A stretch of 64,000 nucleotides of DNA from an uncultured Poribacteria bacterium. Lineage in GTDB: Bacteria > Poribacteria > WGA-4E > WGA-3G. The stretch is from contig CATQHZ020000001.1 in NCBI GenBank assembly GCA_958296135.2, positions 2,912,001 to 2,976,000 of the forward strand, read 5' to 3'. Positions 1 through 64,000 of the stretch are shown here, one piece after another (positions within the stretch are counted from its first letter, which is position 1; every line of letters begins with the position of its first letter). The position numbers were made by a program, and so were the translations under genes. A model generated the notes under the pieces. That model saw nothing but the letters and a program-made list of their open reading frames with translations, was not told where the DNA came from and did no database searches.

Positions 1-2
1 CA

Positions 3-332
3 TCCGCTAATAGTGGCTACTTCGTCGACGTGTCCAAGGACGAGGTGGCCGCCCAGCCGGTCTTTCAAACGGAGTGCGCGTTCTAAGTTAACCTGTTCGC
101 CAGTTTTCCGTTCTGCCAATGTGGTGCGTCGCAAGGTTTCCGCGGAGACATCGGCGAGGAAGGTTGCTGACGTGCATGCACTCACGGTGAGGCAGGCTCC
201 ATCAACGGCGATGCTGTCGCCTACCTTTGCATCGGTGAGCACGGTGTGTGCCTGAATTTCAAGCGTCGCGCCTTGCGAGTCGCGCTGAAGGCTCACGACG
301 GTTCCCAGTTCCTCAACGATTCCGGTAAACAT
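3..332 (-). CDS. ribE: Riboflavin synthase (alpha type), 5' part; runs off the window edge
   Basis: Minus strand from ATG at 332 reads MFTGIVEELG...GDSIAVDGA..SLT...VNLERAL...GGHLVLGHVD (MFTG start signature); directly downstream of ribD. Confidence 0.93.
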   Translation of the reverse strand, partial: MFTGIVEELGTVVSLQRDSQGATLEIQAHTVLTDAKVGDSIAVDGACLTVSACTSATFLADVSAETLRRTTLAERKTGEQVNLERALRLKDRLGGHLVLGHVDEVATISG

Positions 333-361
333 TTTCTGTTGTTCCTAGCGGTTGTAAATTG

Positions 362-392
362 CCGGTAGGCGCGGTTTGAAACCGCGCCTACG
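362..392. repeat. Palindromic REP-like element, family B (CCGGTAGGCGCGGTTTGAAACCGCGCCTACGG)
   Basis: Near-perfect inverted repeat with GTAG/CTAC ends; related copies near 16362-16389, 37800-37826, 44686-44710, 45503-45533, 46501-46531, 49051-49095, 50113-50135, 56281-56341. Confidence 0.8.
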
Positions 393-429
393 GGGTGTCT
401 CTTGCGAGTTGAACGAACCCTTGGCGGCC

Positions 430-1536
430 CTACAGATAGCCTTGTATGAGGATGTCGCCGTCGCCGCCTTGCACGGGCATCACTGTCACCTTCTCCAACT
501 TTGGTGCGTCTGCCAAAGCGAGAATTCCTTGGCCTCCAAGCGGTCCCGGGGCATCTGCGCCGCCAATAAGTTTCGGTGCGACAAAACAGATGACTTTATG
601 GACAACGCCGGTGGCGATAGCGGTGGCGTTGACTTCCGCGCCCCCTTCTATCAAGACGTTCGTTATTTCGCGCGCGCCTAACGTTTCCATGAGCGCGCTG
701 AAACCGACGCGTCCGTGCTTTGCTGGTACAACGATGACATCGGCCCCCGCCTTTTTCAGCGAGGCGATGTTGTGTGCCGGTGCCTGAGGTGTCACGGCGA
801 TGATGAGTCCTGCGGTGCTCTCGGCGTTGAAGACGTTTGCATCCGTTGGTGTGCGTCCGCGTGAATCCAGCACGATGCGCGTCGCATCTTTGCCCGGCCG
901 ATGTGCGAGCCGCGTCGTTAACGCCGGATTGTCGCGGCGGACGGTGCCGCTTCCGACGAGGATTGCGTCCACTTCATCTCGAATCTCATGGACTTTTTGT
1001 CGCGAGGCCTCGGAGGTTATCCATTGCGATTCTCCGGTGGCAGTAGCGATTTTTCCATCAAGGCTCATCGCTGTCTTGAGAATGACAAAGGGCTGCCCCG
1101 TTTGCACATATTTTCGGTGCACCTCATTAAGTTGTGCTGCTTCTTCGGTACATATCCCGATGTTCACGGAGATGCCGGCTGCTTCCAACTGCCGAATGCC
1201 TTTGCCCGCGACTTTGGGGTTGGCATCCACTTCCGCGATGTAAACCTGCGCGATGCCTGCCTGAATGAGTGCATCGGTGCAGGGCGGCGTGCGTCCCCAA
1301 TGGCAACACGGTTCGAGGTTGACGTAGAGGGTGCCGTCTTTGGCGGCCGTTCCAGCTGCCTGCAGCGCGTGGATTTCGGCATGCGGCCCGCCTGCTTTCT
1401 GATGATACCCTTCGCCGACGATGTTCCCCGCTTTCACGATAACTGCGCCGACGAGGGGGTTCGGGCTCGTATGGCCCTTGCCCATTCTGGCTAATGTTAG
1501 CGCGCGCCGCATCAATGTTATGTGTGTCTCATCCAT
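430..1536 (-). CDS. ribD: Bifunctional riboflavin deaminase/reductase RibD
   Basis: HAE and EPCCHWGRTPPC zinc-deaminase motifs, plus SLDGKIA and IEGG reductase motifs; 368 aa. Confidence 0.97.
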   Translation of the reverse strand: MDETHITLMRRALTLARMGKGHTSPNPLVGAVIVKAGNIVGEGYHQKAGGPHAEIHALQAAGTAAKDGTLYVNLEPCCHWGRTPPCTDALIQAGIAQVYIAEVDANPKVAGKGIRQLEAAGISVNIGICTEEAAQLNEVHRKYVQTGQPFVILKTAMSLDGKIATATGESQWITSEASRQKVHEIRDEVDAILVGSGTVRRDNPALTTRLAHRPGKDATRIVLDSRGRTPTDANVFNAESTAGLIIAVTPQAPAHNIASLKKAGADVIVVPAKHGRVGFSALMETLGAREITNVLIEGGAEVNATAIATGVVHKVICFVAPKLIGGADAPGPLGGQGILALADAPKLEKVTVMPVQGGDGDILIQGYL

Positions 1537-1718
1537 CGTGGTTTGTCACTTATTATTGCTATATTTGGCGAGGGGAACCCTCGGCGATTCGCGCTCGCCG
1601 GGCCCGCGCCCTACGGCATAGAGAGACTGTTTTAAAATAGTATACCATATTTTAATTAAAAATGAAAATGTTTTTTTCTCAGGGATAGGGCCATTTCGTT
1701 TTCGACGGACACGGCATC

Positions 1719-2342
1719 CTAGTCTTTTAAGTTGTCTTCCCCCGCGCAGGCTTTGAGTCCCTCTATGAATACCTGAAAACTTCGCGAACGATTGCGGCTC
1801 GGCTCCATGTGCAGCGCAATGTTTTGTGCCACCTTTATCTTGCGTAACCACTTCGGGTAGTATCTTTTCAGCAGGCGTTCAAGGGCTTCACAGGTGCCGC
1901 CGGTGATTGCATCAGGATCCCGATATTTCGCCCGGTTTTGGAAAGTTTTTGAGACGTTAGGATAGGCTATCCTCAGTGCCTCAATGTCTCCAAAAAACCA
2001 TGCCTCTAACTCCTCGACCGCCAACCGATTGACGACGCGAAACTCGCCTTGGGAATTCGGATGGGATTTCGTCAAAAACCCTGCCTCGCGAGCAGCCTGT
2101 TCTAACCGCGCCTTCAGTACCCGGCAATCTTGCCTGTCTTCATCAATAAGCACAAATATTCGCCAGTCGGCAGGCAGCCATCGGCGGTAGCCCTTCAATC
2201 GCGACGGCAGTTTTTTTAACAGGTCTTGTTTGCCTTCAAAGACATGGAAGTGGAAACTGACATTGTCGGCAAGAATCTTTGGCAAGATAGCCTGCAGTGC
2301 CGCTTCGGCAGAGGGTTCTTCCAATAAGAATTCAATGTGCAT
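1719..2342 (-). CDS. DUF4276-family (TOPRIM-like) protein
   Basis: Starts [16 protein letters not shown]; has [14 protein letters not shown] and NRSRSFQ motifs; overlaps the stop of the upstream ATPase gene. Confidence 0.8.
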
Positions 2343-3555
2343 GCGTGCCTCCCTTGGGGCCGCCTGCATTTGTCAGCGGGTCGCCGATATCAAAGTAATT
2401 TTCCATCCAGAGCTGCCCCAACTTCGCACCGGTTTCCAGAAAATCCTTGATACCTAGCATATCCGCTGTCCGTTTGCAATTTGTAAACCCTTGTTTATCA
2501 CGATAAAGCACCCAGACCTCTTCGGCGCGGAGGCCGTTGATGAAATGAGGCGAATGCGTGGTAATCATCAGTTGAGTGAACGCTGATGCCTCGCGGCACT
2601 CATCTGTCAAACCGGCCAACAAGCGGGGATGTAGGTAATTTTCGGGTTCCTCAATACCTATTAATTCCGGCGGTTCTGCATCGTGTAACAACGTCAAGTA
2701 GGACAGCATCTTCAAGGTGCCATCGGAGGCGAACTTGGCTAAGATGGGTTGCTCAAACGGCACATCCTTAATCTGTAACAGGAGGCGGCCATCCTGCATC
2801 AGTTCTGCATCCACCCGTTCTAAGCGTGGCACCCGATCCTTCAAGGTTGAAAGAATACGCTTCAGCTGCTGCGGGTGCTGTTCTTTCAGATACTGGATGA
2901 CGTTCGGCAGATTGTCTCCCGTTTCCGAGAGCCGTTCTTGCGGGCCCGCTTCGGGCACCCCGCGCGTGGCATCGGCAGACAAGTAGGAGAGATGCCAGCC
3001 GGTAATAAAGCGGCGCAAGGCACTCACGCGAGGGTGCCGCGCCAGTTGTCCAAGTGCGCTGACGGCCAGCATTGATGCATCGTCAAGTTGTTCATCAATT
3101 CGCGTATCCTTCATATCGGGTGCTTCACCAGCGATGACCCGGCCTTCGCCTTGACGAAAATCGAAGAAGCGAAACGGTTGCCCCTTGCTCCCGCGCCGCC
3201 ATCGTAGGGATTCAGTCTCAACATGCACCCCTTTCGGGTTTTCGTTAATTGCTAAGCGGTAGGTGATGATGGGTGTCTTCGGTTTCTCGCGATATTTCAA
3301 TTCAAATTCTATCGCGCCGTCACTCCCGCGGGTTCGGAGTTCCTTAAAACGTCCTCTTTTGTCCCACGCCCGGCGCAAACCCACCGTGAAGCATTCGGAG
3401 AGAAACGCGAATACATCAAATAGGGTTGATTTCCCGCTGCCGTTCGGCCCTAGGAAGGCTGACATCGGTGTTATTTTTCGTAATTCGACATCCCGCAGCG
3501 CGCGATAGTTCTTCACGCGTAAGGATTCAATACGGGGGACAGTCTGTTTCGCCAT
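2332..3555 (-). CDS. ABC-type AAA ATPase (AAA_21/AbiEii-like), putative defence component
   Basis: Walker [10 protein letters not shown], signature-like SDGTLK, Walker [14 protein letters not shown]-loop ITTHSP; no TM partner gene. Confidence 0.88.
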
Positions 3556-3732
3556 CTCAATTGCCTCTATATGAACAACATTTATCTGATATGATACCCT
3601 ATTTCAAGCGGCTTGTCAATCTTTTTAATTGGTTTAGTTAGCGGCATGGTTCCGGCTGCAGTGCATGGCGAGGCACAGGACCGCGCCCTACGGTAGAAGT
3701 GATGGACGCATGGTTCCGACTGCGGGCTGTCC

Positions 3733-4227
3733 TTACAAAGTTTCGTCAATAGCGCGTAAGTGTTTCAGAATCTCCGTTTGCTTTGCCAAATCAAACTGAT
3801 GCGAGCCGATGTACATATACCGAATAATCCCGCGTTTGTCAATGATAAACGTCGCAGGCCGCGCGATGTTGTAAGCTTCAAGGCTGAGCCAGTGGTAGAC
3901 TCCGTAACTCTTGATGACGCGCCGCTCCTTGTCCACGAGCAAAGGGTAGGTGATGCCGTTGCGTTCCGCGTAGCCGCGCAATTCACGGGGCCACTGGCCC
4001 GCAATGGCGAGAGGGGTGGCATCGTGTTGCGCGTATGCCTCAACTTGTTCTTGCACTGCCGCCAACTGGCGACGGCTATTCGGACACCATGTCCCCCGAA
4101 AAAATGTCAGCACGACGCGCTGCTCGCCGCGATAGGATTCCAGCGACACGGCGCGTCGTTCATGTGAGGGGAGTGTCCATAAAGGGGCGGTATCGCCGAT
4201 GTTGAGAAGTCCGTTTTTGCGTGGCAT
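3733..4227 (-). CDS. Peroxiredoxin-like (AhpC/TSA, redoxin) protein
   Basis: FFRGTWCPNS (CxxS), YPLLVD, ARPATFIID motifs. Confidence 0.85.
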   Translation of the reverse strand: MPRKNGLLNIGDTAPLWTLPSHERRAVSLESYRGEQRVVLTFFRGTWCPNSRRQLAAVQEQVEAYAQHDATPLAIAGQWPRELRGYAERNGITYPLLVDKERRVIKSYGVYHWLSLEAYNIARPATFIIDKRGIIRYMYIGSHQFDLAKQTEILKHLRAIDETL

Positions 4228-4390
4228 AGCGAAAGTGTGAGAAAAATTAGGCAGGCAGCATACCGAAGTCGCGCTTGCATGAAGACTGAGAAAAGAAACG
4301 GGTTATTTTTCCTCGCAGGAGAAGACATCCGCCTTTACAGGCATCGCGCTTCCACGCTTGCCAAGGCGGTATTTTCGGTATGTGAACTTT

Positions 4391-5518
4391 TCAAGACATC
4401 AATTCCACAAATACCTCATTCGCCAAGAAAAGTCCGCGGTTTGTCAGGCGGAGATGCGTTTCGGTGCGTTCCAGCAACCCCAAGTCTATCCATTCTCCGT
4501 AGATTTCGCCAAGTTCAGTTTCGATTTCTTCTCCAAAACGTTCCTGATACGCCGCAAGCGAGATACCTTCGCGTTTCCGTAGCGCGAGCATGAGCGTCTC
4601 CGCCTTTTCAGCCTGCTCGGTGAGGCGTTCAGCATGGGTGACCGGTTTTATGCCTCGCTGAAGGATGTCAATGTAATCGGCGATGCCGCGAGTATTGGCG
4701 TAGCGGGTTCCGTCAATGTAGCCGCACGCGCCTGTACCTAACCCGATGCACGCCTGATTGTTCCAATAGACGAGGTTATGTTTCGCCGTTCGATTGGGAC
4801 GCGCGAAGTTGCAGATTTCATAGTGTTCGTACCCGCGTGCCGTTAACGTCTCAATCGCATAGTGGAACATGTCCGCTTCTGTATCCTCGGAGGGAAGGGG
4901 CAGTTCACCTGCCTTCCACCACTCATAAAACGGCGTTGCCTCCTCCATGACGAGATTATAGACGGAAATGTGCGCCGGGGCAAGCGAAATGACTTTGGTT
5001 AAGGTATCCTGCCACTCGGCCATCGTTTGCTTGGGGAGCGCGAAGAGCAAGTCAATGTTGATGTTATCAAATCCACAGTCGCGGGCGAGCTGGTAACTGT
5101 GCAGAAAATCGGCGACGGTGTGGCTGCGGCCGAGCTGCTTCAGCGTCTCATTCTGCATCGCCTGCAGCCCGAAACTGAGCCGATTGATGCCGGCATGCCG
5201 CATAACGTTCAGTTTTTCTGCGTCAACGGTGCCCGGATTGCATTCCACTGTGATTTCGGCATCGGCGCGAATTTGGAAATGCGCGTTTAAATCGGCGAAC
5301 ACCTGCGTCAATGCCGCGGCCGACAGCATAGAAGGGGTGCCACCGCCGATAAAAATGGTGCTTAACGGCGTAGTTCTCGGCGCGTAAAGTGCCATCTCTT
5401 CGCGCAGTGCTACGAGGTAGTCCTTCGCCTGCTCTTTGTGGAAAGGATAGGTATTGAAGGCGCAATAGTAGCACTTCGTTGCGCAAAACGGAATGTGGAG
5501 GTAGATGGAAGAAGCCAT
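4391..5518 (-). CDS. hemW: Radical SAM heme chaperone HemW (HemN-like)
   Basis: YLHIPFCATKCYYCAF (CxxxCxxC), GGGTPS, HYEICNF, HNLVYW motifs. Confidence 0.92.
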   Translation of the reverse strand: MASSIYLHIPFCATKCYYCAFNTYPFHKEQAKDYLVALREEMALYAPRTTPLSTIFIGGGTPSMLSAAALTQVFADLNAHFQIRADAEITVECNPGTVDAEKLNVMRHAGINRLSFGLQAMQNETLKQLGRSHTVADFLHSYQLARDCGFDNINIDLLFALPKQTMAEWQDTLTKVISLAPAHISVYNLVMEEATPFYEWWKAGELPLPSEDTEADMFHYAIETLTARGYEHYEICNFARPNRTAKHNLVYWNNQACIGLGTGACGYIDGTRYANTRGIADYIDILQRGIKPVTHAERLTEQAEKAETLMLALRKREGISLAAYQERFGEEIETELGEIYGEWIDLGLLERTETHLRLTNRGLFLANEVFVELMS

Positions 5519-5520
5519 GG

Positions 5521-5814
5521 TCAGCGCTTATGCCACGGGAAGACGGTTATGTTCTTCGCCCAAAACCGCTTGTATTGGGACTCCGTCGTCTCCGATGGCG
5601 GCACCTCGGCGAGGTCTGCCGCGACATTGAACGGATTGTCGTGATAACAGACTATCTGATAATCAACGGAAGCTTCACTGACAGATTGCTGTAAGTCATC
5701 AACTGCCTCGGTTGATTTGCCGAAGATCTCGCTGAGCGTCCAACGAACTAAGTCCCAATATGCATCCACATCGCGCTGCGATAATGGAAATTCTTGCTCT
5801 TTTATCGTAGCCAT
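5521..5814 (-). CDS. Hypothetical protein (97 aa)
   Basis: AAGGAG SD upstream of the ATG; ends 2 bp before the hemW start. Confidence 0.65.
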   Translation of the reverse strand: MATIKEQEFPLSQRDVDAYWDLVRWTLSEIFGKSTEAVDDLQQSVSEASVDYQIVCYHDNPFNVAADLAEVPPSETTESQYKRFWAKNITVFPWHKR

Positions 5815-5933
5815 TGTGGTAGTCTCCTTTCATACTCTGGTGTTCCCCGGCTGTGTAACACGGGCGCGGGGAGGATTTTCAACGCCGCCTCGCTATGAAA
5901 ACCAACCGGGTCCATGTCTTTGGCAACGAACAA

Positions 5934-7031
5934 CTAAAATTCCACACCCACCCGGATGGCATTCCCACCATCCGCATAAGCAAACGCCTCGTTCAGCTGC
6001 GCAAACGGGAAGGTGTGCGAGATGATTTTATGGAACGGGTATTTGTGTTGTGTCCGGTTCAAAAAATCGAGGGCGCGCGGGATAACCCACGGTTCATAGA
6101 CGATGATGCCGCGGATCGCCTTGCTACACCGCACAATGTTGCCCGGGTCTATCTCTGTCGGAAAGCCGAGGTTAATATTGCCGATCCAGAGGTACCGCCC
6201 ACCCCAACGGAGCATCTCTATGCCTTCGGCGATGACTCGCGGTGAACCGACGAATTCCGCGACCAGGTCTGCGCCGCTACCCCCGGTGTGGTCCATCACG
6301 TAAGCGAGCCGTTCGTTGGGTGGCATCACGTCAACGTTGATGCCGTGGTCTGCCCCGAATTCCCGCGCGAGTGCCAGGCGCGCCGGGAGCCGGTCCAACA
6401 CAATTATTTGTCCTGCGCCCATCTCTTTCGCGACAGCAGTGGCGTAGAGTCCGAGTCCGCCGGCCCCTTGTATGACGACTGTATCGCCGAGGGTGATGCC
6501 GATTTGGTTGAGGCCATATACCACTTCGGCGAGCGCACAGTTGATAGGCGAGACGAGTGCATCGGGGAGTGCGTCTGGTACTTTGAAAACCCAATGCCCG
6601 CGCTTCATATAGTAGTATTCGCCGTATGCTCCGTGAAAATGCGGTGGCTGCTCGCTGGAGACACCGAGCCAATCGCGATAACGGTTTGGGCATCCCGGCT
6701 TCCCGTTGAGGCATGTCCAGCAGTGTTGGCACGGTTTGAAATAGGAGTATGCAATCCGGTCGCCTTCCTCTAACGGTTGCCCGCGGCTATCGGTTGCGAT
6801 ATTTTTGCCTATGGCTTCAATCGTGCCGACCATTTCGTGTCCGAGCACCTGCGGGATGCCGCTGGCGATTTTGGGCCCGTGTCCGCGCCAGAAGTGCAGA
6901 TCGGAGCCGCAGATGTTGGCCATGCGGATTCGGACGAGGATATCGTCATCGCCGACAGCGGGGATTGGGTATTCGCGGAATTCCATCGGTGCCTGCGGTT
7001 GTGTGAAAATAGCGACTTTTCCGGTTTTCAT
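5934..7031 (-). CDS. Zinc-binding alcohol dehydrogenase (MDR family)
   Basis: ICGSDLH, GHE, CxxCxxC..C structural zinc site and GAGGLG Rossmann motif. Confidence 0.92.
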   Translation of the reverse strand: MKTGKVAIFTQPQAPMEFREYPIPAVGDDDILVRIRMANICGSDLHFWRGHGPKIASGIPQVLGHEMVGTIEAIGKNIATDSRGQPLEEGDRIAYSYFKPCQHCWTCLNGKPGCPNRYRDWLGVSSEQPPHFHGAYGEYYYMKRGHWVFKVPDALPDALVSPINCALAEVVYGLNQIGITLGDTVVIQGAGGLGLYATAVAKEMGAGQIIVLDRLPARLALAREFGADHGINVDVMPPNERLAYVMDHTGGSGADLVAEFVGSPRVIAEGIEMLRWGGRYLWIGNINLGFPTEIDPGNIVRCSKAIRGIIVYEPWVIPRALDFLNRTQHKYPFHKIISHTFPFAQLNEAFAYADGGNAIRVGVEF

Positions 7032-7402
7032 GTCAGGTATGATGCCACGTTTTCGACGCGTCCCCTCTCCGCTTCGGCGGCCGGTGTCGCCTCCGTGCCG
7101 CGCGGTTTAAGCGTGAGTCTGCATCCGAGTGTATTGAGGATAGTTACAAGGGTGTCAAGCGGCGGTGCCTCGTCCGCGGCGAGCATTTGCTCAAGGACTT
7201 GCGGTGCAAGCTGCGTTTGCTTTGCAAGTTTGGTAACCCCGCCCTGCGATGCGACAAAGGTGCGGAGTGCCACTAAGAAAACGAACGTGTCACCGTCAAC
7301 TTGGTATTCTTCTAGGGCGAATTGGATGTAGCCTAATGCTTCATCCCTGTCTTTCGCCAGTTGTTCAATGAGGTATTCTCGCCATTTGATCGTGCTGTTC
7401 AT
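7028..7402 (-). CDS. Addiction-module antidote (HigA/XRE-like HTH antitoxin)
   Basis: EALGYIQFALEE..FLVALRTFVASQGGVTKLAKQTQL..PPLDTLVTILNTLGCRL pattern; AGGAGG SD before the ATG at 7402. Confidence 0.8.
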   Translation of the reverse strand: MNSTIKWREYLIEQLAKDRDEALGYIQFALEEYQVDGDTFVFLVALRTFVASQGGVTKLAKQTQLAPQVLEQMLAADEAPPLDTLVTILNTLGCRLTLKPRGTEATPAAEAERGRVENVASYLT

Positions 7403-7706
7403 GGTTGTGCCTCCTGATAGTCTCGCCAATACATTCCATTCTGATAGGGAGTGTAGCATTTTCTTGGGAAACGTGTTCCCGAATCCGCTTCTCGGATTCC
7501 GCGATTTCTTCCGCGACGAATTCTCGGGTCTGCTTCTCGGATTTTCCGATTTCCTCCGCGATTTTCATTGTGACGAATTCTCGCATGCGCGCATCGTATT
7601 TCTCAAACATTGCCTCGATTTTCCCCAGGTCTTCACCGCTCAACTCGGCGAACGCCGCCGCATTCATGAGCAGGAACCCGAGCAGCAAAAACAGTGCTAA
7701 TTTCAT
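7365..7706 (-). CDS. Secreted coiled-coil protein, probably truncated or fused by a deletion
   Basis: Signal peptide MKLALFLLLGFLLMNAAAFA, then EEI(G/A)(K/E)SEK repeats; C-terminus runs out of frame over the toxin remnant and antitoxin start. Confidence 0.6.
   Translation of the reverse strand: MKLALFLLLGFLLMNAAAFAELSGEDLGKIEAMFEKYDARMREFVTMKIAEEIGKSEKQTREFVAEEIAESEKRIREHVSQENATLPIRMECIGETIRRHNHEQHDQMARIPH
7399..7434 (-). pseudogene. Remnant 3' end of a RelE/HigB-type toxin gene
   Basis: Reads MYWRDYQEAQP* with the TGA overlapping the antitoxin ATG (ATGA); resembles YWxDY toxin C-termini; the rest of the toxin is absent. Confidence 0.55.
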
Positions 7707-7867
7707 CGGTTATGCCTCTTAGCGTAAAACGTGAGAATAGTATACCGGAATTGCGCGGGAATGTCAATCTTTTTTTCGGGACGAGCGACTTATAAGGGCG
7801 GAAACCCTAGAAATCCGCTCTTTACAGTCGTGGCAGTCGTGGGTAAATTGCGGAATTTTGCGTCTGT

Positions 7868-8305
7868 TCAATACTCATCAAAGTTGACCACCTTCCATTC
7901 CCCGTTGATGCGTTCGGTGTTGAGGACAACGTTTCGGGTAGTCGCCTCCGTGCCGCGCGGTTTAAGCGTCAATTCGTAGTTGAATAGCACCTGATGTTCC
8001 GACGTGTCTTGCCGGGCAAGCTGCTTGTATTCAATCTTCGGCGGCTCCACTCCCGGTTGCCCGGGCATCCGGACTGCCTGCACGCGCGCGATTTCATCAT
8101 GCAACTTCTCTGCCGCCAGTAAATCGACGAGGAGGAGGGCCGCCTCCTGGTCTGCCCGTTGGTAATAGTTATAGATGAAGTCCTCGCTGACGGCCTGCGG
8201 CGTGTTCCGGTCTGCGCACGCGAGGAGGCATAGCATTAAGAGGCCGATGTAGAACGGCAAAAGGTTTTTGCGTAAGGTTTGAGAAAAATTAGATCCGATT
8301 TTCAT
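7868..8305 (-). CDS. Putative lipoprotein
   Basis: Hydrophobic stretch ending LLAC (lipobox-like); C-terminal GEWKVVNFDEY; the ORF-track extension to 8437 is repeat-derived. Confidence 0.7.
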   Translation of the reverse strand: MKIGSNFSQTLRKNLLPFYIGLLMLCLLACADRNTPQAVSEDFIYNYYQRADQEAALLLVDLLAAEKLHDEIARVQAVRMPGQPGVEPPKIEYKQLARQDTSEHQVLFNYELTLKPRGTEATTRNVVLNTERINGEWKVVNFDEY

Positions 8306-8323
8306 TTGGTTTCTTGTGTTGAG

Positions 8324-8752
8324 CATGGCGCGGGACAGACCCGCTCGCCCTACGGTGGTGCGGTGGTGCTCGGTGGCCTGTCCGCCGCGCTTGTTTCTGT
8401 CTAGGATTTGCTGTCGCCCTCCGGTGGCGCGGTGCATGGCGAGGCACAGGCCCTCGCCCTACGGTGGTGCGGCTGTCGTTCTCCGGTGGCGCGGTGCCTG
8501 GCGAGGCACAGGCCCTCGCCCTACGGTGGTGCGGCTGTCGTTCTCCGGTGGCGCGGTGCATGGCGAGGCACAGGCCCTCGCCCTACGGTGGTGCGGCTGT
8601 CGTTCTCCGGTGGCGCGGTGCCTGGCGAGGCACAGGACCTCGCCCTACGGTGGTGCGGCGGTGGTGCTTGGTGGCCTGTCCGCCGCGAGCGTTTCTGTCT
8701 AGGGTTTGCTGTCGTTCATCGATGGCGCGGGACAGCCCCCTCGCCCTACGGT
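8324..8752. repeat. Tandem REP array, family A (62-bp unit, ~4 copies)
   Basis: Units start at 8419, 8481, 8543, 8605; each carries GGCGAGGCACAGG(C/A)CCTCGCCCTACGG; flanked by a second ~65-bp repeat (8350-8416 vs 8645-8714). Confidence 0.9.
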
Positions 8753-11700
8753 AACGGTAACGGGAGATTGTCAACAATCCGCACCGTCTCTAAACTCACG
8801 GTGATAATACGTCCGATTAATTCCATAATATAGCGCGGCGCGGCGGGACGATTCGGGTCGTTCACGATACCGCTCGCATCGGCCTCCGTCACTTGATACC
8901 GTTCTAACACCCAGTCCAACGCCGAATATGTGCCTAACTGATAGGCGAACGCCTCCGCAGGAATGCCCTCCAACGTGAGGAAATCGTTGTAGTGGATGCA
9001 CGTTTTGTCATCGGATAGCCGCATTTTCGCTACGCGCCAATCGAGTTGCATGCCCGGCGTTTCAACGCGCCGGAGCGGATATTCCGGCTGGTTCTCATAA
9101 TGGATATGCAGTTCTGCCAATGCTTTCCCTGCAGTGGCAAATCCCCAAAAGTCTGGCGCGAACGGCAGGTGCGGTAAATCACGTTTGAGGTTCAGCCCAT
9201 ACTTCTCGCGGTAATGCGGATGATGCAAGAGGCCATAAGCATAGTGGAAAATGTGCCACTTCTCAATAGAGGTATCGCCGTAATGCGCGCGAAATTGTGC
9301 CAACGCCCAATCGGTGATGTTCTCGCGCCGATTAGTGCCGTCCTCATCGTAAGTGTAGAAGGGAAAGCACTGATCCGCGCCTAACATGCCAAAAAACGGA
9401 ATGATGTTTGTCATCAGGCAGTGGAACGGTTTTTGACTTCCAACGCCACTGACACATATCGCCCGATTTTCTCCTTCTGTCTCTGCGGTAGGAAAGAAAG
9501 AAGGCAACCGATAAACACAATTATTCAGCACACGATGGAAGAAAAGATTTGATTTTGTGAAAGGACGGTAGAGTGCAGTTCTCACGTTGTTTTCAGCATA
9601 TTCGATTGTTCTACCGCGCGTCAAGTCTTGTCTTAATTCGCGATCCCACTTAATGTGTTCGTCGTCGTAAACCACAAAATCGTTGACGTTGACCTCTAAA
9701 TCTGTCCGCCGTTCCCATCGGAACACTTGCTGATTGTAGAAATCAATTGTCCGTTCAATGTTTGCAGCGAGCACATTTCGGTTGAAGTTGCACACCCAAT
9801 CATCGCGTCCGGTCTTAATAGGGTTGCAATACGTGCGAAATATCGCGCCTTCGGGTTTGCTCTTGCTCGCTTTTACCGCTTTGCTTCCTATCGGCATGAA
9901 GGTTGCGAATTCGGGGCGAAGTCCTTCGGTGAGCCACGTGTGCTTCGCATCGATATCGGCGCGTTTCATCGGCACGGTGGTGTAGTCGCCGAATTGGGTT
10001 AGGACGTTCTGTTTTTCGTCAGATTTCAGATAGTCGTCAACGTGATAGAGCCAGACTTCAGCCGGGTCTGACGTTTTTGTTGCGTCTGCCTTTTTGACGA
10101 GGAGACTGATGCCGACGCTGACCCGCACCTTATCGTCAAAGACGTTGCCGCCCTCTCTGCGCCGTCGTTCGCCGGAGGTTCGCGCGTTACCTTTGAGATC
10201 GATGTGATAAATTTTCGTGAAGTCCTGCGCTAGATGCTTCCGGATGCCATCGGCGGAGATAGCGTCAAGGAAGCTGTTATTCGTCACGAAGGCGATAATC
10301 CCTTCCTTTCCGATTCTATCGGATGCCCAGCGGAGTGACTTAATGTAGGGATCGTAGAGCGAATTTTTGAGTTGCGCTGCGGAGTCTTGCACATAAGTTT
10401 CCCGCACTCGTTCATCCATCGCCTTGTATTTCCGATTCCGGTTGTTATCGCTGTCGTTGGCTTGCCAAGCGTTGTAAGGCGGGTTGCCGATGACGACGAA
10501 CATCGGTGCGTTCTTCTGTTTTTCGGCGCGCTCGGTGTTTTCGCGCGTCAGCAATGGCAGCTGCCGCGATTCCGCCAAATCGAACGTATCGACGAGACAG
10601 ATTTTGTCGAACGGCACATACCGCCCGGTTGCCTCATAAAACTCGTGTTCGATGTTCATGCCGGCGATGTAGTAGGGGAGGAGTAGCACTTCGTTGCAGT
10701 GAAGTTCGTGGCGATACTTGTGTTCCAACGCGGTCTTCTCGATTTCGCGCATGAGGCGGACGATGAAGTTGCCTGTGCCGACGAATGCGTCGATGATATG
10801 CACCCCCGGGTCGGATATCGTGCGTCCGAACTCGGTTTTCAAAATTTGCGCGACGCTTTTCACGATGAAATCGACGATGGGCTGCGGTGTGTAGACGATG
10901 CCGTGTGTATCGGCATCCTTCACGGAGAACCCTTGGAAGAATTGTTCGTAGACGGTGTTGAGGAAGTGCTGTTTTTGGGAGAAGTCTTGGCAGAGGCGCG
11001 CTGCGTCCTCAATGGCGCGATAGAACGTGTCTAGACTGGCGAGGAACTCGTCGCGGCTAAATGCCGCCTCTGTCAGCACGTCAATGACGTTTTCAATTTC
11101 GCGTGCGATGATATTTCGGCGCGTGAAATCGGGGTTATTGAAAACGGTGCGGAACGTGCGTTCTGTCAAAATGTGCTGGCTGAGCATCTCCTCCACGGCG
11201 GCGGTGGAGAGGTTTGGGTTGATAGAGGCGCGGCAGAGCTGATAAAAATCGGCGAAGCTTGTGGTGAAACGTGGATTCGTTTGGCGCGCGTTCTGGATGA
11301 TTTCTGTCAGTTCCTGTCCCAGGGCGGGCACTGTCTCCTTGAATTCGGCGACAGCGGTGTGCCAATTTTCAACAGCGGCTCCCGGGTCGGAGAAGAGTCG
11401 TTGGAGTGCGGCGATGAGGTTCTTAGGCTCGGTGATGTCCAAGTCAAGCACTTTCTGTCCGTTTTGGTAGAGTATCCCGCGTTGCGGCGTGTAAAAAAAG
11501 ATGTTGGTATCGGGGTAGCCGTTGGCAAATTTGCGTTGGATTTCGCGCCCCAGGTCATCGTGAATATCTTTTGCTTCGATGAAAGCGAAGGGGAGTCTGT
11601 ATTCGTCGAGTATTGCGCCATCAATGACGATGCGGTTTCCTGCATCGGTTCGCATTGCGTATTGCGGGACGAAGGTTGCATCGACTTTCTTCGCGCAGGC

Positions 11701-11829
11701 ATCCAATAGGGTTTGCAAGGGCAAACTCACTGCGCCTTCGTGCGTGACGTTGTGGGCATCAAACTGCTGCAGCGTGGCGTAGTATTCTTGGATGGGTTTG
11801 TGGTTGGGTTTGAGGTTGAGTTTTCGCAT
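8746..11829 (-). CDS. Single-polypeptide restriction-modification enzyme (N6-adenine MTase with type ISP-like C-terminal specificity domain, no helicase)
   Basis: N-terminal IDG..IEAK (PD-(D/E)xK), GIVYTPQPIVDF, motif I DAFVGTG, motif IV GNPPY, C-terminal LYRPF, NITDW, LHHPHYR and SALDWVLERY. Confidence 0.88.
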   Translation of the reverse strand: MRKLNLKPNHKPIQEYYATLQQFDAHNVTHEGAVSLPLQTLLDACAKKVDATFVPQYAMRTDAGNRIVIDGAILDEYRLPFAFIEAKDIHDDLGREIQRKFANGYPDTNIFFYTPQRGILYQNGQKVLDLDITEPKNLIAALQRLFSDPGAAVENWHTAVAEFKETVPALGQELTEIIQNARQTNPRFTTSFADFYQLCRASINPNLSTAAVEEMLSQHILTERTFRTVFNNPDFTRRNIIAREIENVIDVLTEAAFSRDEFLASLDTFYRAIEDAARLCQDFSQKQHFLNTVYEQFFQGFSVKDADTHGIVYTPQPIVDFIVKSVAQILKTEFGRTISDPGVHIIDAFVGTGNFIVRLMREIEKTALEHKYRHELHCNEVLLLPYYIAGMNIEHEFYEATGRYVPFDKICLVDTFDLAESRQLPLLTRENTERAEKQKNAPMFVVIGNPPYNAWQANDSDNNRNRKYKAMDERVRETYVQDSAAQLKNSLYDPYIKSLRWASDRIGKEGIIAFVTNNSFLDAISADGIRKHLAQDFTKIYHIDLKGNARTSGERRRREGGNVFDDKVRVSVGISLLVKKADATKTSDPAEVWLYHVDDYLKSDEKQNVLTQFGDYTTVPMKRADIDAKHTWLTEGLRPEFATFMPIGSKAVKASKSKPEGAIFRTYCNPIKTGRDDWVCNFNRNVLAANIERTIDFYNQQVFRWERRTDLEVNVNDFVVYDDEHIKWDRELRQDLTRGRTIEYAENNVRTALYRPFTKSNLFFHRVLNNCVYRLPSFFPTAETEGENRAICVSGVGSQKPFHCLMTNIIPFFGMLGADQCFPFYTYDEDGTNRRENITDWALAQFRAHYGDTSIEKWHIFHYAYGLLHHPHYREKYGLNLKRDLPHLPFAPDFWGFATAGKALAELHIHYENQPEYPLRRVETPGMQLDWRVAKMRLSDDKTCIHYNDFLTLEGIPAEAFAYQLGTYSALDWVLERYQVTEADASGIVNDPNRPAAPRYIMELIGRIITVSLETVRIVDNLPLPLP

Positions 11830-11990
11830 TATGTTTTATGATAACAGTATTGGGATAAAATTGTCAAGAGAAAAATAGAAACGGGGCCGCTGGGCCGCTG
11901 CACTCGCGACGGGAGGCTAGGGCGGCAGGGCGCACGCGGGGGACAGGCCCCCGCGCTACGGTGTGCTACGGGCAGCAGGGCACCTTATCC

Positions 11991-13292
11991 TCATTCAGAC
12001 ATCGTGCGGATGAGTGCGACGTTAAAAATTCTGCGTTCGTAACCGTGTGAAGGGCTGTTGGCGACTTGGCCTAACGCCCACAACGTTGAAGAGCTCCCGC
12101 CATCAAAATTAATAGCGTGCTTGATGCCGAGGGAGCGAAAGAAATCTGCCATGTCGTAGAGCGTCATCCCCATGCTATAGCCGGGCTGTCTGCCATCAAT
12201 GGTGATGAGGAACAATTTTTCGTCGTTGAACCCTAATGCACTGCGTGGATTTCGGCGCGTGGCGTTTCGGTGTGCGTTGCCGCCTCTGAAACGTGCGAGC
12301 TTTTCCAACTCCGGTTCAATCTCCCCGTCGCGCAAGAGCCGCAGATTGCCGCCGACACCCGAGTGGACAGTCTGCCATTTTTCCGGTGTCAAGGCGATGG
12401 TGAGTTCGCCTTCAGCGGCTTCTGTTAGCTTATTGCGCCAGGCTTTCGCATGTGATGAGGTTACGGCGACAACAAGGCCGCGCGGCGGAATGGTGCTGTT
12501 GCCGCGCTGCGTGACAGCAGTGACGACAAAACGGCTGCGATACTTTCCGGTAAGCGGGAGTTCCACTTCTGCCAATGTGAGTTCGTAACATCGGCGCGTG
12601 AGGGTGCGTCTGCCAAACCGCGGCGTGTAGATAACGACAGGGCACAACGAATCACAAATCTGGTTGATACCGTCTATCTGAAAGGTCTCGCCGTCAATTT
12701 CAAGCGTTCCGTTTAGCTGCACCATGTCCATGAGAAACTCGCCATTGGGAGTTACGCCGAAGCTGGTTTCGCCCCAAGGTGATGGCGGCGAGTAGCCCCA
12801 TCTATCAAGTGGCATTGGGATGCTGACAAGTTCGCCGTTTTGGATGTGCAGGTTGTACATCATCCCGCCGCGGCCGCGCGAGTCTTCCCGAATGCCGAAG
12901 CTGCCGTTGACACCGGCTAAGGGTAGCATGCCTTTCTCCATGAGCCGTTTCGTTGCGCTGCTGATGGTCTCCCGCCCCAAAATGCGGGTGTTGGCGAGTT
13001 CTACGTCAAAGCGGAGCCCTTTCGCGTTGCGTTCCATCTCTGCGATGTAAACCGCGGCCTTGCCTGTCCACCAATATCGGTAGAGACGAAACCCGTCTGG
13101 CCAGCGTCCTTCCGCCAGTGCATCGCGCTTTCGGACAGTTTTGGGGAGAGTTTCGGCTTTAGTGCCGTTGCCGGGGGCTTCGGCGCGGAACGGTACGCGC
13201 AAGGCACTGATGGCTAAGATGAAAAGGAGGATGAGCCCACAGATGGCAATCAGTTTTTTGGGTATGGTGTTACGTTCTGCTGGATTTGGCAT
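11991..13292 (-). CDS. Phosphodiester glycosidase (NAGPA-family) protein
   Basis: N-terminal TM/signal; GVNGSF, NPRSALG, IDGRQ and AINFDGGSSS motifs. Confidence 0.88.
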   Translation of the reverse strand: MPNPAERNTIPKKLIAICGLILLFILAISALRVPFRAEAPGNGTKAETLPKTVRKRDALAEGRWPDGFRLYRYWWTGKAAVYIAEMERNAKGLRFDVELANTRILGRETISSATKRLMEKGMLPLAGVNGSFGIREDSRGRGGMMYNLHIQNGELVSIPMPLDRWGYSPPSPWGETSFGVTPNGEFLMDMVQLNGTLEIDGETFQIDGINQICDSLCPVVIYTPRFGRRTLTRRCYELTLAEVELPLTGKYRSRFVVTAVTQRGNSTIPPRGLVVAVTSSHAKAWRNKLTEAAEGELTIALTPEKWQTVHSGVGGNLRLLRDGEIEPELEKLARFRGGNAHRNATRRNPRSALGFNDEKLFLITIDGRQPGYSMGMTLYDMADFFRSLGIKHAINFDGGSSSTLWALGQVANSPSHGYERRIFNVALIRTMSE

Positions 13293-13314
13293 GGAAGTTC
13301 CTTTTTTATAGTTC

Positions 13315-13520
13315 TGCATGGCGATGGCCAGGTCCTCGCGCGACGGTGCTCAGCGCGCTCGGTGCATGGCGAGGCACAGGACCTCGCCCTACGGTGAGTG
13401 TGGAGTGCCTCGCGTCCGTAGCGCGGGGGCCTGTCCCCCGCGCTCGGTGCATGGCGAGGCACAGGACCGCGCCCTACGGTATGGGGCGGCCGGCCTGGTG
13501 CTCGCCGGGCCCGCGCCCTA
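13315..13520. repeat. REP cluster, family A, both orientations
   Basis: Includes CCGTAGCGCGGGGGCCTGTCCCCCGCG at 13416-13442. Confidence 0.85.
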
Positions 13521-14828
13521 GGGTGACAAGGCCGGTTTTGCTTTTAAACCGATGCCGGTCAGAATGGATACCGTCGTTTCGCCTTCGTTGATGATGCCAG
13601 CCTCGCGAAAATGCTCGTATCCTTTGACAACCACGGCAGAGGTTGGTTCAACATAAATACCACGTGTTGCTAGGGTTTCTATGCCGGCTTTGATTTCAGC
13701 GTCGTCAACGGTGGTGAATGCGCCGTTCGTATGACGCATTGCGTCTAAAATCATCTCGCCGCGGATAGGCAGTTCAGCAGTAATTCCTTCGGCAAGCGTC
13801 GGGCTGGTTTGCGTCATTCTTGAGACAGTTATTCTATTTCGTGGGGCGGCTGCTTGCTTGTGTTTATCGCTGTGCCGCCCTTCCCGATACGCGTTGTAAA
13901 TCGGACAGCAGACCGTGGGTTGAACGCCCAACAACCGCGGCATGTGCGCAATAACGCCAGCCGCGTGCAATTCGCGAAAACCGATGAACAACCCCAAATA
14001 GATGCTCCCGAAACCGACAGGACAGATAACGTGCGCGGGGACATCTCCGCCCAACTGTTCAACGATTTCAAACGCCACTGTTTTTGTGCCTTCCAAAAAG
14101 AAAGGGTGCCAGTTGTGAGAGGCGTAGCAGGTGTTTTTCGCTGCGTCTTTCACCGCCTCGGTTGTCGCCATGCGGTTGCCTTCAACGAGTTTCAATCCTG
14201 CGCCGTAGGCGGCAATCTGTGCTAATTTCCCTTTTGATGTCGATGCTGGGCAGTAAATAGTGCATCGGATGCCGGCTCGCGCGCTATAAGCCGCTATTGC
14301 CGCGCCTGCATTTCCAGACGAATCCTCAACGATTTCTTCAACGCCGAGTGCCTTGAGATGCGTGAGCAACACTGAAGCACCCCGGTCTTTGTAAGAACCG
14401 GTTGGGCAGAGGTAGTCTAGTTTGACATAGTGCCCTGAATCTTCCGCGGTATCAAGCGGTATCAGCGGTGTTATTCCTTCGCCGAGGGTGACGGTGTCTG
14501 CATCGTCAGGTATCGGGAGTGCGGCGCGATACCGCCATAGGGAGATGTCCTCTGCTGTGCGGGCTCCCGTAGGGCGAGGGCCTGTGGCTTGCGATGCGTC
14601 TGCTGCGTGTTCTACCGTAGGGCGAGGGCCTGTCCCTCGCCATGTCTCTGCTGTGCGGGCTCCCGTAGGGCGAGGGCCCGGCGATCGCGAATCGCCGAGG
14701 GTTCCCCCTCGCCATGCCTCTGGGCCCCAAAAACCGTCCCTTAGCCATAACGGTGAACCGCAGTCGCATTGGTAGCGCAGCGGTGATATGGGGTATGTTG
14801 CATTGCAGTGGCTGCAGGTGTATTGCAA
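13518..14828 (-). CDS. thrC: Threonine synthase-like PLP enzyme with an in-frame REP-derived insert
   Basis: CxxC..CxC N-terminus, LWRYR, TLGEGITPL, PTGSYKDRG (PLP lysine), DSSGNAG, YVEPTSA, LTGIGLK. Confidence 0.85.
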   Translation of the reverse strand: MQYTCSHCNATYPISPLRYQCDCGSPLWLRDGFWGPEAWRGGTLGDSRSPGPRPTGARTAETWRGTGPRPTVEHAADASQATGPRPTGARTAEDISLWRYRAALPIPDDADTVTLGEGITPLIPLDTAEDSGHYVKLDYLCPTGSYKDRGASVLLTHLKALGVEEIVEDSSGNAGAAIAAYSARAGIRCTIYCPASTSKGKLAQIAAYGAGLKLVEGNRMATTEAVKDAAKNTCYASHNWHPFFLEGTKTVAFEIVEQLGGDVPAHVICPVGFGSIYLGLFIGFRELHAAGVIAHMPRLLGVQPTVCCPIYNAYREGRHSDKHKQAAAPRNRITVSRMTQTSPTLAEGITAELPIRGEMILDAMRHTNGAFTTVDDAEIKAGIETLATRGIYVEPTSAVVVKGYEHFREAGIINEGETTVSILTGIGLKAKPALSP

Positions 14829-14847
14829 GTCTTTCTCCTAGTGGACA

Positions 14848-15323
14848 GCATGGCGCGGCACAGGACCGCGCCCTACGGTGCTGGAGAGTTTCTCGTGCCC
14901 GTAGCGCGGGGGCCTGTCCCCCGCGATCGCTGCATGGCGAGGGACAGGCCCTCGCCCTACGGTGGTGCGGCGCGATCGGTGCATGGCGAGGCACAGGACC
15001 GCGCCCTACGGTGGTTCGGTATGCTCGGTGCATGGCGAGGCACAGGACCTCGCCCTACGGTGAGGGTGGAGTGGCTCGCGTCCGTAGCGCGGGGGCCTGT
15101 CCCCCGCGATCGCTGCCTGGCGCGTGACAGGCTCTCGCGCTGCGGTGGTTCGGTACGATCGGTGCATGGCGAGGGACAGGCCCTCGCCCTACGGTGAGGG
15201 TGGAGTGGCTCGCGTCCGTAGCGCGGGGGCTTGTCCGCCGCGCTCGGTGCATGGCGAGGCACAGGACCTCGCCCTACGGTATGGAGCGGCCGGCCTGGCG
15301 CGGGACAAGCCCTCACCCTACGG
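14848..15323. repeat. REP/BIME-like array, family A
   Basis: About ten hairpin copies in both orientations with repeated linkers (e.g. GGTGAGGGTGGAGTGGCTCGCGT twice). Confidence 0.9.
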
Positions 15324-15327
15324 ATGT

Positions 15328-16335
15328 TTATTCCTCATCCCAGGGCAGTGGGATACCGAGTCTCTCACTTGCTGCGCGCGCCGATGCTTGTTCCATTTCG
15401 CCGTATCGGATGCCTTTGCGGCGATGTCTTTCTGTGCGTTCTGCCTCAATCGCGCCGGGGAGTAGTGCTTCGTCGGTGCCGGGCATGGGTTCGTAGGTTT
15501 CGCGGATGTCGCGCACCATCCGGTCGACTTCAGCGTGGAATACCGCGGCGGGGACGACGGAGCCAATATCTATTGCTAGCACCATGCCGCCCATGCGGCC
15601 GCCGCTCCACTTCGCCGTGTCTTCGGGTGGCGGTTCGGTGAAGCCGGTCAGTGCGCCGCCGAGCAGACTCGCGATGGCGGTATAGCCGATGCTCTTAAAG
15701 AATGCCGCGGGAATAACAGAAAGCAATGCGTCAAAATCGGGGCCGCGCTGGTAATCCGCCATGATGCAGGTTGCCGCGTCCAACACGACAGGCGGCTCCT
15801 CTCCAGATGGAATGGCAAAACAGATTGGCGGGTTGCCGTAGTATCCGAGTTGCGGTTTTGATTCTTGGTGCCCCGCGTTGCCTTGCCCCCGAGACCCTTG
15901 TACCGAGAAGCCGATGCATCCGGATTCGTTGCAGAGGCGCGCGTAATGTCCGGCGGAGCCGTAGTGCCCGATATAGCGGACGAGTCCCATTCCGATGCCG
16001 ACTTCCTTCGCTTTAGCGATGGCGTATTCGGTGGCGCGCACCATCGGGAGGTATCCGAGGGTGCCGTTGCCATCAAGCACCACCGCGGTCTGCGTTTCAT
16101 GGAGGATGCGGAGTTTGGGACGCGGGTTGTGGCTGCCGTTTTCAAATCCGCCGCAGTAGCCGTTTACTGTCCGAGTGCCGTGGCTGCGAACACCGCGCAG
16201 ATCGGCGTTCACCAACAACCGGCTGATGAGGGCAGCGTGTTCATGTGTCAGGCCCGCTTTTTCAAAGCAGGCTGTTGAGAAATGGAGCAGTCGTTCTTCT
16301 TCGACAAGAACGAAAGTTTCCGGGGGTCTGTTCAT
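15328..16335 (-). CDS. Ldh_2-family oxidoreductase (type 2 malate/L-lactate dehydrogenase family)
   Basis: ADLRGVRSHG, LDGNGTLG, HYGSAGHYA, GNPPICFAIP and LLPGAIE motifs. Confidence 0.88.
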   Translation of the reverse strand: MNRPPETFVLVEEERLLHFSTACFEKAGLTHEHAALISRLLVNADLRGVRSHGTRTVNGYCGGFENGSHNPRPKLRILHETQTAVVLDGNGTLGYLPMVRATEYAIAKAKEVGIGMGLVRYIGHYGSAGHYARLCNESGCIGFSVQGSRGQGNAGHQESKPQLGYYGNPPICFAIPSGEEPPVVLDAATCIMADYQRGPDFDALLSVIPAAFFKSIGYTAIASLLGGALTGFTEPPPEDTAKWSGGRMGGMVLAIDIGSVVPAAVFHAEVDRMVRDIRETYEPMPGTDEALLPGAIEAERTERHRRKGIRYGEMEQASARAASERLGIPLPWDEE

Positions 16336-16409
16336 GATGTTGCTCCTTGGACGAATCCGGTGGGCGCGCGTTGCAAGCGCGCCTACCGGGTGCGTGCTGC
16401 GTTTCGCGC

Positions 16410-17567
16410 TTACGGGTCCAACTGTTTATAGAATACCTTCGTCCCGTCCTTGACAGTCATAATAACGACACTCTTGGTAGGATGGCGGTTTGCATTGTAG
16501 CCCGCGATGGTAGTGACACCGACGTAGTTCTTCGTCGCGGCGATTTCATTTCGGATGGCGGTGGCATCGAAACTGCCGGCGCGTTCTACGGCTGCGGCGA
16601 GCAATTTGACGCAGTCGTAGCTGACAGCGATGCCGCCGACCGGGGTGATTCCGTGCAGTGTTTCGTATTTCTTAACAAACGTCTGTATTGTCGGCTGCTC
16701 GGCGTTCGGTGAGAAGTGCGTGCTGAAGAAACTCCCTTCGATTTGCGCTTCTTCACTTTCTAGCAAGGTTGCGCTGTCCCATGCATCTGCGCCGAGGAAG
16801 ATGGTGGGTTTCCCGGCGGCGTTTTGCAGTGCCATAGCGCGCGCCTGCTTCGTGATGTGCACGACACCTTCTGCAAAGCTGGCGATGAAAAGCGCGTCGG
16901 GGGCGGCAGCGGCTACCCGGGTCAGCTGTTCGGTGAAGTCGGTTGCGCCGGCTTCATAAAATTCCTTTGCCACGATTTCGCCGCCCGCTTTGGCGACATT
17001 AGCCGTGAAGATTTCGGTGATGCCTTCGGAATAGACATCTCCCTGTTGCGCTATCACTGCCGCCTTGGTGCCCCCAAGTTCTTTTATGGCGAATTGCGCC
17101 ATCACTTCACCTTGGAACAGATCTGTCGCCGATGCCATAAAGACAAAATCGCCCGCGTTTGTGACGCTCGGGTTCGTCGCTGTCGTCGTAATCATCGGGA
17201 TACCATACTTTTGTGCCACGGGGCCGACTTCAACGGCGTGCGTGGACCGGTTTGGCCCCAGGATAGCGATGACTCCCTCGTCGCGAATCATTCGTTCGGC
17301 AGCCGCGGCAGCAACCGCCGCGTCTTCTATCCCCACTTGGATAACCAATTCGATGGGCATGCCGAGGAGGCCACCCATCTCATTAATCTCGGCGACAGCT
17401 ATCGCTGCACCGTTGGGGAACGTTACGCGGCTCCCTGAGCCGAGGAACCCAATTTTAACGGACTGCGTTTGCTCCGGGGCGATTACCTCTTGGGCTCTGT
17501 TGCATCCAAGGAGCGTCAGCGCGAATGTAAGTAAAGCGAACGTTGCGATACATTTCGTTTTTGTCAT
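16410..17567 (-). CDS. Branched-chain amino-acid type ABC substrate-binding lipoprotein
   Basis: Lipobox LLGC; EINEMGGLLG, TATNPSVT, GATDFTEQL motifs; no cognate permease nearby. Confidence 0.88.
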   Translation of the reverse strand: MTKTKCIATFALLTFALTLLGCNRAQEVIAPEQTQSVKIGFLGSGSRVTFPNGAAIAVAEINEMGGLLGMPIELVIQVGIEDAAVAAAAAERMIRDEGVIAILGPNRSTHAVEVGPVAQKYGIPMITTTATNPSVTNAGDFVFMASATDLFQGEVMAQFAIKELGGTKAAVIAQQGDVYSEGITEIFTANVAKAGGEIVAKEFYEAGATDFTEQLTRVAAAAPDALFIASFAEGVVHITKQARAMALQNAAGKPTIFLGADAWDSATLLESEEAQIEGSFFSTHFSPNAEQPTIQTFVKKYETLHGITPVGGIAVSYDCVKLLAAAVERAGSFDATAIRNEIAATKNYVGVTTIAGYNANRHPTKSVVIMTVKDGTKVFYKQLDP

Positions 17568-17678
17568 ATCATCACCTTTTCTAAAAAAAAGTTTGTCTTA
17601 TTAAGCAATTTCTGATATAATCAGAATAGTTTTGTTATTATACCTTAACTTTGCGAAAATAAGCAAGCAATTTTGATT

Positions 17679-18404
17679 ATGGCTCTCATCACAGTCATCG
17701 GGCGTGGCCATTCTGGGACGCGCGCCATTTCTCACACGTTATACGCCAGCGGTGTTTTCATGGGCAGTCAGTTGAATCCGTCCGGGGATAAAATCCCGCC
17801 GCACGCCATGTATGACGCATGCCGCGTGATGGCACAGTCCGTTAAATGGCACGGCGGCCTCTCCTGGGGATTTGAACGGCTGCTAACGATGCCGATTGAT
17901 TCGGCGTTCAAGCGGCTTATCAACGACTACCTTGCGGATGTCCTCGAAAATGATGCTGCGCATAAAGGTTGGAAGCTTCCGGAAACGACGTTGGTTTACC
18001 CGTGGATAGCGCGGATGTTTCCGGAAATAAAATTCATCCATTGGATTCGCGACCCGAGGGACTGCATTTTGGGTAGCCACAAGACGGACGATTTGCGCGA
18101 TTTCGGCATCAATTACCCGCAAACTGACGATGTCTATGAGCGACGCGCGATCTCTTGGGTTTATCAATATCGGTTGATGCAGGCAACGCCGGCACCTGAG
18201 AACGTCACCCAGGTCCGCTTTGAGGACTTCGTGCTGAAGCAGGAAGAGACACTCCAGCGGCTTGAGGCATTTTTAGGGATACCGTTGGGTAGGATTATCG
18301 TCCGGCCGGACGCGGTCGCGCGCTGGAAAAGGGAGCCGGACGAACGGCGATACAATTTTGAATTTCTTCACGAGGCGATTGTTGAAAACGGTTATCTATT
18401 GTGA
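17679..18404 (+). CDS. Sulfotransferase
   Basis: 5'-PSB-like GRGHSGT, WKLP, 3'-PB-like IRDPRD..S and VRFEDF. Confidence 0.85.
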   Translation: MALITVIGRGHSGTRAISHTLYASGVFMGSQLNPSGDKIPPHAMYDACRVMAQSVKWHGGLSWGFERLLTMPIDSAFKRLINDYLADVLENDAAHKGWKLPETTLVYPWIARMFPEIKFIHWIRDPRDCILGSHKTDDLRDFGINYPQTDDVYERRAISWVYQYRLMQATPAPENVTQVRFEDFVLKQEETLQRLEAFLGIPLGRIIVRPDAVARWKREPDERRYNFEFLHEAIVENGYLL

Positions 18405-18409
18405 GGCTG

Positions 18410-19450
18410 CCGCGCTGCGGTGCAAAGGCCTCTTCATCCGTAGGTTGAGGGCCTGTCCCTCAACAGGCATCGATTCGGCTAACGGCCCTCGCGCGACGGT
18501 GATAAGAAGCGTTCCTTGTACCGTAGGTTGAGGGCCTGTCCCTCAACAGGCATCGATTCGGCGGGGCGGTGCATCGCGAGGCACAAGACCTCGCGCGACG
18601 GTGATAAGAAGCGTTCCTTGTACCGTAGGTTGAGGGCCTGTCCCTCAACAGGCATCGATTCGGCTAACGTCCCTCGCGCGACGGTGATAAGAAGCGTTCC
18701 TTGTACCGTAGGTTGAGGGCCTGTCCCTCAACAGGCATCGATTCGGCGGGCGGTGGATCGCGAGGCACAGGTTGTCCCTCGCGCTGCGGTGCAAAGGCCC
18801 CTTCATCCGTAGGTTGAGGGCCTGTCCCTCAACAGGCATCGATTCGGCGGGGCGGTGGCATCGCGAGGCACAGGTTGTCCCTCGCGCGACGGTGATAAGA
18901 ACCGTTCCTTGTACCGTAGGTTGAGGGCCTGTCCCTCAACAGGCATCAATTCGGCTAACGGCCCTCGCGCGACGGTGATAAGAAGCGTTCCTTGTACCGT
19001 AGGTTGAGGGCCTGTCCCTCAACAGGCATCGATTTGGCTAACGGCCCTCGCGCGACGGTAGAATGGGCGGTTTTGAGGGGTCGGTGCATCGCGAGGCACA
19101 GGACCTCGCGCTACGGTGCAAAGGCCCCTTCATCCGTAGGTTGAGGGCCTGTCCCTCAACAGGCATCGTTCGGCGGGGCGGCCCTCGCGCGACGGTAGAA
19201 TGGGCGGGTTTGAGGGGTTGGTGCATCGCGAGGCACAGGACCTCGCGCTACGGTGCGGGCAGGCTGCTCCGTAGGTTGAGGGCCTGTCCCTCAACAGGCA
19301 TCGATTCGGCGTGACGGCCCTCGCGCTACGGTGGGAGAAGGCGGTTTTGAGGGGTCGGTGCCTCGCGAGGGACAGGCCCTCGCGCTACGGTAGAAGGGGC
19401 GGGTTTGTTAGGCGTTGCTTCGCGAGGCACAGGACCTCGCCCTACGGTGA
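18410..19450. repeat. REP array with the locus-specific GTTGAGGG/CCCTCAAC stem variant (9 copies) alternating with inverted family A REPs
   Basis: CCGTAGGTTGAGGGCCTGTCCCTCAACAGGCATC repeated nine times; the linkers are themselves repeated. Confidence 0.92.
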
Positions 19451-19505
19451 GAGCGGGCGGGCGGATTTCTATATCCGCCTGCTCCCATGAAATTGAGGAA
19501 CCATT

Positions 19506-20528
19506 ATGTCAAAAAACATTTATCGCGTTGGGCTTGTCGGCACAGGCGGCATCGCCCGGGCGCACGGCAAGGCATGCCAACTCGCAGAAAGTGCCGAATT
19601 GGCGGCCGTCTGCGATGTGTCAGAGACAGCATTAACCCGTTTCGGCGAGCAGTTTGAAGTGAGTCCTGAAAACCGCTACCTCTCGTTAGATGAGATGTTG
19701 GCGACTGAAAATTTGGATGTCGCGATTATCTGCACGTGGGGTGCTTATCACGCCGAGACAGGCATCCAAATCGCCGAGTCCCGTCAGGTCCGGGCGATTT
19801 TGTGCGAGAAGCCGTTCACGTCAACGGCGGCGGAGGCAGAGGCGTTCGTCGGCGCGGCGCGGGAGAACGGCGTGCTTGTCGCCGAGGCGTTCAAGTTTCG
19901 GCATCATCCGATGCATCTCAAGGCGAAGGCACTCATTGATTCGGGTGCAATCGGTGAATTCCTGACGTTGCGCAGCACGTTCTGCACCGGCGGTGGCGGC
20001 GGTGGTCCGGAGACGCGCCGCCCAGAGGCGAATTGGCGGTTCAACAAAGCGAAAGGCGGCGGCAGTATCTATGACCTGGGTTGTTACTGTATTCACCATG
20101 CGCGCTTCATGTTCGATGCCGAACCGATCCGGGTCTCGGGCGCGTCACAGGCTGGTTTAGAAGTAGACGACGCGGCGTATCTGCTGCTCGTCTTCCCCGG
20201 CAACCGAACAGCGCAGATCTCTGTCGGGTTCAATTGTGCCGGTGGGCAATACGCGGAGATGTCTGGCACGGGCGGTATGTGTCGCCTCGACCGGGTGTGG
20301 AACAACGAGGATTCGCCTGTTAACATTGAGCTCACTACGCGGGGTGGCCGCGAGGTGATTGATATTGAGCCGTGCTTCCAGTTTGCGTTGCAGCTGGAGC
20401 ATCTCTGTGAGTGTTTAGCGACGGGGAAGCCGCACCGGATTTCGCCGGAGAGTTGCGTCAATCAGATGCGCGTCATCGATGCTGCTTTTGAAGCGATGGC
20501 GACGGGGAGAACGGTGGAATTACGGTAG
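19506..20528 (+). CDS. Gfo/Idh/MocA-family oxidoreductase
   Basis: GTGGIA, ILCEKP and GGSIYDLGCYCI motifs; GAGGA SD. Confidence 0.92.
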   Translation: MSKNIYRVGLVGTGGIARAHGKACQLAESAELAAVCDVSETALTRFGEQFEVSPENRYLSLDEMLATENLDVAIICTWGAYHAETGIQIAESRQVRAILCEKPFTSTAAEAEAFVGAARENGVLVAEAFKFRHHPMHLKAKALIDSGAIGEFLTLRSTFCTGGGGGGPETRRPEANWRFNKAKGGGSIYDLGCYCIHHARFMFDAEPIRVSGASQAGLEVDDAAYLLLVFPGNRTAQISVGFNCAGGQYAEMSGTGGMCRLDRVWNNEDSPVNIELTTRGGREVIDIEPCFQFALQLEHLCECLATGKPHRISPESCVNQMRVIDAAFEAMATGRTVELR

Positions 20529-21525
20529 AAGGGGCCCCTTAGTCCGTAGGGCGCGGTCCTGTGCCGCGCCATGCCGCGGTCTATCAAGAGGGCTCGCGAG
20601 GGACAGGTTCTTGCGCGATGTGAAAAGGTGCCTTTCTTGTCGCGTGAACGATCGCGAGGGACAGGCCCTCGCGCTACGGTTCAAAGGGGCCGTCGGTGAA
20701 AAGGGCCCCTTAGTCCGTAGGGCGCGGTCCTGTGCCGCGCCATGCCGCGGTCTATCAAAAGGCTTCGCGAGGCACAAGACCTCGCGCGACGGTGAAAGGG
20801 GCCGGTTTGTGTGGTCGAGAGATCGCGAGGCACAAGACCTCGCGCTACGGTAGAAGGGGCCCCTTAGTCCGTAGGGCGCGGTCCTGTGCCGCGCCATGCT
20901 GCGGTCTATCAAGAGGGCTCGCGAGGGACAGGTTCTTGCGCGATGGTGAAAAGGGGCCTTTCTTGTCGCGTGAACGATCGCGAGGGGAACCCTCGGCGAT
21001 TAGCGATCGCCGGGCCCTCGCGCTACGGTTCAAAGGGGCCTTCGGTGAAGGCCCCTTAGTCCGTAGGGCGCGGTCCTGTGCCGCGCCATGCATTGGTCTA
21101 TCAAGGGGGCTTCGCGAGGCACAAGACCTCGCGCTACGGTGAAAGGGGCCGGTTTGTGTGGGCGAACGATCGCGAGGGACAGGTTCTTGCGCGATGTGAA
21201 AAGGTGCCTTTCTTGTCGCGTGAACGATCGCGAGGGACAGGCCCTCGCGCTACGGTTAAAAGGGGCCGTCGGTGAAAAGGGCCCCTTCGTCCGTAGGGCG
21301 AGGGCCTGTGCCGCGCCATGCCGCGGTCTATCAAGAAGGATCGCGAGGGACAGGCCCTCGCGCTACGGTTCAAAGGGGCCCTCGGTGAAAAGGGCCCCTT
21401 AGTCCGTAGGGCGCGGGCCTGTGCCGCGCCATGCCGCGGTCTATCAAAAGGCTTCGCGAGGCACAAGCCCTCGCGCTACGGTGAAAGGGGCCGGTTTTGA
21501 GGGGCACAAGACCGCGCCCGACGGG
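20521..21525. repeat. Large BIME-like REP array, family A
   Basis: Alternating CCGTAGGGCGCGGTCCTGTGCCGCGCC and inverted CGCGAGG(G/C)ACA(G/A)G..CTCGCGCTACGG with AAGGGGCC linkers. Confidence 0.92.
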
Positions 21526-21626
21526 AAAACAGATTTTTAATTCGACAAAAACGCGAAAATAGGGTACTATATAAACAATGTTTTATTTTGCTCTCATTTT
21601 CACGCCGAAACAATGAGGAAAAACTC

Positions 21627-24600
21627 ATGAAATATCTATCGACTCTCACCCTAGCGGCACCCATTGGCCGCTTGAAGACTGCTGTCACCGCGTTGCTGCC
21701 AAAGCTGTGCGCGTTTGCGCGTTGCGGTGCCGACTTCACCCGATTTACCCCCCCCTTGCTCTACGTCCGTTAACCTATGAGCCGCACAGCGGGAAGACGC
21801 ACGGCGGCACGGACACGCCACGCTTCCCGCGAAACCGACACGTTTTCACGGGGAGCCTGCTGCTTTGGTTCGCCCTGCTCACATTGTTTGCACTCCCGAT
21901 GGAGACAGCGGCGCAATCCTGGTCCTTCAAAATCAATTGGATCCGGGTCTATAAAAATCCGAAGACCACGCCTTACGCTACGCTGCGAGCACAAAAGAAG
22001 GTGCTCGGTAGAACGGTGTGGGGAAGGAATCCGTCTGGCAGACGTTACAATTCTTTCCCGTTCCCTCACGTTATCAATCCGGGTGACGGTTTTGCCGGAA
22101 AGAACGCGCCGCTTCTTCCTTCTCTGCATGTGGATGGGGAGAGTGAGCCTAGTTATGAGGATGTGCTTAACGATAAGGTGTTGGACCTGGATACCCTTTT
22201 CTGGGTGGATTTCGATCCGTATGAGGGCTCCCTATTTGATACCGGTGCCAACAGTGGGCTTGTCACCGCCACGGAAAACACCGTGGTGCGCCCTGGGGAT
22301 CTAGTCGCGATTGCGGTGAACATCGAGACATCGGAAAGTCGTGGTAGCGTAGAACCAGACATGGTACTCATGAAGGGCAAGCCGGAAGAGATGCGCCTCA
22401 ACCCCAACTATCCGCTGAATCACTATCTGAAGTTTAACGGTGACCCCAGCGACCCTCTCAATGATTTGGAGCGTTACATAGACCCGGATCCCGAGAATCC
22501 TGAGCTCAACGCCCATCAGGATGGGGGCGACTTCGGCAACCTCAGACTCGATAATGACTACCTCTTGGAATACATCGCCGACGTTGGAGACTATCGGGAT
22601 ACCCCCAGGCATACGCTCGTCTACCAGTTTCGGGTGGAAGCGAAGCATGTCGCGCTGAATGCAGAAGGCACTTGGATGAAAGGCGGACCCGAGAACGTGA
22701 ATCCGTTTAATGTCCTCTGGTCTCCTCCTGATAATTTTGATATATGGGCCCCCGCCACCACTGAATACGGACTCGGCACCGCCTGCAATACCGCAGCCCC
22801 GGATATTGCGGATGAACCCATCAATGATCCTTGCCGGCCCACGTTTGACACCACCGATGCCGGGAAGGGGGGCCCTGTCTATTATCCGCGGATAGGTGAC
22901 TACGAGGCGATGGCAGACATAGTTGATGTCCCCACGGAGCCCCAGACGGGGCCGTTTGCCGTGACGCTGCGCTTCTATGAGGACTACGGTGACTACGGGC
23001 GCGCGTATGTGCCCCATGAAAGGAGTGATGCCTTTTTGGCGGCGTTTCAAACCAAACTGGCAGCCGGCGTGCCGCAAGGCACGGTGACTGATATTGAGCC
23101 ACTGAGCGTTCAGTTCTCGGCGAATGGGCAGCGGCAGGAGTATACCCGCTACAAAGTCACCATTACCCCGGGCTTAGGGCTCAGCGAGATGACACTCCAG
23201 GTGCCGGCGGAGACGGTGGCTGATATTCTCGGGCGGGGCAATCAGGCCTCACCCCGCGTCACGGTGCCGGTAGATACGGCGCTGCGTCTGGTTGCGGGGC
23301 AACAAGCGGCGATTGTTCCCTCCGAATCCGGCGCGTATCTCAGCGGCGATGAGATAGAGGTGCAAGTGCCGTTTGCGGCATCGGGTCTGACGTATACGGG
23401 TGACAACCCGCCGTATGTGACGATATATCTGGGTGAGCGGGTAGCGGCGCATGCGCGGCATGCTGTGTGGCAGCGAGGCGAGGAGCGTTCAGGTTCCACG
23501 ATAGTGCCGTTCGTGTATACGGTGCACGTAGGAGATCCGGTAGTCGCATCGGTGAGCGTAGACATCAACAGTTTGTCGATTCCAGCCGGGACGACGCTAG
23601 TGAGTGCGTCGGGTTTTGAGCGTCGCGGTACAGCCGCGCCGGCTGTCATTTCAGGTGAGGTTGCGCCGGTATCGGCTGCGTCGGATGTGCCGGTTGTTGA
23701 AATCGTCAACGCGGCGGGTGAGCGGCCATCGGCACTGACAGCCGAGGTGTCGGTGGTACCGGTGGTGCCGGTGGTGGTAGAGGAGACAGCACCGAAGGCA
23801 GCTGCGTCGGATGTGCCGCGCAGTCCGCTGGTTTTCAATGAACTCGGCAATGGCAGCGGTGCGGCAAATGACTGGCTGGAATTGCGGAATGTCACGGGCG
23901 CGGCTGTCTCCCTGAAAGACTATGAGCTCAGCGTCGTGCAAGATGACAAAAAGGAAGATACGTCGCTGCTTGTTTTCGCGGATGTGAGCGTGCCGGCAAA
24001 CGGCCTGCTGTTGGTAACAAACAGCGCGCCAGAGAAAACGCCGCTGGCAGGTGGTGCCAAGAAAGGGTTGTCGCATGCGTTTTTGGTGGATGCAGGGCTC
24101 TCGCTGCCGGATGATGGGAAGTTCCTGTTGATTCTGCGAAACGCCAAGGAGAAACTTGGCATGAACGCGGCGTTCGTGGATGTCGCCGGTGGCGGTGGCA
24201 GTGACACGGATGCGTTCGTTCGCGAGCAGACGGGCGACTACGATACGCACGTCTGGCCGTTGCAAGTGCTACAAGCTCCCGGTGGTGATACGGAAGACGC
24301 GCTGAGTTCGGGCAAAGTGTGGCAGCGCGCGAAAGCGGATATCGTTGGGTATCACAAAGATGCATGGGCAGCAGCGGCGTTCACCGGTATCGGCTATGAT
24401 AGGAAGGTGACGAAGTCTGCTGCCACCGCTGGCACGCCGGGGTATCCGAATGGTGCCGTGAAAACGGCAGCAGCTACGCCGAAGGGCAGTATCACCATCA
24501 GCGAAGTGATGTTTGATTCGGGTGGTGGCACGCTGCCGCAGTGGATAGAACTCTATAATGCCTCGAAAACGGAGGCACTGAATCTGAACCGGTGGCAATT

Positions 24601-25480
24601 GGAGTTCCAGAACGTCGATTCGGAAGATTTGGTAGGCAGACCTATTGTGGCGTTGACGTTGCAAGAGAAGGTGATTCAACCGAATCAGACGCTGCTCATC
24701 GTTGCGGGCCCTGCGCGTGCCTCGTCGGCGGATGTTTTCCCGGCCGATAGGGTTTACAACCTATTGGCATTGCATCAGAGGAATCTGCGCATCAAGACTG
24801 CGCGGGATACGTTCCTGAGCGCGGAAGGCTTCTATCTGAAACTTACCGATAGCAACGGTAACCTCGTAGACGAAGTCGGCAACACCGATGGCAATCGTCG
24901 GACGAAGGATGCGCCGGCGTGGGCGTTACCGGTGAGTGGCGAGGCAGGCGTTCGGAGTTCGCTCATCCGCCGTTACAAGGATAACGTGGCGCGAGATGGG
25001 AAGGAGAAGGCCAGCTGGGTCTTGTCTGCGAACGTCCGGCAGGTTGCCACGGGCGAACTCCATTATGGGCATGCTGACGATATCGGCACGCCGGGGTATC
25101 GGAAAGGCGGTGCGTTGCCGGTGGAGTTATCAAGTTTCACCGTGTCTCGCACGGAGGCCGGCGCGGTTGTCGTGACATGGACGACGGAGTCTGAGGTGGA
25201 TAACGCCGGGTTTAATCTGCGTCGGAGCGAGCGGCGCGATAGTGGATTTACGCTGCTGAATGCTGCGCTGATTGCGGGTGCTGGCACGACGGGTGAACGG
25301 CAAACGTATACGTTTACGGATACGTCGGCGAAGCCGGGTGTTGCGTATTACTATCAAATCGAGGAAGTGGCGTTTGATGGGCGGCCGCAGACGTTAGTGA
25401 CGCGTCGGTTGCGGGGCCCTGTGTCTGCGGCGCATCGGCAGTTGACGACGTTCGGTGCTGTTAAGCGGCGGGCGAAATAA
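21627..25480 (+). CDS. Large secreted lamin-tail-domain / Ig-like surface protein; 5' leader out of frame at a C8 tract
   Basis: SD+ATG at 21627 in a different frame from the 21707-25480 ORF; signal-like LLLWFALLTLFALPMETAAQ; LTD motifs VFNELG..DWLELRN and ITISEVM..QWIELYN; C-terminal LPVELSSF..WTTESEVDNAGF. Confidence 0.8.
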
Positions 25481-25519
25481 ACGGTGGGCGGGGGAAACTT
25501 GTGCCTCGCTGTGCATCGG

Positions 25520-26295
25520 TTAAAAGGCCCCTCGTCCGTAGGGCGCGGTCCTGTGCCGCGCCGTGCATGGCGCGAACGATCTCTGGCGCGATGGTAAAAA
25601 GGGGCCTTTCTTGTCGCGTGGACGATCGCGGCGGACAGGCCGCCGCGCTACGGTGAAAAGGGGCCGTCGGTGAAAATGCGCCTTAGTCCGTCGAGGTCCT
25701 GTGCCGCGCCATGCCTCGGGCTGTCAAGGGGCTTCGCGAGGAACAGGTTTTCCCGCGCGCGATAGTGAAAGGCTGCGGGTTCGTGTGGATCGAACGATCG
25801 CGGCGGACAGGCCGCCGCGCTACGGTGAAAAGGGGCCGCCGGTGAAAATGCGCCTGGGTCCGTAGGGCGCGGTCCTGTGCCGCGCCGTGCGGCGGTCTGC
25901 ACAGAAGATGGCCGAAGCCCCGGGGCTTCGGGCGTTTTTGGTGTGGGTCGAGAGATCGCGAGGGACAGGCCCTCGCGCTACGGTGAAAAGGGGCCGTCGG
26001 TGAAAAAGCCCCTTCGTCCGTAGGGCGGGGTCCTGTGCCGCGCCATGCATCGGGCTGTCAAGGGGCTTCGCGAGGGAAACCCTCGGCGATTAGTGATCGC
26101 CGGGCCCTCGCGCTACGGTGAAAAGGGGCCGTCGGTGAAAAAGCCCCTTCGTCCGTAGGGCGCGGTCCTGTGCTGCGCCATGCCGCGGTCTATCAAAAGA
26201 TCGCGAGGCACAGGACCTCGCGCTACGGTACAAGGAGCGGTTCTTTGCGCTGCCGTGCTCGATGCATGGCGAGCGGAACCCTCACCCTACGGGAA
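25520..26295. repeat. BIME-like REP array related to the 20.5-21.5 kb array
   Basis: Same REP pair and GGTGAAAAGGGGCCG linkers; includes a further covariant stem CGCGGCGG-ACAGG-CCGCCGCG. Confidence 0.9.
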
Positions 26296-26306
26296 CGCGG
26301 ACACGC

Positions 26307-26335
26307 TTGCAATGAATTCCAAATGTGGGTATAAT
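26307..26335 (+). promoter_or_regulatory. Sigma-70-type promoter
   Basis: TTGCAA-N17-TATAAT, 41 bp upstream of the HAD gene. Confidence 0.7.
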
Positions 26336-26376
26336 GTGCACACGTTATGAATTTTCTCCACGAAGGATGAAAAACG

Positions 26377-27090
26377 ATGACTGACTTTTCTGGCACTAAA
26401 GCCCTTACCTTTGACCTGTTTGGCACCATTCTCGATCTTGGTGGGAGTCTGATGCCCTTCATTGCGGAATCGCTGGAAGAACGCGGCGCTGAGGTATCGG
26501 CAGATAGTTTTTGGGAGCAGTGGCGATACCGACAACGCATTGAACAGTATCAAGATACGATGACGATGCTGGGACATAGCGGCTATCTGGAGACGGTTCG
26601 GCGCGCGTTGCACTACACTTTGCGCCGCAACGGCATCGATGCCGCTGATGAGACATTAGCAGCGTTTATGGCGGCATGGGAATACCTCTCGCCGTTTCCA
26701 GAGGTGCTGTCGGCACTGGGATGTCTGCAGGCCGACTATCGGTTGGTGGTGCTATCCAACGGCGACCCGGGTTTTTTAGACACCCTCGTTACCGAGCGCG
26801 TCAATTGGGATTTTGACGATGTGATTTCGGTGACAGGTTTTGGGGCGTTCAAACCGCATCCGGCAGTCTACCGTGGGGCGGCGGGAGTATTGGGGCTTGA
26901 GGTGAACGAGTGTCTCATGGTATCGGCGAATTCGTTTGACATTATGGGTGCGCGGGCGTGCGGGTATCGCGGCGCGTTTGTCAATCGCTACAAGTTGCCG
27001 TATGAGGATACGCCTTATCAACCGGATGTGACGGTGGGCGATTTTACGGAATTGGCGGCGGCGTTGGAGAAGAGTGAGTCTGGTTCGTAG
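26377..27090 (+). CDS. Haloacid dehalogenase type II (HAD superfamily)
   Basis: FDLFGTILD, LSNG, FKPHPAVY and VSANSFDIMGA motifs. Confidence 0.9.
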   Translation: MTDFSGTKALTFDLFGTILDLGGSLMPFIAESLEERGAEVSADSFWEQWRYRQRIEQYQDTMTMLGHSGYLETVRRALHYTLRRNGIDAADETLAAFMAAWEYLSPFPEVLSALGCLQADYRLVVLSNGDPGFLDTLVTERVNWDFDDVISVTGFGAFKPHPAVYRGAAGVLGLEVNECLMVSANSFDIMGARACGYRGAFVNRYKLPYEDTPYQPDVTVGDFTELAAALEKSESGS

Positions 27091-27192
27091 TGGGAAAGCG
27101 CGCGGGCGGGTGCATCGGGACAAGGATGTCCCTCCTACCCGGATGCATCGCTCGCGTTGGACAGGGCCCCGCGAGCGATGGGGCCGCGGTGG

Positions 27193-29526
27193 TTATTTTC
27201 GGATGAGCATTTTCCTTGTGGCGGTGAACTGCCCTGCAGCGAGGGTGTAGAAATACATGCCACTCGCGACCGGTTCCCCGCCTTCATTTTTTCCATCCCA
27301 ATAGGCGGCTTGGTGCTGCAGCCGATAGCTGCCCGCGTGCTGATATCCGAGTGCGAGTGTGCGGATGCATTGCCCTGTTGGTGCGTAGATTCGCACAGTC
27401 ACGGTTGCGGGTTCAGCCAATTGATAAGGTATCCACGTTTCTGGGTTGAACGGATTGGGATAGTTGGGCAGGAGTGCAGTCTCTTTAATCTTCTCAGAAT
27501 CAATCGGCGACGCTGCCGTTGTAGGAGGAGCGGCGGTTATTGCGAGTGGCTCTTGCAAGTGGTGTGATACATCCCACAAGAACATCGTGCCATCGTAACT
27601 TCCACTGGCGAGCGTGCGTCCGTCGGGAGAATAGACTAACTCAGAAATATCGTCCGTGTGCCCTGTGAATGTCTGGACATTTTGTCCGGTGTCCAGTTCC
27701 CACAAGCGGATGGTTTTGTCGCGACTCCCACTGGCGAGCATGCGCCCGTCGGGCGAGTAGGCTACCGCGGACACATAATGCCTATGCTCTGTGAAGTCGT
27801 GCCGGATTTCTCCGGTTTGCGCGTCCCAGATGCGAACGCCGTCCCAGCCACCGCCGGCAAGTGTGCTGCCATCCGGCGAGTATGCACTTGCTGATAGCCA
27901 TGCATCCCATCTAAAAATGTATTTGAGCGTGCCGCTCTTGAGATGCCAGGTGACGATTTCTTCTGGTTTGCTACCAACAAGTGTGCTGCTATCCGGCGAA
28001 TACTCGAGGCCTCCTGCCCACTCTGTAGGCACAGCGAGCGTCTGCAGGAGCTGCTGCGTTTCGACATCCCACACGCGAATTTCTTCACTATTTCCGCTTG
28101 CCAATGTTCTACCATCAGGAGAATAGGCTAAGGAGAAAACATATCTGGTGTGCGCGAGGAGGGTTTGTTGCAGGAACTGCCCTGTTTCAATGTCCCAGAA
28201 CCTCAGCGCGCCATCCTTATTACCACTTGCAAGCGTTCGTCCATCGGGGGAATAATGAAAAAAAGTGACATGCTGCGTGGGCCCGGCGAGGGTGTGCAGG
28301 CGTTGTCCCGTTTCAGCGTCCCAGACGCGAATGGGGCCGTTCCAATACTCCCGCGTCACAAGTGTGTTACTCTCCGGAGAATACGCCAACAGTTCCAATT
28401 CACCCGTTAGCGTTTTTTTATGCTTGGCCGTGGTGGCGTTCCACAAATTCACCCTCTTCCAACTCGCGCTAACAAGTGTGCCGCCATCAGCAGAATAAGT
28501 TAACACAAAAATTCGCCCGGTATGCCGCGTGAAGATGCCTTTATATTGCCGAGTGTCAGCGTCCCAGAAGTGAATCTCTGTTTGACTTGCACCGGCAAGC
28601 GTGCTTCCGTCGGGCGAATACGTTAACGAAGTGACACGTCCTTCGTGCTCGGTGAGCGTATCTATGTGTTCGCCGGTGTCAGTGTTCCACAAGCGAATTT
28701 CCTTCCAGCCTGCGTTGGCGAGTGTGTTGCTTTTGGGAGAATACGCTAACGGATAAACGCCCCGGTTCTCTTCCGCTGTAAGCACTTGCTTGTGTTCCCC
28801 TGTGTGAGCATCCCACAAGCGGATGGTATTATCCCAACCGGCACTAGCGAGCGTGCTGCCATCGGGAGAATACGCTAACGAAGGAATAGGTGCCTCATGT
28901 TCGGTGAGCGTTCGTAAGGGCTGCCCAGTCTTTGCGTCCCACAAACGGATAGTGTATTCAGGGTACTCCCCGCCTGAAGCAAGCGTCTGTCCATCAGGAG
29001 AGTAGACAAGCACTTCAACGTCCTGTTTATATGCCTTGATGGTTTGCATCAGTTGGCCAGAGGCCGCATCCCACAAACGAATCTGGCCAGACTGAGCTCC
29101 GCTCGCAAGCGTATCACCGTCGGGTGAATAGACTAATGTCGTGACACCTCCGCCGCTGCCGGCGAGTGTCTGTTTGTGTTCCCCTGTGTGTGCATCCCAC
29201 AAGCGGATAGTGTTATCCAGACTCCCGCTGGCAAGCGTGTTCCCATCAGGAGCATACGCGAGTGCAAGGAGTTCCCAGGTGTGCCCTATGAGCAGGTTGA
29301 TTGCTGTCTTAGTGGCCACGTCGTATATCCAGACTCCGTGACTACTTGCGACAGCTAACCGCGTGCCATCGGGGGAAAATTCGATGTCGTTAATGCGCCC
29401 TTTGCCCATGCGCGCAATGGCTCCTTCGGGCAAGTGCCATTGCGGGGTATGCTGCGCGAAGGTATGGGGTAGAAAGCAAACTGTGGCGACAAGGAGCGTT
29501 AACATCAAAAAGCGTTCCGTTTTCAT
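27193..29526 (-). CDS. Secreted WD40-repeat protein with FlgD/T9SS-like C-terminal domain
   Basis: Signal peptide; ~14 SPDG.TLAS..IRLWD repeats; C-terminal LLPNYPNPFNPETWIPYQL..TATRKMLIRK. Confidence 0.92.
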   Translation of the reverse strand: MKTERFLMLTLLVATVCFLPHTFAQHTPQWHLPEGAIARMGKGRINDIEFSPDGTRLAVASSHGVWIYDVATKTAINLLIGHTWELLALAYAPDGNTLASGSLDNTIRLWDAHTGEHKQTLAGSGGGVTTLVYSPDGDTLASGAQSGQIRLWDAASGQLMQTIKAYKQDVEVLVYSPDGQTLASGGEYPEYTIRLWDAKTGQPLRTLTEHEAPIPSLAYSPDGSTLASAGWDNTIRLWDAHTGEHKQVLTAEENRGVYPLAYSPKSNTLANAGWKEIRLWNTDTGEHIDTLTEHEGRVTSLTYSPDGSTLAGASQTEIHFWDADTRQYKGIFTRHTGRIFVLTYSADGGTLVSASWKRVNLWNATTAKHKKTLTGELELLAYSPESNTLVTREYWNGPIRVWDAETGQRLHTLAGPTQHVTFFHYSPDGRTLASGNKDGALRFWDIETGQFLQQTLLAHTRYVFSLAYSPDGRTLASGNSEEIRVWDVETQQLLQTLAVPTEWAGGLEYSPDSSTLVGSKPEEIVTWHLKSGTLKYIFRWDAWLSASAYSPDGSTLAGGGWDGVRIWDAQTGEIRHDFTEHRHYVSAVAYSPDGRMLASGSRDKTIRLWELDTGQNVQTFTGHTDDISELVYSPDGRTLASGSYDGTMFLWDVSHHLQEPLAITAAPPTTAASPIDSEKIKETALLPNYPNPFNPETWIPYQLAEPATVTVRIYAPTGQCIRTLALGYQHAGSYRLQHQAAYWDGKNEGGEPVASGMYFYTLAAGQFTATRKMLIRK

Positions 29527-29690
29527 GGTTGTGTCCTCCTAAGACCCAATTCACCTCTTTAGTTCGGGAGTGCCCTGCTTCGCAGGAAACCCGAACAGGT
29601 CAAACTCTGGCGGGCTGGTTTCCCTACAGTGGTTGGGGGCCGCGAACGCTCGCGGGGGACAGGGCCCCGCGAGCGATGGGGCCGCGGTGG

Positions 29691-31940
29691 TTATTTTCGG
29701 ATGAGCATTTTCCTTGTGGCGGTGAACTGTCCTGCGGCGAGGGTGTAGAAATACATGCCACTCGCGACCGGTTCACCGCTTTCATTCTTTCCATCCCAAT
29801 AGGCGGCTCGTTGCTGCTGCCGATAGCTGCCCGCGTGCTGATATCCGAGTGCGAGTGTGCGGATGCATTGCCCTGTTGGTGCGTAGATTCGCACAGTCAC
29901 GGTTGCGGGTTGAGCCAATTGATAAGGTATCCACGTTTCCGGGTTGAACGGATTGGGATAGTTGGGCAGGAGTGCAGTCTTTTCCGGCTTGAATGCCGCT
30001 CTGAGCGGGAGGGCATCTAATACAGGTGACGGTGCTGCTTGCAAGTGGGCTGACACATCCCACAGTAGCACGGTGTCTTGGGAGTCCGCACTGGCGAGAA
30101 CTAGCCCATCAGGCCGAAAACTGAGTGCGTCCACAGCCCCGTTCTGCTTGAGGAAAGAACCGATGCGCGTGCGTGTCTGTGTATCCCATAAAATCACTGT
30201 GCCTTCGTCGCTTCCACTGGCGAGGATGCGGCCGTCCGGACTGAAAGCAAGGCTTGAGACAGTTCCTGTATGTCCCCGGAGTTCTGCCTTGAGGGTGCCT
30301 GTGCGAACATTCCACAGCAGCACCTTTTCCAGACTCCCACTGGCGAGGGTTTCGCCGTTAGGGTTGAAGGCGATGCTGGGGATTCCCCTCCCCCGTGCGT
30401 GCCCTGTGAGGGTGGCTTTGTGATTCCCAGTGTCAGCATCCCACAAGCGCACGGTATTTTTATTTGTCCCTGCGAGCGTCTTGCTGTCTGGACTGAAGGC
30501 AAGACTCAAAAACCGGTCTGCCTGCACAAGGAGCGTGCGTTTGTGGTGGCCTTCTCTTGCGTTCCACAGGCATATTTTGTTGTGACTCGCGCTGGCGAGC
30601 GTCTTTCCATCAGGACTGAAGTCGAGCCTTAACACGTCGCGCGTGTGGCCTGTGAGGATGTTTTTGAGGTGTCCGGTTTCCACGTTCCACAAGCGCACGG
30701 AGGAGTCATTGAGACTCCCGCCGCCGCTGGCAACCGTCAGTCCATCTGGGCTGAAAGCGATGGCTGAAATACTGCCGGGGTGCCCGGCGAGGGTGGATTT
30801 AAGTTCACCCGTGCGCGTATCCCACAATCGGACTCTCTTGTCATACCCGCCACTAGCAATGGTTCGCCAGTCGGGACTGAAGGCAAGTCCATCGCTATCA
30901 AGTGCGTGGGCTTCAAGGATTGTTTTCTGTTGTCCGGTGACGGTATCCCACAGATGCAAGGTGCTGCTCCAAAGGACACTTGCCAGTGTGCGTCCATCGG
31001 CATTGAAGGCGATGCTCATCACGCCCTGTGGATGGCCGAGGGTGGCTCTGTAGCTGCGGGTGTGAACATCCCACAGGCAGACGGTGCCATCCGAGCTTGC
31101 ACTTGCAAGGGTGCGTTCATCAGCACTGAAGGCGAGCGCGTTGACGCTGCGCGTATGTCCGGTGAAGAGGGCGACTTGCTCACCGGTGGTAGTGTCCCAT
31201 AGCCGCACCGTGTTGTCAAATCCTCCACTTGCAAGCAGGTGCCCATCCATGCTGAAGGCGACTGAATCGACGCTTCTTGTGTGGCCAGTAAGCCTTAAGA
31301 TAACGTGCCCCGTGACAGCATCCCGCAGGCGGATGGTGTTGTCCTTCCACCCGTTACTGGCAAAGGTTTTCCCATCCGGACTAAAGGCGATGCTTGAGAC
31401 ATCGTCGGTGTATCCGGAGAACGTCGCCTTATGTTCGCCGGTGATAGCATCCCACGCCCGCACGGTGTCGTCGTATCCGCCAGCACTGACGAGGGTGTGT
31501 CCATCGGGACTGAAGACAAAACTTTCGGGCCGGCGTGTATGCCCGATAAGTGTCGCTTTCTTCTCGCCTGTGAAACTATCGAACATCAGCAGTGTGTTTT
31601 CTTCCCCTGCACTGACGAGCGTTTTCCCGTATGGACTGAACGCACTCCCGTGGTGCCCGCCGGTAAACAGATTCAGTGCTTTGAGCGTGCGCGCGTCGTA
31701 TATCCAAATCCCGATGGTGGAAGGAACAGCAAGTCGAGTGCCATCGGGTGAGAAGGTGACGTTACCAGATATCCATCCTCTCCCAATGCGAGTTGTGGCA
31801 CCTTCGGGTAAATGCCACTGCGCGGCATTTACCGCAAAAAGGGGTGAGCCGCTCAGGAGACTGATGATGAACATTATCGCTATGAGGCATCTCACGGTGT
31901 GCGTAGCGGAAGAGTGCCTTTTCAACTGTAAGGTTTTCAT
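29691..31940 (-). CDS. Secreted WD40-repeat protein with FlgD/T9SS-like C-terminal domain
   Basis: GGAGG SD before the ATG at 31940; WD40 repeats; C-terminal domain nearly identical to that of 27193-29526. Confidence 0.92.
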   Translation of the reverse strand: MKTLQLKRHSSATHTVRCLIAIMFIISLLSGSPLFAVNAAQWHLPEGATTRIGRGWISGNVTFSPDGTRLAVPSTIGIWIYDARTLKALNLFTGGHHGSAFSPYGKTLVSAGEENTLLMFDSFTGEKKATLIGHTRRPESFVFSPDGHTLVSAGGYDDTVRAWDAITGEHKATFSGYTDDVSSIAFSPDGKTFASNGWKDNTIRLRDAVTGHVILRLTGHTRSVDSVAFSMDGHLLASGGFDNTVRLWDTTTGEQVALFTGHTRSVNALAFSADERTLASASSDGTVCLWDVHTRSYRATLGHPQGVMSIAFNADGRTLASVLWSSTLHLWDTVTGQQKTILEAHALDSDGLAFSPDWRTIASGGYDKRVRLWDTRTGELKSTLAGHPGSISAIAFSPDGLTVASGGGSLNDSSVRLWNVETGHLKNILTGHTRDVLRLDFSPDGKTLASASHNKICLWNAREGHHKRTLLVQADRFLSLAFSPDSKTLAGTNKNTVRLWDADTGNHKATLTGHARGRGIPSIAFNPNGETLASGSLEKVLLWNVRTGTLKAELRGHTGTVSSLAFSPDGRILASGSDEGTVILWDTQTRTRIGSFLKQNGAVDALSFRPDGLVLASADSQDTVLLWDVSAHLQAAPSPVLDALPLRAAFKPEKTALLPNYPNPFNPETWIPYQLAQPATVTVRIYAPTGQCIRTLALGYQHAGSYRQQQRAAYWDGKNESGEPVASGMYFYTLAAGQFTATRKMLIRK

Positions 31941-32032
31941 CGGTTTGTCCTCCATAGTCATTCAGTTATCGGTGATTGCGGGGGACGGGCCCCCGCGCTA
32001 CGGGCCAGAGGCCCTCGCTTCGCGATTCGCTT

Positions 32033-34096
32033 TTATTCCCTAGGGGCACTGAGGGCACCTGCCACCAAAACCAGATCAAGAATGTTGACAACGCCGTCTC
32101 GGTTGACATCTGCTTCATTGGTGCCGGTTTGCCCGAACCGCGCGCTAACAAAGGCCATATCCGCGCGCGTGACACGGCCATCACGATTGACATCGGCGGC
32201 GAGGTGTGGGGGTGCTAATGCCACGTCCCAGAAGAGAATTGTGCCGTCGGAGCTCCCACTGATAAGGGTATGGCCATCCGCGCTGAAGACAAGACTATTG
32301 ACACTGTTTGTATGCCCGACGAGGGTGGTTTTGAGTTCGCCGGTTGCAACATCCCATAACCGCACCGTCCGATCTTTCCAACCGCCAGCACTTGCGAGGG
32401 TGTGGCCATCCGCGCTGAAGACAAGACTATTGATACTGTTCGTATGCCCGACGAGGATGGCTTTCGGTTCACCCGTAATCGCGTTCCATAACCGCACCGT
32501 TTTATCGTCCCGGCTCCCACCGCTGGCGAGCGTGCGTCCATCGAGACTAAAGGCGATAGCGAGAACCCAGTCTGTATGTCCAGTGAGCGCAGCTTTCTGC
32601 TCCGCCGTTTCAACATTCCACAGCCGCACCGTCTTGTCCCTACCGCCGCTGGCAAGTGTCTGTCCGTTCGGGCTGAAAGCGATTGCAGTGGCCCCGCTGT
32701 GCCGTAGCGTCGCTTTGTGAGTGCGCCCGGCATGCCACAGCCGCACGGCGTTGTCTCCAATAGTACTTGCAAGGAGACTGCCATCGGGGCTATAAGCGAG
32801 GGTATAACCGCCGCCCGAAGACGAAAAAGAATTCTCTGTAAACCCTTTGGAGGTGCCTTTGAGGTATCGCCCGTCAACATCCCAGAAGTGGATATCCCTG
32901 CCGAGACTTACAAGCGTCTCACCGTCCGGACTGAAGGCAACACAAAAAACCCACCAGTCATGCCCGCGAAGTGTGCCTTTGTGTGTGCCGCTTCCGGTAT
33001 CCCACAAATGCAGCTGGTTTGCCCCGCCTGCCGTTGCAAGCGTGCTCCCGTCCGGACTGATGGCGATATCAGAGACACTTGACGTATGTCCGGTGAGCGT
33101 CGCTTTGTGTGCGCCGCTGACAGTATCCCACAAATGCACTTCGCTGCCACCGCTACTTGCAAGGGTGCTACCGTCCGGGCTGAAGCTAACGCTATTCAGA
33201 TTGCCCAGGTGCGCGGTAAGCGCGGCCCAGTGCTCGCCTGTCGCTGCGTTCCAGAGATGCAACTCGCTGTCGCGCCCCGTCGCAAGCAGACTCCCGTCTG
33301 GGCTGAAAGCAAGCGTATAAGCCCCCATTCCATTGATGGAGAGGGTTGCTCTTGGTTGTTCACTGGCAACGTCCCACAGCACCACATTCTCCCTGCTCCC
33401 ACTGGCGATTGTGCGCCCATCGGGACTGTAACTCACGCCCCAGACGTTGTTTACCTGTCCATCGTTGTCTTTGTGGACAGCGAGCGTTGCTAGCCGCGCC
33501 CCCGTGGCGAGTTCCCATATCACCACATTCTGTTGACTCCCGGCGGCAAGCGTTTTCCCATCGGGACTGAAGGAAATCGAGGAAATCCAATCCTCTTCAT
33601 CCCCGGTGGTGAGCGGCGTTTGCTGTTGGCCTGTGGCGCTCTTCCGGCGCATCACCTGATGCCCATTCTCATAGGCGAGCGTGCTACCGTCCGGACTAAA
33701 GGCGATAGCATAAATAGAGCCGCCGCCCACTATGAATGTCGCTAGAGACTGTTGAGTCTCTGCATCCCACAACCGGACTGTTTCATCTCCGCCGCCGGTA
33801 GCAATAGTGCGGCCATCGGGACTGAACGCGATGCTAGAGACACCTTCGGTGTGCCCGGTGAGCAGCGCAAGTTCTTCGTAAGTATGTGCATCGTAGAGCC
33901 AAATCCCGATGGAACCGGCTACCGCGAGCTGACTGCCATTAGGAGAATACGCGAGTTCACTTATCCAGCCTTTCCCGATGCGCATCTGAACCCCTTCAGG
34001 CAACTTGAATTGCGGCGAATCCTGCGCCAAGGTCTGCGGTAGAAAGCAAACTGTGGCGACAAGGAGCGTTAATATCAAAAAGCGTTCCGTTTTCAT
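32033..34096 (-). CDS. Secreted WD40-repeat protein with C-terminal dockerin-like (EF-hand) domain
   Basis: WD40 repeats; C-terminal ADVNRDGRV..ADVNRDGVVNILDLVLVA. Confidence 0.92.
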   Translation of the reverse strand: MKTERFLILTLLVATVCFLPQTLAQDSPQFKLPEGVQMRIGKGWISELAYSPNGSQLAVAGSIGIWLYDAHTYEELALLTGHTEGVSSIAFSPDGRTIATGGGDETVRLWDAETQQSLATFIVGGGSIYAIAFSPDGSTLAYENGHQVMRRKSATGQQQTPLTTGDEEDWISSISFSPDGKTLAAGSQQNVVIWELATGARLATLAVHKDNDGQVNNVWGVSYSPDGRTIASGSRENVVLWDVASEQPRATLSINGMGAYTLAFSPDGSLLATGRDSELHLWNAATGEHWAALTAHLGNLNSVSFSPDGSTLASSGGSEVHLWDTVSGAHKATLTGHTSSVSDIAISPDGSTLATAGGANQLHLWDTGSGTHKGTLRGHDWWVFCVAFSPDGETLVSLGRDIHFWDVDGRYLKGTSKGFTENSFSSSGGGYTLAYSPDGSLLASTIGDNAVRLWHAGRTHKATLRHSGATAIAFSPNGQTLASGGRDKTVRLWNVETAEQKAALTGHTDWVLAIAFSLDGRTLASGGSRDDKTVRLWNAITGEPKAILVGHTNSINSLVFSADGHTLASAGGWKDRTVRLWDVATGELKTTLVGHTNSVNSLVFSADGHTLISGSSDGTILFWDVALAPPHLAADVNRDGRVTRADMAFVSARFGQTGTNEADVNRDGVVNILDLVLVAGALSAPRE

Positions 34097-34125
34097 GGGT
34101 GTGTCCTCCTCACTACTACATTATT

Positions 34126-34142
34126 AGCAAATATGATGCCAA
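34126..34142 (-). promoter_or_regulatory. Sigma-54 (-24/-12) promoter upstream of the WD40 gene cluster
   Basis: Minus strand TTGGCATCATATTTGCT: GG-N10-GC spacing, ~30 bp upstream of the ATG at 34096. Confidence 0.65.
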
Positions 34143-34451
34143 TTGCGCATGAGACGAATGTGCGGAGAAACTGCACAAAAACGGGCATGGATAGCGTGAT
34201 TCTGCACGATATGGGGTATATTTGAAGCATCAGGCGAGCTCGCCCTACAGCGGATGATTGGGCATCGCAATAAGGTAGTTCGCCAAATCGTTAAAAAATG
34301 GGGTGGGTTGTCCAGAATGTGAACACTTTCGCCGTGCCGTAGCTGCATTGCGAGGGAAAACGGATGTTCCGAGGTTGCGGGCACTTGCTGTACGGATTTG
34401 GCGTGGCGAGGGACAGGCTCTCCCTCGCCCTACGGTTGGAGGGAGAAACAC

Positions 34452-35300
34452 TCAGGACCAGACGAACACTTCGTCATCATCCGGGGAGTAGCCGATGAAA
34501 ACGGCTAGGACAATGCGGGCGCGATTGCCCGCAACAGGCGGCACCTCGTGGATGCAGCGCGTGTTGAAAAAGTAAAGGTCGCCCTGCGCCAGTTCAACTT
34601 GACAGTTCTCTATTCCGTTCTCTGCGGCGTATCTGTCAAAAGTCTCCTCGGCGATATGCGGCTGAATTTCTTCAGACCAGAGGCACCGGTGCAGAATAGC
34701 CTGCGTGCCTTTCCCTTTCTCATCCGCGTTCTGGACGCACAGCACACCGGCGAATTGATGCTCAAACCGGTAAACGGCGTAGTCGGTGCGTTGTTCGCGG
34801 TATTTGACATGATCGATGTGCGGTTTGTAGCTATGCGTTTCGTAATGCACTCGGAAGATGGCGGGGCCGTAGAGCGCGCCATCGGGCTCGCGCGCGACCT
34901 TCACCTCTTTCCCCGGTGAAAGTGCTGCTAGCGATTCGTAGATGAGTTCGACCGGATTATCAAGTCCGTTGAACAGGAAGCTGAAAAGGCGGTGTGTCTC
35001 TTGAGCGTGCGCCAAGAACCGGGGTTTATCGCTGCCCCGGTTGCCGAGACTGGTGCCGATGTCGATGCGGGTGCGCTTGTCGGCGGAGTTGATGTCCGCT
35101 TCGTCGCGCATCAGGCCCATGTTAGTAAATCGGTGGATGAGCCCGTGGCATTGCGCGGGCGAATAGGCGTTTCGCAAGATGATTGCTGGCATCTCCGCCT
35201 GCGAGAGCGCGTGAATCGGGTTAGGGTAGCTCTGGCAGATTGCCTCGAAGTCTGGTTCAGCGGGCATCCAATTGGTTTTCGTGTGCATAATCGTCCCCAT
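34452..35300 (-). CDS. Putative Fe(II)/2-oxoglutarate-dependent oxygenase
   Basis: HxD (PHID), distal His and Arg (GDLYFFNTRCIHEV..RARI). Confidence 0.7.
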   Translation of the reverse strand: MGTIMHTKTNWMPAEPDFEAICQSYPNPIHALSQAEMPAIILRNAYSPAQCHGLIHRFTNMGLMRDEADINSADKRTRIDIGTSLGNRGSDKPRFLAHAQETHRLFSFLFNGLDNPVELIYESLAALSPGKEVKVAREPDGALYGPAIFRVHYETHSYKPHIDHVKYREQRTDYAVYRFEHQFAGVLCVQNADEKGKGTQAILHRCLWSEEIQPHIAEETFDRYAAENGIENCQVELAQGDLYFFNTRCIHEVPPVAGNRARIVLAVFIGYSPDDDEVFVWS

Positions 35301-35330
35301 GATGTGTGCGTTTTCTATCCGTTGTCTCCT

Positions 35331-36155
35331 CTAAAACTTCGGGTTGAAGAGGTAATCGTCCAGGGGTGCGTCCACAAACTCGGCGTTCGCGTCTAAGTCG
35401 CTGTTTTCAAAGGCGGCTTCGCATCCGGTCTGATATTTGAGGCGACGGTTGGAACGGAGCCATCGGACGCGGTGAATCATCGCAATCATGTGGCGCGGTT
35501 CATCGGACAAGTTGGGGATACCCCGGTGCCAGAGGCGCATGTCCCGAATCAGCGCGCTGCCCTTCTTCGCATTGCCGCGGATGGGCGGCGCGATTTCGCG
35601 GCGAGCGGCTTCGTGTTCTGCGTCTATCCGCCGACTGCTGACATCCAAATGCGAGCCCGGCCAGAGCTCCACACTGCCGTTCTCTTCCATTGTATCCTGC
35701 GGCGAGATGTTGACGACAACCTCCGCTGTCGGATGCGCGACCTCCTGCGCTGGCCAGAGATGGTCTGCATCTCTGTGCAGGGGTTGCGTGGTGCTGCCGG
35801 GGCAATTCGTGTTGCCGTTGTAAAAATTGTTGTAGAGCCCGGGCCCGAGCAGTGCCTTCGTCACCTGCACGAGCCAAGGGTTCGCGACGATGTCTCTGAA
35901 AATGTAGGGCGCGAACGGGGGAGGCCCTTGCTGAAGGTGCCCTTTGAGTCTCCCCGCGCCGCCCCACTTCTCTGCTTCAATCAGGATTTGTGCGTCGGCA
36001 TCCATTCGTTCGCGCAGGATGTCAAGATGTTCATGATTGACGACGTTCTCCAAAATCACATACCCATCAACGCGGATGGCTGCCACGGCTTGCTTGACAT
36101 GTGCTTCGGTGAGTTCGCCTGCGGCTAATTCTTGGGGTTGAACGGTAATTTCCAT
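35331..36155 (-). CDS. Phytanoyl-CoA dioxygenase (PhyH) family protein
   Basis: DGYVIL, QPLHRD, ENGSVELWPGSH, RLWHRG..N..R motifs. Confidence 0.9.
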   Translation of the reverse strand: MEITVQPQELAAGELTEAHVKQAVAAIRVDGYVILENVVNHEHLDILRERMDADAQILIEAEKWGGAGRLKGHLQQGPPPFAPYIFRDIVANPWLVQVTKALLGPGLYNNFYNGNTNCPGSTTQPLHRDADHLWPAQEVAHPTAEVVVNISPQDTMEENGSVELWPGSHLDVSSRRIDAEHEAARREIAPPIRGNAKKGSALIRDMRLWHRGIPNLSDEPRHMIAMIHRVRWLRSNRRLKYQTGCEAAFENSDLDANAEFVDAPLDDYLFNPKF

Positions 36156-36156
36156 A

Positions 36157-37518
36157 TTAAGCTGTTCCAAAAAATTCGTGATATAGGGCGCGCACCCCGG
36201 TCTCCATATCTTCGGATTTGATGCCGAACATCATGCTGACTTCGTTGGAGCCTTGGTTAATCATTTCAATATTAACTTCGGCGCGTGCCAATGCGTTGGT
36301 TGCGCGTGCTGCAATGCCGACGGTGCAGCGCATGCCCTCGCCGACAACCATGATGAGCGACAGCCCGCGTTCTACTGTGACATCTTCGGGGGCGAGTTTC
36401 TGGCGGATCTGCTCAACAATCTTTTTCTCTTTCTCCGCCGACAGGCTCTCTTCGCGCATGATGATGGACATGTTGTCTATCCCAGATGGCATGTGCTCAA
36501 AGGAGATGTCCTCCGCCTCCAAGACTTGCAACAGCCGCCGCCCGAATCCGATCTGGCGGTTCATCAGATACTTGCTGAGGTAAACGCAGCAGACACTCCC
36601 CATCGCGGCGATGCCTACCACGGGCAACTCTCCATTCGTTGCACGCGTTGGAACGATGCGCGTGCCTGCAGCCTTCGGGTTGTTCGTATTTCGGATATGC
36701 ACCGGCACCTGCGCGCGATACACCGGTTCTAACGCTTCATCGTGGAAGACGGAGAATCCGGCGTAGGAGAGCTCGCGCATCTCGCGATAGGTGAGCGCCG
36801 CTATCGCCGCAGGGTTTTCGGCAATAGACGGGTTCGCGGCGAACACGGAGTCAACATCCGTGAAATTCTCGTAGACCTCGGCGCGCACCGCGCTGGCGAG
36901 AATCGCGCCGGTAATGTCCGAACCGCCGCGCGAGAACGTCACGACGTTCCCCTCTTTAGCATATCCGAAAAAGCCGGGGAAGATGGTGATACCGGGCCGC
37001 TCGCGGAGTTCGCGCAGATGGGTGTATGCCTCAGGTAAAACCTGCGCATTCCCCGGTTCGTCGGAGAGCAACAACCCTGCGTCTTTTGGGTTAACGTAGT
37101 GTGCCTCTACGCCGAGTGCCTGTAGGGCTTGTGCGATGAGCCGGGCGCAGTTGTCTTCGCCGCCTGCCTTCATCGTATCCATGTATAAATCGGCGTTTTC
37201 GGTGCTGTTTTCCAGCCGTTCTGTCAGATCGTGCGCAATGGCATCGATAGCCTCCGCAGGCAGTTTGAGTTCTGCCGCGATGCTTCTGTAACGTTCAATC
37301 GCCTCTGCGCATTCGGATGCACCGATTTTGCCCATGAGCCGCTCTGACGCTGCAGCGATAAGCAGGTCGGTGACTTTGATGTCTTGGCTGTATCGTTTCC
37401 CGGGTGCGGAGACGACGATGATGCGCCGTCCCGGGTCTTCGGTGATAATATCGCAGACTCGGCGGACTTGCTCCGCTGTTGCGAGGGAGCTTCCGCCAAA
37501 TTTTGATACTTTTAACAA
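36157..37518 (-). CDS. lysC: Aspartate kinase
   Basis: KFGGSS, VVSAPGK, FSRGGSDITG, YREMRELSY and two C-terminal ACT domains. Confidence 0.95.
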   Translation of the reverse strand: MLKVSKFGGSSLATAEQVRRVCDIITEDPGRRIIVVSAPGKRYSQDIKVTDLLIAAASERLMGKIGASECAEAIERYRSIAAELKLPAEAIDAIAHDLTERLENSTENADLYMDTMKAGGEDNCARLIAQALQALGVEAHYVNPKDAGLLLSDEPGNAQVLPEAYTHLRELRERPGITIFPGFFGYAKEGNVVTFSRGGSDITGAILASAVRAEVYENFTDVDSVFAANPSIAENPAAIAALTYREMRELSYAGFSVFHDEALEPVYRAQVPVHIRNTNNPKAAGTRIVPTRATNGELPVVGIAAMGSVCCVYLSKYLMNRQIGFGRRLLQVLEAEDISFEHMPSGIDNMSIIMREESLSAEKEKKIVEQIRQKLAPEDVTVERGLSLIMVVGEGMRCTVGIAARATNALARAEVNIEMINQGSNEVSMMFGIKSEDMETGVRALYHEFFGTA

Positions 37519-37890
37519 TCGAGAACCTCCAATAAACTAGTTAGGCTTCGTGGCCGGGCGATCGCGAGGGGAACCCTCGGCGATTCGTGCTCGCCGGGTT
37601 TTCCCTCGCGCTACGGTGAAAAGTGCCTCGCGAGGGACAGGTTTTCCCTCGCGCTACGGGCTGCGAGACGTTTCAAAAAGATATGATTAGAGTTTAACAC
37701 AAATCGGATATGGATGTCAAACTTTTTTAAATTTGACGTGACTTTATCGGAAGAATGTGGTATACTCAATAAGACAAGACTTCCGCTGGGTGCCCCCGTG
37801 GGCGCGGTTTGAAGGCGCGCCGCCCGGTTGGTGAGTGCTCTCGCGCAATTCTTGGGACATTATCTTATTTATATCAGGAGTTTGATTTTG

Positions 37891-38826
37891 ATGAAAAACG
37901 AATGGGTTGTTTATGAAGGAAACGAGGGGCCCGGCAGGGGCAAACATATTGTCCTCGTCAGCGGCGATGAGGAGTATCGTTCGGAAGAAGCCCTGCCGAT
38001 GCTTGGAAAAATTCTTGCTACGCACCACGGGTTCCGATGCACCGTGCTGTTTGCCATTAACCCAGAAACCGGCGAAATCGATCCGGAGGTGCAGACGCAT
38101 ATTCCGGGGCTCCATCATCTCGATTCGGCGGATATGATGGTGCTGTTCACCCGTTTCCGCGAGCTGCCCGATGAACAGATGAAGCACATCGTGGATTACA
38201 CGAATGCGGGGAAGCCTGTCATGGGGCTCCGGACGGCGACGCACGCTTTCAGTTATAGCCGAAACCTCGATAGCCCCTACGCCAAATATAGTCATAATAG
38301 TGAGGCGTTCGATGGCGGCTACGGCAGGCAGGTGCTCGGCGAGACGTGGGTGAATCACCATGGGCACCACGGCAAGGAGAGCGCGCGCGGTGTCATTGAC
38401 GATGCGATGAAGGGACACCCTATCCTGAAAGGCGTTGCGGATATTTGGGGGCCTTCCGATGTTTACGGCATTACCGAGTTAACGGGCGATGCACAGGTGC
38501 TTGTTCACGGGCAAGTACTGGTAGGTATGGAGCCCACCGATGCGCCGAAACAGGATACCCTCACGATGCCGATGGTGTGGATTAAAACCTACACCGGCGA
38601 TGAAGGCAACACCTCGCGTATCTTCAACACAACGATGGGCGCGTCTGTCGATTTGGAGAGTGAGGGATTTCGGCGGCTTCTCGTCAACGGTTGCTATTGG
38701 TGCATGGAGATGGAGGATGCTATCCCCGAAGAAAGCGTTGTCGCTTACGTGGGCGAATACGCGCCGACGTTCTTCGGTTTCGGCACGTTTAAAAAAGGCG
38801 TTCGTCCCGAAGACCACGGGCTGTAG
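37891..38826 (+). CDS. ThuA-like domain protein
   Basis: VSGDEEYRSEE, GLRTATHAF, GETWVNHHGHHG motifs; AGGAG SD. Confidence 0.8.
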   Translation: MKNEWVVYEGNEGPGRGKHIVLVSGDEEYRSEEALPMLGKILATHHGFRCTVLFAINPETGEIDPEVQTHIPGLHHLDSADMMVLFTRFRELPDEQMKHIVDYTNAGKPVMGLRTATHAFSYSRNLDSPYAKYSHNSEAFDGGYGRQVLGETWVNHHGHHGKESARGVIDDAMKGHPILKGVADIWGPSDVYGITELTGDAQVLVHGQVLVGMEPTDAPKQDTLTMPMVWIKTYTGDEGNTSRIFNTTMGASVDLESEGFRRLLVNGCYWCMEMEDAIPEESVVAYVGEYAPTFFGFGTFKKGVRPEDHGL

Positions 38827-38964
38827 TGCAGACTCGGGCGAGAACCGTCAGGTCCCGAGCCTGGCGCGGGACAGGCCCGCGCCCTACGGAGACGCGTTTT
38901 AATTTTCACCGCAGCGCGAGGGAAAACCTGTCCCTCGCGAGCAACTGAGGCGAAAGAGGACGTT

Positions 38965-40363
38965 CCTAGCCCCCGAAAATCGAGACACATCGTGATAAAA
39001 GCGGATTTATCGTGATAAACGCCAACATAAGTGCTATACGAAGTGTTTCGGTATGTCCTCCCGTCTACGGGAGATACAAACCTTTTGCCCACCTTATGAT
39101 ATAGGCGACACACAGCATACGGGAACACACGATGAAAACTCATCATATTGCCTTGCGGCCCTCTGTGGCGCAGGTTCAACAATTCCATCAGCATGCCGGA
39201 TTCCGACGCTTCGTCTATAACTATGCTTTGTCCGATTTCAAAGCGGGCTTGACAGCAGGCGAATGGCGGAACGGCCGCACCCTGCGCGCTAGGTTTAATG
39301 CGGTAAAGGATACGCAGTTTGCGTGGCAGAAACGGCTCATCGCCCGCGTGGCATCACATGCCTTCGATGATTTTAACACTGCCTGTCAACGGTGGAAAAA
39401 CAAGCTGTCCAAGTTTCCGAAGTATAAGCGGAAGTCGGGTAAACAATCGTTTCGCGTTGACAATAAACGCAATGCGATAAAATGTGAAGGTAAACGGCTT
39501 TACCTGCCGAAGATAGGCTGGGTGCGGACGTTTGAAGCGTTGCGGTTCAAAGGTGACGTGATGCGCGTAGTGATTAAGAAGCGAGGCCCTCGTTGGTTTG
39601 CATCGGTGCTCGTCGAAACCACGCCCCGAGCCAAACCCGATTTACGCGGGTTGCCTCCCGTGGGTATCGATGTAGGTATCAACACCCTCGCCACTTGCTC
39701 TGATGGACGCACCTTTGGAAACCCACGCGCCTTGGCCCGTTATCAGCGTCAACTCCGCCGTGCGCAACGCGCCCTAAGTCGTTCAGTCTATCGCAGTCAG
39801 AATTGGTGGAAAAAGAAGGAACGTGTTGTCCGTATCCACTATCGTATCGCTTGCATCCGCGAAGACGCGCATCACAAAGCCAGCACGGCGATTGTGAAAG
39901 GTGTCTCAGCAATCGGTATCGAATCTCTGAACGTGAAAGGCATGATGAAAAACCGCCGGATTGCGAAGGCATTATCAGACGCAGCACTCGGGGGATTTCT
40001 TACCAAGTTAAAGACGAAGGCGGCGGCACTCGGCGTGCATATTGAGGAAGCATCTCAGTGGTTCGCTTCATCGAAGACGTGCAGTGCTTGTGGACATAAG
40101 AAGGATACCCTCACGTTATCGGAACGTGACTATCACTGCAGTGACTGTGGGTTGCGCATCGACCGAGACCGGAACGCTGCTATAAATTTAGAACCCTCGC
40201 CGCTGGTTTGACGGAGAGGAAAAACGCCTGTGGAGCTCGTGTCAGACCTCATTGTAGGCACACCTGGTGTGACTCGGAGGCGGTGAGTGCTGAAGCAGGA
40301 ACTTTAGAAATCGGACAGACTCATACGGACTTGTCCAGATATGTCTCGATTTCAGGGAACAGG
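38965..40363 (+). mobile_element. Non-autonomous tnpB-only IS element with IS607-like ends
   Basis: Left end CCTAGCCCCCGAAAATCGAGACACATC imperfectly matches the reverse complement of the right end (CCTGTTCCCTGAAATCGAGACATATC); subterminal ATCGTGATAAA twice; no tnpA. Confidence 0.7.
39132..40211 (+). CDS. tnpB: RNA-guided endonuclease TnpB (IS200/IS605/IS607 OrfB)
   Basis: HAGFRRFVYN N-terminus; RuvC motifs VGIDVG, IGIESL and DRDRNAA; zinc finger CSACG..CSDCG; all apparently intact. Confidence 0.95.
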   Translation: MKTHHIALRPSVAQVQQFHQHAGFRRFVYNYALSDFKAGLTAGEWRNGRTLRARFNAVKDTQFAWQKRLIARVASHAFDDFNTACQRWKNKLSKFPKYKRKSGKQSFRVDNKRNAIKCEGKRLYLPKIGWVRTFEALRFKGDVMRVVIKKRGPRWFASVLVETTPRAKPDLRGLPPVGIDVGINTLATCSDGRTFGNPRALARYQRQLRRAQRALSRSVYRSQNWWKKKERVVRIHYRIACIREDAHHKASTAIVKGVSAIGIESLNVKGMMKNRRIAKALSDAALGGFLTKLKTKAAALGVHIEEASQWFASSKTCSACGHKKDTLTLSERDYHCSDCGLRIDRDRNAAINLEPSPLV

Positions 40364-40383
40364 TTAAAATGGTTAACACGACG
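40180..40383 (+). ncRNA. Predicted omega/reRNA scaffold plus flanking guide of TnpB (5' boundary uncertain)
   Basis: Position at the tnpB 3' end; GCCTGTGGAG..GTCAGACC..TGAAGCAGGAA motifs typical of tnpB right ends; the guide would be 40364-40383. Confidence 0.55.
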
Positions 40384-41478
40384 AGGGTTCAGCGCGCGCA
40401 AGCACGGATGAGACAGCAGGGCATCGATGCCTATCTCATCCTCACGCACGACGACTACGTCTACTTTTTCGGCGAAGACCGGTATCAGCCGCGCGCCATT
40501 ATCCCAGGGGAAGGCGTGCCTATTGTCGTCACCTTTACGGGTGAGGAAGCCGAGGTGCGAGCGTCCCTCGGTGTGGAAGATGTGCGGGTTTTCGGTTCCG
40601 TTGGGCAACAGATTAAAGACGTGGTGCAGGTGATGCGCCAGATGAGAGGCACGCAGCAGAAACTCACCATCGGAGTCCAGATGTGGTTTTCAACCCCGGC
40701 ATTCTTGCTGAATCTCTTCCAAAAAGCGAATCCACACGTCACGGTGGTGGACATTGCCCCGGTGATGGATGAGCTCCGTATGGTGAAAGATGCTGCCGAG
40801 GTCGCGCTCATGCAACGCGCGGCTGATATCGCGGCTATCGGCATGGAGACGGCGGTGAGAACGCTCGAACCGGGTGTTACGGAAAATGACGTGGCAGCCG
40901 AGGTGGAATACGCCATGCGGAAAGCCGGTGGACACGGAGTGGCAACACCGGTGTTCGTGAACTCCGGCATCCGGTCGGGCTGGCTGCACGGCACTGCGAC
41001 AGACAAACCGATTGAATCCGGCGACCTGGTAGTCCTCGATCTGGTGCCGCGTTACAAAGGTTACTGCGCGAACCTCTGCCGCGCGTTCGTCATTGGCGCG
41101 CCAACGGCGAAGCAGCAGGAGCTATTTGATACCTATAAACGCGCGCAGGCCGCGGGTATCACCGCACTGAAGCCGGGGGCGCGGATGCGTGACATCGATG
41201 CGGCAGCCAAGCAGGTTTTCGAGGAAGCCGGCTACGGCGCATTCTATGTTGCGGGTATCAGCCACAGCATAGGGCTCGGCTTTGAGGAAACGCCCGCGCC
41301 GACTATCCACCCCGGCGATTCGGGGATGCAGATTCGTGAAGGGATGACGGTGACAGTGGGGCACCCCGTGCTTTCTGTCCCCGGCATCGGCGGCGTACGG
41401 CTGGAGGATACGTTCCATATTGCGTCAGGTGAGGCGAAACCGCTGACAAATTTCCCGACAGCGTTTCGCATTGTCTGA
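40369..41478 (+). CDS. M24-family (Xaa-Pro peptidase / creatinase-like) hydrolase
   Basis: Creatinase-type N-domain, LRMVKD..E, SHSIGL, GGVRLEDT; some metal ligands substituted. Confidence 0.85.
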   Translation: MVNTTRVQRAQARMRQQGIDAYLILTHDDYVYFFGEDRYQPRAIIPGEGVPIVVTFTGEEAEVRASLGVEDVRVFGSVGQQIKDVVQVMRQMRGTQQKLTIGVQMWFSTPAFLLNLFQKANPHVTVVDIAPVMDELRMVKDAAEVALMQRAADIAAIGMETAVRTLEPGVTENDVAAEVEYAMRKAGGHGVATPVFVNSGIRSGWLHGTATDKPIESGDLVVLDLVPRYKGYCANLCRAFVIGAPTAKQQELFDTYKRAQAAGITALKPGARMRDIDAAAKQVFEEAGYGAFYVAGISHSIGLGFEETPAPTIHPGDSGMQIREGMTVTVGHPVLSVPGIGGVRLEDTFHIASGEAKPLTNFPTAFRIV

Positions 41479-41537
41479 GTATTTTGTGCGTCTGTGAACT
41501 ATCAGATGCTTCTAGAGGCAACAGGAGGCGACACAAC

Positions 41538-43039
41538 ATGAGAAATGCCCTCTACTTTGGCGATAACCTCCAGGTGATGCGCGAGATGCAAACCGCACGC
41601 TACCACACCTGTTATCTCGATCCGCCGTTCAACAGCGGCCGCAAGTACAACATCTTCCTCGCCGCGTCTAAAGCGCACCGCAAGGCGTTTGACGATATCT
41701 GGCGGTGGGACGACGCGGCGCGCGAGAATCAAGACGCTGTCCTTCACTACGATGGACGGCATCCTGAATTAGTTGAGACGATGGACAATTTATCAGATTG
41801 TTTATCAGGATTTAACTATTGGTTAAGGGGGGGGGTAAAGCAGAAGAATCGATGCGCGCCTATTTGGCATTCATGGCCCCGCGGTTGGCAGAGATTTGGC
41901 GGTTGCTGACACCGACGGGGAGCGTCTTTCTCCACTGTGACCCGCACGCGAGCCACTATCTGAAATGCATGATGGATGCGATTTTTGGCGCGTCGAATTT
42001 CCGGAACGAGATTGTGTGGTGTTATACCGGGCCGAGTAATACCAAACGCTGGTTTCCTCGGAAACACGATATCCTGCTCTTTTATGCGAAGGGGCAAGCG
42101 AGCACCTTCCACCGAGACGCGGTCCGCATTCCTTACAGCGATGCCTTCGTGGCGCGCAGGAAATATGCTGAGGGTGAAAGCGGCATTACTGCCGGGTATT
42201 CCGATGGCAGAGACGACGCAGCGGTGACTGCGTCTTTCGGCAAAGGCAAAGTCATCGAGGATTATTGGACAGATATTCCTGCAGGCGGACAAATATCTAA
42301 GCAAGAACTGCTTGGCTATCCGACGCAGAAGCCGCTCGCGCTTTTGGAACGGATTATCAAAGCCGCTTCCACTCCCGGTGATATTGTCTTCGATCCGTTT
42401 TGTGGCTGCGGCACGGCGTTAGATGCCGCACACGGCCTCAATCGGCATTGGGTAGGCATCGATTTGACGGTGCTCGCTTTGGAACCCATGGAGCGGCGGC
42501 TGCGCGAACGGCACGGGCTTGTCCCCAAAGTGGACTACGCCATTGAGGGATATCCGACAACGTGTCAGGATGCTATTCTCCTCGCCGAGCAGAACCCACA
42601 CGATTTTGCAAACTGGGCTGTCACCCGATTGGGACTTGCGCCGACAGCGAACAGCAACGATGGCGGGTTCGATGGCACGGGGAAGGTGCTGCTTTGGGAA
42701 AACAGCAGCGCGGCGACGCAGCTGCCGGTTATCGCGGAGGTAAAATCGGGGAGGAGTCTGTCCCCCAATCAGGTGCGCGCGTTCCGCACGGCGATGCAGG
42801 ATGCGAACGCCGCCATCGGCATTTTCATCACCTTGCACCCTGTCACGCGCGGGATGCGGCATCTCGCCGAGGCAGCAGGTGCAATTGAGCATAACGGGAA
42901 ACGATACCCGCGCTTGCAATTTTGGCAGTTAACGGATGCGTATTTTGAGGCGGGCATCATTCCCGTGAACTTGCCGTGGCAGGTAGATGAACGTCCAAAG
43001 GCAGTGCGGCATTACGGTGAGGAGCAGACCTATTTCTGA
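41538..43039 (+). pseudogene. Beta-class DNA methyltransferase fused to an Mrr-like endonuclease domain, frameshifted at a G9 tract
   Basis: AGGAGG SD + ATG 41538; first frame has YFGDNL and YLDPPFNS; second frame has FRNEIVW, YPTQKP, FDPFCGCGT and DGGFDG..AEVKSG; shift at 41827-41835. Confidence 0.88.
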
Positions 43040-43412
43040 ATTCGGGGAGCGGGCGGAAACGATAGACATCCGCTCTGACACGCACTGCGCATGCCCGCTT
43101 GCCGAAAATGCCCTCTTAATTACTGAAACTTCAGGCGAGTTTGCTCTATGAAGGGACGCGCCAATTTTAAAACTGGCTCGCTCTGGAAAAAACATTGACA
43201 TTTCAGATTGACTTCTGTTAAAATAGTTCAGAGATGTTTCCAAGGCGGGATGCCCGCTTGTTGGCATTGCCAAAAAAAGTTTTTTCTTGGAACTTTCTTA
43301 TGACTTAGGTGTTTATTGTAAGTAATAAGCATTGTTGGGCGGCGTTTCGCCCACGTTTTTATTTATTCAACCCGGTATTCCTTGGAAGGAATGCAAACGA
43401 GAGGAACAGACA

Positions 43413-43802
43413 ATGAAAAACTCAAATGTGCTGACTCTGCTCAGCGTTATGGTGCTGTGCGCGATGGCGTTTACTGCCACAGTGGTGTTCGCGCAAGGCT
43501 TCAATCTTCAGGAAGCGCAACAGCAAGCTCAAGAGAGACGCGAGCGCATTGATAGACACTGTCCTGCCGATGATTTGCGAGCTGCCGTGGGGGCATACAT
43601 TTTGGCCAACCAGGCTGTTGATGATGCCCAGGATGCCTATGATAAGGCGGTAGCGGCAGGCTCCACAGTGGATATTGTTAATGCTACACTCAGTTTAGCC
43701 ATCGCTAAGGCGGCGGCAGTGATACGCTTCAACGAAGCCGTCGCGGCCTCTCGGGCGTACTCGGCGTGCTTAAGCTCAATCGGCATCACTGACAGACAGT
43801 AA
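43413..43802 (+). CDS. Hypothetical secreted alpha-helical protein
   Basis: GAGGA SD, signal peptide ending VFA-Q, Ala-rich, two Cys in the mature part. Confidence 0.7.
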   Translation: MKNSNVLTLLSVMVLCAMAFTATVVFAQGFNLQEAQQQAQERRERIDRHCPADDLRAAVGAYILANQAVDDAQDAYDKAVAAGSTVDIVNATLSLAIAKAAAVIRFNEAVAASRAYSACLSSIGITDRQ

Positions 43803-44017
43803 CAGCTGGCGGTACACGCCGCCGCGAACTCCCGGTGGGCGAGGGGTTGCCCCTCGCCCCACGCATAGCCATCAGTCCCAGGGCCCAGCAGAACCCGCGG
43901 TCTACCGAAACTTTACCGTGCAAAGGCATACCTCTCTAGTATCTGCAGCATTGCTCTTCAACACAGTTCTTCAACACAGAGAGGTGTGCCGTTCAATTCT
44001 TGAGAAAGGAGCCATTT

Positions 44018-44644
44018 ATGAGACGAAGTACCTACGTATTTTCAGGGTTGGCTTTACTGTTAATCGCGCTCGGCGTGCACTACTTCTTCCTTCGGGAAAA
44101 ACTGGAGGCACCGGCGACGAGGAAGTATAGCGCGACACCCGCGAAATCGGATACCCAGAAAGAGAAAACGTCTGCATCTTCTGAACTCCAGATGGATTCA
44201 GAGGGGGAGCTATTTGATGAGGAAGATGGAGAGACGCTTTCGGGTTCAGACTTGAGTGACCTCGAAGGTGAGGATGCCGATGCAACCGCAGGAGAGTCAG
44301 TTTTCACCGGCGGTGGCGAGGAACAGACTGGGTTTACGGAGGCAGAGATAGCCGAGGTGAAAGCAGAGATGGCGGCGGTAGAAAAGACGTTAGCGGAAGG
44401 CGAGGTCTTGTTAGAGAGGGCTCAGCAGTCGCTGGACGCGTCAATTCCTATCGTTTTAGCACATCTCAACAAACTGTCGCCCGAAGAACAGCGCGACTTT
44501 TTGGCGCAGGTTCGGAACTCACTGTACAACAAATTACCCCCCGAGGTCGCGGCACTCGTGGATGAAGACCCGGAAATTTTAGATGAGGCGGTGGAGCAGT
44601 ATTTAGAGCGGCTTTTTCAAGCGGGGTATGAGCTGCCAGAGTGA
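44018..44644 (+). CDS. Hypothetical membrane-anchored acidic protein
   Basis: AAGGAG SD, N-terminal TM helix, acidic linker, helical C-terminus. Confidence 0.7.
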   Translation: MRRSTYVFSGLALLLIALGVHYFFLREKLEAPATRKYSATPAKSDTQKEKTSASSELQMDSEGELFDEEDGETLSGSDLSDLEGEDADATAGESVFTGGGEEQTGFTEAEIAEVKAEMAAVEKTLAEGEVLLERAQQSLDASIPIVLAHLNKLSPEEQRDFLAQVRNSLYNKLPPEVAALVDEDPEILDEAVEQYLERLFQAGYELPE

Positions 44645-44719
44645 GAATGGATGCGGCTTCGTGCTTAACGCCCGGGTCGTGTAGAGTAGGGCGCGGTTGG
44701 AAAGCGCGGTTTGTGTGAG

Positions 44720-45484
44720 TCAGAGTGACAAAATTCCGCCTTCAACTAGCATCGGTGCCCCGGTCATGTATCTTGACTCATCGGCGGCGAGATACACCGC
44801 GGCCCAGGCGATGTCCTCCGGTTCGCCGATACCTAACGGGTGCATCTCCTCGATTTCCTTGTTTATCGCCCCCGGGTCTGGCTGCTGCGCCAAGAATTCT
44901 TGATAGAGTTCGGTGTTAATCGTGCCTGGGCACAGGCTGTTGACACGGATGTTGTCTGCCGCGTACCGTACTGCCATGCTGCGCGTGAGATGCACGACGG
45001 CGGCTTTGGAGGAGGTATACGCTGGGTGCATCGGGAACCCGACGAACGCGGATTCGCTGCCCATGTTGATGATGGAGCCGCCGTCTGCATCTCGCATCAG
45101 CGGGATTATCGCGCGGGAGACGAGATAGATGCTCTTCACATTGACAGCGTATTGCCGTTCCCAGTCTGCCTCAGAAATCTCTTCCAGTTCCCCAATAACA
45201 GCGATGCCTGCGTTGTTAAAGAGGACGTTGGGTGTGCCGAGTTCTGTCACTACTTTGGCAACAGCGCGCTCAATTTGCGCGGCATCGGTTACGTCGCATT
45301 GACAGAACAGCACTGTGCCGCCTGCCGCTTGAATCGCGTTTGCGGTGGTTTGCCCGCGTTCAGCGTTGAGATCCCAGATGGCGACAGCGGCTCCTTCTTG
45401 TGCGAAAAGCTGCGCGCTTTTCGCGCCGATGCCGCGCGCGGCCCCTGTGATAATCGCAATCTTGTTTTTTAATCGGTTTGCCAT
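44720..45484 (-). CDS. SDR-family oxidoreductase
   Basis: TGAARGIG, NNAG and YTSSK motifs. Confidence 0.93.
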   Translation of the reverse strand: MANRLKNKIAIITGAARGIGAKSAQLFAQEGAAVAIWDLNAERGQTTANAIQAAGGTVLFCQCDVTDAAQIERAVAKVVTELGTPNVLFNNAGIAVIGELEEISEADWERQYAVNVKSIYLVSRAIIPLMRDADGGSIINMGSESAFVGFPMHPAYTSSKAAVVHLTRSMAVRYAADNIRVNSLCPGTINTELYQEFLAQQPDPGAINKEIEEMHPLGIGEPEDIAWAAVYLAADESRYMTGAPMLVEGGILSL

Positions 45485-45666
45485 AGCGTTGTGCAGTCCT
45501 CGCCGGTAGGCGCGCTTTGTAAAGCGTACCTACCGGTGTTCTCGTTCAGGCTCTGTAGGGCGAGCGCGCGTGAAGATGGAAGAAATAAACAGGCGGAAAC
45601 CATAGCCATCGGCCCTGACACGCTCGGCACTCGGGCTGGCCCGAGCCCAAATTATAGGAAAAGCGT

Positions 45667-46470
45667 CTATAGTTCTCGCAAGAGAGAAACCCACCGTTCC
45701 CACGCCGCTTGCACGGCGGATTTCTGCGCGTCGTTGGCATCTGCTGCCATGCCGCGTCTCAGGAAAGCGTGGCCGACTCCCTCATAGATTACCGGTTCGT
45801 AGGTGACGTTTGCGGTATCCGCCGCCGCTTTGGTGGCATCAATTGTTGCGTTAATGCGGTTGTCACTCTCACCGTAAAACCCGTAGACTGGTGCTGACAC
45901 TTTCGGGACATCTTCCACAGGCGGCGCGGAGCCGTAGAACACGAAAGAACCGGCTACTTCATCGGAATGGACGGCGTAACTGAACGTCTGTTTTCCGCCC
46001 CAGCAGAACCCAGAAACCGCGACTTTCTCGTTGGTTGAAGGCAAAGCGCGGGCGTATTTCTGGACAGCATCCAGAGCAGCGTGAACTCTCTCGGCGGAGA
46101 GTTCTCTGATTTTGCGTCGGACCTCGTCCCCGGAGGCGAAGCTGTTTGTCCCGCCGCCCTCGGGTCCCATGCCCGAAAGCAGGTCTGGGCAAAGCGCGAC
46201 AAATCCTTCGGCGGCGAGCCGGTCGGCGACGAGCCGAATCCAATCGGTGAGTCCGAAGATTTCGTGGATGACGATGATCGCGGTTGCTGCCTCCTTTACC
46301 TCCGGATAGACGACGAACGTATTGACGACATGTCCATCGGCGGCGGTGATTTTCTCCCACTCGCCGTGGCGCGGTGATTTCTCGAGTTCTGCCTTCGGGG
46401 TGTCAGCAGTGGTGTTCCCTGCAAGCAGCATGCCGGTGGCGATGATGCTGAGCATAACGGTTTTTAGCAT
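45667..46470 (-). CDS. Dienelactone hydrolase family protein (secreted)
   Basis: HEIFGL, GFCWGG nucleophile motif, GVGHAF; GAGGAGG SD. Confidence 0.92.
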   Translation of the reverse strand: MLKTVMLSIIATGMLLAGNTTADTPKAELEKSPRHGEWEKITAADGHVVNTFVVYPEVKEAATAIIVIHEIFGLTDWIRLVADRLAAEGFVALCPDLLSGMGPEGGGTNSFASGDEVRRKIRELSAERVHAALDAVQKYARALPSTNEKVAVSGFCWGGKQTFSYAVHSDEVAGSFVFYGSAPPVEDVPKVSAPVYGFYGESDNRINATIDATKAAADTANVTYEPVIYEGVGHAFLRRGMAADANDAQKSAVQAAWERWVSLLREL

Positions 46471-46548
46471 ATTTTCCTCCTCATTCAGGTTCCGTTTCTC
46501 TGGTAGGCGCGCTTTCAAAGCGCGCCTACCGGGCTCGTTCGGCCTCCC

Positions 46549-47583
46549 TCATTTCTCTTTTACGTCGCGGGTGATGATAGATTTGACAACCTTCAGTTTT
46601 TCGGGAGACGGGACTGCGCCGTATAAGAAAAAGACGATGTCGGCGCGGGACCAGATGAAGACATCCTCATGCCCGCGTTTGTGTCTGTAGAGAGTCGTTC
46701 CGCCGATGTCGATTTTCTTGCCGCGCCGGTCTCCTCTCATTCGGCTTCCTATTGTCTCAAAAATCGAGAATCCCAGCAGGCCGTCAGTGTAGGTAAGGTG
46801 AATCGCGCGCTCTCTGTCTTTAATCCAACGAAGTTCTAACAGTTGGAAGCCGGCTGGCAGGTATGCCGGCAGGACGAGTTTGCCATTTAGTAATGCGTTT
46901 GCATTTTCATACGAAATCGGTTGGCTGCGCCGTGGTGCGACATGAATCTCATTCTGGTATTTCTGCCATTGGGTTTGGACAACTTCCGGATCGAAGCTGA
47001 GTCGGGTGTAGGCGAACATTTCCCGTAGCGTGCCCTCCGAATCCAGGTCTTTCACCTCCAAGATAACTCCGTTTTTGCGTGCGAAGGTGATGTATTTAGC
47101 AGGTCTGCCGGGTAGTTTGGGCTTAATGGCTAAGAGGGCTGTTTCGTAGTTCAAGGTTTTGTCGCTCAAATGTTCCAATTCCAGTTGGTAATTTTGGGAG
47201 AGGAGTTCAATCTCTTTTTTCGAGAATTGGCTCCGATTGCGTTCCCATTCGCCGAGTTTTCTGGCTCTGTCCCGGTTTCTGCTTCTGCGGCGGCGATTTT
47301 TTTCGTGTGTGCCGCGTCCCTGTTCCCTTTCTACGGGCTGTTTCTCGCCGACGATGGATAACACTTTCCGGTAGGAGTGCTCTGCGCTTTTATGGATGAC
47401 GAGTACCTCCATCGTTCTGGTGCCGTTGGAGGTGCCGATTGTCTTGAGCCGCACGCCGACATAACTGACATCGCGTTGCGCTTCGGCGATGCGGCAAAGC
47501 GTGTCTACGTCAGCAAACGGGAGGTTAGCCGGTGAGAGCCAAAAGGTTAGAATTGAGAGGCAGATGAGGTTGAGATACTTCAT
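46549..47583 (-). CDS. MucB/RseB-like periplasmic regulator
   Basis: Signal peptide, VSYVG, ELLSQNY, LPAYLPAGFQL..HLTYTDGLLGFSIFE; third gene after sigma and anti-sigma. Confidence 0.7.
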   Translation of the reverse strand: MKYLNLICLSILTFWLSPANLPFADVDTLCRIAEAQRDVSYVGVRLKTIGTSNGTRTMEVLVIHKSAEHSYRKVLSIVGEKQPVEREQGRGTHEKNRRRRSRNRDRARKLGEWERNRSQFSKKEIELLSQNYQLELEHLSDKTLNYETALLAIKPKLPGRPAKYITFARKNGVILEVKDLDSEGTLREMFAYTRLSFDPEVVQTQWQKYQNEIHVAPRRSQPISYENANALLNGKLVLPAYLPAGFQLLELRWIKDRERAIHLTYTDGLLGFSIFETIGSRMRGDRRGKKIDIGGTTLYRHKRGHEDVFIWSRADIVFFLYGAVPSPEKLKVVKSIITRDVKEK

Positions 47584-47629
47584 AAAAAAGTTCAATGGCC
47601 CGTGGTGCGAGGGCCCGTTCTTCGCAATC

Positions 47630-48199
47630 TTATTCCTCTAAGTAGAGGTCGAACAGTTCAGCGTCATCGAGGGTGTCGATTGGATTTATCATGTCACTGC
47701 TGAGCGGGGTGCCGACGTTTGAGCTCAACGGGCTATCCGCCACCTGCTCCGTGTGGAGTCCGAAGTAGAAATCAAGTGCTTCTTCATAGTGAGTTCCGGT
47801 CGGATAGAGGTAGAGGAACCCGACGGTGAGCGCGAGCGTCAAGACTGCACTTGCTCCTGCGGTTATGGGTTGGAAGACCCATGGTTTTGTTTTCTTCAGT
47901 GCTTGCGCGCCTTCGCGCAGGGAAAGCACGGCATTTCTGAAGAGGATGCCGATGCGTTGTGACACGGTTACGGGCGGCAGTGCGGCTTGCGCGCGGACCT
48001 GTGTCATCACCGCCGCCTTTATCGGCGGCACGGGCCTCGCGAGTGCTGCAATGTGACGACGGTTCCGCTGGAACGTGGCGAGCAGCTGCCGACACTCAGT
48101 GCAGCCGCGTAGATGCGCCGCGACTTGCTCTTGCGTCGCTGGCGATAGTTCATCGTCTAAATAGGCGGATAATTCGTTTTGGATACGTTGATGGTTCAT
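47630..48199 (-). CDS. Zinc-finger (HC2) anti-sigma factor
   Basis: LSAYLDDEL..HLRGCTEC (HxxxCxxC) plus one TM helix. Confidence 0.88.
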   Translation of the reverse strand: MNHQRIQNELSAYLDDELSPATQEQVAAHLRGCTECRQLLATFQRNRRHIAALARPVPPIKAAVMTQVRAQAALPPVTVSQRIGILFRNAVLSLREGAQALKKTKPWVFQPITAGASAVLTLALTVGFLYLYPTGTHYEEALDFYFGLHTEQVADSPLSSNVGTPLSSDMINPIDTLDDAELFDLYLEE

Positions 48200-48385
48200 C
48201 TGAATTTTGGATTTCCTAGTGGGCGTTTTACATTGCCTCTGAGCGTAACTCCGCCCTTACCAGGCCGAACTCACGTTGTGAGTTCTTGCAAAAACTTATC
48301 AAAGGCACACCCCGCGTCAGCCGAGACGCATCGGATTTCTCCCTGCGAAACCGCGTTGACCGGACGCTTGGCGGTGCTACTAAAA

Positions 48386-49018
48386 TTACCACTCGTAGTC
48401 AAACTTCTCTAATTCCGCTTTCAACGCCTTTCGGGCTTCATGCAACCGGGATTTGACGCGTCCGAGCGTGCAGCCGAGGACTGCAGCAATTTCGTTATAG
48501 GAGAGTTCTTGGAGTTCCCGCAGGACCAGGATAGTCCGATGGTTCTCCTTGAGCTTGGCGAGCGCGGCATGGACAAGCTGCTTGCGTTCCTCGTAGAGTG
48601 CGAGTCGTTCTGGGGTTTCCGTGTCAAGCGGCACCCACGGCTGTGTATCGTCAATCTCCATCGGATCGGTTTTGCGGCGCTGCCGCTGATCGAGCAGATT
48701 GAGTGCCTTGTTTTTCACGATGCGGTAGAACCATGTGGAAAACCGGGACTTGAATTTAAACTGTCCGATGTTTTGCCACGCGGAGAGGAATGCGTCTTGC
48801 GTGACATCCTGCGCGTCTTCGTGATGGCTGAGGAGGCCGTAGGCGATGTTGTATGCCCACTGTTGGTAGCGAATCACGAGGACTTCCATTGCGTCGGCAT
48901 CGCCGTTTTGGCACTGCAAGACGAGTTCGCGTTCTTCCTCGAGGTCAAAATCTTCTATCGAATCGCTTTCAACCTCCGAGTAGGTATCTATATAGGCTGT
49001 AAAAGTAGCAACAGACAT
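48386..49018 (-). CDS. ECF sigma-70 factor (RpoE-like)
   Basis: DAQDVTQDAF, FSTWFYRIVKN, LSYNEIA..GRVKSRLHEAR motifs. Confidence 0.93.
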   Translation of the reverse strand: MSVATFTAYIDTYSEVESDSIEDFDLEEERELVLQCQNGDADAMEVLVIRYQQWAYNIAYGLLSHHEDAQDVTQDAFLSAWQNIGQFKFKSRFSTWFYRIVKNKALNLLDQRQRRKTDPMEIDDTQPWVPLDTETPERLALYEERKQLVHAALAKLKENHRTILVLRELQELSYNEIAAVLGCTLGRVKSRLHEARKALKAELEKFDYEW

Positions 49019-49333
49019 TGTTTTCTCCTAGGGCTTACGCGGAAAGCCTTCGGTAGGTGCGCGTTCCACGTGCGCGCCAACGTCTGCGCCTACCGGCGGG
49101 AAACTTAAATTGCGTAAGTCCTGCTCCAAGGGCTATTTTTTCCGTTCGTATTGATGCAATCGCGGCTCTTATTGCATTAGACGTTCAATGCAACAAAAGG
49201 TTCGTTTTTTCTTGAAAAACGTGAAACATATCTGATATTATTAAGATATCTGTGGTGCGTGCGTATTATCCGCGGCAAACGGCCGCGTTCGCGCGCCGCT
49301 TCACAATACGGGGTGCCGGTCTCTGGAGAAAAT

Positions 49334-50017
49334 ATGAATCTACAAAAATTGCAAGACATTCTCTTAGACCGGTTGGACCGGGGCGAGAAACATACCGATG
49401 CACGGTTTGACCGGAATGAAAAGCACACTGCCGAACGCTTCGAGCAGAGTGAAAAGCATATAGCGGAGTTACTCGCGCAGGTTCTCGCGCGATTCGCGGA
49501 TAGCGAGCAGCACACTGCAGCACTTTTCAAGCAGAGTGAAGAGCATACCGCAGCACTCTTCAAGCAGGTGCTCGCGCGATTCGCGGATAGCGAGCAGCAC
49601 ACTGCAGCACTTTTCAAGCAGAGTGAAGAACACGCCGCAATGCTCTTCAAGCAGAGCGAAGAACACGCCGCAGCACTCTTCAAGCAGGTTCTCGCGCGAT
49701 TCGCGGATAGCGAGAAGCACACCGCAGCACTTTTCAAGCAGAGCGAAGAGCATACCGCAGCACTCTTCAAGCAGGTGCTCGCGCGATTCGCGGATAGCGA
49801 GAAGCACACCGCCGAACGCTTTGACCAGGGCGACGCTCACTTCGATCGCCAAGACGAGCAAATCGCGCTTCTCGTTAAAATTGTCATGGAGCTTCGCGAG
49901 GAACGAGCGGAACGCCAAGGCGAACGCGCCTTTTCCAAGCGGTTCTGGAAACACGCTGCGTGGATTGTTCCTACCCTTATCGCATTCGCTGCGTTCCTCA
50001 AGTCCTACTTTGGTTAG
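49334..50017 (+). CDS. Coiled-coil tandem-repeat protein with C-terminal TM anchor
   Basis: GGAG SD; 11-aa SE(E/Q/K)H(T/A)AALFKQ and 7-aa VLARFAD modules, near-identical at DNA level. Confidence 0.8.
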   Translation: MNLQKLQDILLDRLDRGEKHTDARFDRNEKHTAERFEQSEKHIAELLAQVLARFADSEQHTAALFKQSEEHTAALFKQVLARFADSEQHTAALFKQSEEHAAMLFKQSEEHAAALFKQVLARFADSEKHTAALFKQSEEHTAALFKQVLARFADSEKHTAERFDQGDAHFDRQDEQIALLVKIVMELREERAERQGERAFSKRFWKHAAWIVPTLIAFAAFLKSYFG

Positions 50018-50030
50018 GCGGTGAAGCGGT

Positions 50031-50111
50031 ATCGGGACCGGGAGGTTCCTCCTACTGCATCGGGACCGGGAGGTTCCTCCTACTGCATCGGGACCGGGAG
50101 GTCCCTCCTAC
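50031..50111. repeat. REP-like family D tandem (28-bp ATCGGGACCGGGAGGTTCCTCCTACTGC, ~3 copies)
   Basis: Units start at 50031, 50059, 50087; related copies near 27115-27138, 62767-62793 and 63854-63870. Confidence 0.85.
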
Positions 50112-50164
50112 CCCGGTTTGAAACCGCGCCTACCGGGCGGCCCACTATTAGATGCGCTCAAATC

Positions 50165-52630
50165 CTATTTGAGCTTGTTTTCTTCGCCCGGTGTCATTTT
50201 TATCTGCCTGAGGGTGCCGGTGCCGTTAGGCCATCTGCCGAGGGCGGCATCCTTCTCTTGTTTGTCAAAGGCTACTTTGTCAAGCACCTGATTCCCCCGC
50301 GCATCGGTATCCACTAGCACGATGGTTTCCCCGCTTCTCGATAGTTTGAAGTTGGCGTGGAGTCCTTCGGGTGCCTTGCCATCTTCATCTAACCACACAA
50401 TGAGATACCCGCGCGCCGGAATAGCCGTGTTTTCGGGAAATTCCCACTTCGTGAGATTGTCCGTTTTGTCTGTCAGATACATCCCGGCTAGGTTCACCGT
50501 GTTATCGGTGACGTTGTGCAGTTCGAGCCAGTCTTCGTGCTGGCCCTGCGGGTCGGCGATGCTGTTCGTGTTGGCGGCCATCAACTCGTTAATGACGATG
50601 GTGCTCTTTTTCGCAACGGTAGTCCCGACGCGGTAATGTGCTGCGCCGCGTTCAGCGCGCGCGGGCCAAAAAGTCGTCGTGCCGTGGGTTGCTACCGCGT
50701 TCGCCTCAACGTAATAGTAGACTGTGGTGCTTGCCGGAAAAGCAGGGATTTCGCCGCGGGCTTCATCAGAGTCGGATGCGCCGCCCACAGGTTCCATTGC
50801 GACGTGATTGAAAACGCCGTGCCGGTTTGTGCCATAATACAACAAGACTGAATCTATTGCAACGGATTTATCCAGTTCCGCCTTAATTTCTACCGGCTGA
50901 TTCGCGATGGGTTCAGAAAGCGGTTTGGAGACGGCGATAATCTTCGGGACCGGTTTTTTCAATTCGGGATGATTGAGCAGATAGTTGCGTCTTTGTGTGA
51001 CGAAAGTTTTGATGCTTGGGGTGCCTCTGCCTGCAAAACCGTTTTCCTCGCCGCTGCTGAGCGCGTTCTCGAAGTCTTGATAGGCGTAGAGTTTCTTATC
51101 ATCTTCCCGTACTGCAGCGTCAATAAGTTCGTGATACTCGGTGACGACAGGTTGAATTACCTCCCAATCAAGCCATTCCTCAATAACGGTGCGGACGTGC
51201 GCGATATATCGGGCGCGCCAGTGCGGATGTGAAAGCAGTCGGTTGATGACGGGCCGTGCCGGATTGTTTTGATGCGTGACAGGCGATACCATGCCGCCGT
51301 CTATATCGCCCCATGTCCAGCCGCCTCCGGGTCCGCCCCGTCCGCCGCCTCTCGCGAATCGGAAGCTCTCATTGTTATCGTGCGATATCAGGTGGAATCT
51401 GCCGGTGATATCCTGATAAATGGCGTAATCGCCGCCTTTGTGGATGTAGCTGTCGTCATCCATGAAGACGTTTGCAATAGCAAGCTGCCACAGTGCACCG
51501 TCAATGTTGAAGACTAGGGCGAATCTTTCATCCAACACTGTATCCGGTGTTCCGCTGTCAAGGATTTGACAGAGCGCGATGAGGGATTTCCAAGAATCGT
51601 CGGCGTTCTTGGTTTTGAGTTGGTAATTCTCTTGGTAGGCTTGCAGGTTATCGCCTGAATAGACGAGCGCGCCACCGCCGGGGCCGACCTTCCATCGCAC
51701 GCCGGCTTTCGTGTCAAACCACTCGGCTAGAAAATCCTTGTTATACTGCTGTAGGTTGATGTAGATGCCCCAGTTTTCGCCGTTGATTACCAATTTGACA
51801 AAGTTGGATTTCATGGCGGGGATGTAATCGCGCGCGATGCGATTGTAAAGCACCTCGCGGAGAAAAGAGGCATCGACATGCCCGTTGAGCAGGTTAAGCG
51901 TTTTGTAGCCGTCGAGCCGCTGTCCATCAGTGCCGTAGTCAACGGCGATGTTGAACGACTTTTTCTCCGACTCCACCGTGAAGTAGGAGGACGAGCCGCG
52001 GAAGTGGACACCGACGTTCGGGTACACCTTCCCATCGACAACGAGTTCGGCGGGTACCTCCACGTCGGTGCGATAGAAGGCGTTCATCTGTTCGTACCAA
52101 TCTTCGTCGTGGAAGCGGAGATAGAAGGTGCGCAGTGTATCGCTATTATAGAGTGATGGTGAACCTTCAGGTTTTGCGTCGCGACTTGCGGCTACGTCGC
52201 TCTGGATATCGCCGCTCGGGGTGGCGGGGTTCAGCCGCTTGAGCTCGCCATCGAGGCGTGTGCTGAGTGCGGCTGTTCGTTCGCTACCGGTGAGTTTTCC
52301 ATCGCCATTGGTATCAAACTGCTCAACGATTTTTACTGCGGGCCCGGGCCCGCGCCGCCGGCCGCCAAATCTCGGCATTCCGCCGCGTCTGTCGCCATCT
52401 CTTTCCGCATTGAGGGTGCGATTGACATCCTCAATATCTTGGCGTGTGAATTTGTCGCCGGTGAACGCTTCGAGTCCAGTGACACGCAGCATGAGTTCAT
52501 CTTCTTCGGGGCTCAGTGTGCCGTTTCCATCCAGGTCGAACCGTTTCTGTTCGTCTGAAAGTTTGGCGTTGACGTTCATTGCGGCGGCGAGGCTAAGCAC
52601 GATGAGTGCCATTAAAGTGATGCGTTTCAT
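50165..52630 (-). CDS. CotH kinase-family protein with EF-hand-like motifs and C-terminal lamin-tail domain
   Basis: Signal peptide; DLDGNGTL and DTNGDGKL; VGVHFRGSSS, KKSFNI, LREVL, HDNNESF; C-terminal VINELMA..DWLELHN..TPGEEN. Confidence 0.88.
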   Translation of the reverse strand: MKRITLMALIVLSLAAAMNVNAKLSDEQKRFDLDGNGTLSPEEDELMLRVTGLEAFTGDKFTRQDIEDVNRTLNAERDGDRRGGMPRFGGRRRGPGPAVKIVEQFDTNGDGKLTGSERTAALSTRLDGELKRLNPATPSGDIQSDVAASRDAKPEGSPSLYNSDTLRTFYLRFHDEDWYEQMNAFYRTDVEVPAELVVDGKVYPNVGVHFRGSSSYFTVESEKKSFNIAVDYGTDGQRLDGYKTLNLLNGHVDASFLREVLYNRIARDYIPAMKSNFVKLVINGENWGIYINLQQYNKDFLAEWFDTKAGVRWKVGPGGGALVYSGDNLQAYQENYQLKTKNADDSWKSLIALCQILDSGTPDTVLDERFALVFNIDGALWQLAIANVFMDDDSYIHKGGDYAIYQDITGRFHLISHDNNESFRFARGGGRGGPGGGWTWGDIDGGMVSPVTHQNNPARPVINRLLSHPHWRARYIAHVRTVIEEWLDWEVIQPVVTEYHELIDAAVREDDKKLYAYQDFENALSSGEENGFAGRGTPSIKTFVTQRRNYLLNHPELKKPVPKIIAVSKPLSEPIANQPVEIKAELDKSVAIDSVLLYYGTNRHGVFNHVAMEPVGGASDSDEARGEIPAFPASTTVYYYVEANAVATHGTTTFWPARAERGAAHYRVGTTVAKKSTIVINELMAANTNSIADPQGQHEDWLELHNVTDNTVNLAGMYLTDKTDNLTKWEFPENTAIPARGYLIVWLDEDGKAPEGLHANFKLSRSGETIVLVDTDARGNQVLDKVAFDKQEKDAALGRWPNGTGTLRQIKMTPGEENKLK

Positions 52631-52729
52631 TAAATGAATTCTCCCTCCCGCGGACTGTAAAGACAGGTACCTATATCCGTCCATTTTCTGCGGGTGTAGT
52701 GGGCGGCAACCCTAGATATCCGCCCTTCG

Positions 52730-53389
52730 TTATTCCTTGTCTAATTTTATGTCGGTGACATTTTCGATTTCTGACAGTGCGTTAAAAAAGGTGAGCCATT
52801 CGTCAGGTTTTGCCAATTTCACGCGGAATGTCAGTTCAACTTGCCCAGCTCTCTTAATCCGTTTTTCAAGGAGGCGTTCGTAAACGAGATGCTTCTGAAA
52901 AACGGTGCGGTAAACGGTTTCGGCTCCCGGGTCAGGTGGCAGGCAAAATTCGAGGCTAAATTCGTTATCGTCGCCGAGCCGCTGGTGCCAGTGGTGCATC
53001 CCGAGGATGATGATGCCGATGAGGAAGGTAGCCAAGATTGCAACAGATGGGTTTCCTGCTCCGACTGCCATGCCTACGGCGAGTGCATAAAACACGAAGG
53101 CGATATCACGCGGGTCTTGCACCGCGGTCCGAAATCGGATGATAGACAGTGCGCCGACGAGGCTAAACGCCCGTGCGATGCTGTCTCCGATGATTACCAT
53201 TACGACAGAGATGAGCATGCAGAGGATGATAAGCGTGTCGGTAAACGATTTTTGCGGGACTTTGGTGTGCGTCCATTGGTAAATCTTAACAACAAAGGTG
53301 CCGAGCGCGAATGCGAGGAGCAGTCTGAGTGCATCTGCGCCGAGCGCTATGAGCGGCGGCAGTGTTAAAAATTCGGTTAAGATGTGCAT
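52730..53389 (-). CDS. DUF4956-family membrane protein
   Basis: SIARAFSLVGALSIIRFRTAVQDPRD signature; start could instead be 53419 (TTG). Confidence 0.88.
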   Translation of the reverse strand: MHILTEFLTLPPLIALGADALRLLLAFALGTFVVKIYQWTHTKVPQKSFTDTLIILCMLISVVMVIIGDSIARAFSLVGALSIIRFRTAVQDPRDIAFVFYALAVGMAVGAGNPSVAILATFLIGIIILGMHHWHQRLGDDNEFSLEFCLPPDPGAETVYRTVFQKHLVYERLLEKRIKRAGQVELTFRVKLAKPDEWLTFFNALSEIENVTDIKLDKE

Positions 53390-53597
53390 GCCGTTTTGCC
53401 AATCAAGAGTCTGTGCCAATTATATCATGATTAGACAAATTTGTGTAGAAAATGTTTGAAAATTATGATAGGATGGGCGCAAGTTCCTAAGATGCTTTTT
53501 CGGTAGGCGCGCTTTGATGCGGATAAAGAAAAGAGCTGGGTAATTTTTCGCGCGGGCTGCGGGCGGATATGGACATCCGCCGTTACAGGCGGTATTC

Positions 53598-55172
53598 TTA
53601 TCCCTGCTTACGAAGGACTACGCCCACAAACGCCGCCGAAATCAACAGCATTACGAGGGCGTAAGGTGCTCCCTCGGCAAACATCGCTTCTGTTGTGTAG
53701 CTCCATACATTCAGTGCCAGCGTCTCATAGCCAGCTGGCGATAGGAGCAATGTGAGCGGCAATTCCTTCATTGTTGCGAGGAAAACGAGGGCGGTGGCGG
53801 TTAGCATGCCGCGGATGAGGAGCGGGAAGAGGGTTCGGAAGAACGCCTGTATTGATGAATATCCGAGTGAGCGTGCTGCTTCTTCTAAGTGCGGCGAAGC
53901 CTGATAAATCGAACTTCGCACCGGTCCAACCGCCTCTGCCAAGAAGTGTAAGGTGCATGCGTAGATAAGTACCGGCAACGTCTTATAGATAAACGGCATG
54001 CTGTTGAGGACGAAAAAGATGAGCGAGAGCGCGAACGCGAGCGGCGGGAGTGCGTAGACGATGTAGGCGATGCGTCCTAGCGTGTCTGATAGGCGCGATG
54101 GGTGCCGCACGTTCAGATAAGCGAACGGCACGGCTATCACTGCACAGAGTGCTCCTGTCGGAAGTGCGATGGACAGCGAACCGATGAGGCCTTTTATCAG
54201 CCCGGGGGTTATCTGTCCATCTCCTTGTCCCATCCAGAAGAGAATGCTTCCTATAGGGATGGCGACGGTGACGAACCCCAGTAAGCTGAGAAAAAAATAG
54301 GCGGCGGTGCGCCCCGGTCCGCCGAGCGATACAAGCGATAGGTGTCGTGCGGTGCCGCGTCCCGCGCGGTGGAGCCTCATCCGTTTGAGGAGTCGTGCTT
54401 CAAGAGCGAGGAGGCTGGCAGTAAAGGCGAGGAGCATCAGTGCGAGCCATGCTGCGGAAATGTGCTCAAATGAGAGCATGTATTCGGTGTAAAGTGCGTA
54501 ACTGAAGGTTTCGTAGCGCATCAGGGACACGACACCGAAGTCGCCAAGCACGTGTAGACTGATGAGCAGCCCGCTTGCGTAGAAGGCGGGCCGCAGCTGC
54601 GGGAGGATGACGTAGAAGAAAACTTCGCGATACCGATGGCCGAGGCTTCGCGCGGCTTCCTCTAAGCTCGGGTCGAGTCCCAACAGCGCGCTGCGCAGAT
54701 TGAGGAAGAGATAGGGGCTCGTGTAAGCACTGAGCGCGATGAGCGCGCCCCAGTAGCCGCTGAGTCGCGGGAAGCGCGCGCTTAGCGGAAAAAGTTGGGC
54801 GACAATACCGTTGTTGCCGCCAAGCGCGAGCAGCGCATAAGCCATCACGTAGCCGGGGATGGCCAGCGGCAAGACGCACAGCACCGTCCAAAAGCGTCTG
54901 GCGCGGAGATTCGTCCGGCTCGTCAACCAGGCTGCGGGCATTGCTAGCAAGATGTCAAGCGTCAGCACGCCGATGGCTAGCAGCAGCGTATTGAGGAAGA
55001 GCTCCCCGTTTCGCCAGCGGAAGACGATGTCTGAAAGGACGGTGGCTTCTGCGGAGAAGGCTTTGGCAAACAGATAGCCGAGCGGCATGAGCCCGCCACT
55101 CCCCACGGCGATTGCAATGGCGAAAAAATAGCGGTGGATTCCGACAGGCCCACCCAGTTTTAGCGATTTGAT
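53598..55172 (-). CDS. Fe3+ ABC transporter permease (FbpB/FutB type); start uncertain
   Basis: Two LEEAARSLG EAA loops; PLAIPGYV; frame is open upstream of the GTG at 55106 as far as ATC at 55172. Confidence 0.9.
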   Translation of the reverse strand: MKSLKLGGPVGIHRYFFAIAIAVGSGGLMPLGYLFAKAFSAEATVLSDIVFRWRNGELFLNTLLLAIGVLTLDILLAMPAAWLTSRTNLRARRFWTVLCVLPLAIPGYVMAYALLALGGNNGIVAQLFPLSARFPRLSGYWGALIALSAYTSPYLFLNLRSALLGLDPSLEEAARSLGHRYREVFFYVILPQLRPAFYASGLLISLHVLGDFGVVSLMRYETFSYALYTEYMLSFEHISAAWLALMLLAFTASLLALEARLLKRMRLHRAGRGTARHLSLVSLGGPGRTAAYFFLSLLGFVTVAIPIGSILFWMGQGDGQITPGLIKGLIGSLSIALPTGALCAVIAVPFAYLNVRHPSRLSDTLGRIAYIVYALPPLAFALSLIFFVLNSMPFIYKTLPVLIYACTLHFLAEAVGPVRSSIYQASPHLEEAARSLGYSSIQAFFRTLFPLLIRGMLTATALVFLATMKELPLTLLLSPAGYETLALNVWSYTTEAMFAEGAPYALVMLLISAAFVGVVLRKQG

Positions 55173-55230
55173 GTCCTACCTACCTTATTTTCACCGGCGC
55201 GCGGCAGCTTGTCCCCGTGTGGTTTTCTCG

Positions 55231-56238
55231 CTATAAAATGCCGACCTTCCGCAATAACGCGAGGGTTCCCTCGAGGTCATCCATCTCATTCAGATCGAAC
55301 GTTGGCACAAGTTTGAGCAGTGCCGGCAAGGGTATTAAGTTTGCATTCGGAATTACGCCGTCAATCACCGGATATTCAAAGACTTCGCTGACGAAGAACT
55401 GCTGCGCCTTCGCCGAGAGCAAGAACTCCACGAATGTCAGCGCGGTCTTCTGATGCTTGCTACTTTTCAGTATCCCGATGCCTGCGACGTTGACGAGGTT
55501 GCCCGGGTCGTTCGCCTTAAAGAAGGTTTGCGCGACAGGGAAATTGGCGTTGCTCTTTTTGAAACGGAGCAAGTAATAGTGGTTCGGTAGCCCGATGTCT
55601 ATTTCCCCTGCGGCGAGTGCTTCAATGATAGGGGTATTTTTCGCGTAAGTCTTCGCGCCGTTTTCCTTCATCCCGCGGAGCCATTCTTCTGCGCGCGTCT
55701 CGCCGGCTTGCATCCGCATTGCGGTGACAAACGCTTGGAAGGAGGCGTTGCGCGGTGCCCAGCCGATTCTGTTCTTCCACATCGGCTGCGTTAGTTCAAA
55801 CACACTTTTGGGAAGTTGCTCGGTAGTGATGCGTTCTGGGCTATAGGCGAGGACGCGCGCCCTGCCGCTCGTCGCGACCCAGGAGCCGTCGGCGTGGCGG
55901 AAATTCGCTGGAACTTTTTCCTGAATAGCCTCGGGTAGTTTGGCAAACAGTCCCTTTTTGCTGACGGCACCGAGTGCGCCGGCATCTTGTGCCCAAAACA
56001 GCGCGGCGGGGCTTTTCTCTCCCTCAGTCATGAGGGCGGCGGCGAGTTGGGTGGTATTGCCGTAGCTGACTTTCACGGTAATGCCGGTTTCCTTCTCAAA
56101 CTGCTGGATGAGCGGTTGGACGAGGCTTTTGCTTCTGCCGGAATAGAGTGTCAGTTCCTCAGCTGCGTCTATGTTCCCGCTGATGGGAAATAAGAGCAGC
56201 GCGGTTAATAAAACGTAAGTCATTGCGTGTTTAAACAT
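55231..56238 (-). CDS. Fe3+ ABC transporter substrate-binding protein (FbpA/FutA type)
   Basis: LYSGR, EGEKSPA, SGRARV, NHYY (tandem Tyr iron ligands), FEYP. Confidence 0.92.
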   Translation of the reverse strand: MFKHAMTYVLLTALLLFPISGNIDAAEELTLYSGRSKSLVQPLIQQFEKETGITVKVSYGNTTQLAAALMTEGEKSPAALFWAQDAGALGAVSKKGLFAKLPEAIQEKVPANFRHADGSWVATSGRARVLAYSPERITTEQLPKSVFELTQPMWKNRIGWAPRNASFQAFVTAMRMQAGETRAEEWLRGMKENGAKTYAKNTPIIEALAAGEIDIGLPNHYYLLRFKKSNANFPVAQTFFKANDPGNLVNVAGIGILKSSKHQKTALTFVEFLLSAKAQQFFVSEVFEYPVIDGVIPNANLIPLPALLKLVPTFDLNEMDDLEGTLALLRKVGIL

Positions 56239-56433
56239 TATTATCTCCTTTTTTTATCGTACGGAAACAGTAGGCCGGTGCCGTAGGCGCGCTTTGCAAG
56301 CGCACCCTAGTTCCTGCGCGGTTGGAAACCGCGCCTACCGGTGTGAATGACAGTCTTGGCGTAAGTCCTGTATGGAAATCTGTCCTTCCCAACTTTGACA
56401 GGAATGCTGCCAATAAGTTTGGATAAAGTGATG

Positions 56434-57471
56434 TTAACGCTTTGGGACGACTTTCCAACGCGTCAACATTCCTGCGGTAATATGGTCAGCGACGTGACAG
56501 TGATAGAGCCAATTTCCCGGCGTTTTGGCAATCATATCGACGGTAATCATGGTGCCAGGGAGGAGTTCTACCACGTCGGTGCGTCTGCCGGCGTTCAGTA
56601 CGGTTTGGCCGTGCCAATGCGCCGTGTGCATGTCAACTTCGGTGCCTAAACCGATGAGGTGCCAGCGTACTCTGTCGCCTTGTTCGACTTCCAATCCCTG
56701 CAGGTTTCCGAAGATGAACCCGTTAATAGCGTGTTTAAGATTGCCTTCTTCCTCTTCTTCGGGGGATTCATATTCGGTGCGCTGTCCACTTTTGACAATC
56801 TCCCTGCCGTTTTCATTGAAAATCAGGAAGAGAGTGGTAAACGCCTTGTCAATGTCCGTTGGCCGCGAGTCTGCCTTGGAACGTTCCATGCCCTTTTTAG
56901 TTACCACGATAGTTCCGATTAGGCCATCGTAGACTTCAGTCACCGCGTCGACATGCGAGTGATAAAGCCAGACGATAGACGACGGATCGGCGGGTCCTGG
57001 CGCGGCATCGGTATTCGCTTCCCAATGGTAGGTGAAGGTGCCGCCCGGTGGTACGGAGGCCCCAGAGCCCTTCATATCTGCGCCTTCGTTTTCTTCGTCA
57101 TATTGCAATCCATGGACGTGGATGCTGAGCGGTTTGTCGGCGTTGTTGCGGAAATGCACTTTGACGCTATCGCCTTCCACGGCGCGCAGTTGCGGCCCGA
57201 GGATGCCCATCCACAGGGGCTGTTCGACCTGGGTGGTGTAGGTATCATCGGTGTACTGAATGTAGCGATATTTCTGATAGACGAGTGCCTTCCCCCAAAC
57301 GTCCAGTCCCATCGCCTGGCGGATGAGGTTTTGTCCGCTGGGAGCGTAGTTCCATTCCACTTTCTCTGCGGCGAGCCAGTATTCCCGCGTGGCGGCATCG
57401 ACATGCGCCGCACTGATGCAGAGCAACAGCGCGACCGTGGTTCTTAGTGTTATCATGATATTGAGTCTCAT
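56434..57471 (-). CDS. Two-domain multicopper oxidase (ceruloplasmin-like, type B)
   Basis: IHVHG, WLYHSH, HTAHWHG and WLYHCHVADHITAGM copper motifs; signal peptide. Confidence 0.9.
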   Translation of the reverse strand: MRLNIMITLRTTVALLLCISAAHVDAATREYWLAAEKVEWNYAPSGQNLIRQAMGLDVWGKALVYQKYRYIQYTDDTYTTQVEQPLWMGILGPQLRAVEGDSVKVHFRNNADKPLSIHVHGLQYDEENEGADMKGSGASVPPGGTFTYHWEANTDAAPGPADPSSIVWLYHSHVDAVTEVYDGLIGTIVVTKKGMERSKADSRPTDIDKAFTTLFLIFNENGREIVKSGQRTEYESPEEEEEGNLKHAINGFIFGNLQGLEVEQGDRVRWHLIGLGTEVDMHTAHWHGQTVLNAGRRTDVVELLPGTMITVDMIAKTPGNWLYHCHVADHITAGMLTRWKVVPKR

Positions 57472-57540
57472 TTTCAAAAATACACAAGGTTATGCAACGA
57501 GTTCTCGCCAAAAAACGAGTTTGGCATAAATTTGCTATCA

Positions 57541-57569
57541 ATTATACCACAAAAAACGCGGTTTGTCAA
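57541..57569 (-). promoter_or_regulatory. Consensus sigma-70 promoter for the multicopper oxidase gene
   Basis: Minus strand TTGACA-N17-TATAAT with an extended -10 TG. Confidence 0.78.
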
Positions 57570-57594
57570 AACAATTTTCTATTGCCTAAAAAGG

Positions 57595-57624
57595 TTGACA
57601 ACAAAGTGTGATTAAGTGTATAAT
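57595..57624 (+). promoter_or_regulatory. Divergent consensus sigma-70 promoter
   Basis: TTGACA-N18-TATAAT, 60 bp upstream of the ATG at 57685. Confidence 0.75.
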
Positions 57625-57684
57625 TAAAAACAAGTTGAGGAAGCATCATCAAATCTGGCTTTCCTCTTCAGGAAGGAGCAGACC

Positions 57685-58365
57685 ATGGAATTTAGTTTCG
57701 TGACTTTTAGTCTCATTGACATAGGATTGCTCAGCATTAGTGTGCTAGGCCTCTTAGTATTGCTGCGGAGGAACAAGGCCTTAAAGGCAGAAATTGAGGT
57801 GCTAGAGGCAGAAATTGAGGTGCTAAAGGCAGCAAACAAAGCGCAGACGGAGGAATTTGCGGCTTATCGACAAGAGGCAGATCTCCGGTATAACGCGCAG
57901 ACGGAGGAATTTGCGGCTTATCGACAAGAGGCAGATCTCCGATATAACGCGCAGACGGAGGAATTTGCGGCTTATCAACAGGACGCAGATCTCCGGTATA
58001 AAGAACTTCAAAGCACCTCGGATCGGCGATACAACACGTTCAAGCAGGAAGCCGCCGAACGTCAGAGTGCATCAGAGCGGCAATACGACGCGTTCAAGAA
58101 GGAAGCCGCCGAACGTCAGAGTGCATCAGAGCAGCAATACGACACGCTCAAGAAGGAAGCCGCCGAACGTCAGAGTGCCTCGGATCGGCGATACAACACA
58201 CTCAAGGAAGAAAACGCGGGCCTCCAGAAAGAAGTCGGCGAACAACGACGGGAAATCGTTACCCAAGCCGGCATCCTTGAGGAGCTCAAAATCGGGTTCC
58301 ATCAGTTGCGCGGGCGATACGACGAGATCAAAGAACTTTTGATGAAACTCCTTGACAAAATCTAA
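57685..58365 (+). CDS. Membrane-anchored coiled-coil tandem-repeat protein
   Basis: AAGGAG SD; N-terminal TM; two 54-bp (18-aa) repeat blocks, AQTEEFAAYRQEADLRYN x3 and EAAERQSAS(E/D)..Y x3. Confidence 0.8.
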   Translation: MEFSFVTFSLIDIGLLSISVLGLLVLLRRNKALKAEIEVLEAEIEVLKAANKAQTEEFAAYRQEADLRYNAQTEEFAAYRQEADLRYNAQTEEFAAYQQDADLRYKELQSTSDRRYNTFKQEAAERQSASERQYDAFKKEAAERQSASEQQYDTLKKEAAERQSASDRRYNTLKEENAGLQKEVGEQRREIVTQAGILEELKIGFHQLRGRYDEIKELLMKLLDKI

Positions 58366-58385
58366 GCATCGGGAATACGAAGTTT

Positions 58386-58829
58386 ATGAACATTCTTGTT
58401 ATCCACGGCCCCAATCTGCATCTTTTAGGCAAACGTCAGCCAGAGATTTACGGGCATCAAACGCTGGAAGACATCAACGCCGCGTTGGACCGGCAGGCCG
58501 CCGCTTCGCCTCACGACGTGATGCTGAAAATCTTCCAGTCAAACCACGAAGGCGAAATCGTCTCCGTTATCGGGGGACATATCAATTGGGCAGATGGTGT
58601 TCTGATTAATCCGGCGGCGTATACGCATACCAGCATCGCTATCCGCGATGCGATATCTACCGTGGCGTTGCCCGTCATCGAAATCCACCTCTCTAATATC
58701 TATGCGCGCGAAGCATTCCGGCACCACTCTTACATCTCTGCTGTTGCGCTCGGCGTGATAGGCGGTTTCGGCGCGCAGAGTTACACGCTCGCGCTTGAGG
58801 CGATGATCCAACACTTGCAAGCAGGATAA
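58386..58829 (+). CDS. aroQ: Type II 3-dehydroquinate dehydratase
   Basis: HGPNL..LGKRQPEIYG, QSNHEG, NPAAYTHTS, EIHLSN..RE.FRH.S. Confidence 0.96.
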   Translation: MNILVIHGPNLHLLGKRQPEIYGHQTLEDINAALDRQAAASPHDVMLKIFQSNHEGEIVSVIGGHINWADGVLINPAAYTHTSIAIRDAISTVALPVIEIHLSNIYAREAFRHHSYISAVALGVIGGFGAQSYTLALEAMIQHLQAG

Positions 58830-58840
58830 AGGAATTGTTT

Positions 58841-59986
58841 ATGTCGAAGAACCGTTTTATACCCTTCAGCCGGCCGTGGATTGACGAAACCGAGATAGCC
58901 GCGGTTAGCGAAGTGCTTGCATCTCAATGGATTAGCACGGGTGCTAAGGTACGCGAATTTGAACGCGCTTTCGCCGAATACATCGGTGTCAAGCACGCAA
59001 TCGCTGTGAGTTCCTGCACTGCAGCGTTGCATCTCAGCCTCGTCGCGACGGGGATAGGCAGCGGCGATGAGGTGATTACTACGCCTTATACCTTCACCGC
59101 CACCGCCGAGGCGATTCGGTATGTCGGCGCGCGGCCGGTTTTTGTTGATATTGACGAACGGACGTTGAACATGGACATCGCCAACATCGAAGCGGCGATA
59201 ACCCCACGCACGAAGGCAATTCTGCCGGTTCATATTGCTGGACTTCCGTGTGACATGACCGCGTTGCAGGCCTTATGCCGCAAGCACAACCTCGCCCTCA
59301 TTGACGATGCCGCGCACGCTATCCCCGCGGCATATAATGGACGCTACATCGGTTCCCTCGGCGACGTTTCTGCCTTCAGTTTCTACGCGAATAAAAATCT
59401 GACGACAGCGGAAGGCGGTATGATTACGACGAACAGCGACGCGCTCGCGGCACCGCTCCGCACCATGCGCCTCCACGGTATTGATAGAGATGCGTGGGCG
59501 CGTCAATCGCGCCGCAGCATCTGGCGTTACGATATCACCACCGAAGGCTACAAATATAACATGACGGACATTCAGGCGGCGATGGGGCTGTGTCAATTGA
59601 TGAAACTCAATAAACAGCACGAACGCCGGCGGCATTTCACGCAAATCTATCAGACTGAATTGGCAAAGTTTGCCGAGATCAGGCTACCGTTTTTTCCGGC
59701 TAATCCGAGGGAGCACGCGTGGCATCTCTATATCATCCAGCTCCTTTCTCACGACCGGGATGCGTTTATTGATGCGATGCGCGCGGCAGACATTGAGTGT
59801 AGCGTCCACTACATCCCGCTGCACCTCTTCCGATTTTATCAAGAACAATACGGGTATCGCGAGGGCGATTTCCCGCGCGCCGAAGCGGCGTTTGAACGGG
59901 TTGTGAGTCTGCCGCTCCATCCCGGTTTAACGGAAGCGGACGTGCGTGCCGTGATTGCGGCCATTTGTAAATTTCTGGGTGGTTGA
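58841..59986 (+). CDS. DegT/DnrJ/EryC1/StrS aminotransferase
   Basis: SSCTAALH, DDAAHA, FSFYANKNLTTAEGG (PLP lysine), GYKYNM. Confidence 0.93.
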   Translation: MSKNRFIPFSRPWIDETEIAAVSEVLASQWISTGAKVREFERAFAEYIGVKHAIAVSSCTAALHLSLVATGIGSGDEVITTPYTFTATAEAIRYVGARPVFVDIDERTLNMDIANIEAAITPRTKAILPVHIAGLPCDMTALQALCRKHNLALIDDAAHAIPAAYNGRYIGSLGDVSAFSFYANKNLTTAEGGMITTNSDALAAPLRTMRLHGIDRDAWARQSRRSIWRYDITTEGYKYNMTDIQAAMGLCQLMKLNKQHERRRHFTQIYQTELAKFAEIRLPFFPANPREHAWHLYIIQLLSHDRDAFIDAMRAADIECSVHYIPLHLFRFYQEQYGYREGDFPRAEAAFERVVSLPLHPGLTEADVRAVIAAICKFLGG

Positions 59987-60011
59987 GCCAATCGGCTAGC
60001 GGAGGAATGAT

Positions 60012-60497
60012 ATGACTGTTATGCAGCTCTGCTTCTCATTTCAAGGGCGAATCAGCAGAAAGACGTATTGGGTGATGCAATGCATCTTGTTTGCCCTTAC
60101 CGTCATTTTGTACGTTATCGTCAATAGGATTACCGTTCCCGCTGAGGCTTATTACGATCGGATTCAGTCCCTCGGAGATTTGCTAGATGTCACTGTGCTA
60201 CTATTGATGCCGACAGTTTATGTCAACTTAGTCGTTATTGGAATAATTGTCGCTCCTGTTGGCACTTTGACATCTCTCGCGTCCTCATCAGGTTTCTTCT
60301 TTCTGCTGCTAGCACCAGTTTTGGTAAACTTTGCCATTTTGGTGAAACGTTGGCATGACAGGAACAAATCGGCGTGGTGGGCATTCATTCATCTCGTCCC
60401 AATTATCGGTTCCGTTTGGACATTCGTTGAATGCGGCTTTTTCAGAGGCACGACCGGCGAGAACCGTTTCGGCCACGACCTCTTACAACTCCGATGA
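60012..60497 (+). CDS. DUF805-family membrane protein
   Basis: FQGRISRKTYW, VKRWHDRNKSAWW, GENRFG motifs. Confidence 0.9.
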   Translation: MTVMQLCFSFQGRISRKTYWVMQCILFALTVILYVIVNRITVPAEAYYDRIQSLGDLLDVTVLLLMPTVYVNLVVIGIIVAPVGTLTSLASSSGFFFLLLAPVLVNFAILVKRWHDRNKSAWWAFIHLVPIIGSVWTFVECGFFRGTTGENRFGHDLLQLR

Positions 60498-61051
60498 AAA
60501 ATCGACTCCACCAAATCATCCCGAACGAAGTCTGCTTTTCGTGCGATGTGTGCTGTCGGTTTTTAGATGCCGACAGCCCCCTCGCTCCAGTCTTCACCGC
60601 TGTGGAGCGCGAGCGCGTCATATCGCACGGGGTGGATGCGGCGTTGTTTCGTCCGCAGGTGGATGGAAAAAGCGCGCGGATTGTTTTGGAAGCATCGCGC
60701 GTGGCAAGCGCGCCTACCGGATACATCTGCCCCTTTTTTGATGAGGAGACAAGCCACTGCACCATCTATCCGATCCGGCCGTTGGACTGTCAACTCTATC
60801 CTTTCGCGCTGATGTTCAACGAAGATAGGAGTCAAGTGGTGCTTGGTGTAGATAGGCTCTGTCCTTTCGGTGAGGCGCAGCTGGAAACGGAAGCGTTTCA
60901 GCGACACATCCGCCACGTCATTGCTTACGTTGAGTCCGAAGCAGTTCTCGCGCAGATTGCAGAGAATTGGAGCCTTATCGGCGACTATCAGGACACGGTG
61001 AAAATCGTGCATCTGTTGGATAAACTAGAGCCATGCACCTTCGGCCGCTAA
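60494..61051 (+). CDS. YkgJ-family cysteine-cluster protein
   Basis: CFSCDVCC, CPFF..CTIYPIRPLDCQLYPF; ATGA overlap with DUF805. Confidence 0.88.
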   Translation: MKNRLHQIIPNEVCFSCDVCCRFLDADSPLAPVFTAVERERVISHGVDAALFRPQVDGKSARIVLEASRVASAPTGYICPFFDEETSHCTIYPIRPLDCQLYPFALMFNEDRSQVVLGVDRLCPFGEAQLETEAFQRHIRHVIAYVESEAVLAQIAENWSLIGDYQDTVKIVHLLDKLEPCTFGR

Positions 61052-61983
61052 CCCTTAAGGACAAACCGCTTTTTGACGTATACGCGCGCCGAATGGACAT
61101 CTCGCTTTCCAATTACGCCTTCGCGCCGCTCTATATCTGGGCAGACCATTTTGACTTTTACTGCGCACTATTATCTGACTATTTCTGCGTGTTTGCGAAG
61201 CAAGCCGCTGACTATTTCATGCCGATTGGCCCGGTAGGCGCGAGCTCCGGTTCGCGAGGTTCTGACATTCACTCCTACCTGAACGTCGTTCGCGAGGCAT
61301 ATCAGTTTATGTTGGAAGCAAATCGGAATCCGCAGATTGCGCGCATCGAAAATGTGCCGTGCGAGATGCTCCCTTTTTTTGCGGCTGAATCTCAATATGG
61401 ATATGGAAATCCGCCCTTACAAACTGTATTGAAAGAGAAGGAATACCTCTATGAAACTGAGGCACTTGCTGAGTTAAAGGGCAATCGTTATAAGAGCCAG
61501 CGGCACGCCTACAACGCTTTCGCGGCGCGGTATCCATCTGCAAGCCTGGGCCCATATTCTCCCGCAGACCGCGGCGAATGTCTGGCTCTTTATGATACGT
61601 GGCATCAATCGCGAGCGGCGAAATGCGATGATGCCATCTACCGTGCGATGCTTGAGGACTCCCGATGCGCGCACCGAATCGGATTGGCACACGCGGACGC
61701 ATTAGGGCTCATCGGCAGAGTTGTCCGCGTCAATGGGCACATCCGCGGCTGGACTTTCGGGTATCCGCTCAATAGTGAGACGTTCTGTGTTTTGTTTGAG
61801 GTAACCGACTTAAAAACAAAGGGGCTGGCGCAGTTTATCTATCGCGAATTTGCACGGGAACTTGGCAACGCTTACAAGTGGATTAACGCGATGGGCGATT
61901 CAGGGTTAGCGAATCTGAAGCGCGTCAAACGTTCCTATCATCCAACGCGGTTGATTCCGTCCTATACCATTCAATTCTCATGA
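61033..61983 (+). CDS. DUF2156 / phosphatidylglycerol lysyltransferase-like GNAT domain protein
   Basis: EYLYETEALAELKGNRYKSQR, GLAQFI, WINAMGDSGLANLKRVKRSYHP motifs. Confidence 0.85.
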   Translation: MHLRPLTLKDKPLFDVYARRMDISLSNYAFAPLYIWADHFDFYCALLSDYFCVFAKQAADYFMPIGPVGASSGSRGSDIHSYLNVVREAYQFMLEANRNPQIARIENVPCEMLPFFAAESQYGYGNPPLQTVLKEKEYLYETEALAELKGNRYKSQRHAYNAFAARYPSASLGPYSPADRGECLALYDTWHQSRAAKCDDAIYRAMLEDSRCAHRIGLAHADALGLIGRVVRVNGHIRGWTFGYPLNSETFCVLFEVTDLKTKGLAQFIYREFARELGNAYKWINAMGDSGLANLKRVKRSYHPTRLIPSYTIQFS

Positions 61984-62753
61984 GAAACGTTCCCGCTCTC
62001 ATCTTCCTCAACGGCTATTACGACGCGCGCCATCTCGATTTTTATCGGCAAGAAATTGAGGCTGGCGTTGCACAAGGCTCTCCGCTCATCTGTGCGGATG
62101 GCGGCTTACGGATATTCCACCAATTCGACGGGGATGCGCATGAAAAGCCACTCTACCGACCGGATATCCTCATCGGTGACCTGGATTCGGTGGAAGATTC
62201 AGAGACGAAGATTGCTAAACATATCGTTCAGGCATGGGTAGGACAAACCGACAAAGATTATACTGATGGGCAACTTGCTGTCGCTTACGCGTTAGAACAC
62301 TACGGCTGTCGGCATCTTATCATCTACGGCGGTTTGCCGCGGCCGGAGGCATACGAAACAGATCAGTTTTTGGGAAATCTGAAGTTGATGCGTTTTGGTG
62401 ACTATAAGTTGAAACAACGTGGTGGGCGCGCGTGCGTGGAAAGCGCGCCTGGCGGGGGGAAATGGGGCGGGGCTGAAATGCGGGATGCGCGCCAGACTAT
62501 CCATTATGTGGTATCCGAAGTGCGGTTGACTCGGAAGAATAGCGGGATGCAGCGCGTTTCGCTCATCGCCGAAGAACCGAACGTCGTCGTGGCCGAGAGC
62601 CAAAACCTGCGGTGGGATTTGGCATCGCGGCAGATCGATCCGGATTTAACGAACGCGCTCCGCAATGAATTTGTGGCAGACGCGGATTACGCAAGCATCC
62701 GATTGACTGCGGGCTCCTCGCCAGTCTACGTTATCCATAACTGGTATGATTAA
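61980..62753 (+). CDS. Thiamine pyrophosphokinase-like protein
   Basis: ICADGG, IGDLDS and KDYTD motifs; divergent C-terminus. Confidence 0.72.
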   Translation: MRNVPALIFLNGYYDARHLDFYRQEIEAGVAQGSPLICADGGLRIFHQFDGDAHEKPLYRPDILIGDLDSVEDSETKIAKHIVQAWVGQTDKDYTDGQLAVAYALEHYGCRHLIIYGGLPRPEAYETDQFLGNLKLMRFGDYKLKQRGGRACVESAPGGGKWGGAEMRDARQTIHYVVSEVRLTRKNSGMQRVSLIAEEPNVVVAESQNLRWDLASRQIDPDLTNALRNEFVADADYASIRLTAGSSPVYVIHNWYD

Positions 62754-63745
62754 TCACCTGCGCGGTTGTAGGCGGGTTCTCCCGGGCCCGATGCCTCCGC
62801 GAGCACCGATTTGAGCGTCCCCGTGTCTACATTGCCGCCGCTCATCACCATGACGACGTTTTTGCCCGCGAGCGTGTCGGTTAGTTTGTGGGCGGCTGCA
62901 ATCGGTGACGCGCCTGCACCTTCTGCCAAGTTGTGCGTGTATCGCAGAGCCAAGCGGATGCCTTCGCGCAGTTCTGACTCGCTGAGCAAGACAATGGTGT
63001 CAATACCTTCTTTGATAAGAGAAAAGGGCAGCGCGAACGGCACGCGCGTCGCGAGGCCGTCCGCCACCGTGTCACAGGAATCCGTTTGAATATGTTTCCC
63101 TGCCTTCCAAGACAGATAGATGGCGGGTGCGTTTTCGGCTTGCACGCCGATAATCTGGACCGCGGGGTTTATCGCCGCCGCGACGGTGATGGCACCACAA
63201 ACGCCACTCCCGCCACCGATGGGCACGATGATGGCATCAACATTCGGGAGACTCTCGAAGATTTCAAGTGAATAGGTGCCAACGCCGTGGAAAAGAGGGG
63301 CCTCCATGCACGGATGGACGTAATAGAGCCCACGTTCGGTTTGGAGTGTCTCGCACAATTCACGTGCCTCGTCAAAATCAACGCCGTGTTCAATGAGCTC
63401 TGCGCCGTAAGCACGCATCGCGCTATTTTTCTCCCGGTTGTTCCCGTGCGGCACGACGACTGTCGCTTGGACACCGAACTTCCCCGCCGCATACGCAATA
63501 GATTGCCCGTGATTCCCGCGCGTCGCTGTGACGACACCGCGGCATTCTGCATTAAAATGATGCATGAAATTCAGGCCGCCGCGCACTTTAAAACAGCCGG
63601 TCGGCAGGTGGTTCTCGTGCTTGATGTAGGCGTGAAAACCGAGCCGTTCGGATAATTCGGGGTAGTGAATGAGGGGTGTCGGTTGTAAAAACTGCGCGAC
63701 AACGCGCCGTGCAGCAAGAATACCTTGAAATGTTACAGATGTCAT
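62750..63745 (-). CDS. Threonine/serine dehydratase (PLP-dependent, no ACT domain)
   Basis: KHENHLPTGCFKVRGG, TRGNHG, VPIGGGSG, AEGAGA, SGGN. Confidence 0.9.
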   Translation of the reverse strand: MTSVTFQGILAARRVVAQFLQPTPLIHYPELSERLGFHAYIKHENHLPTGCFKVRGGLNFMHHFNAECRGVVTATRGNHGQSIAYAAGKFGVQATVVVPHGNNREKNSAMRAYGAELIEHGVDFDEARELCETLQTERGLYYVHPCMEAPLFHGVGTYSLEIFESLPNVDAIIVPIGGGSGVCGAITVAAAINPAVQIIGVQAENAPAIYLSWKAGKHIQTDSCDTVADGLATRVPFALPFSLIKEGIDTIVLLSESELREGIRLALRYTHNLAEGAGASPIAAAHKLTDTLAGKNVVMVMSGGNVDTGTLKSVLAEASGPGEPAYNRAGD

Positions 63746-63809
63746 AGATGTCCCTAAAATTGTGTCTTGCCAACGTAAAAGAGGTATGTTAATATGATAA
63801 CATATCTTC

Positions 63810-63902
63810 GCAAACGTATCAATAGGATTGAGAAGAACCGAGGCATCGAGACGCGGGAGGGCTCTCCTACAAGCGAGAGCAAACGTATCAATAGGATTGA
63901 GA
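63810..63902. repeat. 24-bp perfect direct repeat flanking a family D REP
   Basis: GCAAACGTATCAATAGGATTGAGA at 63810-63833 and 63879-63902. Confidence 0.85.
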
Positions 63903-63912
63903 GGAAACGCGC

Positions 63913-64000
63913 ATGGCACACGAATTTTCATCGACACACATAACACTTGACGAAACCGATGACCTGGTTGAACGCTGTTATCAGCAGGGATGGACAGATG
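63913..64000 (+). CDS. 5' end of a conserved hypothetical protein (truncated by the window edge)
   Basis: GAGGA SD; MAHEFSSTHITLDETDDLVERCYQQGWTD resembles GWTDGLP-motif proteins. Confidence 0.55.
   Translation, partial: MAHEFSSTHITLDETDDLVERCYQQGWTD

What the first reader, a model, noticed from the sequence alone, without database searches (positions are those of the whole stretch)
14550..14720. REP array translated in-frame inside a threonine synthase-like gene (~55-aa palindrome-derived insert)
Seen: between the N-terminal CxC and LWRYR the protein reads WRGGTLGDSRSPGPRPTGARTAETWRGTGPRPTVEHAADASQATGPRPTGARTAE. This is the translation of three family A REP copies (e.g. CCGTAGGGCGAGGGCCTGTCCCTCGCC at 14615-14641), with a 33-bp internal duplication (14550-14582 and 14646-14678) offset by 96 bp, so the frame is kept. 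All catalytic motifs downstream are intact. Known: this parallels Rickettsia palindromic elements, which add peptide segments to proteins. Inference: the intergenic repeats here expand inside an enzyme and are filtered for frame, so they act as a source of new protein sequence.
Basis: partly seen in the sequence, partly recalled or inferred. Interest (0 to 1): 0.85.

Follow-up and report, generated by a model that had tools for sequence, protein, structure and literature searches.

The report
REP hairpin repeats translated inside enzyme
Three and a half copies of a small mobile DNA hairpin (a GTAG-type REP) sit in frame in the floppy linker of a threonine-synthase-like gene of a Poribacteria genome; the case is real and part of a genome-wide habit, but this kind of insertion is already described in other bacteria.

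Summary
The gene at window 13518-14828 (-) encodes 436 aa: an N-terminal zinc ribbon, about 50 extra residues, then a complete PALP (ThrC-like) domain. The extra residues are the translation of three GTAG-tagged REP units of 48 nt (14550-14693) and a partial fourth (14694-14722). These belong to a family with 1201 copies in this genome.

Orthologues in other genera lack the insert. The two congeners carry it at the same point with other copy numbers, and they carry a second REP site in an internal loop that survives here only as a decayed remnant.

No in-frame start codon lies between codon 1 and codon 153, which is past the PLP lysine. The catalytic domain shows dN/dS of 0.11-0.16. An active enzyme must therefore be translated through the REPs. 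AlphaFold2 predicts both REP sites as disordered.

Genome-wide, 45 of 73 tested long ORFs carry REP segments flanked on both sides by Pfam-matched sequence. REP spacings inside ORFs are enriched for multiples of three.

In-frame intragenic GTAG REPs were described by Di Nocera et al. 2013 at similar density, and this scan has already noted them in other Poribacteria genomes. Verdict: a real, ordinary-to-moderately interesting new member of a known kind. Translation and any function of the insert remain untested.

The parts
13518..14828 (-). ThrC-like PLP enzyme gene, 436 aa, TTG start
   Evidence: ORF. PALP PF00291 covers aa 113-425, E 8.4e-72. Best NCBIfam hits are threonine synthase models, all below their cut-offs. 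An orthologue is present in 41 of 41 related genomes.
14835..14838 (-). GGAG Shine-Dalgarno-like motif, 6 nt upstream of the TTG start (14826-14828)
   Evidence: Read directly from the sequence. The same taGGAGaaa-TTG arrangement occurs in congener G002.
14733..14828 (-). N-terminal zinc ribbon (CxxC...CxC, aa 1-32)
   Evidence: AF2 pLDDT is about 86-88 over residues 1-30. The four Cys are conserved in G000, G001, G002 and G004. The ribbon is also present in insert-free homologues.
14550..14597 (+). REP unit U1 (48 nt). The core is at 14567-14593, with 4 substitutions and the right stem arm lost. It encodes ASQATGPRPTGARTAE on the - strand.
14598..14645 (+). REP unit U2 (48 nt). The core at 14615-14641 matches the consensus perfectly: a GTAG head, an 8-bp stem and a 5-nt loop. 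It encodes TWRGTGPRPTVEHAAD.
14646..14693 (+). REP unit U3 (48 nt). The head and left arm are at 14663-14678. It is a long-loop variant with a nested GGCGAT/ATCGCC hairpin, the same variant that flanks the RAYT gene. It encodes DSRSPGPRPTGARTAE.
14694..14722 (+). Distal REP right arm (CCCTCGCCATGCCTCTG), which closes U3's long loop. It encodes PEAWRGGTLG.
   Evidence: D7 (14634-14650 against 14706-14722, 94%)
13836..13874 (-). Second insertion site (aa about 319-331, ...HSDKHKQAAAPRN...). This is a probable decayed REP remnant, with 32 aa here against 18 aa in other genera.
   Evidence: Lengths are. Congeners have clear REPs at this site, with 1-4 substitutions. pLDDT is below 50 over 319-331. 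The site falls in a gap against Mtb ThrC 2d1f. The remnant status in this genome is an inference, because no match at up to 8 substitutions was found.
13493..13525 (+). REP-like copy whose head (CTAG variant) supplies the gene's TAG stop codon at 13518-13520
   Evidence: D2 copy. The - strand reads TCA CCC TAG GGCGCGGGCC.
14848..15325 (.). Intergenic REP array directly upstream of the gene, holding 8 of the 12 D2 copies plus opposite-strand copies
13316..13525 (.). Intergenic REP array directly downstream of the gene (4 D2 copies)

Best explanation
A GTAG-tagged REP element landed in the DNA that codes the flexible linker between the zinc ribbon and the catalytic domain of a ThrC-like enzyme. 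This happened in the ancestor of this Poribacteria genus. The REP is a 27-nt hairpin with its flanks, and belongs to a genus-specific family that is presumably mobilised by a REP-associated tyrosine transposase (RAYT). The copy lay in one of the five stop-free reading frames of the element and in a disordered surface segment, so the enzyme survived. The REP and its 21-nt spacer (48 nt, or 16 codons) were then duplicated in tandem on the spot. This gave 3.5 copies here and other numbers in relatives. A second REP site in an internal loop expanded in relatives and decayed here. The insert is read through by the ribosome as a Pro/Gly/Arg/Thr-rich disordered stretch of about 50 aa. It is most likely a tolerated passenger with no role of its own. 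The REP identity, the orthologous empty sites, the copy-number variation, the local duplication and the purifying selection on the host gene are shown. Mobilisation by the RAYT, the order of events, translation and neutrality are inferred.
For: REP identity:
- There is a 31-nt perfect match to intergenic copies.
- The family has 1201 copies in this genome, against 0 in shuffled sequence.
- The GTAG head is intact in 850 of 923 clearly intergenic copies.
- A 181-aa HUH/Y1 transposase gene scores 30.2 bits against PF01797 (cut-off 23) and 57 bits against NF047646. It is flanked by these REPs in inverted orientation.

Genus specificity:
- At up to 3 mismatches the family has 605, 745 and 2485 copies in the three genus-g1 genomes.
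- It has 3 copies in G004 and 0 in the other 37 relatives. The reversed control gave 0.

Empty sites in other genera and occupied, variable sites in congeners:
- G000 has three REPs at 5, 0 and 4 substitutions.
- G002 has two, at 1 and 0 substitutions.
- G001 has one decayed copy.
- All are at the same point, in the same orientation and in the same frame.

Other support:
- The spacers are unique to the locus, which points to local tandem duplication.
- The insert must be translated for an active enzyme. The only in-frame ATG/GTG/TTG before codon 153 is codon 1, and the invariant Lys147 lies upstream of 153.
- The catalytic domain has dN/dS of 0.11-0.16 among the three REP-bearing genomes, at dS of 0.37-0.65.
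- The zinc-ribbon Cys residues are conserved.
- Residues 33-96 and 319-331 have pLDDT below 50, while the ribbon and the core are confident.
- Unitigs at single-copy depth with 0 mismatches tile 14100-14867.

Genome-wide habit:
- 63 of 73 long ORFs have Pfam hits.
- 45 of 73 have a REP flanked on both sides by Pfam-matched sequence. Examples are RecG, LigA, class I tRNA synthetase, 6PGD, CoaBC, NadE and a histidine kinase.
- Spacings are multiples of three in 35 of 48 pairs against 202 of 552, Fisher p 1.7e-6.
Against: - No RNA or protein evidence exists, so translation is inferred only.
- In one of four runs of one sample (X2), the only unitig over 14553-14639 carries a TT insertion after 14609. 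That insertion would end the frame 45 codons later. A broken allele may therefore circulate, or the unitig is in error.
- Gene callers on close relatives start the protein at an internal Met after the ribbon (MLDTW...). G000 and G002 use TTG, not ATG, at codon 1.
- In-gene copies are no more decayed than intergenic ones. Perfect stems occur in 25 of 63 against 351 of 923. Age and neutrality therefore cannot be read from decay.
- The pairs in the spacing test are not independent, because they come from tandem arrays.
- The RAYT next to these REPs scores below NCBIfam's cut-off (57 against 80 bits), and its activity is untested.
- The whole insert region as RNA folds no better than shuffles (z -0.16).
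Confidence: 0.8

Rival explanations
1. The REP array is not translated. The zinc ribbon is a relic, translation starts downstream, and the REPs lie in the 5' leader, where they act, if at all, as RNA elements.
For: - Di Nocera et al. 2013 warn that many N-terminal 'intragenic' REPs are really extragenic (passages read).
- Database proteins of close relatives are called from an internal Met, and some homologues lack the ribbon (P0043, P0062, P0107).
- The start codon here is TTG.
- A TT frameshift variant appears in one run.
Against: - No in-frame ATG, GTG or TTG lies between codon 1 and codon 153, which is beyond the invariant Lys147.
- A GGAG motif lies 6 nt before the TTG.
- The ribbon's four Cys and 23-24 of its 27 residues are conserved among congeners at dS of about 0.4-0.65.
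- The frame stays open across arrays of different length in all three congeners and in the metagenomic relatives.
- The second REP site lies in the middle of the catalytic domain in relatives, where it must be translated.
Confidence: 0.07
2. The insert has been co-opted. The REP-coded Pro/Gly/Arg-rich segment serves as a length-tunable linker or a shared short motif, and selection maintains it.
For: - The site has stayed occupied across three species at dS up to 0.65, with the frame always kept.
- Frame use among in-gene arrays is uneven even among stop-free frames: VGRGPVPR 23, RGTGPRPT 11, ARDRPSPY 8, GEGQALALR 7, RRARACPS 1, chi-square p 2.6e-5.
- The LigA loop REP is shared by the genus and is still a perfect consensus here.
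Against: - Copy number and sequence vary freely among relatives, and one congener has only a decayed copy.
- Site 2 has decayed here.
- Both sites are predicted disordered.
- Other genera do without the insert.
- The frame bias is equally explained by selection against Cys-rich or very basic peptides.
Confidence: 0.08
3. The gene is decaying, or the array is an assembly artefact of a repeat-rich region.
For: - Short-read contigs break at every REP, and none spans the whole array.
- A TT indel variant appears in run X2.
- The genome holds three better-scoring thrC paralogues, so loss might be tolerated.
Against: - dN/dS is 0.11-0.16.
- The full-length PALP match has its invariant residues kept.
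- Overlapping unitigs at single-copy depth reproduce the assembled sequence without mismatch.
- Independent genomes and metagenomic proteins show the same architecture.
Confidence: 0.05

Closest known systems
Intragenic GTAG-/CGTC-tagged REPs (Di Nocera, De Gregorio and Rocco 2013, BMC Genomics 14:522, PMC3733652; passages and part 1 of Additional file 3 read)
   Same: The elements are short GTAG-headed hairpins that are mostly intergenic, with a RAYT gene flanked by them. Some copies are single, some paired and some clustered. They lie in frame inside genes for known proteins, including DNA ligase, helicases, tRNA synthetases and ASPIC/UnbV proteins. The paper describes clusters that encode 43-82 aa, REP heads that supply TAG stop codons, and the authors' view that inserts sit in linkers or loops. 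The density is comparable: I counted 70 Opitutus terrae rows in Additional file 3, against 45 Pfam-validated ORFs here (104 candidates).
   Different: The phylum (Poribacteria) and the REP sequence family differ. The host gene is a ThrC-like enzyme with two REP sites. The copy-number variation among congeners, the local 48-nt tandem duplication and the uneven use of stop-free frames are documented here. I did not see them in the passages I read.
Rickettsia palindromic elements (RPE; Ogata et al. 2000, recalled; cited in PMC3733652 and PMC3184786, passages read)
   Same: These are palindromic repeats inserted in frame into functional genes. They add peptide segments that are tolerated.
   Different: RPEs are about 105-146 bp (table in PMC3184786) and belong to Rickettsia. 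They have no GTAG-REP architecture apart from the short RPE-4 and RPE-6 forms. No tandem 48-nt arrays are described for them. The element here is not a member of that family.
REPIN/RAYT systems of Pseudomonas and E. coli (Bertels and Rainey 2011, PMC3116915; search listing only)
   Same: Both have REP singlets and inverted doublets with one cognate, vertically inherited RAYT gene flanked by REPs.
   Different: Those populations are described as extragenic. Here 5-14% of copies lie in long ORFs (63 to 166 of 1201).
Coding-region minisatellites (in-frame VNTRs) of bacterial surface proteins (general knowledge, recalled)
   Same: The unit length is a multiple of three, and copy number varies between strains through slippage or recombination.
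   Different: Here the unit is seeded by a mobile hairpin element and sits in cytoplasmic housekeeping enzymes.

Membership tests
GTAG-tagged REP / REP-RAYT system | Short unit (20-40 nt) able to form a G+C-rich stem-loop | tested here: met
   GGCGAGGG-CCTGT-CCCTCGCC gives an 8-bp stem and a 5-nt loop. The hairpin is predicted in the RNA fold. Perfect stems occur in 351 of 923 intergenic copies.
GTAG-tagged REP / REP-RAYT system | GTAG tetranucleotide at one end | tested here: met
   GTAG is intact in 850 of 923 intergenic and 51 of 63 in-gene copies.
GTAG-tagged REP / REP-RAYT system | High copy number, dispersed, mostly intergenic, as singlets, dimers and clusters | tested here: met
   There are 1201 copies in 601 arrays of 1-17 copies. 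923 copies lie in no frame that is open 50 codons on both sides.
GTAG-tagged REP / REP-RAYT system | Cognate RAYT (Y1 HUH transposase) gene flanked by the REPs in inverted orientation | tested here: met
   L002 1411-1956 (-) scores 30.2 bits against PF01797 (cut-off 23). REPs lie at both ends in opposite orientation. The NCBIfam REP_Tyr_transpos score is 57.3 bits, below the cut-off of 80.
GTAG-tagged REP / REP-RAYT system | Mobilisation of the REPs by the RAYT | not testable with these tools
   Only presence/absence differences between species are seen. An example is the 6-copy array in the histidine kinase of G000, which is absent in G001 and G002.
Intragenic (in-frame) REP insertion in a functional gene | REP sequence wholly inside an ORF, in frame, without stops | tested here: met
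Intragenic (in-frame) REP insertion in a functional gene | Orthologues without the insert at the same point | tested here: met
   22 of 27 loci of other genera have 22-24 aa at site 1, 3 have 29-35 aa, and my pattern failed in 2. There is no REP similarity in the G004 outgroup.
Intragenic (in-frame) REP insertion in a functional gene | Host gene still under purifying selection | tested here: met
   dN/dS is 0.11-0.16 over 325 ungapped codons.
Intragenic (in-frame) REP insertion in a functional gene | Insert is translated | not testable with these tools
   No RNA run was listed. Translation is inferred from the lack of any alternative in-frame start before codon 153.
Rickettsia palindromic elements (RPE) | Element of about 105-146 bp belonging to the Rickettsia RPE families | tested here: not met
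   The unit is a 27-nt core in a 48-nt repeat, and the family is confined to one Poribacteria genus among the 41 genomes searched.
Threonine synthase (NCBIfam TIGR00260 thrC equivalog) | Score over the curated cut-off (167.1 bits) | tested here: not met
   The protein scores 156.8 bits and the genomic match 154.7 bits. Three other loci of this genome score 272.8, 206.7 and 175.6 bits. The gene is a member of the PALP fold and the ThrC-like family only.

The most novel reading that the evidence does not exclude
In this Poribacteria genus the REP population has become a standing generator of in-frame, length-variable disordered segments in dozens of housekeeping proteins. The element's sequence and the preferred reading frames (VGRGPVPR and RGTGPRPT, almost never RRARACPS) would be shaped by selection so that insertions are benign. 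Some arrays, such as the two-site ThrC-like enzyme or the 6-copy array in a histidine-kinase dimerisation domain, would be kept because they tune linker length. Alternatively, indels in the array would act as on/off contingency switches.
Probability: 0.08. Interest if true: 0.6.

Novelty: new member of a known kind. Interest (0 to 1): 0.32.

Why it matters
This is a clean, well-controlled example of mobile hairpin DNA adding tolerated, disordered peptide to enzymes and then growing by tandem duplication. It has empty, decayed and expanded states in sister genomes. It also has practical value. Gene callers mis-start this gene in relatives. REP-coded peptides inflate spurious similarity hits: 141-889 first-look candidates in congeners against about 10 elsewhere. 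Poribacteria annotations should mask these elements. It does not open a new question, because the phenomenon and its likely neutrality were set out in 2013.

Tried and rejected
- RNA evidence: no RNA holder was listed for the stretch, so expression could not be examined.
- Reads: only Logan contigs of four runs of one sample could be laid, and no single contig spans the array. The sample may be the one the genome was assembled from, so it is not independent support.
- Decay test: I expected in-gene copies to be more degenerate than intergenic ones. They are not. Mean substitutions are 3.29 against 3.22, and perfect stems 25 of 63 against 351 of 923.
- RNA structure: the whole insert as mRNA is no more stable than shuffles (z -0.16). 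Only the local REP hairpins fold.
- Site 2 in this genome: no REP match at up to 8 substitutions. Its remnant status rests on peptide likeness to relatives (QAAAPRN against QALAPRN) and the 14 extra residues.
- Literature on Poribacteria plus 'palindromic': 31 papers, and the 15 listed looked from titles and abstracts to concern CRISPR or unrelated topics. I found no paper on REPs in Poribacteria in that search. No other search for it was made.
- Earlier notes of this scan by place gave nothing for this genome.
- Not used: fold search, complex prediction, the second structure job and the large representative search. The fold and family were already clear.
- Inteins, introns or RNA-level removal: considered and not pursued. 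The segment is plain REP sequence with no such features, and no test was possible without RNA data.

Full report
**1. What is there**

The - strand ORF at 13518..14828 encodes 436 aa from a TTG start. A GGAG motif lies 6 nt upstream of the start.

Residues 1-32 form a CxxC...CxC zinc ribbon. Residues 113-425 match the PALP profile from end to end, E 8.4e-72. The best NCBIfam models are threonine synthases, but every score is under its cut-off. For example, TIGR00260 scores 156.8 bits against a cut-off of 167.1.

The same genome has three loci that pass that cut-off, at 272.8, 206.7 and 175.6 bits. This gene is therefore a conserved ThrC-like paralogue, not the obvious housekeeping thrC. It is present in 41 of 41 related genomes searched. 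The nearest solved structure is M. tuberculosis ThrC 2d1f, E 2.2e-40, and the alignment begins at W98.

**2.

On the + strand, three 45-nt direct copies start at 14550, 14598 and 14646, with spacing 48 and 48. The stretch 14614-14644 is 100% complementary over 31 nt to intergenic repeats at 14933-14963 and 15165-15195. A further arm lies at 14706-14722.

The unit is a GTAG head followed by GGCGAGGG-CCTGT-CCCTCGCC.

- U2 is a perfect consensus.
- U1 has lost its right arm.
- U3 is a long-loop variant with a nested hairpin, the same variant found beside the transposase gene.

The 27-mer with up to 5 substitutions occurs 1201 times, all on the 5.01-Mb contig C1, in 601 arrays of 1-17 copies. It occurs 0 times in a shuffled 1 Mb.

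Dense arrays abut the gene on both sides. A REP-like head even supplies its TAG stop codon.

**3. It is a REP/RAYT system confined to one genus**

Two Y1 transposase loci match PF01797. The 181-aa one carries HUH-like DHFHG and YIENNP motifs; these motif labels are recalled. It has family copies at both ends in inverted orientation. It hits NCBIfam's REP-associated tyrosine transposase model at 57 bits, below the cut-off of 80. The other locus scores 125 bits.

At up to 3 mismatches the family has 605, 745 and 2485 copies in the three genomes of genus g1. It has 3 copies in G004 and none in the other 37 relatives. The reversed-pattern control gave 0.

**4. Comparison with relatives**

I measured the distance from the ribbon's CxC to LWRY in 27 loci of other genera.

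- It is 22-24 aa in 22 loci.
- It is 29-35 aa in 3 loci.
- My pattern failed in 2 loci.

I also measured a second interval, from CCPIY to TLAEG. It is 18 aa in 20 of the 27 loci, and the pattern failed in 7.

In genus g1 the two intervals are as follows.

| Genome | Site 1 (aa) | Site 2 (aa) |
|---|---|---|
| G000 | 73 | 32 |
| G001 | 32 | 46 |
| G002 | 63 | 77 |

At the DNA level, site 1 holds three REPs in G000 (5, 0 and 4 substitutions), two in G002 (1 and 0) and one decayed copy in G001. All are at the same point, in the same orientation and in the same frame.

Site 2 holds clear REPs in G001 and G002, including an opposite-strand copy. In G000 it holds nothing recognisable at up to 8 substitutions.

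Metagenomic proteins at 77-82% identity to the query show one to four AWRGTGPRPT units at site 1. At site 2 they show one to six EGQALALR or VARGPVPRDR units.

The spacers of the G000 array occur nowhere else in the genome, so the array grew by local tandem duplication of 48-nt (16-codon) units.

**5. Is it translated, and is the gene alive?**

No in-frame ATG, GTG or TTG lies between codon 1 and codon 153. Codon 153 is past the invariant Lys147 of the SYKDRG motif. The label 'PLP lysine' is recalled; the invariance is.

The catalytic domain has dN/dS of 0.11-0.16 among the three REP-bearing genomes, at dS of 0.37-0.65. The four ribbon Cys are conserved.

An active enzyme therefore has to be read through the REPs. 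This is an inference, and no RNA run was available.

AlphaFold2 was run on a 45-sequence alignment and gave mean pLDDT 76 and pTM 0.79. It gives the ribbon about 86-88 and most of the core above 80. Residues 33-96 and 319-331, the two REP sites, are below 50.

**6. Assembly check**

Contigs of four runs of one sample were laid. Unitigs at single-copy depth with no mismatch cover 14100-14579, 14553-14630, 14619-14675, 14646-14690 and 14689-14867. None spans the whole array.

In run X2 the only unitig over 14553-14639 carries TT inserted after 14609. Read in that frame the ORF would stop 45 codons later. I report this as an unresolved variant. It could be a broken allele or an error.

**7. It is a genome-wide habit**

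Of the 601 arrays, 201 lie in a frame open for at least 50 codons on both sides. Of these, 118 lie in 104 stop-to-stop ORFs of at least 300 aa.

I fetched the 73 distinct ORFs with at least 100 open codons on each side, dropping one duplicate frame of the same region.

- 63 of 73 have a Pfam hit at E of 1e-5 or better.
- In 45 of 73, a REP segment has Pfam-matched sequence on both sides in the same frame. This covers 49 of 87 arrays and 63 copies.
- The Pfam spans were typed by hand from the best-stretch columns.

Hosts include an aminotransferase, RecG, NAD-dependent DNA ligase, a class I tRNA synthetase, 6-phosphogluconate dehydrogenase, CoaBC, NAD synthase, a MurD-like ligase, malate synthase, an M17 peptidase and a histidine kinase with six copies inside HisKA.

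Adjacent REP spacings are multiples of three in 35 of 48 pairs inside long ORFs, against 202 of 552 elsewhere (Fisher p 1.7e-6). Pairs within an array are not independent.

Five of the six frames of the core are stop-free. Their use by the 49 validated arrays (50 array-frame combinations) is uneven: VGRGPVPR 23, RGTGPRPT 11, ARDRPSPY 8, GEGQALALR 7 and RRARACPS 1, p 2.6e-5.

In-gene copies are not more decayed than intergenic ones.

Two spot checks against congeners gave different histories. The LigA loop REP is shared by the genus. The six-copy histidine-kinase array is absent from G001 and G002.

**8. What is known**

Di Nocera, De Gregorio and Rocco (2013, PMC3733652) describe GTAG and CGTC REPs inside genes of several species. 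I read passages and part 1 of Additional file 3. They report the following.

- Dimers and clusters that encode 20-30 aa and up to 43-82 aa.
- REP heads that supply TAG stops.
- Targets such as ligase, helicases and tRNA synthetases.
- A caution about N-terminal cases.

I counted 70 Opitutus terrae rows in that file. Delihas 2011 (PMC3184786, passages read) reviews repeat ORFs fused to genes, and lists RPE at about 105-146 bp.

Earlier notes of this scan report the same kind of thing in other Poribacteria genomes.

The case is therefore a new member of a known kind. Its added detail is the two-site, copy-number-variable architecture and the frame statistics.

**9. Verdict**

The best explanation is a tolerated, translated REP insertion that expanded locally (confidence 0.8). 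Novelty is low to moderate, and interest is 0.32.

Noticed in passing
L002 1990-2400 (G000:C1 about 4791640-4792050), also window 14663-14713: Some REP copies have large insertions in their loop that are themselves hairpins. One is CGGCGATCGCGAATCGCCG, which contains GCGATCGC. Another is a roughly 50-nt insert with CTCTGCAG...CTGCAGAG. These are REPs nested in REP loops, in tandem next to the RAYT gene.
   Followed up: partly
L001 1420-2217 (-) (G000:C1 about 3734400-3735200): The second, better-scoring RAYT gene (125 bits, NF047646) has an N-terminal extension of about 110 aa with tandem HRDRDVPPTVG and HRDAGGLS repeats. This looks like another repeat family read in frame inside the transposase ORF, if the upstream ATG is used.
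   Followed up: no
G000:C1:2904839-2906797 (L080), about 5 kb before the window: A histidine kinase carries six tandem REP units (SVARGPVPRDAAAAPG x6, about 90 aa) inside its HisKA domain. The congeners G001 and G002 have only about 8 aa there, so this is a species-specific expansion.
   Followed up: yes
G000:C1:3113188-3113214 (L085 aa 169-178): NAD-dependent DNA ligase has a perfect-consensus REP (GEGQALALR) in a loop of its adenylation domain. The REP is shared, in mutated or partly deleted form, by G002 and G001. G004 has an unrelated loop of similar length.
   Followed up: yes
window 14609/14610, run X2: The only unitig of run X2 over 14553-14639 has TT inserted in a TT run, which would frameshift the gene. 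Run X3 of the same sample shows the reference form.
   Followed up: partly
G000 contigs C2-C4: Contig C2 (143,886 bp) has 36.8% G+C against 54.4% for C1, and C3 and C4 have 67% and 60%. None of the three holds a single REP copy, so they may not belong to this organism.
   Followed up: no
column of first-look candidates: The REP-coded peptides make the query hit 141-889 places in congeners against about 10 in other genera. This is a practical source of spurious similarity in searches with proteins of this genus.
   Followed up: no
window 15328-16335 (-) and 16410-17567 (-): The genes upstream on the same strand are an Ldh_2 family dehydrogenase and a periplasmic substrate-binding protein-like ORF. 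This hints that the ThrC-like enzyme may belong to an amino-acid-related catabolic or salvage cluster and not to threonine biosynthesis.
   Followed up: no
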